34,111 bases of DNA, taken from positions 1 to 34,111 of the forward strand of contig JWZX01003124.1 of NCBI GenBank assembly GCA_001275005.1. The letters are read 5' to 3'. Positions 1 to 34,111 of this stretch are shown here, one piece after another. A model generated the notes under the pieces. The model saw only the letters and a list, made by a program, of their open reading frames with translations, was not told the DNA's origin and made no database searches. This DNA comes from Chrysochromulina tobinii. Taxonomy: Eukaryota. Within the stretch, counting starts at the first letter, position 1; every line of letters begins with the position of its first letter. Both the position numbers and the translations under genes were made by a program.

Positions 1-635
1 GCGTCGCCGGCTTCGCGATTCGCTCTCGCCGTGATCGGCATCGACCACGGGCGTCGCCTCAAAGCCCAAACGGGCCGACCCGAGCGCGAATGAAGCCGCC
101 AGGGAGCCCGGCAGCGACGCGCACAAAGGCCATGATTCGTCTGGGCCCAGACGAGGCTTGCGGAATGAGGGCGTGACGTGGGCCTTTAAACTTTCCCAAA
201 GTCGCCGCTCCGCGTGGGATGACAAGGTGCGACGACCGTTTGGTTTTTTTTGAGATACGAAGGTAATCCGAAAATAAGTAATGGGGGAAGGTTCGCTCGG
301 GAAACCGAGCGAACCGGCCACTCAGCGCAGCGCTGACTGGTTGGCTAGCCAAATTGATTTAAAGCGCCCGCCGCCGTCGGGTTACCGCGTTTTTACTAGT
401 AAGTGAAACGAGAAGCACGAACATAGAGGTTCACTAATAGAGGGGTCAGCTCAAAAAATCGACTTTTTGAAACGTCACGATCTGACAGCATGCGACATAC
501 CCACGTGAGACGTGTAGAGCACACTCAGGGGATCACAATGCACCATGGTACACTGTCAGGGTCATCCTCTTTGAGGAATTACATGCATGTAACGTGCTAA
601 ATTTATTAGGGCTCAGGCACACGCACGTGCCTGAC

Positions 636-920
636 CGAGGCGGAGATGGCAGAGGCGGCAGCGATGGCGGCGGTGATGGCTGCGGCAGCGGTGCTATCGG
701 CGGCGGAGGCGATGCTATCGATGGTGGCGATGGCGGCTGCAGTGGTGGTAGGAGCGTGCGGCGGCGAGGTAGCGGCGAGGAGCCACAGCGGCGGCGAAGG
801 CGGTGGTGGTGAGGGCTGTGGCGGCAAAGGCGGCGGCGGCAAGGGCGGCGGCGGTAAGGGCGACAACGGCAGGGGCAGCGGCTGTACGAACAGCGAAGGT
901 GGTGGCGGCGGCGGCGGGGA
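636..920. repeat. Degenerate (GGC/GCG)n low-complexity tract
   Basis: Gly/Ala-rich on + and Pro-rich on -; no recognisable domain; AT-richer flanks. Confidence 0.7.
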
Positions 921-1460
921 TATCATATTATCATTGTCCCTCGCCGACACATGATATCTCAATAGTAGGATCTCGGACAAAATTAAAAACCCGAGCACGT
1001 GCCCACCACGCCCTTGCCACCACGGCGCAAATAAACCCGAGCACGTGTCCCGAGCGCCATGTTGGGCTAACATATGTTCCAAAAAACACACCACTAATTG
1101 CGTCGGCCGGACTGCGTCGGCTATTTTCTCCCCTTTTTATTTTTCACGAAAAAAGAAGCGAAAAAAAGCCGAGGCCGCCGCCACAGCCCACGGGTCGCAG
1201 AAGTACCAGTCGATCGGCCCGTCACGCAGCTTGAACATGTCCTTCATCGCCGCGCGCTTGCAGCACCAATGGCACCATGAGCGTGTGAGGCGGCGGTACA
1301 GACGTGCTTGCATTTGCAGGATTGTGACTTTCTGACCACTTAATCAACGATGTCGCTCAGAGTGGTTAAGTACAAAAAGAGACTTATCTCGTATTGAAAA
1401 TTCCCTTTTCTCGTATTGAAAATTCCCCCAATACCCATGTTGCCCCCTTTTTTGCTAGTA

Positions 1461-1626
1461 CGGTGACGCGTAACTTGTCGATGTGCCACCGGAGTACTGA
1501 TTTTCTGGGTCCAACTCTTCGATTGATACTCCAAGCTCTAATGCGATGACCATACGAGCCTTCATTGTCGAGAGGTCGAGTAGACGCAGTGTCCGCGTCG
1601 GTGTGAAGATTCTGTGAATGTCACCG
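1461..1626. mobile_element. Possible short MITE-like insertion
   Basis: CGGTGAC (1461-1467) and GTCACCG (1620-1626) inverted ends, with TAGTA directly outside each end (1456-1460, 1627-1631). Only one copy seen. Confidence 0.3.
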
Positions 1627-2161
1627 TAGTATAAGTATTGCTTCCGGACGCAAGGCACCGGTGATGGCACCCGTGTCCGCGCGCGCGCGCCGCGCTCCAT
1701 TCCGCCCCAGCGCCGCTTACACGTCCATTCATGCGTTTGGTCATGGCCTCCTTGGTCTGGGGCAGACGTGTTGCCCATGTCCTGGTACAGGGTGCCCTCC
1801 AGGATGCCCTTCCGGATGGCCTCTCGGCCCATGTCGCGTTATTTTGATAGATATATGGACATGCGCCCGTACCGAACGATCAGTACCAAACGATCCGTAC
1901 ACGAGCGGGGACGACATATCTGCGACTGCTACATGGCTTGGGAAACGATATTCTACTCACGGCGGACGAGTCGTAGCCGCACGAGAAGGGGTGCTGTATC
2001 GTCCTCGAGGGAGGACGGGTACGTGCCACGCCCGTCCGTGGCGACGTCAAGATACAATCTTGATGGATATCGACCCGCAGCATCGGCCCTCTCGTGTAGG
2101 CTCCACAGTATGGACGGGGGCAATCAATCTGAGATCTGAGGTCTGCGATCTGCGCGGCGCC

Positions 2162-4221
2162 TCAGGCGGCCGAGACGCGCGTCGTGCGACGCTCAGGCAT
2201 CGCTTGGTACATGGCGATCGCCTGTGCCGCCTCTGCCTCCTCGAGGTCCTCCTCATCTCCATCGTCGTGGACCGCGCGGAAGAGGGCCGGCTCGCCGTCA
2301 GTTTCGTCGGCCGGGAGCCATTTGGAGATGCGTGCGAGCACGGTGCGCTTGCCGAAGCGACGCGCGATCTTGGCGCCTACGAACTTGTGCCCATCTGGAC
2401 GCCACTCGGCTCGCTCCATAGCGAGCCTGCCAAAACAGGCAAGCCCCTCCTCCACCTCGGCTTCCACCAAGTCCTCCTCGTCCGCGTCGTCGTGCACGGC
2501 CCGGAACAGAGCCGGCTCCGTCTCGGGGTTCTCCCCGGCCGGCAGCCACTTGATGATCGTCGCGAGCGCGAACTGCACTCCCCCGCGCGCACCGTCAAAC
2601 GGGCGCGCCACTCGGCTGCCCACGAACCGATGGCCTTCGAGACGCCACACCTCGGGTGCGCCGGCCGAGGGGCCGACGCCTTCGGCGGCCGCGGCCTCGC
2701 TGAAGGCCGTGAGCGCCGTCTCGAGCTCGTTCTGCTCGAGCTCCTCCCTGTCGCCGTCGTCGTGTCGCACCAAAAAGAGCGAAGGATCGCCTTCGGAAAG
2801 GTCAGGCGGCAGCCACTTGACCACGGTACCGTACACGCGCGCTCCCTCGAAGAGACGACACACGCGCTGCTGCAGCGCGCGGTGGCCGACCTGCGGCCAG
2901 AGAGGCGATCAGAGAGGACCATGAGGCAATCCGAAGGCAATCCGAAGGCAATCCGAAGGCGCTTCGATGACAAGCAGCGCACCTTGAGCCAGCGCGTCTC
3001 CCTCGGTGCCAGGGTTTCATAGTCCCCACGCGCGTCCGCAACCTCCGCCTCCTCGAGGTCCTCCTCATCTCCATCGTCATGAATGGCGCGGAAGAGGGCC
3101 GGCGCGCCGCTTGCCTTGCATCCAGGCAGCCAGCGCACGATCGTGCCGAGCACCAGCCGTCGACCGAAGAGTCGAGCGACCCTTCTGCCAATATACACGT
3201 GGCCCGTGGCAAGCATCCGATCAGCCGCGAGCGGCGCGGGCTTCGCCTTCTTCGGCGCCGGCTTCGCCTCGTCCGCCCCCTCGCCCCGCCGATACGGCTT
3301 GAGAAGGCCATACTCACGATTGAGGTCCGTCTCGTCCGGCTCGCAATAGTTGATGCCGATCGACGAGGCGCGGCGCGAGCCGGGTTTGACGATCTCATGA
3401 GAGCATGGGCCGAGGTGGTGGTTCGGGAACATGCACCCGGGCGAGTCGCACATGCCCGGCACGTGCCAAAACACCTCGACGCCCTCGGCCACAGCAGCGG
3501 CTGCCAGGCGGCCTCCGCGGGAGCTACCTTGAGAGCTACCGCGCAGCCGAGCGCGTTGTTCGACGGCCTTCTCGAGGGCGGCGCGCCGCTGCAGGGCGCT
3601 CTCGAGGCTCGCATCATCCGCGGTGCGTAGCGAGCTCTTGCGCGCCTTGACCTGCTCGAGCACCGCCGCCGTCGCCGCATCCCGCTCGGCTCTTGCCTCC
3701 TGCCGTGCCCGCTTCTGCTGCTCGGCGCGCTCGGCGCGCAGCGCTCGCATCTCCGCGTCGCGCTCGCGTCGCGCCTGCGCGACGAGCTGCTGGCGCGCCT
3801 TGCGCTCGGCCTCGCGCTTCACGCGCTCTCGCGCCGCGCGCTCGCGCTCGCGCTGCTCGATGGCCTCGCGCTTCAAGCGCTGTTTCCGCTGCACCTCACG
3901 GCGCGCCTCCGCGGCCGCCTCCTCGGCCTTGCGCCGATCAGCCTCCTCCTTCGCCTGCTTGGCGGCCATGTCGGCGAGAATCCTGGAGCGCTCCGACTCC
4001 GGGCGCGCAGGCACGCTCATCGGCCTCGCCGCGCGCTTCGGCGGCTTCCTCCGGCCATTATTTTGCTGCTTGGTGCCCGACGAGCCCGCCTCTTTCATGC
4101 TCGCCACAGCGTCGAGCAAGCCGAGGCTCTCGAGCACGGCGCGGTTCTGGCTGATCGTCGCGAGCCGCTGCGCCTCGTATGCCGACATCGGCGGCGTGTT
4201 TGCTGCTCTGGTCGCTGGCAT
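2162..4221 (-). CDS. Putative chromatin-associated protein with four tandem PTM/DIR17-like Tudor repeats (~655 aa, 2 exons)
   Basis: Exons 4221-2983 and 2890-2162; GT-AG intron 2982-2891 joins WLK|VGHRALQQRVCRLF in frame and restores a repeat unit. Four copies of GHxxxxxxxxRxF...xxWLP...LFxxxHDDGDxExLE; N-terminal YExxRxxxIxxNxxxLxxLGL motif, coiled coil, CxxxxCxxxxHHxGxC motif. Start codon inferred. Confidence 0.85.
2891..2982 (-). repeat. Intron built from 10-nt tandem repeats (GCCTTCGGAT-type, ~3 copies)
   Basis: Plus strand gaggcaatcc/gaaggcaatcc repeats at 2923-2960. Confidence 0.85.
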
Positions 4222-4367
4222 TGGTATGGCGGGTGCGGTTCTCTCCCGCCGCAAAACATGCGACGCGAAAGCCGCTCGAATTGACAGCGCGAATCGACAA
4301 CGGGTATAACTATGAACTTCACGGTGCGAAAAGGGATTTTCGGGATTTACCGGTACCGATCGCGGCC

Positions 4368-5068
4368 ATGTCCAAGCAGGTCGCCTCGGCGGCGAGTTCC
4401 GGGCCGGCGGCTCCCGCTCCGCAACCTCCCGCCGCCTACGGCGCGGCCGCGATGGAAGATCTGCTCGAGTCCATCCATTGGAGTGGTTGTGAGGTGTTGA
4501 ACGCAACCAAGACAGACGCCGTCGGGTCTCTACTCAAGCAAGGCCTTCGTGACCAGGAGTTGATGATCGTCGAGTCGGATGCCGACGAGCAGCTGCTAAT
4601 ATCAATTGCATTCAAGGCCAAGGTGAAGGTGCACTCCATTGCCATCAAGGCCCCGGCCGACGGCCGCGCGCCCAAGAGCTTGAAGCTCTTTGTGAACAAG
4701 CCGTCAATGGACTGCAGCGACGGCGAGTCCATGGTGCGTGCTCATGCTCAAGAGTTCCCATCACCCCGTTGGGAAGTTGCTGACGTGCTTGCCCCGACTC
4801 GCGCTTGCACAACTGCGGCGAACGCTTCTGTCAACTACAGGTGGCGGATCAGGAGATTGAGCTGAGTGCGGAGCAGCTTGGCGAGCGTTTAGAGCTCAAA
4901 TTCGTCAAGTTCCAGAACGTCGACCGGCTGACCCTCTTCATCCACGCCAACCAGGGCGCCGAGGACTCGACGGCGCTCTCGGGCATCAAGCTGTGGGGTG
5001 CGGGCCTAGCGCAGACGAACATGGCAGATTTCAAACGGGTCGCGGGAAGTGCGGGCGAGGGTGAGTGA
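4368..5068 (+). CDS. PITH domain protein (197 aa, 2 exons)
   Basis: Exons 4368-4733 and 4841-5068; intron GTGCGT...CTACAG, phase 0. Motifs ESDADEQLLISIAF, APKSLKLFVN and LKFVKFQNVDRLTLFIHANQG are typical of PITH domains. Confidence 0.93.
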
Positions 5069-5544
5069 ACTTGAACAGGGCACTCCGATCGGAGATGAAC
5101 TTCTGCAAGATGGGTTCTTCGATGAACTTCTGCACTTGGCGGCCCCTCCTTATACAGTGGCACGGGCCACGGCTGGCCGTGTGATGTGCGTGGGCGCAGC
5201 GGGTCGGGTCGGCGCTCGCGCACGGCCGCTGGCGTAACACGTCGCGCGCGAGTACAAGCTCGCTCGTGTGTATGAGGACGCTCGGGGTGTCGAACTGGTC
5301 TATGATCGTCAAAACATGTTTTCTTATCCCGCGCCGCATCACGCCATAGGCATGACCACTTTCTCGACGTGACGTGGACGCACCGGCATCCGGGTCACTG
5401 GTCGCATCCTTCGCATGGGCACATGCCGTACCGGGTACACATGCGCGTAAGAAGCGCGATGGGTCGGCGACGGCGTCACGCCCGGGCGTCCCGCTCCTGC
5501 CGCTCTCTTCCATTTGACAATTCGAACCGCCGCGCACCATCCTC

Positions 5545-6171
5545 TCAGTCCCCGTCTTTGCGTCCACGGGGAGTCTGCTGGCTGCGCGGCCGCCCCCCCC
5601 CGATACCCGCTGGCCTCTGTGGCGGGGCGCCCGCTGCGGCGCCTCTCTCCGGCGTGGCGCGCAAAGGGCGCCGCGGGGGTGCGGAGGCGGTCGGTAGAGC
5701 TCGAGGGCTGCCGATCGAGGTGAGGCGCCCACGACGGCGCTCTGACGCGGTGCCGCCCGGCGGCACGGGGATCCTGGCGCCCGCGACGGCGCCATTCGCG
5801 TCGTCCTGAGCACCGGCGGCCGAGGGCGCAGCGACGGGCGGCGCCTCGCCTGGCAGAGCGCCCGTCTCCTCCTTGGAGGTCCGATTGCTGCGCGTGCGGC
5901 GCTCGGGCGAGAGAGAGGCTCGCCTATTGGCCTCGGCCACCCCGAGCTCGGCGCGCAGCACGCTGTACTCGCGTAGCTTGAAGGCCATGCGAGCCTCTAG
6001 CGAGCCGCTCGAGGCGTCCGTGTCGATCGGCACGAGAAGGGCCCTTTTCTGCGCATCCGTCAGCTTGGGATCCGAGTATTGCCAACTGGCAGAGGCCGGT
6101 GCGCGCACGGCGGCGCTGCTGCTGCTGCCAATGGACTGGCCGTTGTCCGGCTCCGGCTCTTCGGTGTACTC

Positions 6172-6204
<33 letters not shown>

Positions 6205-9200
6205 CTCCGCCTCGAGCCACCTGGCCTCCTGTGCCGCTGTGGCCGCAGTCTCGGCGCGCAGGGTCGCCTGAAAGGCCTTGAGCTCGTGGGCGCTGTATTT
6301 GGCGTCTGGTGAGATCTCGGGCAGCTGGGTGGGCGAGATCGCCCCTCCATTCCGTTGCAGCTCGTGCAATCTCAGGTGCGGGATGCGGTTGTTGCGGGCG
6401 CGTGCACTGGGCTCCTCCAGGCTAGGGGCGCGCTCCGGACGCAGCTGGGCCATCTGGTCAGCATCCCAGCCCATCGACAGAATGAGCGCGCACAGCGCAC
6501 TCTCGTTGACGGAGGCATACATGACGGCCTCGACCATCTTGAGGTCACTCATCGAGAGCTTCACCTGCATGCAATCAGGGAGGGCCATCAGCATGCAATC
6601 AGCATGCACTCAGGTTCGACCATCTTGAGGGCACTCATCGAGAGCTTCGCCTTCTTGAGCTGGCCAGATGAGAGAGGCAATCAGAGATCATCAGAGGCAT
6701 CGTCATCGAGAGCTTCACCTTCTTGAGCTGGCCAGATGGCCCAGCGGCGGCATCTACCCCCTTGGCGCCGCCGCTGGTGGCCTGCGCTTTGCTCGGACTG
6801 ATGGTCGAGCTCAGACGACGTCTAGTCGGCCCAGAGGCCGATTGCGCGTCTCCGTCGACGACGCCTGTGCCCTCTTCGTCGCCGTCGCTCAGTTTGATAC
6901 CGAGCAGCTCCGCGAGCGCCGGTGTGATGAACGTCATGGCACTGCCGTCCGATGGCACGCTCAGGCTCGCCTTGCCGTCGCTAGCCCCCGACGACTTTTG
7001 GCGTCGGAGCTGGGGCCTCGAAGATCGCGAAGATTCGACTGGGAGCGTCTGCTCGAGTGCCAAGGACGCGGCCGTCGACGCAAAGGAAGCGACCGTTGAC
7101 TGCGAGCAATTCGATCGGGCGCGCTTCGGGGGATTCGGACGCAGCGGCCCCATCACTGAGCCGCCATCGGAGCGAGTGTCGCGACAGTCTGCGCCACCGC
7201 CGCCGCCGCCGCCATCGCTGCTGCTACCTGTAGCTTGGTCGAGCGAATGGCCCTCCCGCTTCAAGTCACCGAGCTCGATGCCCGCAAAGCGCGCCGTCTT
7301 CTCGGGAGCGGTCTCGCGCGCGCGCAGCTTCTCCATCGCTCGGCGCACCTCGAGCAGCTGCCGAGTGCGCTGAAGCACCGCACCGCGCACCTTGTCGGGC
7401 AACTGGTTGCACACGACGGGATTCGAGAGCACTTCGGCCGAGGCCTCGAGGGAGGCGACAGCCCCGAGGGCGACCCCCTCAACGCGCTCGACCCCCCGGC
7501 GCGCCTCGCGGCAGCGCGCCTCTGCCGCCGAGATGCGCGCTGCGACCGCGTCGAGGGTTTCGTCAAACTCGGCGCGTGCCGCATCGCCCGTCTCGCGGAC
7601 GCTCGCCAAATCGAGCTGCAGCCGTATGATCTTCTCCTTGGACCGTTCCATGAGGGCCACGCGGTCCCTCTCAACCCCCTCAAACGTCTCTCGTGCTTCG
7701 AGCTGGTCCATAATGTACTGCAGCGCGTGCGCCATGCGCGCGCTGAAGGGCGCCGCATGAGCTGCGGGCGCGTCGCACGCGAGCGCAATCTTCTCAAACG
7801 CGGTGCGAAGACTAATCGAGCCGCGCTCGTGCTCGAGCTTCTCTGCTCGGGCGATGGTCACTGCCGCTCCCGAATCGCGCAGCGCTGAGTCCACGCGCAC
7901 GCTCGCGTCATAGTAGTTTTGTTCCGCCCGCCTTGGCCGCCCTCGCTACCTCGCCCGTCACGTTGAACTCGAGCGCTTCGTTATCCAAGGCCACTACCTG
8001 TCCGAGATCATCGCGCTGCCGCTCGGTCGTCGCCTCGCCGACCATGATGTTCCCATTTCCAGCGCCGACCAGTTCCATCGCCCTCTTACGGCGCGCTGAG
8101 CCGGCTTCGTGCAATTGGGCCGCGCGCTCCTTGCGCAGCCGCGCGTGCTCCTCGGACTGAGCTCTCAAGCGCACGTGCTCCGCCATCCGCCGCGCCTTCC
8201 ATTGCTCCGCGGACGCGAGCGCGAGCTCACTGTCCACGATCGTCTTTTCGAGCCGTTCGTTGACCTCGAGTATGCTTGAGCGGAGGTACGTGAGCTTTCG
8301 AGGGTAGTGCGGCCGATACTGCCGCAGACGCTCCTCCATGAAGATGAGTGTCGCACAGTCCGACTCCACACTCATGAGCTCTTCCAAGGCCACCTCGCAC
8401 CGCGCCTCGGCCTCTCCTCGTTCGTCGACGGTGGCCGACAGGTCGACGCCTGATGAGAGAGGCACTCAGAGGTCATCAGAGGTCATCCGAGGCCATCAGA
8501 GATCATCCGAGGTCATCCGAGGTCATCAGTGGCACTTGTCATCTCACCCATGCCAAAGAGACGTTCCTTGAGGGCCTCGAACTCGCGCTCCAAAAGCCTC
8601 TTCTCCGCCTGGCGCTCGTCGGCGAGCTCACGCAGCGCGTCGAGGCGCCGTTTGGTCGCAAGGAGCTTCTTCTCTTCGGTGGCGGCTAGCTCGTCCAAGG
8701 CTGCGCGCACCTGCTCGTCGCCGGTCTGGTTGGCTTCGCGCCAGGAGGCCATCACGACCGAATACGGCTTCGGCGGCGCCAGCGACAGCGGTTGGCGCGC
8801 CGCCGATGCCGACGCCGATGACGGCGCACCGAAGGGCGTGCCATTCACTGTGGTCGCGCCGGCGCCGCGGGCGCCGCCCTCAGCCTCAGCCCGCGAGTAC
8901 TGCAGCGTCGCACTCGATGTCAAATCTGACGCCGAGCACAGGCTCATCGTGAGCGTGTCGGTGAGCTCCTTCGCATCTGTGGGATCGCGCTGGCCCCGAC
9001 GAAGCTTTGCCGGCGTCGGCAGCGCGCTGCTGGCCGTGCTGCCGGCCAAGTTCCGATAGATAGAGGACTCGCAAAGCGATGGACGTGCGGTGAGCGCCGA
9101 GAGCGGACGCGATATCGCGATGGGCTTCTGCAAGCGCGAAGTCGCCGGCCGCGAGGCCAGGCTATTGGCGGTGAGCCGGGTGCGCGGAGACGTCATGTGC

Positions 9201-9403
9201 ACGTCGTCGGCCGCGAGCACGGTGGGTGGCCTGAGCCGCTCCGCGCCTGCGCGCACGAGTGAGGCGTAACGTGTCATGTGTAGCGCATGGGCAGCTCGGT
9301 CTTGGGTTGCATCCGGACCAGCCAGCCCAGCCGCTTCCTGTTTTTCTCGGGCAAGAAGTCGCAGGGCGTTGATGAGCGCCATGTCGTTCTGGTCGGTCAA
9401 CAT
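5545..9403 (-). CDS. Large coiled-coil/low-complexity protein of unknown function (~1200 aa, 3 exons, one apparent frameshift)
   Basis: Exons 9403-8548, 8449-6719, 6564-5545; both introns are GT-AG and phase compatible. One base must be removed near 7927-7929 to read AAKAAEQNYYDASVRVD. Start codon inferred. Confidence 0.7.
6565..6718 (-). repeat. Intron containing duplicated flanking exon sequence and decamer modules
   Basis: 6703-6718 = 6549-6564; 6651-6670 = 6719-6738; 6616-6650 matches 6530-6564 at 33/35. Confidence 0.9.
8450..8547 (-). repeat. Intron built from ~7 decamer repeats (CTCKGATGAC-type), ending CCTCTCTCATCAG
   Basis: Plus strand gaggtcatca/gaggtcatcc array at 8459-8530. Confidence 0.9.
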
Positions 9404-9845
9404 CTTTACGTTCCTGGCTTCCACCCATTCACATGAATAAAAAAGGCGTCAGGGACAGCGGGCGGCATTCAAAATGCTTGCGCGCCCGCTCAAAATGCTT
9501 GCGCAAAACTCTGAATCTAGACGGAAAGAAAAACGCGCCTACACCCTTGACCCTCGAGCCGTCAACCTCTCAACCAAATGTGGTGTGTAGAGGATTCACA
9601 CACGTGCCGAAGGCGCCAAGCTGCCGAGCAACCAGCTGCCCCCGGTCCACCTGCCCCGTTCCCTGCATCACACGACATGATCTTGCGCACATATGCACAG
9701 TGCCCCGTTGCATGCAAGTGCCCCGTTGCATGCATGAGCCAATTGTTGGAACCTACCCCCTGTCCCTTCGTGCAGTCGACAGCTCAAGCCCGCACGCCGG
9801 CGTGACCTCAACATATCTTAGCGAGTCCGGCCTCGTCGGCTGCCC

Positions 9846-10680
9846 TTACAGCACCTCCACAACGACTTCCGACTTGGCGAGTGGTGGCGCGGGCGTGAGC
9901 TTCTCGAGGATGCGTGTATGATTGAGGGAGGCGAGTGCGCCGCCGAGAAGCTGCGCAATCAGGTAGAGCCACGCGTTGTGCAGATCGCAGCCGAAGACGA
10001 GGGCAGGGCCGATGAAGCGCGCCGGGTTGAAGAAACCGCCCGTAATGTGGCCAGCGCCGCCAACGACTACAACGATCGCGAGACCTGCAGCGTGGCATCG
10101 AATCCCGGAGCGTCATAAGGGATGTGAGAAGGGATCGGGTGGTCCGGCGGCGTTTGGTCACTTGCCACGTACCGATGGCAAACGGGGCGTGGTCGCCGAA
10201 GCCAGGCTTGGCGACTGCCACGGCGTGGACGGTGGCCACCAGCACGAACGTTCCGAGCATCTCGAGCACGAACACAGAGCCACGTACGCGGTCGGGCAGC
10301 GTCCGGTGGCAGCCGGGCGGAATAAGGTATGGCATCTTGTATTCTCCCCAGTTGTCGAGGCCTGCTGCGTCCAGGTTTTCATCAAGATCAATGAAAGCGG
10401 CGAGAAAGGCCGCGGCAATGGAGCCCGATATCTGCGCGACAGCGTAGAGCCCAGCCTTGAACGGCGGCAGAATACCAGTCAGGCAGAGCCCCGCCGACAC
10501 CGCCGGATTCAAGTTTCCGCCCGAATACTTTGCGGTCATGAAGATGCACACCGTGAGGACCACGCCGTTGACGGGACCAACCTGCTCGGTACCACCGAAG
10601 AATTGGAAGATGAAGGTCCCGAGGAATTCAGCCCAGAGGGCAATGACGAGCTCGCGGCTCAAATCGAAGGAGATTTGCAT
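9846..10680 (-). CDS. Aquaporin / MIP family channel (248 aa, 2 exons)
   Basis: Exons 10680-10173 and 10084-9846; intron 10172-10085 (GTACGT...CTGCAG). AEFLGTF, SGGNLNPAVS, EMLGTFVLV, and after splicing GGFFNPARFIGPA and WLYLIAQLLGG; both NPA boxes present. Confidence 0.95.
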
Positions 10681-10988
10681 GGAACTGGTTTCTCGACCTA
10701 GAATATTCTGCCGCCCAGCAGCCCACGGGCACAGCCGCTGCTTTTGAAAATTGAATTTCGGATTTTTTAGGAAAGAGTTTCATCCAATTCGTTAACTCGA
10801 GAAGTCGCTTGTTTTACACTTTACGACCGTGACGACGCCTGAAGATTCGAAGTGCACAGTGGCGATCTGTAGACATCGCCATTGCGTTTCGTTCGATTTG
10901 GCGCGCAGGGCAGGAGGAGGTCCCTACCGGTAACGAGGAAGCCACCCGCCGTTCTCGAACTGCACCCTCCCCGCGCGCGCGAGCTGCC

Positions 10989-12035
10989 ATGTCGAAAGTG
11001 GACGAGAAGGCAGCTCTTCGCTTTGTCGCCTTCCAGGCGAACCTCGCGTCCATGTGCTTTGCTTTTGGAGCGCTCCTATTCTCAGTTGGCCGCGGGCTTG
11101 AAAACGGACACGGCGGCATTGGCTTGAGCTTTGACTCCTACGCGGACTTAACGTGTCCGAACAACACGGTGGTTGTCGCCAGTAACGGCACGAACGGCAC
11201 GGTGGTGTACAATACGGTCAACCTTGGCGATCCTTCACTTACGGACTGCGGCTTCCAGTACCGCTTCGATGACTCGCGGCTCCGCGAAGTTTGGGAGCAG
11301 CGCCACAAAGCCAGCGGTAACCTGCTATGCGGCCAGGCCTTCGCGATCGCGGGCTGGTTCTTCAGCATCGCACCGGTGGCGGCCCTCGCCAAATTGCTCG
11401 ATCTTGGCCATGGCGACGCACAGGTCACCACGGGCAACTCCATCGTCTTCGCGTTCGTCTTCACGGCCGCGCTGACCGTGGTGGAATTCGTCTCTGAAAT
11501 TGGCACGTCGCAGGTGACGGAATGGATTACCAGCTCGTGGAGAGTGCTCAGCCCACCTGGTCCAGACGCTGACGCTGCCGGCGACTATGGCAGTGCTATG
11601 GACGAAGTCCAGTATGGTGGCATCACCGCGGCACAGAATCTCGAGATGACCTACATCGTCGTGCAGTCCCGTTCGCTCTGGCTGTTTGCCATGGATGACA
11701 TCTTCCTCTTGTTTGCGATGCTCATCGCGGCCTGGCTCGGTGTGGGCAGCACGACGGTCCCCAAGGACGTAGGCCGGTTTGGGCTGGTCGTGGCCTTCTT
11801 CTGCGTCCTTGACTTTTCCTTCGAGGTCACGCGCTTCGTCAACTGGCGTGGATCCACGAACAGTGTCATCATCACGTGCTTGATGCTCAACTTTTTCGCC
11901 CTTCCGTGGTGGCTCTTCAAGGTTGGCAATCTGCTCCGCAACATCGCCGAGGACGCGCCAGTCGCAGCGACGACCAGCATCCCAGTGGAGACAGTCGCGA
12001 AGGTGGAGAAGGTCGCGGAGGTGGAGATGCAATGA
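10989..12035 (+). CDS. Multi-pass membrane protein of unknown function (348 aa)
   Basis: Single long ORF with GC3-biased codons, about 6 hydrophobic segments, and NxT sequons in the first loop; divergent from the aquaporin gene. Confidence 0.8.
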   Translation: MSKVDEKAALRFVAFQANLASMCFAFGALLFSVGRGLENGHGGIGLSFDSYADLTCPNNTVVVASNGTNGTVVYNTVNLGDPSLTDCGFQYRFDDSRLREVWEQRHKASGNLLCGQAFAIAGWFFSIAPVAALAKLLDLGHGDAQVTTGNSIVFAFVFTAALTVVEFVSEIGTSQVTEWITSSWRVLSPPGPDADAAGDYGSAMDEVQYGGITAAQNLEMTYIVVQSRSLWLFAMDDIFLLFAMLIAAWLGVGSTTVPKDVGRFGLVVAFFCVLDFSFEVTRFVNWRGSTNSVIITCLMLNFFALPWWLFKVGNLLRNIAEDAPVAATTSIPVETVAKVEKVAEVEMQ

Positions 12036-12600
12036 GCACCCCTTCAGCGCGGTATGTGGGCGGAAGGCTGCCAGTTGTGCTTCCGCAGGTGGCATGTGTG
12101 CTTGCCGTGAGGGCACTTTGGACGGAACGGAACATGGACAGGTCACGTAGAAGGGCACTTTGCATATAACTGCGTTTGGAGCACACTCAGGGAGTAGGAA
12201 CCAGCACCTGGGAGCCGCGTGAGCATCTTCTTCTGTAGTCCGCTGTACGGGGGTCGGTGCGTGTCGGTCACGAGTCGCGCCCGGTGGCGAATTCGACCGG
12301 TCAATCAACCTGCGTGATGTTACGACGTGTGTTAGCGTGTGCCGCTGTCGTTGGTATACGACCGATCGCATCGTGCGGTCGGCGGACGGCGCCTGCGGAT
12401 CTATGAAACATCGCGATTAAATCGGTCCCGAAACGGAGTCGAGAAACGGTGACGCGCCGCGACGGGTGCGTCCGAGCTCGAGCGCCGAACCGTGCAAACT
12501 GCTAATCTGAATTCGGGGAATCTTTTCGTTTGCCCGCGCGGGAGCCATGGCGGGAGCGTACAGCGTTGCTTCGCCATGCGTACATGCGTTATGGCTGCTT

Positions 12601-13782
12601 CTACTCACTACTGCTTCGCACTGGCCACTGCAACACTCCGGGCACGGCATAGTTGGGGAAGAGTGTGGGGGCGAGCTGATGCAGCCGCGGTACGCCAGGC
12701 AGCACAGTCTGGAGCTGCGTGGGCAGCAGAAAGGACGCGTAGTGCACATCAGGGTTGTAGTACTTGGTCTGGATCCGCTTTCGCTCCCAGGCCTCCCAGT
12801 CCAGCTTCGTCTGGAAGGGGTGGATCTGGTCAGAGGCCATCATGAACGAGTAGTGTCCCGAGGCGTAGGTAGGCTGGTACACCTGGAAGACATAGGCATG
12901 ACGAAACAGCCGGCTCATTTGATCCGCGCCTGACGCCACGCGCACCTGCCCCCACTGCGGCGAATCCAGGTTGAAGGCGAGCACTCCACGCGGCGCGAGT
13001 AGCGCCTTGCAGTCGGCGTAGAAGTTGCCCGTGAAGAGCGGCTGGGCCGCGTTGAAGTCGGTGGAGTCGATCAGGATGGCATCGAAGGTGCCATTGTTGA
13101 CGCCTGTTATTGGATATCGCGCCTCCTGCACAAACGTGGCGGCGTTCTGAACGACCAGGCGCACGCGCGGGTCTTGGAGCGCGCGGGCTTGGCGTGGGAA
13201 GAAATCCTTGGCGAATTGGATCACCACCTCGTCGATCTCGACCCATACGACCTCGACGAGGTTAGGGTACTTCACGAGTTGCGTCACGGTGCCGCCGTCG
13301 CCGCCACCCACGACCAGCACCCGCCGCGCCTCGGGCAGGTACGCGAGCGTCGTGTGCACAAGGCTCTCGTGATAGTTGGACTCGTCGCGCTCGGTGATCA
13401 TGAGCGCACCATCAATGGTCAGGATCTTGCCGAAGAAAAACGTCTCGTACACCTGCACGAGCTGGTATGGCGTCTGCACCGTCTTGAGGAGCGCCGATAC
13501 GCGGTAGATGGCGGCGCTGCTCGTCACTTCGGAGTACTCAATGTACGGTGTGGCGGACGACGGGCTGCCGCCTACATGGTTGGGCACGCACAGGTGCATT
13601 GCCGGGCATCTGAAGGACATTTTCCGGTAGACGAGCACGTTGCTCAGCAGCGCGGCGACGGCCACGAGCCACGCGAGCCGTTTGCGCACGAAGGCGCACA
13701 GCGCGGAGCACGCCATGCGCACCCGCAGGAGCGCGGTCACGGACGGATTCGCCTCGGCCTTGGCCTCGCTGTCGCCGCCCAT
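12601..13782 (-). CDS. Spermidine synthase-like aminopropyltransferase with an N-terminal hydrophobic anchor (393 aa)
   Basis: QTPYQ, FGKILTIDG, ERDESNYHE, VLVVGGGDGG, VEID, IDSTD, PTY and YYNPDVH motifs; intronless. Confidence 0.93.
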   Translation of the reverse strand: MGGDSEAKAEANPSVTALLRVRMACSALCAFVRKRLAWLVAVAALLSNVLVYRKMSFRCPAMHLCVPNHVGGSPSSATPYIEYSEVTSSAAIYRVSALLKTVQTPYQLVQVYETFFFGKILTIDGALMITERDESNYHESLVHTTLAYLPEARRVLVVGGGDGGTVTQLVKYPNLVEVVWVEIDEVVIQFAKDFFPRQARALQDPRVRLVVQNAATFVQEARYPITGVNNGTFDAILIDSTDFNAAQPLFTGNFYADCKALLAPRGVLAFNLDSPQWGQVRVASGADQMSRLFRHAYVFQVYQPTYASGHYSFMMASDQIHPFQTKLDWEAWERKRIQTKYYNPDVHYASFLLPTQLQTVLPGVPRLHQLAPTLFPNYAVPGVLQWPVRSSSE

Positions 13783-14167
13783 CGGGGTCTTCGTGTGAAT
13801 GCGAATACCCGGTACCGGTACGGTTACGTTTGATATCTTCGCACGTCTCTATGTTGCACCCGGGCGGTACCGGCAGCGCCATGCCACCGGCATCACTGCA
13901 TGTTCATTAAAACACATAAACTGGTGGTCTTGTGGAGGAGCGACGGTGGTGCTGTCCGGACAGCTGGGTCCGGACGTGATGATGACGTTGGCTATTGGCA
14001 CCTGGCGCGCGCCGGTGATGATGATGGTGATCATCGGAGAGGTTGGTGGCGGTAATCGACGGTTTTAGGGAGGTGGCTGCTCGCGCCGTCGCGCCGTCGC
14101 GCGCGCGCCGTCGGCCGGCGGGGACCCGCGGACCCGCGCCGCCCGACGTCTCAGATGGTCCCTCGTC

Positions 14168-15143
14168 TCAACGGAACTCGAGCTTCGGCAGCACCTCTGT
14201 TTCGTCGAGACCATGGCGCCGTGCGTAGACTGCGAGATTGTCGAAGAACTCAGCGCACGACTTGAGAGCGAGGTTCGCCGCCTTGAGGTCGTTGTCATCC
14301 TGTATCAACAACAACGCCTCAGCAAAGGGCCATCAGAGGTTCATCAGAAGTGCATCGGAGGTCTATCAGAGGTGCATCACAGGTGCCTTCACAGGTGCCT
14401 TCACACACAGGTGCCTTCACACCTGGACCTTGATCCGCACGAGCTTGCGCAGTGCGTCGGCTCCCATGGCCAATTCCGCCCACTCCGCATCGCCGACCCC
14501 GCACGCTACGGACGCCGCCGTCGACTCGGCACGCCCGTCGGCGAAGGCGAGGAGCGCCTGGAAGATGGTACCCTTGAGCTGATGACTGCTCGCCGCCTGC
14601 GCCGCCACGCCCTCGTCAAAGCGCAGCGACGCCAGCACGCGACGGCGCGCCTCGGAGAGCGCATCTGGGGTGCGCAGCTGCACGCGCAGCAAGCACTCCA
14701 CCTCGACCCATCGCGACTGCATCATCGCCATGAGCTCCTCATCGCCCACATTGTCGGCGGGCGGCGGCGCCTCCTCCTCATCGCCGCGCCCGTCTTCATC
14801 GAAGGTGAAGGCGCTGCGCAGGGAGCCGTCCCGGCCTGGGCTCATGCCGCTGTGGCTGCGCCACGTCTTGCGCATCCTATCCGCCGCCGTGCGATAGGAT
14901 TCTGCTAAGTGCTTGGGCACCCATCCGTCGCCATCCTTCGCCGCAAAATCTTTCAGAGCGGCGCGCCGCTTCTCGTAGTCGCGTGAGATCTCGATAAACC
15001 TGTGGCCGGTGGAGGAAGGCGTGCGGCGGTCGGCTGTGTATCACGTGTTCAAGGCACGCGTGAGAGCGGACTCACCAAGCCTCTCCTCCCTTTTTCGTCA
15101 CTGAGCCCGGAGGCTTGGGCTCACTGGCCGAATCGTCAGCCAT
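14168..15143 (-). CDS. Hypothetical protein (258 aa, 3 exons)
   Basis: Exons 15143-15076, 14999-14423, 14299-14168. Introns GTGAGT...CCACAG (phase 2) and GTGTGA...ATACAG (phase 0) give one continuous frame MADDSASEPK...EVLPKLEFR. Confidence 0.75.
14300..14422 (-). repeat. Intron built from degenerate 10-12 nt repeats
   Basis: Plus strand catcagaggt / cacaggtgcctt arrays. Confidence 0.8.
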
Positions 15144-15363
15144 TTTCTCTCGGAGCTGCGCCGCAGCTCAGGAGGCCGCAGCTCGCGGAACGCGCGCTCC
15201 TTGAGCAGCCCGGGGTGTTCTTCTCGAGTTCCAAGGGAATCCTTGCATGTTTGTTGTGAACAGGTTGCTGTACACGTACTCTCGTGTGTTTCCAAGATTC
15301 CAATCGAGCCTTTGAACAGACACAGCTCTGGTCCTTGTGACGACGCGCCGTGAATAGACGGCG

Positions 15364-15672
15364 ATGTCAGACGAACGGCTCTCAAGGCCTGCTGCCGAGA
15401 GAGAGCCACGACGATGGCAGCCACCTGCCAGCGTGCGGCACACGAACGTGTATCCACTCACGCAGCCGACACCATCGAAATTCGAGCTCCAGATGCAGCA
15501 GCGGAGGGAGGCGGCGGCGGCGGCGGCCAAGAAGACCGAGCTCCAGGAGTTTGAAGAGTGGTGCTCTGCGGAGGAGGCGCAGCTGGCTCGCTTGACGGCT
15601 CAACTCGACACGGTGCAGCAGTCGCCTCGTCGATCAGCTCTCGCCAAACAGTCTCTTGGGGCGACCTTTTAG
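15364..15672 (+). CDS. Small hypothetical coiled-coil protein (102 aa)
   Basis: ATG-started ORF with protein-like composition, lying between two minus-strand genes and divergent from the 15143 start. Confidence 0.5.
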   Translation: MSDERLSRPAAEREPRRWQPPASVRHTNVYPLTQPTPSKFELQMQQRREAAAAAAKKTELQEFEEWCSAEEAQLARLTAQLDTVQQSPRRSALAKQSLGATF

Positions 15673-15821
15673 CGTAGATGATGTCTTTTGGAACGTTGGA
15701 TGTGGTCACATCGGTAGACAGTATGATAAAATCGCACGCTCAAAACGAAAAACGCAGCTTCGAGCTACCAACTTCACAGCAGCACATGCGGCATCTCGCT
15801 CGGCTGCTCATGGACGTGGCT

Positions 15822-17983
15822 TCACTCAGCCTCGCCGTCGCCCAAGCTGACCTCAGCCTCGCCGTCGCCCAAGCTGACGCTCGGCGGTGTGCTCGGTGTC
15901 TTCGCCGCTGCGAGCGCCTCCTTTGCCACCTCTGTGTTGTCGCGCGACGTGAGCTGCTGCTCACTCCCCAAGGCACCGGTGCCATCTCGGTGCAATCTCG
16001 GTGCCATCTCGCTCCCCAAGGCACCCGGGGAGCGCAGCACGACGTGGCCCTCGGAAAAGGCCAGCGACGTCTCAGCGTGCTGCCAGTTGGGCGGAGCCGA
16101 CGTTGCCTCGCGCGCCGTCGTCGCCGTCGCCGTCGCCGCCGCTGAAGCCCCTGCCGCGCCGCGCCATCCGCCCAAGACGTCGCCGGCGCCGCGACTTGCC
16201 CCGACGCTGCCGCCGCACGAGTAGCTCGTGGCGCCCAAGGCGGCGCTCGCCGCATGAGCGTACGCGCTCGCCACGGCGCTTGGCGTGGAGGTCCTTCCAA
16301 ACGAGGCAGGCGGATTGCCTAATATGCTCGCGGAGTGCCCAAAGGGGCTGCTCGCGAAGCTTGCGGTGCTGCGCGGCGCCGTGACGGGCATCCCCAGACC
16401 CGCGCCCAACGCGGCGCGCGCGCCCGCCGCGCTCGGATACGCGCTCGGCGCCGTGTTGGGCGCGTCCCGCGCCGTGCTGGGCGACTCCCACGCGCGCAGG
16501 GGCGAGGTGCGTAGGTCGCCGAGGGCCCATTGGAGCTCGCGCTTCTCTGCGTGCAGCGCATTGAGCGCGCGCGCGGCGCGGCTCCGTTCACGCAACGCCT
16601 CGTCGCGCTGGCGCACCTGATGAAGGAGGCAATTCGAGGCACTCAGCGGCACTCAGCGGCAATCATGAGCCATCATGAGTGGTCCTCGTCAAACGCACCA
16701 GCGGCTGCCAGCGCTCCTCGGCCACCGCGGCGCGGACTTGCTCTTCAAGGAGCTTCTCCTCCGACCGCCGCATCAAGAGCTCTATCCGCAACCGTTCGGC
16801 ACGCTCGAGCTCGAACCGCTCCGCCGTCGCGCGCCGCTGCTGCTCGAGCTCCTTGGCCTGCAGCTCCGCGTACTCGCATCGGGTGCGCAGCTCGCCTGTC
16901 TCCGAGCGGAGCCGCTCGGCTGCATAACGCGCCGCCTCGAGCGCCGCCACGCCTTCCGCCTCAAGCGCCGCCACACGCACCTGCAGCAGCGCGACCGTCT
17001 CCTGCGCCAAGCTGCGCGCCTTGGCCATCTCCGCGGCGCGCGCGTCCGCCGCCTCGGCGCGCAGTCTCGTCCGATCTCGTTCCTCGGCCACGTGGCCGAT
17101 GGAGCTCCTCGGACCGTTTGACGGATTCGACGAGACCCTTGGCCTCAGAGGCGGTGGCTGCGAGTCGCTCGCTGAGCGCCGCGCGCTCGCGCTGCGCGGC
17201 CTCGCGCTCGCGCTGCGCGGCCTCGCGCTCGGACTCCATCTCGCGCTGCCGAGCCTCGGCGGCGGCCGCGCGCTCGCGTTCTCGCGCGAGCTCGTCCCGG
17301 AGCTCGCGCTGCATCGCGAGGCTCGAGGCTTCGAGGCGCCGCGCCTCGTTCTGTGACGAGTGGAGCATCTCGGTGGCTCGAATGAGGGCCTCGCTCGAGC
17401 GACGCGCCTCGGCCTCGGCCACCTTGGACTGCTCGCGGATCGAGCGCATCTCCGCCTCCGCGGCCGCGCGCGCCTCGTTGGCGGCGTTCGCACGCTCCTT
17501 GGCGGCCGCCGCCTCGGCGGATGCCCGGTCGCGCTCCTCGCACCGGAGCTGCTCCTGCCGCGCCGCAACCTCGCGCACCTGCGCCAGCTCGACGCGTACA
17601 GCGGCCAGCAGCTCCTCGCGCTCGCGTACGTCGCTCTGCAGCTGACGGCTCAAGGCATTCTCTTCGTCGATGCGCGAGAAGAGCCGGCTCTTCTCCGCGT
17701 GCAGCGACTGCAGCTCCCTGCGCTCAATCAGCACGCGAGGCGCGCTCTCATTCGGGTCGTGCTTTCGCGTGGCGGCCTTCACCACCGCGGCCAAGCTAGG
17801 CTTAGGCTTCGCCACGGCGGTGGCCGTCGGCTTGGACGCCGTCGGGCTGCTCTGGGCCGCCGCCGGAGGCGAAGACTTGCCGTCCTGGACCGCTGGTGGC
17901 GAAGTCAGAATGGCAGGCTTCGCCGCTGCTGTGGCCTTCGAATTTGCAGGCTTCGTCGCTGCTGTGGCCTTCTTGCTCGACAT
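15822..17983 (-). CDS. Coiled-coil protein of unknown function (~690 aa, 2 exons, one apparent frameshift)
   Basis: Exons 17983-16699 and 16616-15822; intron GTGCGT...CATCAG, phase 0. Removing one base at 17101-17102 gives SEELIGHVAEERDR and a continuous E/R/A-rich coiled coil. Confidence 0.72.
15825..15878 (-). repeat. Perfect 27-nt tandem duplication just before the stop codon (VSLGDGEAE x2)
   Basis: ctcagcctcgccgtcgcccaagctgac at 15825 and 15852. Confidence 0.92.
16617..16698 (-). repeat. Intron built from decamer repeats (TGAGTGCCGC-type), ending CCTCCTTCATCAG
   Basis: Plus strand ggcactcagc x2 plus variants. Confidence 0.85.
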
Positions 17984-18285
17984 TTACAAGCAAATAGTGC
18001 CTCCGCTTGGGCGGCGGCCAGACTCGCGAGTGTGAAAGCGGCTATTGATTGCTGGCCACCTGCTGACGCTCGCCATTGCTTTCGTGTGAATTGGCTGTGA
18101 ATACTCGGACGTGCGAAACCCGGTTTCGATTGAAAGCAGTAATCATTCGCAATCGCTCCTCGGTACGACACACACCGTCCGTATTAAATAGTAGGCGCTC
18201 ACTGAATAATCTCGTCCCTGAGTGACACGGAAAAGATGTGGTCCACACTCCCCCGCGTCGTCTCTGTGAGGAACCAATCGCATGG

Positions 18286-19206
18286 CTACTTGCTGATGGG
18301 CAGGCCGTACTGCCGTTGCAGCTCGAGGGTGAGCTTCATTTGATCCTCGACCCATTCCTGCTTGGCCGTCCGCCGGCCATCCGAATCCTCCATCCACGGA
18401 ACGTTCTGCTCATACTCGGGTTCCGCAGGCGGCTTGGTCACACGCTTGGCGACCGCGCGCTTCCTATTGGTCGAGGGGGCGGCGGCGGAGGATGAGGCGG
18501 CGGCGGCGTCAAGCGCATCGCCCGCCGCGCTCCTCACACCCTCATCGCCCGCCTCGGCAGCCCCGTGCCGCCGGTAGGAGTATCGCGGAGTCTCTGCGTC
18601 CCAAGCATCTCGCAGGCTCGTCCCGAAGACGTCGTCGAGCAGCTCGCGCGCACTCGCACGCTCAGAGATCTCGTCGCTGCCTTGTTCGCTGTCGGCCACT
18701 GACAGCTGCTCAGCAACAAGGGAATGCAGTGCCTCCGAGCGCTCCAACCGCCTGCGCGCCAAGCGCGCCGCCAACGATGTCGCGCCTGAAGGAACGGGCG
18801 CGCCCGTTGCCTCGGGCTCGCTCGTAGAGGGGGACAGAGGTCTGTCCTCGTCGCTCGCAATGATGTGCAGCACCGCTGTGCCTGACTGCCTATCGGTGAG
18901 ACCCCCCTTCCTTGGCGATCCCGATCGTTTACCCTTGGGGGACTTGGGGCGCTTGGGAGTCTTGGGGGATTTTGGGGACTTCTTCAGCTTGGGCTCACTC
19001 GCTGTCGGCGAGGATAAGGCCGTTCCCGACGGGCGTGTCAGGACGCCGAAGCGCTTGTGTCCCATGTCAAAAAACGAAAGCCTGAGGCTCGCGGGTCGCA
19101 CCGCGCGCGGTTTGGCCCCAAAAGTCGTGAAGTTCAGAGTTTGTCGTTCATATGGTAGAGTTGTTTGCGAAACCGTCTGTAGATCGGCGACTGCTGACGA
19201 AGACAT
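18286..19206 (-). CDS. Hypothetical, largely disordered protein with basic KSPK repeats (~306 aa)
   Basis: Long ORF; ATG at 19206 (MSSSAVADL) chosen because upstream starts overlap the divergent gene at 19344. Confidence 0.65.
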   Translation of the reverse strand: MSSSAVADLQTVSQTTLPYERQTLNFTTFGAKPRAVRPASLRLSFFDMGHKRFGVLTRPSGTALSSPTASEPKLKKSPKSPKTPKRPKSPKGKRSGSPRKGGLTDRQSGTAVLHIIASDEDRPLSPSTSEPEATGAPVPSGATSLAARLARRRLERSEALHSLVAEQLSVADSEQGSDEISERASARELLDDVFGTSLRDAWDAETPRYSYRRHGAAEAGDEGVRSAAGDALDAAAASSSAAAPSTNRKRAVAKRVTKPPAEPEYEQNVPWMEDSDGRRTAKQEWVEDQMKLTLELQRQYGLPISK

Positions 19207-19343
19207 TGCACGGAAAGGGGGTCTTCCACGTGCGGCACAAGCGTCCGGAGACGATCTCGAGCATCTCCGACGAAACTTGAAATCGGCTGGAGTGGCGGGC
19301 GGCGTCGTGGGTTCGTTCGGCGCTTGGCGAAGGATAGGCGAGC

Positions 19344-21221
19344 ATGGCGAGGGGCACGCTTTGGCGCAAACTCCTTCTACTGTGCTCCGTCGCCGGCACG
19401 GCGGCCCATGACCCACGGATGCGTCACTTCCATCGGGGGAAGCTGCCGCCGTACGAGATTGGCCCACCCTCGATCTTGCTATCGCACGGCGACGAGCAGC
19501 GGCTGCTTGCGGGTGAGGCGCTCATGCAAGCGATCGTGCAGGAGGATGGCGTCGCGCGCCGGCTGATCATGGTTAAGGACGTGCGCGCGCCTCCCAGCGT
19601 GATTACGCGCAAGATCTTGGACATCGACGCGTACCCGGCGATGGTCAAGGGCGTTGACAGCACGGCGACCTACTCAATGTCTGAGGACGCGAGCACGGGC
19701 CTGCGCACGATCAAGACGCGTTATGACATCTCGGCGCTGCACGTGAAGTTTACGTACTACCTCGAGCACATATACTCGCCCGCGGATCGCTGCATGACCT
19801 TCCGCCTCGACTACGACCGGCGCTCGGACTTGGATGACACGGTCGGCTACTGGTACGTTCAGCCGCGCGGCCCGGAGGAGTGCCGCGTGTACTACTCGTG
19901 CGTGACTCAACTCCGAGGGTGGGTACCCGGTCCGGTGTACTCGCTCATCACCAAGGCAGCGCTCAAGCAGACCACCTCGTGGCTCGATGTGGAGGCGGTG
20001 CGCGCCTGGACTGCTGAAAAGTCGAGGATGGAGAAGGCGAGTGGTCTTGAGAAGCTGCGGCAGCAGATGCGACAGCGGTTGCTCGAGCAGCAGGAGAGGC
20101 TGCGCGGACGCACGGGCGAGCTGCGCTGGCCTCCCCGTGCGCCGCTCGAGCTGCCGAGCTGGCTCTCGCCGCAAGCGCCGCGCGCGCCGCCGCACGACGA
20201 AGGCGCCACGCCGTTAGGGCCGTTGGGGCGGCCGTTAGGGCGGCCGTTAGCGCCGCCGCCAGACGAAGGCGCCACGCCTAACGGCCCTGACGGCCGCCCT
20301 AAGGGCCCTAACGGCCCAGGCGCCGCGCCTCACGGCCCTCACGGCCAAGGCGCCTCGCCTCATGGGCCCCGCGGAGCCGCGTTTAACGGCCCAGGCGACG
20401 AGCTGATGCCGCCGAGCGAGGCAGAGATGGAGGCGCCTCGGCCGCCACAGGCCGCTCCCGAGCTGGCGCCCGCGACGGCGCTGGCGGGGCAACCGCCCCA
20501 GCCCAGCGCGCGCTCGAGCTTGGTCCGAGGTTGGAATCTCCGAGATAGTATCCGAGATCACATCCGAGATCTCCGCGCACACAGCAGTCGCCGATGGCGA
20601 CCCGCGACGGCGCCCATCACGGCGCTCGCCCCTCCCGAGGGCGCACCGCCTACGGCGCCGACAGACGCCGCCGATGAGACGCCCAACGGCCCGCCGCCGC
20701 TGCCGCCGCCGCCCGCCGAGCCGCCGCAGCCACAACGGCTCTCGAAGCCAGACTGGCGCCTCCGCGTGCCGCGCGTGTTTCGAGGTCGAACACCAGAGGA
20801 AGGCGAAGACGTACCCTCGCCCAAGCGAAAGGAGGAAGGCGAAGACGTACCCTCGCCCAAGCGAAAGGGCGTTATGGGCAAACGGCACCAACAACCTTCG
20901 CGACGCCGTGACGGGCGCGATGACTGGGTCGGCGGATGGGAAGAAGTGCGCGTAGCGAGCCACACGCGCCGTGACGGGCGCGATGCCTGGGGCGGCGGAG
21001 GGGAAGGAGTGCGCGTAGCGAGCCACACGCGCAGCAGCAGCAGCAGCAGCGGCAGCCACGGCTGTGGGCGCCGTGATGGGCCCAGCTTCCGAAAGGGCCA
21101 GCCAGCCTGCATCCGCGCGCCGGCGACGTTGCCTAAGCCCTGGCCGCCGCTCAGCCCGCTCGGGTGCGGCGCGAAGCGGGCGGCCGCCGCCTCGCCGGCT
21201 GATAGACATCAAGGAGGGTAG
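19344..21221 (+). CDS. Signal-peptide-bearing START/SRPBCC (polyketide cyclase-like) domain protein with a long Pro-rich tail
   Basis: Hydrophobic N-terminus, then VRAPPSVITRKILDIDAYPAMVKGV...MTFRLDYDRRSDLDDTVGYWYV...CRVYY...ALKQTTSWL. The C-terminal ~380 aa are low complexity and less certain. Confidence 0.75.
   Translation: MARGTLWRKLLLLCSVAGTAAHDPRMRHFHRGKLPPYEIGPPSILLSHGDEQRLLAGEALMQAIVQEDGVARRLIMVKDVRAPPSVITRKILDIDAYPAMVKGVDSTATYSMSEDASTGLRTIKTRYDISALHVKFTYYLEHIYSPADRCMTFRLDYDRRSDLDDTVGYWYVQPRGPEECRVYYSCVTQLRGWVPGPVYSLITKAALKQTTSWLDVEAVRAWTAEKSRMEKASGLEKLRQQMRQRLLEQQERLRGRTGELRWPPRAPLELPSWLSPQAPRAPPHDEGATPLGPLGRPLGRPLAPPPDEGATPNGPDGRPKGPNGPGAAPHGPHGQGASPHGPRGAAFNGPGDELMPPSEAEMEAPRPPQAAPELAPATALAGQPPQPSARSSLVRGWNLRDSIRDHIRDLRAHSSRRWRPATAPITALAPPEGAPPTAPTDAADETPNGPPPLPPPPAEPPQPQRLSKPDWRLRVPRVFRGRTPEEGEDVPSPKRKEEGEDVPSPKRKGVMGKRHQQPSRRRDGRDDWVGGWEEVRVASHTRRDGRDAWGGGGEGVRVASHTRSSSSSSGSHGCGRRDGPSFRKGQPACIRAPATLPKPWPPLSPLGCGAKRAAAASPADRHQGG
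20796..20867 (+). repeat. 36-nt coding tandem duplication (EEGEDVPSPKRK x2)
   Basis: gaggaaggcgaagacgtaccctcgcccaagcgaaag twice; a second ~63-nt duplication follows at about 20904-21032. Confidence 0.9.
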
Positions 21222-21357
21222 CCAAATCGAAACGTCACCCCCGCCCTCTTGATACGTATTTAATCGTCATAAAATTCATTTAAGGGTTGAAGGGCGTACT
21301 ACGGTAGACTACCCGACGTCGATAGACGATACTCTTAGACTGTCTCTAGGTAACGCT

Positions 21358-22738
21358 TCAACGTATACTTCGGTCTTCGCGGATACGATCTTTCTTCTTC
21401 GTGTGTGCGTACGTTGTTATCGTGGGTACATCGATGTACGTTGTGTTAGCTCGTACGTAGTAAGTCTCGATAGCAGGTCTCTGCGCGTGCGGCTCGTCGT
21501 GACGGTTCCCAGTTTGCTTCGAAACCTCCCAGACTTGAAGGCTTTTGCCTTGGCAAGCGAGTCTACACGTCTCGTTGCGCCTCATGCCAATAGCATCCTT
21601 GCGCCCTCTGCCGACAGATTCCGTGCACAGGTGCGCAGCCGCAGTTTGAATGGCCTCGCGCGGTGTGATCTCCTTTGGAACCGCAAGAGCAAGGCTGAGC
21701 ATGGTGAGCAAGGTCGACGGCAAGTGGACCTTGCGGAGACCAGGCGGCCCCCAAGCCCTGGTATGCCATCCCCCAGGCTTCCACCTCCTTGCCAGCCGTG
21801 TGGCTGCCGTGGTCACCAAGAAGTGGGCTTTGCCAGAGTGTGCCACACAGGTAGCCACGACGCAGTAGTCAAACTTATGTGGCAAGATCTCGACGACGAC
21901 TCCCCCGGGAGGCATCCATACGTGACCACCGCCGAGTCCCGAGCCGTGGTACGAGATGAGCACGTCGGTCTCCAGGAGTAGGTCCACCTGCGCGAGCGGT
22001 GGCAAGCGCTCCAAGACCACCTGCTTGAGGATCGCTCCTCGTCCTCTCGCCAAGCACTTCAAATCAACGACTACCTCCTCCACGTTCTTGATGCCTCGGA
22101 CTGTCCCTTCAGGGGTCGACTCGGCTGTGGCGTTGCGATGTACAAACACGATCTGCAACGGCCTCTGGGTGCGAGGCCGGGCATAGCGACGCGCAGCGGC
22201 GACCATATGCAATGACGGGATGTGCTCACACATGGCAGCAATCGAGCTGTTGTCCGCATGCTTGAACTCTTCAATATTGTCACGTCGCATGATCGTCATG
22301 TCAAACCGTGGATATGTCTTTACAAGCCAATTACTCGGCATGCCACTGCAACGTGTGCCAATTCGAACAGGTAGATCGAAGAGGGCAAGGTAGAAGTCCA
22401 TATATCGTCTAGTCCATGTGTTGAACATCTTGACCATGGATAAAGTGCCAGAATGCAACTGAGCTGCTGAGTGTATGCCCTCCACGAACGCAAACTCCGC
22501 CCGGAAGCGTGTCTAGGAACGAGCGTTCGCATGAACAATGATGCACCTCATCAGCTCTCGGAAGGGCTCTTGGTCTTGTACAAAGCACGCGTTTCCCATC
22601 ACAGTCGAACGTCCCACGACATCCATGGCGGATCCACAGTTGTCGTACCCCGTCATCTCCGACGCGGCAACCAAAACTGCGTTGGAATACGCACGGAGTT
22701 GAGCTAGTCTGCTCCGCAACATCGCAGATGAGAGACAT
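21358..22738 (-). pseudogene. Glycosyltransferase family 61-like gene with an N-terminal Cys-rich module, frame-disrupted near 22410-22445
   Basis: C-terminal ORF has IVFVHR, RGIKNVEEV and QVDLLLETDVLISYHGSGLGGGHVWMPPGGVVVEILP (GT61 signature). An upstream overlapping ORF in another frame carries SFGC...WIRHGCRGTFDC and FWHFIHG. Could instead be an assembly error. Confidence 0.7.
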
Positions 22739-23289
22739 CGCGAGTGCTCGCTCAAAAGGGAACGTCAGGAGCTCCAAACTTAGAAAGTTAGAAATGAGGA
22801 GCATGCAATCATGTGTTTCGCCATTTATCATGTGTAATTTTAGTCCAATGTCAAGACGACTCCGTGCGTCTCTCGTGTCAGTCTCTGAGGAGAGAACGTC
22901 TCCTCTGACTCACACAAGCCGACGACTGTTATGCATCATCGCATCCCGGCAGAATTTGCGGTATGGCTATGGGCGTATGGCGTGTAAATGGCGTGGTGCA
23001 GACAAGAGACATGGGTGTACGGTCCCGCGGTCGTCAAAGTCTAACCCCGATTATACTAAACTACCTGTTGCCTGTGAGAGCACATACCTCGTACGGCGTT
23101 TACGGCGCTCCCGGCCATAGATTGCCATTCGGACATTTAACCGCGCCGCGTGGCCGCGTGGGATGCGGATGGCGCCTGAGATGCGGCCCTATGGCTGTCC
23201 CGTGGGCGGTCAATGGACGATCAATGAACGACGCTCTCTTGGTCGCACACTCTTGGGCGCGCAAACTCTTGGGGCTTGGGTCGACGATC

Positions 23290-24468
23290 TCAGTCCATGA
23301 TTTGCACTGACGGTTCGATAGGGAGCCACTCTGGCTTGCAGCGGAGGGCCGCTGCGCGATGTGCGACCACTTCGCACGCGCGAGTGCAAGCCGGGTCAGC
23401 ATAGTACATCGAAGGCCGTGTCCCAGGCTCGAAGGACAAGGCCGGGCGCAAGTCCATGAGCTCAGTCTTGGGCACCGGCGTCCCGTGACGCACGTCGGCC
23501 AAATCCTGTGTGTGCCGAGTGAAGTGAACCATCTGCCACCCCTCAGCCCGAGCTTCGTGGACGGCGCCCGACGAGACGAATCGGCACTTGTTGGCGAGGG
23601 AACAAGGGACGCCTGCCGTAGCCGAGCGATTGAACCGACGGTTGAACTCGAAGTGTTCGGCGAAATGGAGTACTCGGCCTATTTTTAAGTACACGCCGGT
23701 GCCCGTTAAGGGGTAGAGCCACGCCGCGTCAGTGCGACGATCGTACATGTAGAAGACGTGGAGCACCTCGATACAGTCGCCCTCGGCGACGGGGGAGGAC
23801 ACGCGTCGCAACGCAGCGTCAAACGCGGGAGGCTGCACGTAATGCTGGTAGATGGAAGTCTCGTCTCGCAACTCGGTCAGATTATTGAACGTGGTGGCAT
23901 GCGTTAGCTGCTGTGCCGTCTTACCGGCATCTGGTGACGGCAAGCACGAGCACTCCTGCCGATAACGTGCGGTAGATGAGCAGCGAACCAATGCACCCCC
24001 GCAGCAGAAGAAGCCGCCGCAGCCACGCTGTGTCCACATTCGTGGTGGAAGTGCAGAGTCTGCGGCCATGGCGCTGTCGAATGTCTGGCTACGATAGCAC
24101 GGAATTCGCACCGCTCTTGTTGCCCGAGCGCGTTGCCATGCTCCGAGACTCAACCGGTTGTCCTCAGCACCAAACACGTCATGGTCCGAAATGCCATGCT
24201 CCCGCTGGTCAGGCCAAGCACGCGTTACAGGCGCGCATGATTTTGTGGTGTTGCATCCGCAATGCTGCCTTCCCCGCTCGCCCTTGCTGCCGCACGAAAC
24301 AAAACGACCAGCGCAGCAGAACACACCACGGCAGCCCTTGCCGACCCACATGACTGAGCCAGCGCTTGCACTAGCAACCATTCCAAAAGAAGAAGTGAAT
24401 GCGCACGGAGAGAGGCTCATCTGCTTCAAGAGCACAATCGGGTCACAGGGCTCGGTATTCCTGCTCAT
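23290..24468 (-). CDS. Protein with two Cys-rich DUF3011/lectin-like modules plus an uncharacterised C-terminal domain (392 aa)
   Basis: Intronless ORF containing QMSLSPC..SFG..MWVGKGCRGVFCC and MWTQRGCGGFFCC, the same module seen in the neighbouring GT61 gene. Confidence 0.72.
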   Translation of the reverse strand: MSRNTEPCDPIVLLKQMSLSPCAFTSSFGMVASASAGSVMWVGKGCRGVFCCAGRFVSCGSKGERGRQHCGCNTTKSCAPVTRAWPDQREHGISDHDVFGAEDNRLSLGAWQRARATRAVRIPCYRSQTFDSAMAADSALPPRMWTQRGCGGFFCCGGALVRCSSTARYRQECSCLPSPDAGKTAQQLTHATTFNNLTELRDETSIYQHYVQPPAFDAALRRVSSPVAEGDCIEVLHVFYMYDRRTDAAWLYPLTGTGVYLKIGRVLHFAEHFEFNRRFNRSATAGVPCSLANKCRFVSSGAVHEARAEGWQMVHFTRHTQDLADVRHGTPVPKTELMDLRPALSFEPGTRPSMYYADPACTRACEVVAHRAAALRCKPEWLPIEPSVQIMD

Positions 24469-24807
24469 GTATTGTATCTCTGACTACTGCCTTGTCATGA
24501 ACAAATGAGCACACGGCAGCAGCACCCAGCACTGTGGCCGCATGAAAACGAACACGTTTCACCTTCACAGTTCAGTTGTACTGTTGACGAACCCTCGTGT
24601 CACAAACCGCGAGGGTTGGCGGTGGGACACCGACGACAACGACAACAACCGAGGCGCAACCGAGAGGCGCACGAATGAAATGGGCCTGTTTTACCATCAG
24701 GCAAAGAATGTTGATCTGCGCGCCCCCGCGCCCGCGCCGCCGCGCCGCCGCCGCGACGCGCGAGCGCTAGCGCGCTGCACAGCTGCTCGTCTGTTCAGTT
24801 TAACCGT

Positions 24808-26059
24808 TCAGTCGGCGGGCTCCTCGTCATCGTCGAGCTCCTGCACGGAGGCCGAGGCGGCCGGCATGGGCCCGCTTGTGGTGTCGGCCTTGAGCTGCAG
24901 GTAGCGCGCCTCGTCAAACTTGAAGGAGAGGATCTGCGTGCACAACAAAGACAGTCGGCATTAAGTCGGCATAGTGGCGTTAGAATAAGCGTTAGAATAA
25001 GCGTTAGAAAGGCGTGGCTTGTGAGCGCGTCGTGCAAATGAGCGCCCGCGCGGGCGCGCGCGGTTAGATTCGGAAGGGGTTCTGCGGACGAGTGTGCTGC
25101 TGTGCTGTGCGGACGAGGGTCCGGGACGAGGGTGCGGCTTTGATGGTTCTCACCGCGCTCTTGAGCTGCATGTCGTTCATGATGGCGATCATGTCACCCT
25201 CGTGGTCGACGAAGGTGAAGCGGCGCACGAGCGGCTGTTCGGCAGGCGGCAAGCCAGGGTGGAGCGCCTTGCGCGCCTCGTCGCACAGCGCGTCAAATGA
25301 GAGCGATCGATCGAGCAGGCACTTCTCGCCACTCTCGAGCTTCAGCTTGAATGCGATCAGGTTGGAGTCCTCAGCCAGCGCTGCGGCGCCAGCGGCACCA
25401 CGGTAGACACGAGGGTACTTGGCCACTGGCTGGCTCGCGGGCGGACGGAGCTGGCTAGAGGGTGGACGGCCACGTCTCTTGGTGCCGTCGCCCGGCTTGG
25501 CTTGGCTTGGCTTGGCCGCCTTGGCGGTCGCAACAGCCTGCGCTGCCTTGCTCAGCTGGCGCTCATTGTAGATTGGCGGTGGCGCAGCGCTGCCGGTGCC
25601 GCGGCGGCTTCTCGGCTCGTCACCACCCTCGCCCTCGGCCGCCGCCTCGCCATCGTCGCCCGCCGCCGTCACCGCAGCCGCCTCATCGCCCTCTCCTTCG
25701 TCCTCCTCCTCGCCGTCGGAATCGAGCGGCGGGACCGTGTAGCCTTTCTTCGTGATGATGCGAATGACCACTGCGTGGTCATTGTTGATGGGCCAGACTT
25801 GGCCTCGGGAGTTCTTGAAGCCCTCTTCGTTGAGCTTGTTGCGGATGCCGCTCAGGCTCAGCCCCTCGCGGCAGAGCTCGTGCACGCGCTCCACAGTCTC
25901 GGGCGGCTGGCGACAGCCCTTGGCGCCCGCTTGCGAGCTGGCCTGCGCCGCCACTTGCGAGCTGGCGCCAAGGGGCGCGAGGGGGCATCGCGCCGCCGCC
26001 GCCGTCGAGTTCGGGGGAAGTCGCTCGAAGTCGTCGTCGCTGATGGGGGACGGAGGCAT
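24808..26059 (-). CDS. Protein with a recombinase-like DNA-binding domain, AT-hook and C-terminal PB1 domain (356 aa, 2 exons)
   Basis: Exons 26059-25115 and 24933-24808; intron GTCCGC...ACGCAG with repeated CTAAC branch-like motifs. EGLSLSGIRNKLNEEGFKNSRGQVW..VIRII; KRRGRPP; FTFVDHEGDMIAIMNDMQL (OPCA motif). Confidence 0.78.
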
Positions 26060-26291
26060 GGAGAGGGACCGCGAGGGACCCGTGTGCGGATGTGCACAAG
26101 TGCGTCACTTCGAGAGGAATTCTGTGAGAAAAAATGAAAACCACGCATGCATCGTTCAAAGAGAGTCGCAGGCCTGGTCCCCACATCTGAGGGAGGTGCG
26201 TCGGACAAGAAGTGCGTCTTTGTGCCGAATTCCCCACATCCCTTTGAGGAATTGCTCCGTGTGTACCTTCATCTCCGCGTCGGCGGCGGAG

Positions 26292-27878
26292 ATGTCGGCG
26301 CGCTTCGTATTGTCTGCACTCCTACTGTCGGGAGTGCGCGTCCACGCGCTGTCAACCGGTTCCGCTACCTCTGCTGCTCGACCGACCCTTGCGCCGCGCT
26401 GCCGTCGGAGCGTCGCGGTCGCCAGCCCGCCACGGAGTGCTCTCGCCCAGCACAGCGAGGACGACAGCGAGGACGACAGCGAGCCGCTCCCTGCTGACAT
26501 CGCAGTTGCGCTGCCGCGGCCATCGTCGCTGCTGCGCGTGCTCTGGCGCTTCTCGCGACCGCATACTATGCTCGGCTCCGCGGTGTGCATTCCTGCGCTC
26601 ACGTTGTACGCGGCGCCGGCGGGAGCGGCGCTGTCGCTGCCACTGCTCCAAGGCGTGCTGTACGCCTTGCCCGCCGCGCTGCTCATGAACGTGTACATCA
26701 CCGGCCTCAACCAGCTGCTCGACATCGAGATTGACCGCATCAACAAACCCGACCTGCCGCTGGCCTCGGGCGAGCTCAGTCCGTTCGCCGGCAGCCTGCT
26801 CGTGGCTGGAGCTCTCGTCCTCTCCCTCGGCCTCGGCTGGTGGCATCCCTGGCTCTCTACGAACGCGCTGCGCATCACGCTGCTGGGCTCGGCGGTGCTT
26901 GGCACGCTCTACTCGGCGCCGCCCTTCCGTCTCAAGCGCTTTCCGCTCCTCGCTAGCGCCTGCATCATCACCGTCCGGTGCATGCATGCGCGTGTGCCAG
27001 CCAGTCCTCGGCCGATGGATCCCCTTGCATGCATGCATGCGCGTGTGCCAGCCAGTCCTCGGCCGATGGATCCCCTTGCACGCGCCCTCCCGGCTCGCAC
27101 TCACACTCGCCCCCACGCCCCATGCCGCCCGCAGCGGTGCGCTGGTCAATTGGGGCTTCTGCGCACACGCGATCTCCGTCGCCGCGGCCGCGGCAGGCTC
27201 GCTGCCGTCGGCGGCGCTCGGCTGGTCGTCGCTGCCGCTTCGCTGCTGGGCGCCCGTTGGCTTCTTCAGCCTCTTCGGCCTCGTGATCGCGTTGTTGAAA
27301 GACGTGCCCGACATCAAGGGCGACCGACAGTTTGGAATCCGCTCCTTCTCGGTGCGAGCGCGCCACTGGTTGCCATGGATTGCCGCTGATTGCCGCTGAG
27401 TGGATCTGATGGCCTCCTTCATCAGAGATGGATTGCCGCTGATTGCCGCTGAGTGGATCTGATGGCCTCCTTCATCAGAGATGGATTGCCGGTGAGTGCT
27501 ACCGAGTGCTGCCGAGTGCCACTGATTGCCACTGATTGCCATTCGATGACCACTGAGGGCCACTGATGGCCACTCGATGACCTCCCTCATCAGGTGCGCA
27601 TCGGGGCCGCGGCGGTTCTGCGGCTGGGACTCAATCTGCTCACGACGACGCTCGCGCTAACCGGAGTGGCTCTCGGCGCGGCCGCGACGCTCGCGCCCAC
27701 CGCGGCGCTCGCCGTGCGTCGCCTCGCCGTCAGCCTCGCCTGCGCCGCCTCCGTCGTCGCCATCCGCCGGCGTGCCGCGAGCGTGTCGCCCGATGACCCC
27801 CCAGCCGTCTACGCCCTGTACATGGAGCTCTGGAAGTACTTTTATGGCGCGTACCTGTGCCTGCCGTTCGCCCGTTGA
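26292..27878 (+). CDS. HPT: Homogentisate prenyltransferase, probably phytyltransferase (HPT/VTE2-like, UbiA superfamily), plastid-targeted (395 aa, 3 exons)
   Basis: Exons 26292-26977, 27135-27351, 27594-27878. WRFSRPHT, GLNQLLDIEIDRINKPDLPLASGE, PPFRLKRFP, spliced TVR|GALVNWG, KDVPDIKGD, YMELWKYFY; signal peptide followed by an S/R/A-rich transit peptide. HPT versus HST is not certain. Confidence 0.9.
26979..27080 (+). repeat. Perfect 51-nt tandem duplication in HPT intron 1
   Basis: tgcatgcatgcgcgtgtgccagccagtcctcggccgatggatccccttgca at 26979 and 27030. Confidence 0.92.
27352..27593 (+). repeat. HPT intron 2: decamer repeats (TGATTGCCRC-type) with an internal 53-nt duplication, ending CCTCCCTCATCAG
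   Basis: 53-nt units start at 27375 and 27428, with a partial third at 27481. Confidence 0.9.
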
Positions 27879-28747
27879 GGCCGGCCCATCGGCATGACCG
27901 GAATTCCATATTAGGACGATGGGCGGGCTCCCATATTAGGACGCGGGATCGGACTGGTGCGGCCAACGGCCACGTCACCGAGCCAATGCCCATCTTCCAA
28001 ATATGGGAGCCACGAGCGGGCGACGCCCCGACGAAGACACCGGGTACAAGGCGGTGCCAAACCTCCTGCGCACGGCATGTGGGAACACTCTGTCCATTTG
28101 CGAGTGCTCCTCAACGTCCTGCGCAAGCCAGCGCTCTTAGTGCGCCGGCCGGCGCGCGGCCGCGGGGCGCGCCGCGCGCGCCGGCGCGCCGTGACGAGAC
28201 GCGCCGCGGGCGGGACGCGCGACGGACGAGTGGAGGCAGGTTCTATTACGTTTCTTATCCGGTTCTCAATCATCATCTTCTCAATACTTAAATCGATATT
28301 TATGCGGACGCTAAACCGGCGCGCACGGAGGGCCGCGGTTCGCGGTGCGGAATGGCGGCTGCCTCCGGCTACCGACATACGAGTCTCGCCGCGCTCCCCG
28401 CGTCCTCGTATATTCACCTCGAGGCACGAGGGCTGCCCGCCGCGACGCGCATGCGCCACATCATTCGCCGGCGGCGTAGTAGCCAGGTAGCCTCCTCCGT
28501 CCACCATGCTCCACACCATGCCAAATGGAGCCGACGGCACACACTTCTCAGCGGTGTTTGCATGCTGTTCTGTCTCTGTGTCCTGGAGTCTCTGTGTCCT
28601 CGAGTCTTTGCTGCTGCTGCTGTGTTCGTCAATCGAGGGACGCGCCCAGCCCTAATATGGCAAGGGACGGGTCGGGGGGGGGGGCTCTTCTCGAGCCTAT
28701 GGAGCAGACACCCGCCGTGAAGGGAGCTGCCCCGCGCCTTCCCGCCC

Positions 28748-30157
28748 TCAGGCGGTCTCAATGGCGCGTGCGTCGAGGGACGCGAGGGCGACGGCGGCGA
28801 GGGCGGCGGTTTCGGGCGGCAGCGCGGACGTGGCGGCGCCCAAGGCGGCGCCCAAGGCGGCGCCCAAGGCCGAGCCGGGGCGCGCCAACGAGGAGAACGC
28901 CAGCTCGCTACCGGCCATAGCCGTGCCCGCCGCCGAGGCGCCGTGCTGGGCGCCGTTGGCTGTGTGCTGGTGGAGGCGCGCTAGGATGTGCCAGCGGTTC
29001 TTGATGTCGTTCTCGGGGCGGTCGGGCAGGTACAAGCTCGAGATCTTTGCCCACTTGGTACCGTGCTGCTGCACCATCTCAAGGATCCTCAGATCCTCCG
29101 CATCCGTCCACGGGCCCTTGTTGCACTGAGGGCGCAGGTGGTTACGCCAGCGCTCGCGGCACTGCTTATTGTTGCGCTCGTGGGGCATGCGGCTCGCCAC
29201 GAGCGCCCACGCCTGCTCGCCGTGCTCCGCCACCAGCCGTCGTAAGCACTCGTCCTCCTGGACTGTCCATAGCACGTGCGTGTTCGTGCGCCCCATCCTT
29301 GGCTGCGCCTTGCCCATGACGGTCGTCCGATACGGATGCAATGAGAGCGTGACGGCGGCGTACGGGAGTGCGTCGGCGCGCGGCGAGGGCGCCGACGACG
29401 CCTCGTGGCTCTTGAGTCGCTTCGCCGCCGGCGGCGCGTCGAGCAGCGCGTTGTAGGAGGGACCGGCGGCAAAGTGGTGGGGGTGGTGACGCTCGCTCGT
29501 GGGCGTGGCGGTGCGGTGCTGCTGCGGCGTGGGCAGAGCGCGTGCGTCCGAGTGCTGCTTAGCCGAGCCGTCCGAGAGCGCGTGCTGCGGCAGGTAGAAG
29601 CCCTGCGAGTGCCCCAACCCCGACGGTAGGCGCGAGGTGTGCCTTGCGTGCGAGGGGGAGAGCGCGTCGAGCTCCTCGGCGGCCGAGATGAGCTCCGAGC
29701 TGGGCGAGGCCGGGCCGTAGGGTGGCGGCGGCGAGGTGCCCGGTGGGTGCGGGCCGTGCGGCGCCACGCACGCGGCGGCCGCGCGCAGGTGCTCGATCGC
29801 CGCCGCCTGCGAGGCGACAAGCTCGCGGAGGGCCGCAATCTCCTTTTGCTGCCGTGCGATGATCTGGCCCTGCTCGACGTCGGTGGGCGGCGCGTGATGC
29901 AAGCTCTCGACGACGGCGCTCGCAACCACAAGCCCCTCGTCGTCGTCCGATTCGTCCGCGTCGAGCTCCTCCTCGTCCTTGCCATGCACCGCGCCAACCC
30001 TCGAGGTCGGCGCGCTCGCGGCCGCGGCGAGCAGGCCGAGCCCCGCCGAGGGCATGCTCTCGTCGGTGGGCGTCACCATCTCGGACTCGCCCGACGACGT
30101 CATGGAGTCCTGCTCGCTCATCGAGAGCGGTTCGAGCGGGGCGTGCGATAAGACCAT
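28748..30157 (-). CDS. R2R3-MYB transcription factor (469 aa)
   Basis: WTVQEDECLRRLVAEHG..W..VASRM..RNNKQCRERWRNHLRP..KGPWTDAED..HGTKWAKIS..RPENDIKNRW. Confidence 0.93.
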   Translation of the reverse strand: MVLSHAPLEPLSMSEQDSMTSSGESEMVTPTDESMPSAGLGLLAAAASAPTSRVGAVHGKDEEELDADESDDDEGLVVASAVVESLHHAPPTDVEQGQIIARQQKEIAALRELVASQAAAIEHLRAAAACVAPHGPHPPGTSPPPPYGPASPSSELISAAEELDALSPSHARHTSRLPSGLGHSQGFYLPQHALSDGSAKQHSDARALPTPQQHRTATPTSERHHPHHFAAGPSYNALLDAPPAAKRLKSHEASSAPSPRADALPYAAVTLSLHPYRTTVMGKAQPRMGRTNTHVLWTVQEDECLRRLVAEHGEQAWALVASRMPHERNNKQCRERWRNHLRPQCNKGPWTDAEDLRILEMVQQHGTKWAKISSLYLPDRPENDIKNRWHILARLHQHTANGAQHGASAAGTAMAGSELAFSSLARPGSALGAALGAALGAATSALPPETAALAAVALASLDARAIETA

Positions 30158-30369
30158 GCGCCAACAGGTGAGAGTTGTACCTGACCCACCTCTCGCCAGT
30201 CACGGTGAGACGACGGCAATGCCTGTTTAGGGGCCGTTGCGCTCTCGAGGATCCGAAAATTCAAGGATGATGCGCACGATTTTTTCGCGAAGACCCTTTC
30301 GAACGTGTCTGTGAATTTTGGGGCGCGATTTCCGCGCCTTTCGCTCGAGGTTCCTCTCTTGGGCGCGCG

Positions 30370-33214
30370 ATGAACGCGCTGATCCGCGTCGGCGCGAACA
30401 CCATTAATGCCATCATGGGCGCCGCGACGCCCGCGCGGCACATTGTTGAGGATGCGCTGCGCCGCTCGAGCGGCGACGTGGGCACGGCGCTCAACCTGCT
30501 ACTCGATGCACAGCCAGAGGAAGTCTTCTCTCCGCCGCCACCGCCGCCCTCGTTCTCGCCGTATGCGGCGCCTGCGGCAGATCACGCTGCCGCCACGGCT
30601 GGCGCCTCCGGAGCCCACGCGGCTAACGCCATCGACCTGGACGACATAGATGACAGCGTGCCAGCTGTGCGTGTCCCGCCACTCGTCGCATGCTCGGCAC
30701 CGCCTGCCGCAGCACCATCACCAGCACCAGCGCCGGCACCGGCAGCGCGGCAGCCGCGAGATGGTGGCAGCCCTGCCTCCACCTCGGCCTCCGCCTCAGC
30801 CTCCGCCTCGGCCTCCGCTTCGGCCTCCGCCTGCGCGTACGCTGGTGGTGGTGCGGCCTTCACGGGCGCAAGCGCGGTCACGGGCGCGAGCGCTGCCGCC
30901 GCGGCAGTGTGGCCCAAGCTGCTCGCTCCACCAGCGGAGGTACGAGCCCTTTCTCTCTCGCGCATCCGTGAGGGCGAGGTGCTCGAGGACGAGCCTCTCA
31001 CCCTGAAACGTCAAGCCGCGCCCTCCAAGCCCGCCGCCAAGCGAGGGGGTGGAGGCGGCGGCAGCGGCGGCGGCGGCGGGCGTGGCGGTAGCGGCGGCGC
31101 GCGCGGTGGCGGCGGCGCGCGCGGCAGCGGAGCCTCCAGAGGTCCTTTCTTCAAAGCTGCGGCGCCGCCCACGAACAGCATCCTTCGCTTCTGCTCGGCG
31201 CGAGGGTCGGAGCTCGGCCGATTGCCTCTTGAGCTCGCAGAGTGCCTCGCTCCGCTCTTGGACACGCACCGGGCCTCAGTCGAGCTCTCGGCCGGCCGGC
31301 TGCCCCCCGGCGGCCTGGGCATCATGGACGCATTCCCGCTGCGCATCAAGATCTGGCTCGAGCGCGCGGCGTTCACTGACGACCTCGCCGCCGCCGCGTC
31401 CGCGGGCGTCGATGCAAGCGAGACGGCGGCCGCGGCCACGGCGCGTCGGTACGCGCTCGCTTTAAGTCGGCTGGTCCAGCATGCATGCGTCGGCTGGCCC
31501 AGCATGCATGTGCTCACCACGACGCTCTGCTCCCCACAGGTATGCGCTCAGTCGGCTGGTCCGGCAGCTCCGGCTGCCGCCCGAGATCGCCCCCGCCACC
31601 GATCCGCACGCAGGCCTCGACGTGGGAGCCGACAGCGTCGAGGTCGGCGGCGGTGGCGGCGGCGGTGGCGGCGGCGGTGGCGGCGGTGGCAGCGGCGGCG
31701 GCGGTGGCGGCGGTGGCGGTGGCGGCGGTGGCGGCGGTGGCGGCGGCGGCGAGGCGGACGAGGAGAGCCTCTCGGTCGAGCAGTTGCACTCGGTCTACCA
31801 TCAGCTGGGTTGCGACCCGACGCAGCTGAGCCGCTTTGACGCGCCGCAGCCCACCGCCCTCGCCTCGACGCTACACGAGTACCAGCGACAGGGCGTGGGA
31901 TGGATGCGCTCGCGAGAGACCCTCGGGGCGCCGGTACGGCGCTCCGAAGGCAGCGGAACTGGTGGCCCCGGCGCCAGCGGCGAGGGCGGCGGCGGCGGCG
32001 GCGGCGGCACGCTGGTCGCAGAGAGCCTGGCCCCAATGTGGGGAAAGTGGCGGCTGCAGTGCGGCACCCCTTTCTACATTCACGTGGCCTCTGGCGCCGC
32101 GAGCCTCACGCCGCCCTCGGATGCTGGCACGCCGCGCGGCGGCATCCTCGCTGACGAGATGGGACTAGGGAAGACACTGCAGGTGATTGGCACCATCTTG
32201 GCGGACCTTGAGGCTCTCGAGGGTGCGGTGGCCAACGTGGAGGCCAACGGGGATGGAAAGGCGAGCGCTCTCCAGACGGCGGATGGAAAGGCGAGCGCTC
32301 TCCAGACGGTGGATGGAGCTGCGGCAGAGGAAGCGGCGGACGAGGCGCCCACCACGGCGGACGAGGCGCCCACCACGGCGGACGAGGCGCCCACCACGGC
32401 GGACGAGGCGCCCACCACGGCGGATGAGGCGCCCACCACGGCGGAGGTGAAGCAGGAGGCGATGGCGTCGCCGCCACGCCCGCTGCCAACTTGCACTGCC
32501 TTTGACGAAGGGTACGTGAGCTCACCCGAGATTCTCTTCCGTGATGAGCAAGGCGAGTGGCAGGTTCGTCCACCGCGCAGTGCGCAGCGCCGAGCGTCGA
32601 CACCGCCGGTGCCGCAACCGAGCGCCGTGTCGAGCGAGGCAGCAAGCGCAGCCGACGCGGCAGAGGCGAAGGCGGAGGAGGTCGAGGAGGAGCGTGGGGG
32701 AGATGAGGAGGAGGTTCACGTAGGCAGGCGGCGCAGCAGCAGCGCTCGACACAGCGCTGGCCGCCGCCGCAGTGCGCACAAGCGCCGAAGGACGCATCTC
32801 GAAGAGGAGGTGGATGAGGATGAGATGGTGGGAGATGATGACGAGATGTTGGAAGCGCTCGACACAGCGTCCGACACCGCGTCACGTGCTCATCACAACG
32901 CGTCACGTGCTCGCGCATCCGCACGCGATGTGCGTGCTAATGCTGCTGCTGACGCCAGGGTAGCAGCCGCCTCCGCATGCACCGCCTCCGCGGCCTGTGC
33001 CTCCGCGGCCTGTGCCTCCGCGGCCTGTGCCTCCGCGGCCTCCGCGGCCTCCGCGGTCTCCGTGGCTCACTCGAGCTCAGAAGAGGCTTCGTCAAACTTG
33101 GCGCGCGCAGCAGAGGCTTCGTCAAGCGTGGCGCTCAACTCGGCGCGCAGCCGGCCGCGGCGCCGGTGCAGCCAACATGCCGTCTACGTCGGGCTAGATG
33201 AGAGCGACGATGAG

Positions 33215-33247
<33 letters not shown>

Positions 33248-34111
33248 CGTTGCTTGCGGAGTGGCGGCGCGCGCGCGCAGGGCAAGCGCTCACGCGATCA
33301 GCCACCGGCGGCAGCGGCGTCGGCCTCGTCAGCAGCCGCGGCGGCAGCGGGGCGTGGCGGCAAAGCGCGTGTCGGGCAGCGCACGATGACGACGCATGGT
33401 AAGGCGGCCTTGGGCGACGCAGGAGGACGACGAGTGGAAGGCGAGTAGTTCCGATGAGGAGGAGAAGGACGAGGAGGACGAGGACGACGAGGACAAGGAG
33501 GAGGACGATTTTGTGGCGCAGCCACGCCGCCGCCGCCTCAAGAGGCTCAGCCGCACCGCGCCCGCCGCCGTCGCCATCGACGCCAGTGACAGCGCTGTCC
33601 TGAGCGCTCTCTCCGCCTCGAGCCTCCCTACCGCCGCCGCCGCGCCGCATGGTCAGCAGCTTGCGATGCGCGGCGGGCGGCTGGTGGCAGATCGCTCGAG
33701 ATCGCTGGGCGCGCCGATCGGAAGCCGTTACAGCCGTCACAGCGTCTCGCGGCGGCCGGCGACCCTCATCGTGTGCCCGACGTCTCTACTCTCTCAATGG
33801 CACGAGCAATTGGCGCTGCACGTCGTCCCGCACCAGCTGAGCGTGTACGTGTACACCACGGCCAGCCGGCCCAGCATGCATGTGCTCACCACGACGCTCT
33901 GCTCCCCACAGGTACGTACACCACGGCCAGCACCGCACCAAGGACGCGGCTGTGCTCGCGGCGCACGACGTGACGCTCACCACATATGGCGTACTCGCGT
34001 CCGAGTTTGCCGCCTCCAAGGCCAACCAGCAGCACGAAGAGGTCGGCGGGGGCGGCAGCGCCGTCGCGGGCGCCAGCGCCGTCGCGGGCGCCGGCCACAA
34101 GGCGAGTGGAG
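30370..34111 (+). CDS. RAD5: RAD5/HLTF-like SNF2-family DNA repair helicase, 5' part (UBA-like, HIRAN, ATPase motifs Q/I/Ia); runs off the window
   Basis: Exons 30370-31448, 31540-33844 (apparent +1 frameshift in 33390-33445), 33912->34111. ILRFCSARGSELGRLP (HIRAN), LHEYQRQGVGWM, RGGILADEMGLGKT, TLIVCPTSLLSQW, spliced VYVHHG..DVTLTTYGVLASEF. Confidence 0.88.
31449..31539 (+). mobile_element. Introner-like intron, copy 1 of a shared 44-nt 3' module
   Basis: 31496-31539 is identical to 33868-33911; the 5' part copies the downstream exon. Mobility is inferred. Confidence 0.6.
31645..31750 (+). repeat. (GGC/GGT)n microsatellite encoding poly-Gly
   Basis: Directly visible and in frame with the RAD5-like exon 2. 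Confidence 0.9.
32336..32440 (+). repeat. Coding minisatellite, 21 nt x5 (ADEAPTT)
   Basis: gcggacgaggcgcccaccacg repeated five times inside the RAD5-like gene, with one silent variant. Confidence 0.92.
33845..33911 (+). mobile_element. Introner-like intron, copy 2 of a shared 44-nt 3' module
   Basis: GTACGT(GT)ACACCACGGCCAGC duplicates the first 20 nt of the next exon, followed by the shared module. Mobility is inferred. Confidence 0.6.

What the first reader, a model, noticed from the sequence alone, without database searches (positions are those of the whole stretch)
6530..6738. An intron that contains a 55-nt copy of its own spliced exon-exon junction
Seen (minus strand): exon A, then the first 16 nt of exon B, a decamer module, the last 20 nt of exon A fused to the first 35 nt of exon B (6616-6670, 53/55 identical to the spliced mRNA), a second decamer module ending GCATGCAG, then exon B. 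One of the two mismatches turns the internal AG|GT into AG|GC, weakening the competing donor. The first module joins the exon copy through a CATC microhomology and matches the 3' end of the neighbouring intron 8450-8547 at 29/31. Inference: a fossil of the pre-intron allele captured by iterative template switching (polymerase-theta-like repair or an RNA/cDNA template), i.e. intron birth recorded in the sequence.
Basis: partly seen in the sequence, partly recalled or inferred. Interest (0 to 1): 0.85.

Follow-up and report, generated by a model that had tools for sequence, protein, structure and literature searches.

The report
Introns copied between unrelated genes
A spliced intron in a haptophyte alga holds a 55-base copy of its own exon junction, likely left by two overlapping rounds of DNA copying, and an intron in an unrelated gene carries a piece of it, which suggests that these introns likely spread from gene to gene by short-match copying rather than as ordinary transposons.

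Summary
Observation confirmed. The 154-nt GT-AG intron (6718-6565, minus strand) is spliced in RNA contigs of two runs, is present in DNA contigs and a sister strain, and holds a 53/55 copy of its own junction. The gene matches a Chrysochromulina tobinii protein.

The structure is not unique. Of 117 distinct decamer-array intron ends, 67 have an upstream 9-60-nt copy of the downstream exon start (null 2/583), and 9 hold an inner junction copy. The 55-mer is best read as two overlapping duplications (35 and 36 nt); no cDNA is needed. The scan noted the single-duplication footprint before, on other DNA (e1-2577349).

New here is a likely donor-recipient pair. A spliced intron in an unrelated filamin-repeat gene (L047) holds 85 nt 87% identical to this intron's 3' half, including 17 nt of this gene's exon. 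The two downstream exons start with the same 15 nt. This points to microhomology-primed copying between unrelated genes.

Enzyme, template (DNA or pre-mRNA) and event order are inferred. The neighbouring intron is not shown to be module 1's source. The intron is old, shared with an 85-89% relative. No intronless allele was found.

The parts
6719..6738 (-). last 20 nt of exon A (template of the inner copy)
   Evidence: RNA join
6565..6718 (-). 154-nt GT-AG intron, phase 0
   Evidence: removal restores the frame; 154-nt skip in RNA contigs of X12 and X14
6703..6718 (-). outer 16-nt copy of exon B start; supplies the GT donor in use
   Evidence: 16/16 match
6671..6702 (-). module 1: decamer array plus intron 3'-end motif cut short before its AG; continues through the CATC microhomology at 6667-6670
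6651..6670 (-). inner copy of the last 20 nt of exon A, 20/20
6616..6650 (-). inner copy of the first 35 nt of exon B, 33/35; changes at 6649 (GT to GC) and 6631; inferred 5' end of the earlier single-round intron
   Evidence: L047 has the exon-type base at both places
6565..6615 (-). module 2: 10/11-mer array ending in GCATGCAG; supplies the acceptor
6530..6564 (-). first 35 nt of exon B; its first 15 nt are identical to the exon start after the L047 intron
8450..8547 (-). neighbouring decamer-array intron of the same gene; possible local template of module 1 (29/31, shares a rare 3' variant)
   Evidence: its splicing was not shown in the listed rows
5545..9448 (-). host gene region, protein of no Pfam family; start codon not fixed; the window has one extra base near 7931
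   Evidence: for the extra base

Best explanation
The intron is likely the product of two overlapping rounds of short-match (microhomology-primed) copying, in which a DNA end in this gene likely borrowed the tail of another intron as template and then returned upstream of where it left. Round 1 (inferred): the strand left at exon B +35, copied an array plus acceptor (module 2) and returned at the GT of exon B +1. This gave an 86-nt intron whose donor comes from the duplicated exon and whose acceptor comes from the copied tail, with no change to the mRNA. Round 2 (inferred): the strand left at +16, copied module 1 and returned early at CATC, 20 nt inside exon A, duplicating 36 nt across the donor. 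The old exon-intron boundary became internal and looks like a spliced junction because the intron already began with exon B sequence. The inner GT later changed to GC (the order rests on L047 keeping GT; selection for the change is untested). The round-1 intron likely also served as donor for the intron of an unrelated gene (L047), paired through a 14-15-nt match at both ends. Shown: structure, splicing, family footprint, shared sequence with L047. Inferred: strand switching, order, direction of copying. Untested: enzyme, and DNA versus pre-mRNA template.
For: Family footprint: 67 of 117 distinct terminal ends have an upstream copy of the exon B start, 9-60 nt long; null 2 of 583; 42 mismatches in 1389 nt. 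Microhomology at the copy/array joint: 4 nt or more in 15 of 44 testable joints against 45 of 880 in the null. Junction copies: 11 of 117 flagged, null 4 of 578; 9 kept after inspection, several rejoining exon A at 1-4-nt microhomologies. Donor-recipient pair: L047 9793-9876 is 87% identical over 85 columns to window 6651-6567. It includes 17 nt that match this gene's exon B at 16/17 and L047's own exon at about 4/17 (my count on the strings). The two exon starts share 15 nt, the only such pair of 6786 (next best 10 nt), and these are the only 2 of 61 module-2 ends with the GGCCCTCCCT variant. L047's gene has Filamin domains, ours has no Pfam hit, and one search showed no homology beyond intron and simple repeats. 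The L047 intron is spliced in X12 and X17 and occurs in a second assembly (L105). Module-1 ends less than 3 kb apart are more alike (mean 27.0 of 35, 21 pairs) than ends from different loci (24.2, 1503 pairs).
Against: 50 of 117 ends show no exon copy at score 9 or more. 18 of 44 testable joints show no microhomology and 15 of 59 were untestable. Only one cross-locus pair was found among 59 introns. No intronless allele was found, so no insertion was compared with an empty site. Exon A ends in AG in 32 of 67 (background 20 of 355), but selection for donor strength explains that as well as return-site homology does. The sample was picked by a module-2 motif and covers 845 kb with redundancy; the whole genome was not held. 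The near-pair test uses non-independent pairs. The listed DNA contigs of X7 do not show the middle of the L047 intron (table cut), so that stretch rests on two assemblies. A staggered cut plus reverse transcription gives the same geometry.
Confidence: 0.62

Rival explanations
1. One repair event with iterative template switching made both modules and the junction copy at once. The template source is the same as in the best explanation; only the timing differs.
For: The 85-89% relative already shows both a module-1-like start and a module-2 end (proteins P0007, P0002). Multi-round introns are common (13 of 67 have two or more copies). A single event also avoids an unspliceable intermediate.
Against: Single-round introns are the majority (54 of 67). 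The outer copy is no longer than the inner in 9 of 9, as a later duplication requires. Several cases (L051, L073, L079) look like plain tandem amplifications of the boundary unit.
Confidence: 0.15
2. Target-primed reverse transcription: LINE or Penelope-like machinery nicks both strands 9-60 nt apart and copies unspliced pre-mRNA or a short non-autonomous RNA. The exon copies are then long target-site duplications and the array is a 3' tail read antisense.
For: Variable-length duplications are typical of non-LTR elements (PMC9977147 passages). Priming on a 15-nt match to the donor pre-mRNA fits the L047 pair. Module, array and duplication are in the order expected of an antisense insertion.
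Against: No shared element body beyond the acceptor was evident: groups sharing downstream sequence had at most 5 members in the visible part (output cut; members not all checked). Nearby introns are more alike, which fits local DNA templates better. Arrays differ widely between copies.
Confidence: 0.17
3. A cDNA of the spliced mRNA was patched into the existing intron, so the 55-mer is a true copy of the mRNA junction.
For: The 55-mer equals the spliced junction at 53/55, and the intron is old.
Against: Every junction copy found lies in an intron that also starts with an exon-B copy; the search for copies without one gave only 2 array-to-array matches. The lengths fit two overlapping duplications. 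L047 suggests that the 35-nt copy and module 2 travelled as one unit.
Confidence: 0.04
4. The triplication is an assembly artefact.
For: The modules are high-copy repeats and only contigs, no raw or long reads, could be laid.
Against: A separate contig set spans it without substitution. A 99.0% sister copy has it (L034). The full-length members listed from a 98-member protein cluster read through the same intron sequence. The copies carry fixed differences.
Confidence: 0.01

Closest known systems
Introners / introner-like elements (Gozashti et al. 2022, PMC9860276; Roy et al. 2020, bioRxiv 10.1101/2020.10.14.339549, classes 4/5 and 6/8/10)
   Same: Many related introns; the acceptor is carried by the inserted sequence, the donor comes from a duplication of the target, and the mRNA is unchanged.
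   Different: Duplications are 9-60 nt and variable, not a fixed 3-9 nt. No terminal inverted repeats. Members share only a low-complexity 3' tail. The Chrysochromulina sp. introner of their Fig. 2C has a 4-bp duplication and the reverse splice-site arrangement. C. tobinii is in their genome list, and they filtered out low-complexity families.
[quoted passage not shown]
   Same: Direct repeats flank an inserted sequence; no transposase is needed.
   Different: The insert comes from other introns' 3' tails and brings a ready acceptor; repeats are long; the process recurs at the same site and across many loci.
Intron transfer (PMC3443670)
   Same: An existing intron is copied into another gene by homology.
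   Different: Described for paralogues. Here the genes are unrelated, share only 15 nt, and the copy duplicates the target.
Tandem genomic duplication of AGGT (PMC3443670)
   Same: Duplicated exon sequence supplies the donor and stays inside the intron.
   Different: The acceptor comes from a foreign module; exon A ends in AG in only 32 of 67.
Replitron-1 'fuzzy ends' (PMC10288648) and Dualen/Penelope-like long duplications (PMC9977147)
   Same: Variable-length target duplications; sequence carried over from the donor's flank.
   Different: Those are kilobase or enzyme-coding elements with defined ends and are not described as making introns in the passages read.

Membership tests
Spliceosomal intron | GT-AG ends, removed from the RNA, frame restored | tested here: met
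Introner (Gozashti 2022) | many related introns at unrelated sites | tested here: met
   117 distinct terminal ends in the fetched loci plus the window
Introner (Gozashti 2022) | similarity not due to short repetitive motifs; members alike along their length | tested here: not met
   shared part is a decamer array and 3' motif; the 5' part is locus-specific; such families were filtered out
DNA-transposon-type introner | fixed short target-site duplication (3-9 bp) | tested here: not met
   9-60 nt, variable; copies shorter than 9 nt were not scored
DNA-transposon-type introner | terminal inverted repeats | tested here: not met
   no inverted pair at the ends of this intron; not tested across the family
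DNA-transposon-type introner | autonomous transposase partner | not testable with these tools
   no whole genome held
Intron gain by break repair | direct repeats flanking the insert, above background | tested here: met
   67 of 117 against 2 of 583
Intron gain by break repair | intronless orthologue showing one copy of the repeat | tested here: inconclusive
   all relatives found that cover the site appear to carry the intron
Polymerase-theta templated insertion | microhomology at both joints and dependence on the enzyme | tested here: inconclusive
   microhomology enriched and CATC at the return joint; enzyme not examined
Intron transfer between paralogues | donor and recipient genes are homologous | tested here: not met
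Tandem genomic duplication | both splice sites come from the duplicated AGGT | tested here: not met
   acceptor in use lies in module 2; the inner AAG site gives a stop
Non-LTR retroelement insertion | shared element body with variable 5' truncation and a reverse-transcriptase partner | tested here: inconclusive
   no shared body seen in the visible part; partner not testable

The most novel reading that the evidence does not exclude
In this alga, introns are their own spreading templates. A gene end that finds a short match in an existing intron copies its array and acceptor and returns upstream, making a new, cleanly spliced intron in an unrelated gene with no transposase or element body. 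Thousands of introns may have arisen this way, and donor-to-recipient chains can be read from the exon fragments they carry.
Probability: 0.45. Interest if true: 0.9.

Novelty: new variant of a known kind. Interest (0 to 1): 0.75.

Why it matters
How new spliceosomal introns arise is a long-standing question, and most gained introns have no identifiable source (PMC3443670 passages). Here a likely source intron, a likely recipient in an unrelated gene and the short match that joins them are all readable. The route combines features of three separately listed mechanisms: duplication, repair and transfer. The largest introner survey removed low-complexity families by design, so this class may be missed elsewhere. 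The alga is cultured and has many near-identical wild relatives in metagenomes, so donor-recipient networks, polymorphic gains and the enzyme can be tested. The junction copy itself is a by-product and matters less than the copying route it exposes.

Tried and rejected
No whole genome is held, so the genome-wide survey was replaced by one motif scan of metagenome contigs: 126 stretches reported, 123 loci, 845 kb, from 19 of 64 parts of the collection. Three module motifs in viral contigs and one in prokaryote genomes gave 0 matches.

Rows dropped before counting: 263 raw sites; 26 lacked flanks; 12 were dropped for GC under 0.5 or no array; 225 collapsed to 147 distinct; 30 with module sequence just downstream were set aside; 117 remained. 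Of 11 flagged junction copies, 2 were dropped: L011 (the copy belongs to an upstream intron) and L014 (the 'exon' is itself array).

The any-position search for module 1 printed nothing because my seed was off by one, so only the comparison of intron ends counts. The neighbour-as-donor claim was not accepted as shown (ties at 29/31). The idea that L047's exon base +5 was converted to the donor's base is possible but not separable from a mutation in the intron copy; it is not used as evidence. L047 as paralogue was rejected. Alignment A1 used an offset range and covers only part of exon A.

Rare splice forms could not be tested: only contigs were available. Depths were not used as copy numbers.

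Literature: ten searches found no description of this family or of copying between unrelated genes; one more timed out. The library lacks most subscription papers, including the 2019 Chrysochromulina genome paper that I recall. The Gozashti supplement was cut when stored and only two places per term were read; bioRxiv supplements are closed.

Full report
Observation. On the minus strand the intron runs 6718 to 6565 (154 nt, GT..AG). It reads: 16 nt identical to the start of exon B; module 1 (6671-6702); 20 nt identical to the end of exon A; 35 nt matching the start of exon B at 33/35; module 2 (6565-6615). The 55-mer matches the spliced junction at 53/55. Only removal of the whole 154 nt keeps the frame open. 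RNA contigs of X12 and X14 skip exactly 154 nt here, and X13 has no listed piece across the site. A DNA contig of X5 spans 6220-8484 without substitution. L034, a 99.0% copy from another assembly, has the same intron. Mis-assembly is very unlikely.

Organism and age. The downstream exon matches, at 100% over 35% of the query, a protein that NCBI names Ctob_004909 of Chrysochromulina tobinii. The gene has no Pfam family. Gene calls that read from exon A into the intron give the same read-through peptide in the near-identical members listed from a 98-member cluster, including the codon that needs the inner GC. A relative at 85-89% protein identity reads into a copy of the exon B start followed by a stop (P0007), and its downstream frame begins in a module-2-like stretch (P0002). 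So both ends of the intron likely predate that split. This is inferred from proteins; the relative's DNA was not seen. No intronless form was found.

The family. No genome was held, so I scanned metagenome contigs with the module-2 end motif and fetched 123 loci, 845 kb. After the filters listed under Tried and rejected, 117 distinct terminal intron ends remained (61 module-2 type, 56 module-1 type). The next exon starts with GT in 94 and GC in 11. In 67 of 117 a copy of that exon start lies within 400 nt upstream, 9-60 nt long; with exons swapped between sites the rate is 2 of 583. The copy is typically followed by a decamer array and the acceptor. These boundaries are inferred from sequence; only the focal intron and L047 were checked against RNA. 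The joint between copy and array has 4 nt or more of microhomology in 15 of 44 testable cases against 45 of 880 in the null; 18 of 44 have none.

Junction copies recur. A scan for an inner exon-A-end plus exon-B-start flagged 11 of 117 (null 4 of 578). Nine stood on inspection: L029, L034 (this locus), L040, L047, two in L051, L073, L079, L089. In all nine the outer exon-B copy is no longer than the last inner one (two ties; one L051 case is complex). Six have no AG at the inner junction, so that round could not have been spliced alone. No junction copy was found in an intron lacking an outer exon-B copy. The simplest reading is that an intron already starting with 35 nt of exon B suffered a second duplication of 36 nt across its donor, with module 1 between the copies and a return at CATC. 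The 55-mer is the union of the two duplications. It does equal the pre-intron sequence, but no mRNA template is needed.

A likely donor-recipient pair. L047 (and L105, a second assembly) has a 458-nt intron in a gene with Filamin repeats on both sides, spliced in X12 and X17. Its stretch 9793-9876 is 87% identical over 85 columns to window 6651-6567, that is the inner exon-B copy plus module 2. Its first 19 nt match L047's own exon at 18/19. The next 17 nt match this window's exon B at 16/17 and L047's exon at about 4/17 (my counts). The two downstream exons begin with the same 15 nt, the only such pair of 6786 (next best 10), and these two are the only 2 of 61 module-2 ends with one rare variant. 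L047 has the exon-type base at both places where the window's inner copy has changed. I infer that an ancestor of this intron was copied into the L047 gene, with entry and exit through the 14-15-nt match, before the GT-to-GC change. The reverse direction would need this gene's conserved coding sequence to come from another gene's intron. It is the only cross-locus pair among the 59 introns compared.

The neighbour. Module 1 matches intron 8450-8547 at 29/31, but so do two unrelated introns among 69 ends. The neighbour does share a 3' variant seen in 4 of 69, and module-1 ends within 3 kb are more alike than ends from different loci (27.0 against 24.2 of 35). A local donor is plausible and unproven.

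Mechanism. Best supported (0.62): microhomology-primed template switching on DNA, in two rounds here. Rivals: one iterative event (0.15); target-primed reverse transcription of pre-mRNA by non-LTR machinery, which gives the same geometry (0.17); cDNA patch (0.04); artefact (0.01). The first three share the core claim of homology-guided copying of intron tails. No enzyme was examined.

Comparison with what is known. It works like an introner that carries the acceptor and takes the donor from the target duplication, but it fails membership of the DNA-transposon type: variable long duplications, no inverted ends, low-complexity body. Gozashti et al. list C. tobinii among the genomes surveyed ('tobin' occurs once in the stored, cut supplement) and removed families rich in short repeats. 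It resembles repair-linked gain, intron transfer and tandem duplication in part, but transfer is described between paralogues. What I saw of each paper: Gozashti preprint, passages and section 7; PMC9860276, passages and two supplement rows; Roy 2020, part 1 of 4; PMC3443670, PMC8469720, PMC10288648, PMC9977147 and PMC4580454, passages. Ten searches found no account of this family. A rough extrapolation from 56 module-1 ends in 845 kb to a 59-Mb genome (size) gives thousands, but the sample is biased.

Verdict. The feature is real. Interest 0.75.

Noticed in passing
window 7931 (minus strand): The window has one extra base that breaks the host gene's frame. It is absent from the X5 contig, from L034 and from the read-through protein P0006, so it is likely an assembly error. 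The NCBI model P0003 skips much of exon A.
   Followed up: partly
window 9171: G is read as A at full depth in X5, X12 and X13: a strain difference or a window error.
   Followed up: no
L017 minus strand, end at 3438 of the reverse complement: Seven tandem 68-nt units of exon copy plus module; 5 of the 6 inner acceptors read AC in place of AG. This parallels the GT-to-GC change here, though one change may have been amplified.
   Followed up: no
L073 minus strand, end at 2121 of the reverse complement: An intron with at least seven tandem copies of its own exon junction, each about 71-81 nt.
   Followed up: partly
L011, L014, L098: A third shared intron module beginning GTGCTCACCAC appears in several introns; L011 has a junction copy in an intron with that module.
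   Followed up: no
window 27375-27582 (+), 14331-14422 (-), around 16638-16665 (-): Further decamer-array introns; the first has a 53-nt tandem duplication that repeats an internal acceptor motif.
   Followed up: no
L002 minus strand: An intron begins with a 60-nt copy of the downstream exon (1 mismatch), the longest duplication in the sample.
   Followed up: no
L047 9393-9428: One RNA contig of X14 skips 34 nt with non-canonical ends inside a repetitive exon stretch; possibly an artefact.
   Followed up: no

What the first reader, a model, noticed from the sequence alone, without database searches (positions are those of the whole stretch)
31449..33931. Two introns of one gene share an identical 44-nt acceptor module and each starts with a copy of its own downstream exon: candidate intron-generating system
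Seen: GGCCCAGCATGCATGTGCTCACCACGACGCTCTGCTCCCCACAG ends both intron 31449-31539 and intron 33845-33911, 2.4 kb apart. The rest of each intron is mostly local exon sequence. Intron 2 opens GTACGT(GT)ACACCACGGCCAGC versus exon GTACGTACACCACGGCCAGC. Intron 1 opens GTAcGCGCTC..AGTCGGCTGGTCC..GTCGGCTGG versus exon GTATGCGCTCAGTCGGCTGGTCC. Established: introners in Micromonas and Aureococcus are non-autonomous DNA transposons with TIRs and short target duplications that supply one splice site. Inference: here a TIR-less module brings a branch-like CTCAC plus the 3' splice site, while a long (~20 nt), imperfect target duplication supplies the GT donor, so splicing restores the protein exactly. This fits target-primed insertion or templated break repair better than cut-and-paste.
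Basis: partly seen in the sequence, partly recalled or inferred. Interest (0 to 1): 0.88.

Follow-up and report, generated by a model that had tools for sequence, protein, structure and literature searches.

The report
Self-copying introns that duplicate their target
In a freshwater alga (Chrysochromulina), dozens of short introns in unrelated genes share a 40-base end piece and begin with a copy of the exon that follows them, and they likely spread by being copied from earlier such introns during DNA repair, a route that standard searches for mobile introns would miss.

Summary
Confirmed and extended. The 44-nt stretch is identical at 31496-31539 and 33868-33911, and an RNA contig joins 33844 to 33912, so intron 2 is spliced exactly. 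Intron 1 has frame support only. The module belongs to a family in Chrysochromulina: one metagenome scan gave 38 sites, nearly all short introns in unrelated genes. They share a ~40-nt 3' core and have no terminal inverted repeats. Most open with a 12-42-nt copy of the downstream exon (score 12 or more at 27 of 38 sites, 0 of 250 controls). Several introns also carry pieces of another gene's exon copy, so new copies descend from earlier daughters. Two donor-recipient pairs share 13-14 of 14 flanking bases, and one copy leaves the module before the AG. Best reading (0.5): microhomology-guided template switching, with splicing selecting the survivors; LINE-type retroposition is the main rival (0.25). 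Introners are known in this genus, but I found no description of this anatomy. The published pipeline needs similarity at both intron ends and lists zero families for C. tobinii. The scan noted a similar footprint earlier in this genome (e1-2577349). No empty allele or enzyme was found.

The parts
30370..31448 (+). Exon 1 of a RAD5-like helicase gene (HIRAN domain)
   Evidence: Pfam PF08797, E 8e-07; frame
31449..31539 (+). Intron 1, 91 nt, GT-AG, family member; splicing inferred, not shown by RNA
   Evidence: Removal joins the HIRAN frame to the SNF2 frame; the only other in-frame GT donor among the 7 tested is 31398; X16 record 8 runs 15 nt in unspliced
31449..31477 (+). Copy of the first 23 nt of exon 2 with one substitution and a 6-nt insertion; supplies the GT donor
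   Evidence: Sequence
31466..31511 (+). Internal tandem duplication of 23 nt spanning the exon-copy/module junction
   Evidence: 21 of 23 identical
31496..31539 (+). 44-nt stretch identical in both introns; family core 31502-31525, branch-like CTCAC 31513-31517 (branch use inferred), pyrimidine tract and AG
   Evidence: core conserved in 30-35 of 35 sites per position
31540..33844 (+). Exon 2 (SNF2 helicase region); its first 23 nt are the source of the intron-1 copy; a small indel near 33376-33464 is probably an assembly error in the window
   Evidence: Pfam PF00176, E 1.2e-09 and 8e-05; one gap in a contig of each of 4 runs over that stretch
33845..33911 (+). Intron 2, 67 nt, GT-AG, family member, spliced exactly
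   Evidence: RNA contig X15 record 6 joins 33844 to 33912
33845..33866 (+). Copy of the first 20 nt of exon 3 with a 2-nt insertion; supplies the GT donor
   Evidence: Sequence
33868..33911 (+). 44-nt stretch identical to the end of intron 1, likely copied from it
   Evidence: The last 16 nt occur only in these two of 35 sites
33912..34111 (+). Exon 3 (cut by the window end); its first 20 nt are the source of the intron-2 copy

Best explanation
These two introns belong to a Chrysochromulina intron family that likely spreads without its own transposase, by a DNA end at a new site switching template onto an existing family intron and back. Shown: the anatomy is [copy of the downstream exon, 0-42 nt] + [leftover of a former host] + [~40-nt core ending in AG], in sense orientation, and intron 2 is spliced exactly. 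Inferred steps: (1) a broken or stalled strand that has passed a GT-starting site by n bases anneals by a few matching bases to the 5' part of a donor intron (DNA or unspliced RNA); (2) it copies to the AG and a few bases into the donor's next exon; (3) it rejoins its own locus at the GT by that short match, which duplicates the n bases. (4) Only products of about 65-90 nt with a donor-like GT and the AG are spliced out and survive in exons. (5) Each product is itself a new donor with a new 5' part, so the family builds chains. Intron 2 here likely came from intron 1 in this way.
For: Family: 95 of 127 matches to an 18-nt core in 110 metagenome loci end in a pyrimidine tract plus ACAG. The exon copy scores 12 or more at 27 of 38 sites against 0 of 250 mismatched pairs. 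Copy length is continuous, 0-42 nt, median 24. There is no terminal inverted repeat longer than 6 nt in 34 introns and no stable fold (z 0.08, -0.19, 0.26). Chains: L038 shares 29 of 29 nt with L011, 20 nt of it L011's own exon copy, with an 8-nt overlap at the junction; L005 shares 28 of 29 with L028, 4-nt overlap. L015 is a whole copy of the L011 intron; L043 opens with L086's exon copy; L007 carries L008's. Homology at the target: 2 of 561 site pairs match at 11 or more of 14 exon positions, and both are among the 9 pairs with the most alike modules. For L007 the flanks are native protein (W-x-R-D/E before the junction in 8 of 18 homologs shown), yet they match L008's flanks, read in another frame, for 15 nt downstream and 11 nt upstream. 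The upstream match is the longest of 595 pairs; an excised intron RNA could not see upstream exon. One copy (L006/L061) leaves the module before the AG at a 5-nt match and adds 48 nt, a multiple of three. 16 of 38 sites lie in 8 same-gene or same-locus pairs.
Against: No empty allele was found, and no event was caught in the act. Most junctions, including both in this window, show only 1-3 matching bases, which is near chance. An unrelated pair also has a 10-nt upstream match, so the upstream-homology argument rests on one pair. Conservation drops sharply at the G of GCATG (34 of 35, against 16 of 35 one base upstream), which suits a defined element end, or selection on a splicing motif, better than random switching. 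The 3' end sits at the AG in all sites but one. No clearly intergenic copy was seen, which selection alone does not explain. Same-locus pairs are favoured by how the loci were fetched. Short repeats can be misassembled: L109 joins the 5' side of L015 to the 3' side of L038.
Confidence: 0.5

Rival explanations
1. SINE-like retroposition: a LINE-type enzyme reverse-transcribes family intron RNA or pre-mRNA at a nick before a GT. The second nick 10-40 nt away makes the duplication, and the copy is cut short at its 5' end and joined by microhomology.
For: Variable-length duplications, an almost fixed 3' end at the AG and variable 5' ends. Non-LTR elements make variable and sometimes very long duplications in algae (PMC9977147, passages). 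Non-LTR introners that co-opt the 5' site and carry the 3' site are listed, one of them in a haptophyte (PMC12130899 supplement rows).
Against: No A-tail or simple-repeat tail. No copy continues into a longer shared element in any of the 110 loci. One copy ends before the AG at a microhomology. One pair matches in the upstream exon. Listed non-LTR introners have duplications of 2-11 nt where given (8 of 14 rows).
Confidence: 0.25
2. Old introns rebuilt in place: existing introns were overwritten by local duplication and gene conversion from family members, so few positions are new.
For: Three of 35 sites have no own exon copy (L001, L043, L054). L005 and L029 follow directly on another intron's AG. 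Five of 18 homologs of the L007 gene begin exactly at the junction, as they would if relatives had an intron at or near it. No presence/absence polymorphism of a family intron was seen.
Against: Exon copies differ from their exons at only 37 of 709 positions, so they are young, and they start at the intron's first base. Three homologs (P0163, P0167, P0176) look unspliced further upstream yet run straight through the L007 position (intron-like upstream text is my reading).
Confidence: 0.12
3. A defined ~40-nt mini-element (GCATG...CACAG), moved by an unknown host or transposon enzyme, often carries along 5' flanking sequence and makes long staggered cuts.
For: Sharp 5' edge of conservation and a fixed 3' end. 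About 72% of catalogued introner families have no assigned mechanism (PMC12130899).
Against: No inverted ends; duplication length is continuous from 0 to 42 nt; same-register homology between donor and target flanks.
Confidence: 0.1
4. Assembly artefact or chance resemblance.
For: One probable chimeric contig (L109). The window has a probable indel error elsewhere in this gene.
Against: 0 matches in 100 shuffles; both introns are present in two independent assemblies; DNA contigs of X8 enter both modules from their own flanks; RNA shows exact splicing of intron 2.
Confidence: 0.02

Closest known systems
DNA-transposon introners (Micromonas, Aureococcus, Symbiodinium, Polarella classes 4-6, 8, 10)
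   Same: The element carries the 3' splice site, the 5' site comes from the target duplication, and the mRNA is restored (bioRxiv 2022.06.06.494994 passages; bioRxiv 2020.10.14.339549 parts 1-2 of 4).
   Different: Those have fixed duplications of 3-8 nt and often inverted ends. Here the duplication is 0-42 nt and variable, there are no inverted ends, and each copy's 5' half is host-derived.
Haptophyte introners already catalogued (marine Chrysochromulina MAGs; Emiliania huxleyi fam24; Pavlovales fam1)
   Same: Same phylum or genus, TIR-less, strongly genic. E. huxleyi fam24 and Pavlovales fam1 co-opt the 5' site and carry the 3' site (supplement rows).
   Different: The Chrysochromulina example has a 4-bp duplication and carries the 5' site. 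E. huxleyi fam24 (5 copies) has a called duplication of 2 nt and a note of 10-bp terminal direct repeats. Their sequences were not seen, so a hidden likeness cannot be excluded. C. tobinii is listed with 0 families.
Intron gain by double-strand-break repair (Daphnia pulex)
   Same: New introns arise with direct repeats from staggered breaks (PMC4202315 passages).
   Different: The source of most Daphnia inserts is unknown and not a shared family. Here the insert is traceably copied from other introns of one family.
Intron transposition, intron transfer, same-gene duplications and low-copy introns (fungi, Oikopleura)
   Same: Intron sequence is copied to new sites, often in the same gene (PMC3443670 and PMC3609843 passages).
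   Different: Those copies are near-identical end to end, and transfer needs paralogs. Here only the 3' part is shared, the 5' part is a fresh target copy, and the genes are unrelated.
Tandem genomic duplication model of intron gain
   Same: A duplicated exon segment supplies a splice site.
   Different: It needs AGGT in the duplicated segment and no insert. Here a foreign module supplies the acceptor, and only 9 of 35 sites have AG before the GT.

Membership tests
Introner (operational definition of Gozashti 2025) | At least 4 similar introns in unrelated genes | tested here: met
   38 sites; flanks hit Molybdopterin/NADH_dhqG_C, Nop, AAA, MMPL, DNA_methylase and HIRAN/SNF2
Introner (operational definition of Gozashti 2025) | Similarity extends to both exon-intron boundaries | tested here: not met
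   The 5' ends are site-specific exon copies; criterion read
Introner (operational definition of Gozashti 2025) | Spliced out, protein preserved | tested here: met
   Intron 2 by RNA; L015 junction contiguous in P0150; an open frame across most junctions
Introner (operational definition of Gozashti 2025) | Recent gain at formerly intron-less sites | tested here: inconclusive
   5.2% copy-to-exon divergence; mixed signal at one site; no empty allele found
MITE / cut-and-paste introner | Terminal inverted repeats | tested here: not met
   Longest terminal complement 3-6 nt in 34 introns, 3-5 nt in the modules
MITE / cut-and-paste introner | Short target duplication of fixed length | tested here: not met
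   0-42 nt, continuous, median 24 in 35 sites
MITE / cut-and-paste introner | One splice site carried, the other co-opted from the duplication | tested here: met
   The exon starts with GT at 31 of 35 sites, consensus GT(G/A)CG(C/G)
MITE / cut-and-paste introner | Matching autonomous transposase | not testable with these tools
   No whole genome is held
SINE / non-LTR retroposed element | Variable-length target duplication and 5' truncation (features recalled; variable duplications also) | tested here: met
SINE / non-LTR retroposed element | A-rich or simple-repeat 3' tail (recalled) | tested here: not met
   Copies end in a pyrimidine tract plus ACAG
SINE / non-LTR retroposed element | Partner LINE sharing the 3' end | not testable with these tools
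   No genome and no repeat library; none seen in the 250-nt flanks of 110 loci
Fungal introner-like elements | End-to-end identity, stable fold, no target duplication | tested here: not met
   Fold z-scores near 0; long duplications; definition
Tandem genomic duplication intron | Intron consists only of duplicated exon, with AGGT at both ends | tested here: not met
   A foreign 40-nt core is present; AG precedes the GT at 9 of 35 sites

The most novel reading that the evidence does not exclude
A transposase-free chain reaction of intron gain: each intron's exon-derived 5' half works as a homology guide that is rewritten at every jump, so the family keeps finding new splice-ready targets. Other repeat modules in this genome use the same route, and such families are a widespread source of new introns that introner pipelines discard.
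Probability: 0.3. Interest if true: 0.88.

Novelty: new variant of a known kind. Interest (0 to 1): 0.74.

Why it matters
Most new introns have no known source, and about 72% of catalogued introner families have no assigned mechanism. This family keeps a record of each step: the target copy, the leftover of the previous host and the junctions. Donor-to-daughter chains can therefore be rebuilt, and DNA-repair and retroposition models can be tested directly in a culturable alga. The published pipeline requires similarity at both intron ends, so it would discard such families as secondary insertions. A simple new search, intron 5' end against its own downstream exon, could show how common the route is.

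Tried and rejected
No whole genome is held, so copy number and the share of intergenic copies are unknown. RNA runs X18-X20 were not examined, so intron 1 lacks RNA proof. A homolog search with the HIRAN exon found no longer protein that could span intron 1 (0 of 7,976 candidates; weak evidence). Rfam gave 0 matches. Folding gave no structure beyond shuffles. The exact core had 0 matches in viral contigs. A degenerate core gave 6 viral and 4 prokaryotic loci; 9 of the 10 lack the tract and AG and were rejected as chance, and L112 looks like a family member. 15 of the 110 metagenome loci were rejected as chance, and L042 as a coding repeat. A general test for foreign exon sequence in the middle parts separated only 2 of 25 sites from the control range (scores 21 and 17, control maximum 12); the other chains rest on shared intron ends. 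Average flank similarity of related pairs was only slightly raised (5.8 against 4.7 of 14), so strong homology targeting is the exception. A generic scan of the window found 1 convincing other-module intron with an exon copy among 199 acceptor-like sites; the other 5 hits were coding repeats, and the scan missed the two gapped copies of this finding. Summed contig depth over the modules (593 and 653 against about 33) shows other copies but is not a copy number. Pfam gave no hit for 5 of 16 exon pieces, and two more were below cut-off.
Full report
OBSERVATION. It occurs twice in the window and never in 100 shuffles. Both copies end GT-AG introns of a RAD5-like gene: HIRAN in the first exon and SNF2 pieces after it; the name RAD5-like is my reading of that domain pair. 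Intron 2 (67 nt) begins with a 20-nt copy of its downstream exon carrying a 2-nt insertion. An RNA contig of run X15 joins 33844 to 33912 without differences, while DNA contigs of X8 and two independent assemblies hold the intron. Intron 1 (91 nt) begins with a 23-nt exon copy carrying a substitution and a 6-nt insertion, then an internal 23-nt tandem duplication. Its removal links the HIRAN and SNF2 frames; of 7 GT sites tested, only 31449 and 31398 do so. It has no RNA proof. I laid 3 of the 6 RNA runs found; none spans the junction, and one contig from another strain enters the intron by 15 nt unspliced, which may be retained intron or DNA.

ORGANISM. The window's spermidine synthase has Prymnesium parvum as its best named hit (75%) and shares a 90% cluster with a Chrysochromulina parva protein. 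The host is therefore Chrysochromulina; I did not fix the species.

FAMILY. An exact 18-nt core found 110 metagenome loci with 127 matches. 95 matches end in a pyrimidine tract plus ACAG; 14 are tandem copies inside such introns; 2 are one site that lacks the AG; 1 is a coding repeat; 15 are chance. A relaxed core gave 41 clusters by downstream exon. Two are chance and one is an internal tandem copy, leaving 38 family sites. The exon-copy test ran on the 38 clusters with at least 60 nt upstream, which still include those three: score 12 or more in 27 of 38 against 0 of 250 mismatched pairs, and 8 or more in 31 of 38 against 3 of 250. For the statistics I kept 35 sites (6 dropped: those three and three with too little upstream DNA) and set three intron starts by hand. 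Introns are 65-91 nt at 33 of 35 sites. The exon copy is 0-42 nt, median 24; five of the longer ones are weak alignments. Ungapped copies differ from their exon at 37 of 709 positions. Copy length and leftover length trade off (Spearman -0.67, 33 sites). The exon starts with GT at 31 of 35 sites, consensus GT(G/A)CG(C/G), which looks like a donor site. Host genes are unrelated and in sense orientation where Pfam could tell; at L025 the two halves cover MMPL profile positions 159-230 and 237-301, in step with the residues between them. Protein P0150 reads straight through the L015 junction; whether it comes from a transcript or an intron-less allele is unknown. There are no inverted ends, no fold beyond shuffles and no Rfam match.

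CHAINS OF DESCENT. The part between the exon copy and the core is often another site's exon copy. L038 matches L011 over 29 of 29 nt, 20 nt of it inside L011's exon copy, with 8 nt shared by both at the junction. L005 matches L028 over 28 of 29 nt with 4 nt shared. L015 holds the whole L011 intron. L043 starts with L086's exon copy and has none of its own. L007 carries L008's. L001, L003, L012 and L054 share a segment that traces to the L103 exon copy. In the window, the last 16 nt are unique to the two introns among 35 sites, and the first two bases of the 44-mer belong to intron 1's exon copy, so intron 2 likely derives from intron 1. Copies are thus made from earlier daughters, not from one master element (inference).

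WHAT THE JUNCTIONS SAY. Two of 561 site pairs match at 11 or more of 14 exon positions (L011/L015, 14; L007/L008, 13), and both are among the 9 pairs with the most alike modules. For L007, homologs at 49-75% identity keep the same residues on both sides of the junction: W-x-R-D/E before it in 8 of the 18 shown (of 25 hits), and VLAMRNAHLA exactly in 3. The match to L008, which is read in another frame in a CxxC motif, therefore existed before the insertion. It includes 11 nt of upstream exon, the longest of 595 pairs, though one unrelated pair has 10. One copy (L006/L061) has a duplication of over 20 nt, enters the module at a 6-nt match, leaves it before the AG at a 5-nt match, and adds 48 nt. 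These points favour a DNA or pre-mRNA template and joins by short homology. Against this: most junctions, including both in this window, share only 1-3 bases; the average flank similarity of related pairs is barely raised (5.8 against 4.7 of 14); conservation has a sharp edge at GCATG (34 of 35 against 16 of 35); no intergenic copy was recognised; and L109 shows that contigs can be misjoined through the module.

NEW OR OLD POSITIONS. Young exon copies that start at the intron's first base argue for gain. Three L007 homologs appear unspliced a few bases upstream yet run through the L007 position, but five begin exactly at it. Three sites lack an own copy and two abut another intron's AG. No empty allele was found, so gain is likely but not shown.

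WIDER PATTERN. A different, satellite-like intron repeat also appears with long duplications: in the window at 6718-6565 on the minus strand, and in one strain but not another at L044 against L028 and at L005 against L107. The copying route may be a general property of this genome (inference).

MECHANISM. I put 0.5 on microhomology-guided template switching from existing family introns, filtered by splicing; 0.25 on LINE-driven retroposition; 0.12 on rebuilding of old introns; 0.10 on a defined mini-element with an unknown enzyme; and 0.02 on artefact. Shown: anatomy, family, splicing of intron 2, and shared segments between sites. Inferred: direction of copying, template type, branch point, and the role of selection. 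General features of LINE insertion and of microhomology repair are recalled, except where a call is cited.

COMPARISON. It works like an introner that carries the 3' site and co-opts the 5' site. It fails the tests for a cut-and-paste introner and fails the both-ends criterion of the published pipeline, which lists C. tobinii with 0 families. Introners are known from at least 16 marine Chrysochromulina MAGs; the illustrated family has a 4-bp duplication and carries the 5' site. E. huxleyi fam24 and Pavlovales fam1 share the splice logic. Listed non-LTR introners have duplications of 2-11 nt where given. Papers seen: bioRxiv 2022.06.06.494994 / PMC9860276 (passages; supplement rows, file cut when stored); PMC12130899 (parts 1-2 of 7, passages, supplement rows); bioRxiv 2020.10.14.339549 (parts 1-2 of 4; supplements not seen); PMC11282704 (parts 1-2 of 5); PMC4202315, PMC3443670, PMC3609843, PMC9977147 and PMC12403724 (passages). 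Huff 2016 was seen only through these. Nine searches listed no title or abstract describing long variable exon copies with chained inheritance. A 12-nt piece of the core was absent from both introner supplements, which may not hold sequences. Subscription papers and the authors' sequence repository were not searched.

EARLIER NOTES. One note from another piece of this genome reports a 66-nt intron with a 15-nt copy and over a hundred relatives. It agrees with my reading; I could not check whether it is the same family. A sequence look-up found nothing.

VERDICT. Real, multi-copy and spliced where tested. It is a new variant of introner-like gain with an unusually readable history, and the mechanism is not settled. 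Interest 0.74.

Noticed in passing
window 6565-6718 (-): A 154-nt intron built from a different, satellite-like repeat begins with a 16-nt copy of its downstream exon and holds a second, ~52-nt copy that spans the exon junction: two nested duplications.
   Followed up: partly
window 16615-16696 (-) and 27353-27593 (+), approximate: Introns of the satellite-like type (ending in CCTTCATCAG or CCCTCATCAG) share only a short or decayed start with their downstream exons; the second has an internal 53-nt tandem repeat.
   Followed up: partly
window 33376-33464 (+): The reading frame of the RAD5-like gene breaks here, and one contig from each of four runs has a gap over this stretch, so the window probably has a small indel error.
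   Followed up: partly
window 15958-16031 (-): A short repeat insert is flanked by a ~19-nt direct repeat and does not end in AG.
   Followed up: no
L044 against L028; L005 against L107; L016 against L035: Extra satellite-type inserts or duplications of 26-50 nt at intron edges are present in one strain and absent in another.
   Followed up: partly
L036/L047/L066, L001/L022/L049/L055, L011/L033, L079, L053: Tandem multimers of the module (58-64-nt units) or of the whole intron, differing between strains (L012 has one unit, L036 three; L035 one intron, L079 two).
   Followed up: partly
L109: The contig joins the upstream gene of L015 to the downstream gene of L038 through the shared intron; a misassembly or a real recombination.
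   Followed up: no
L112:301-360: A family-like module with an acceptor lies at the end of a contig filed as viral; host contamination or a virus-borne copy.
   Followed up: no
L024: The exon copy starts GGT, so the likely donor is a GT five bases upstream and two codons would be lost; not every insertion restores the protein exactly.
   Followed up: no
window 26977-27135 (+): An intron in a prenyltransferase-like gene (label recalled) has an internal tandem repeat of about 50 nt with GCATGCATG, the same motif that opens the family core.
   Followed up: no
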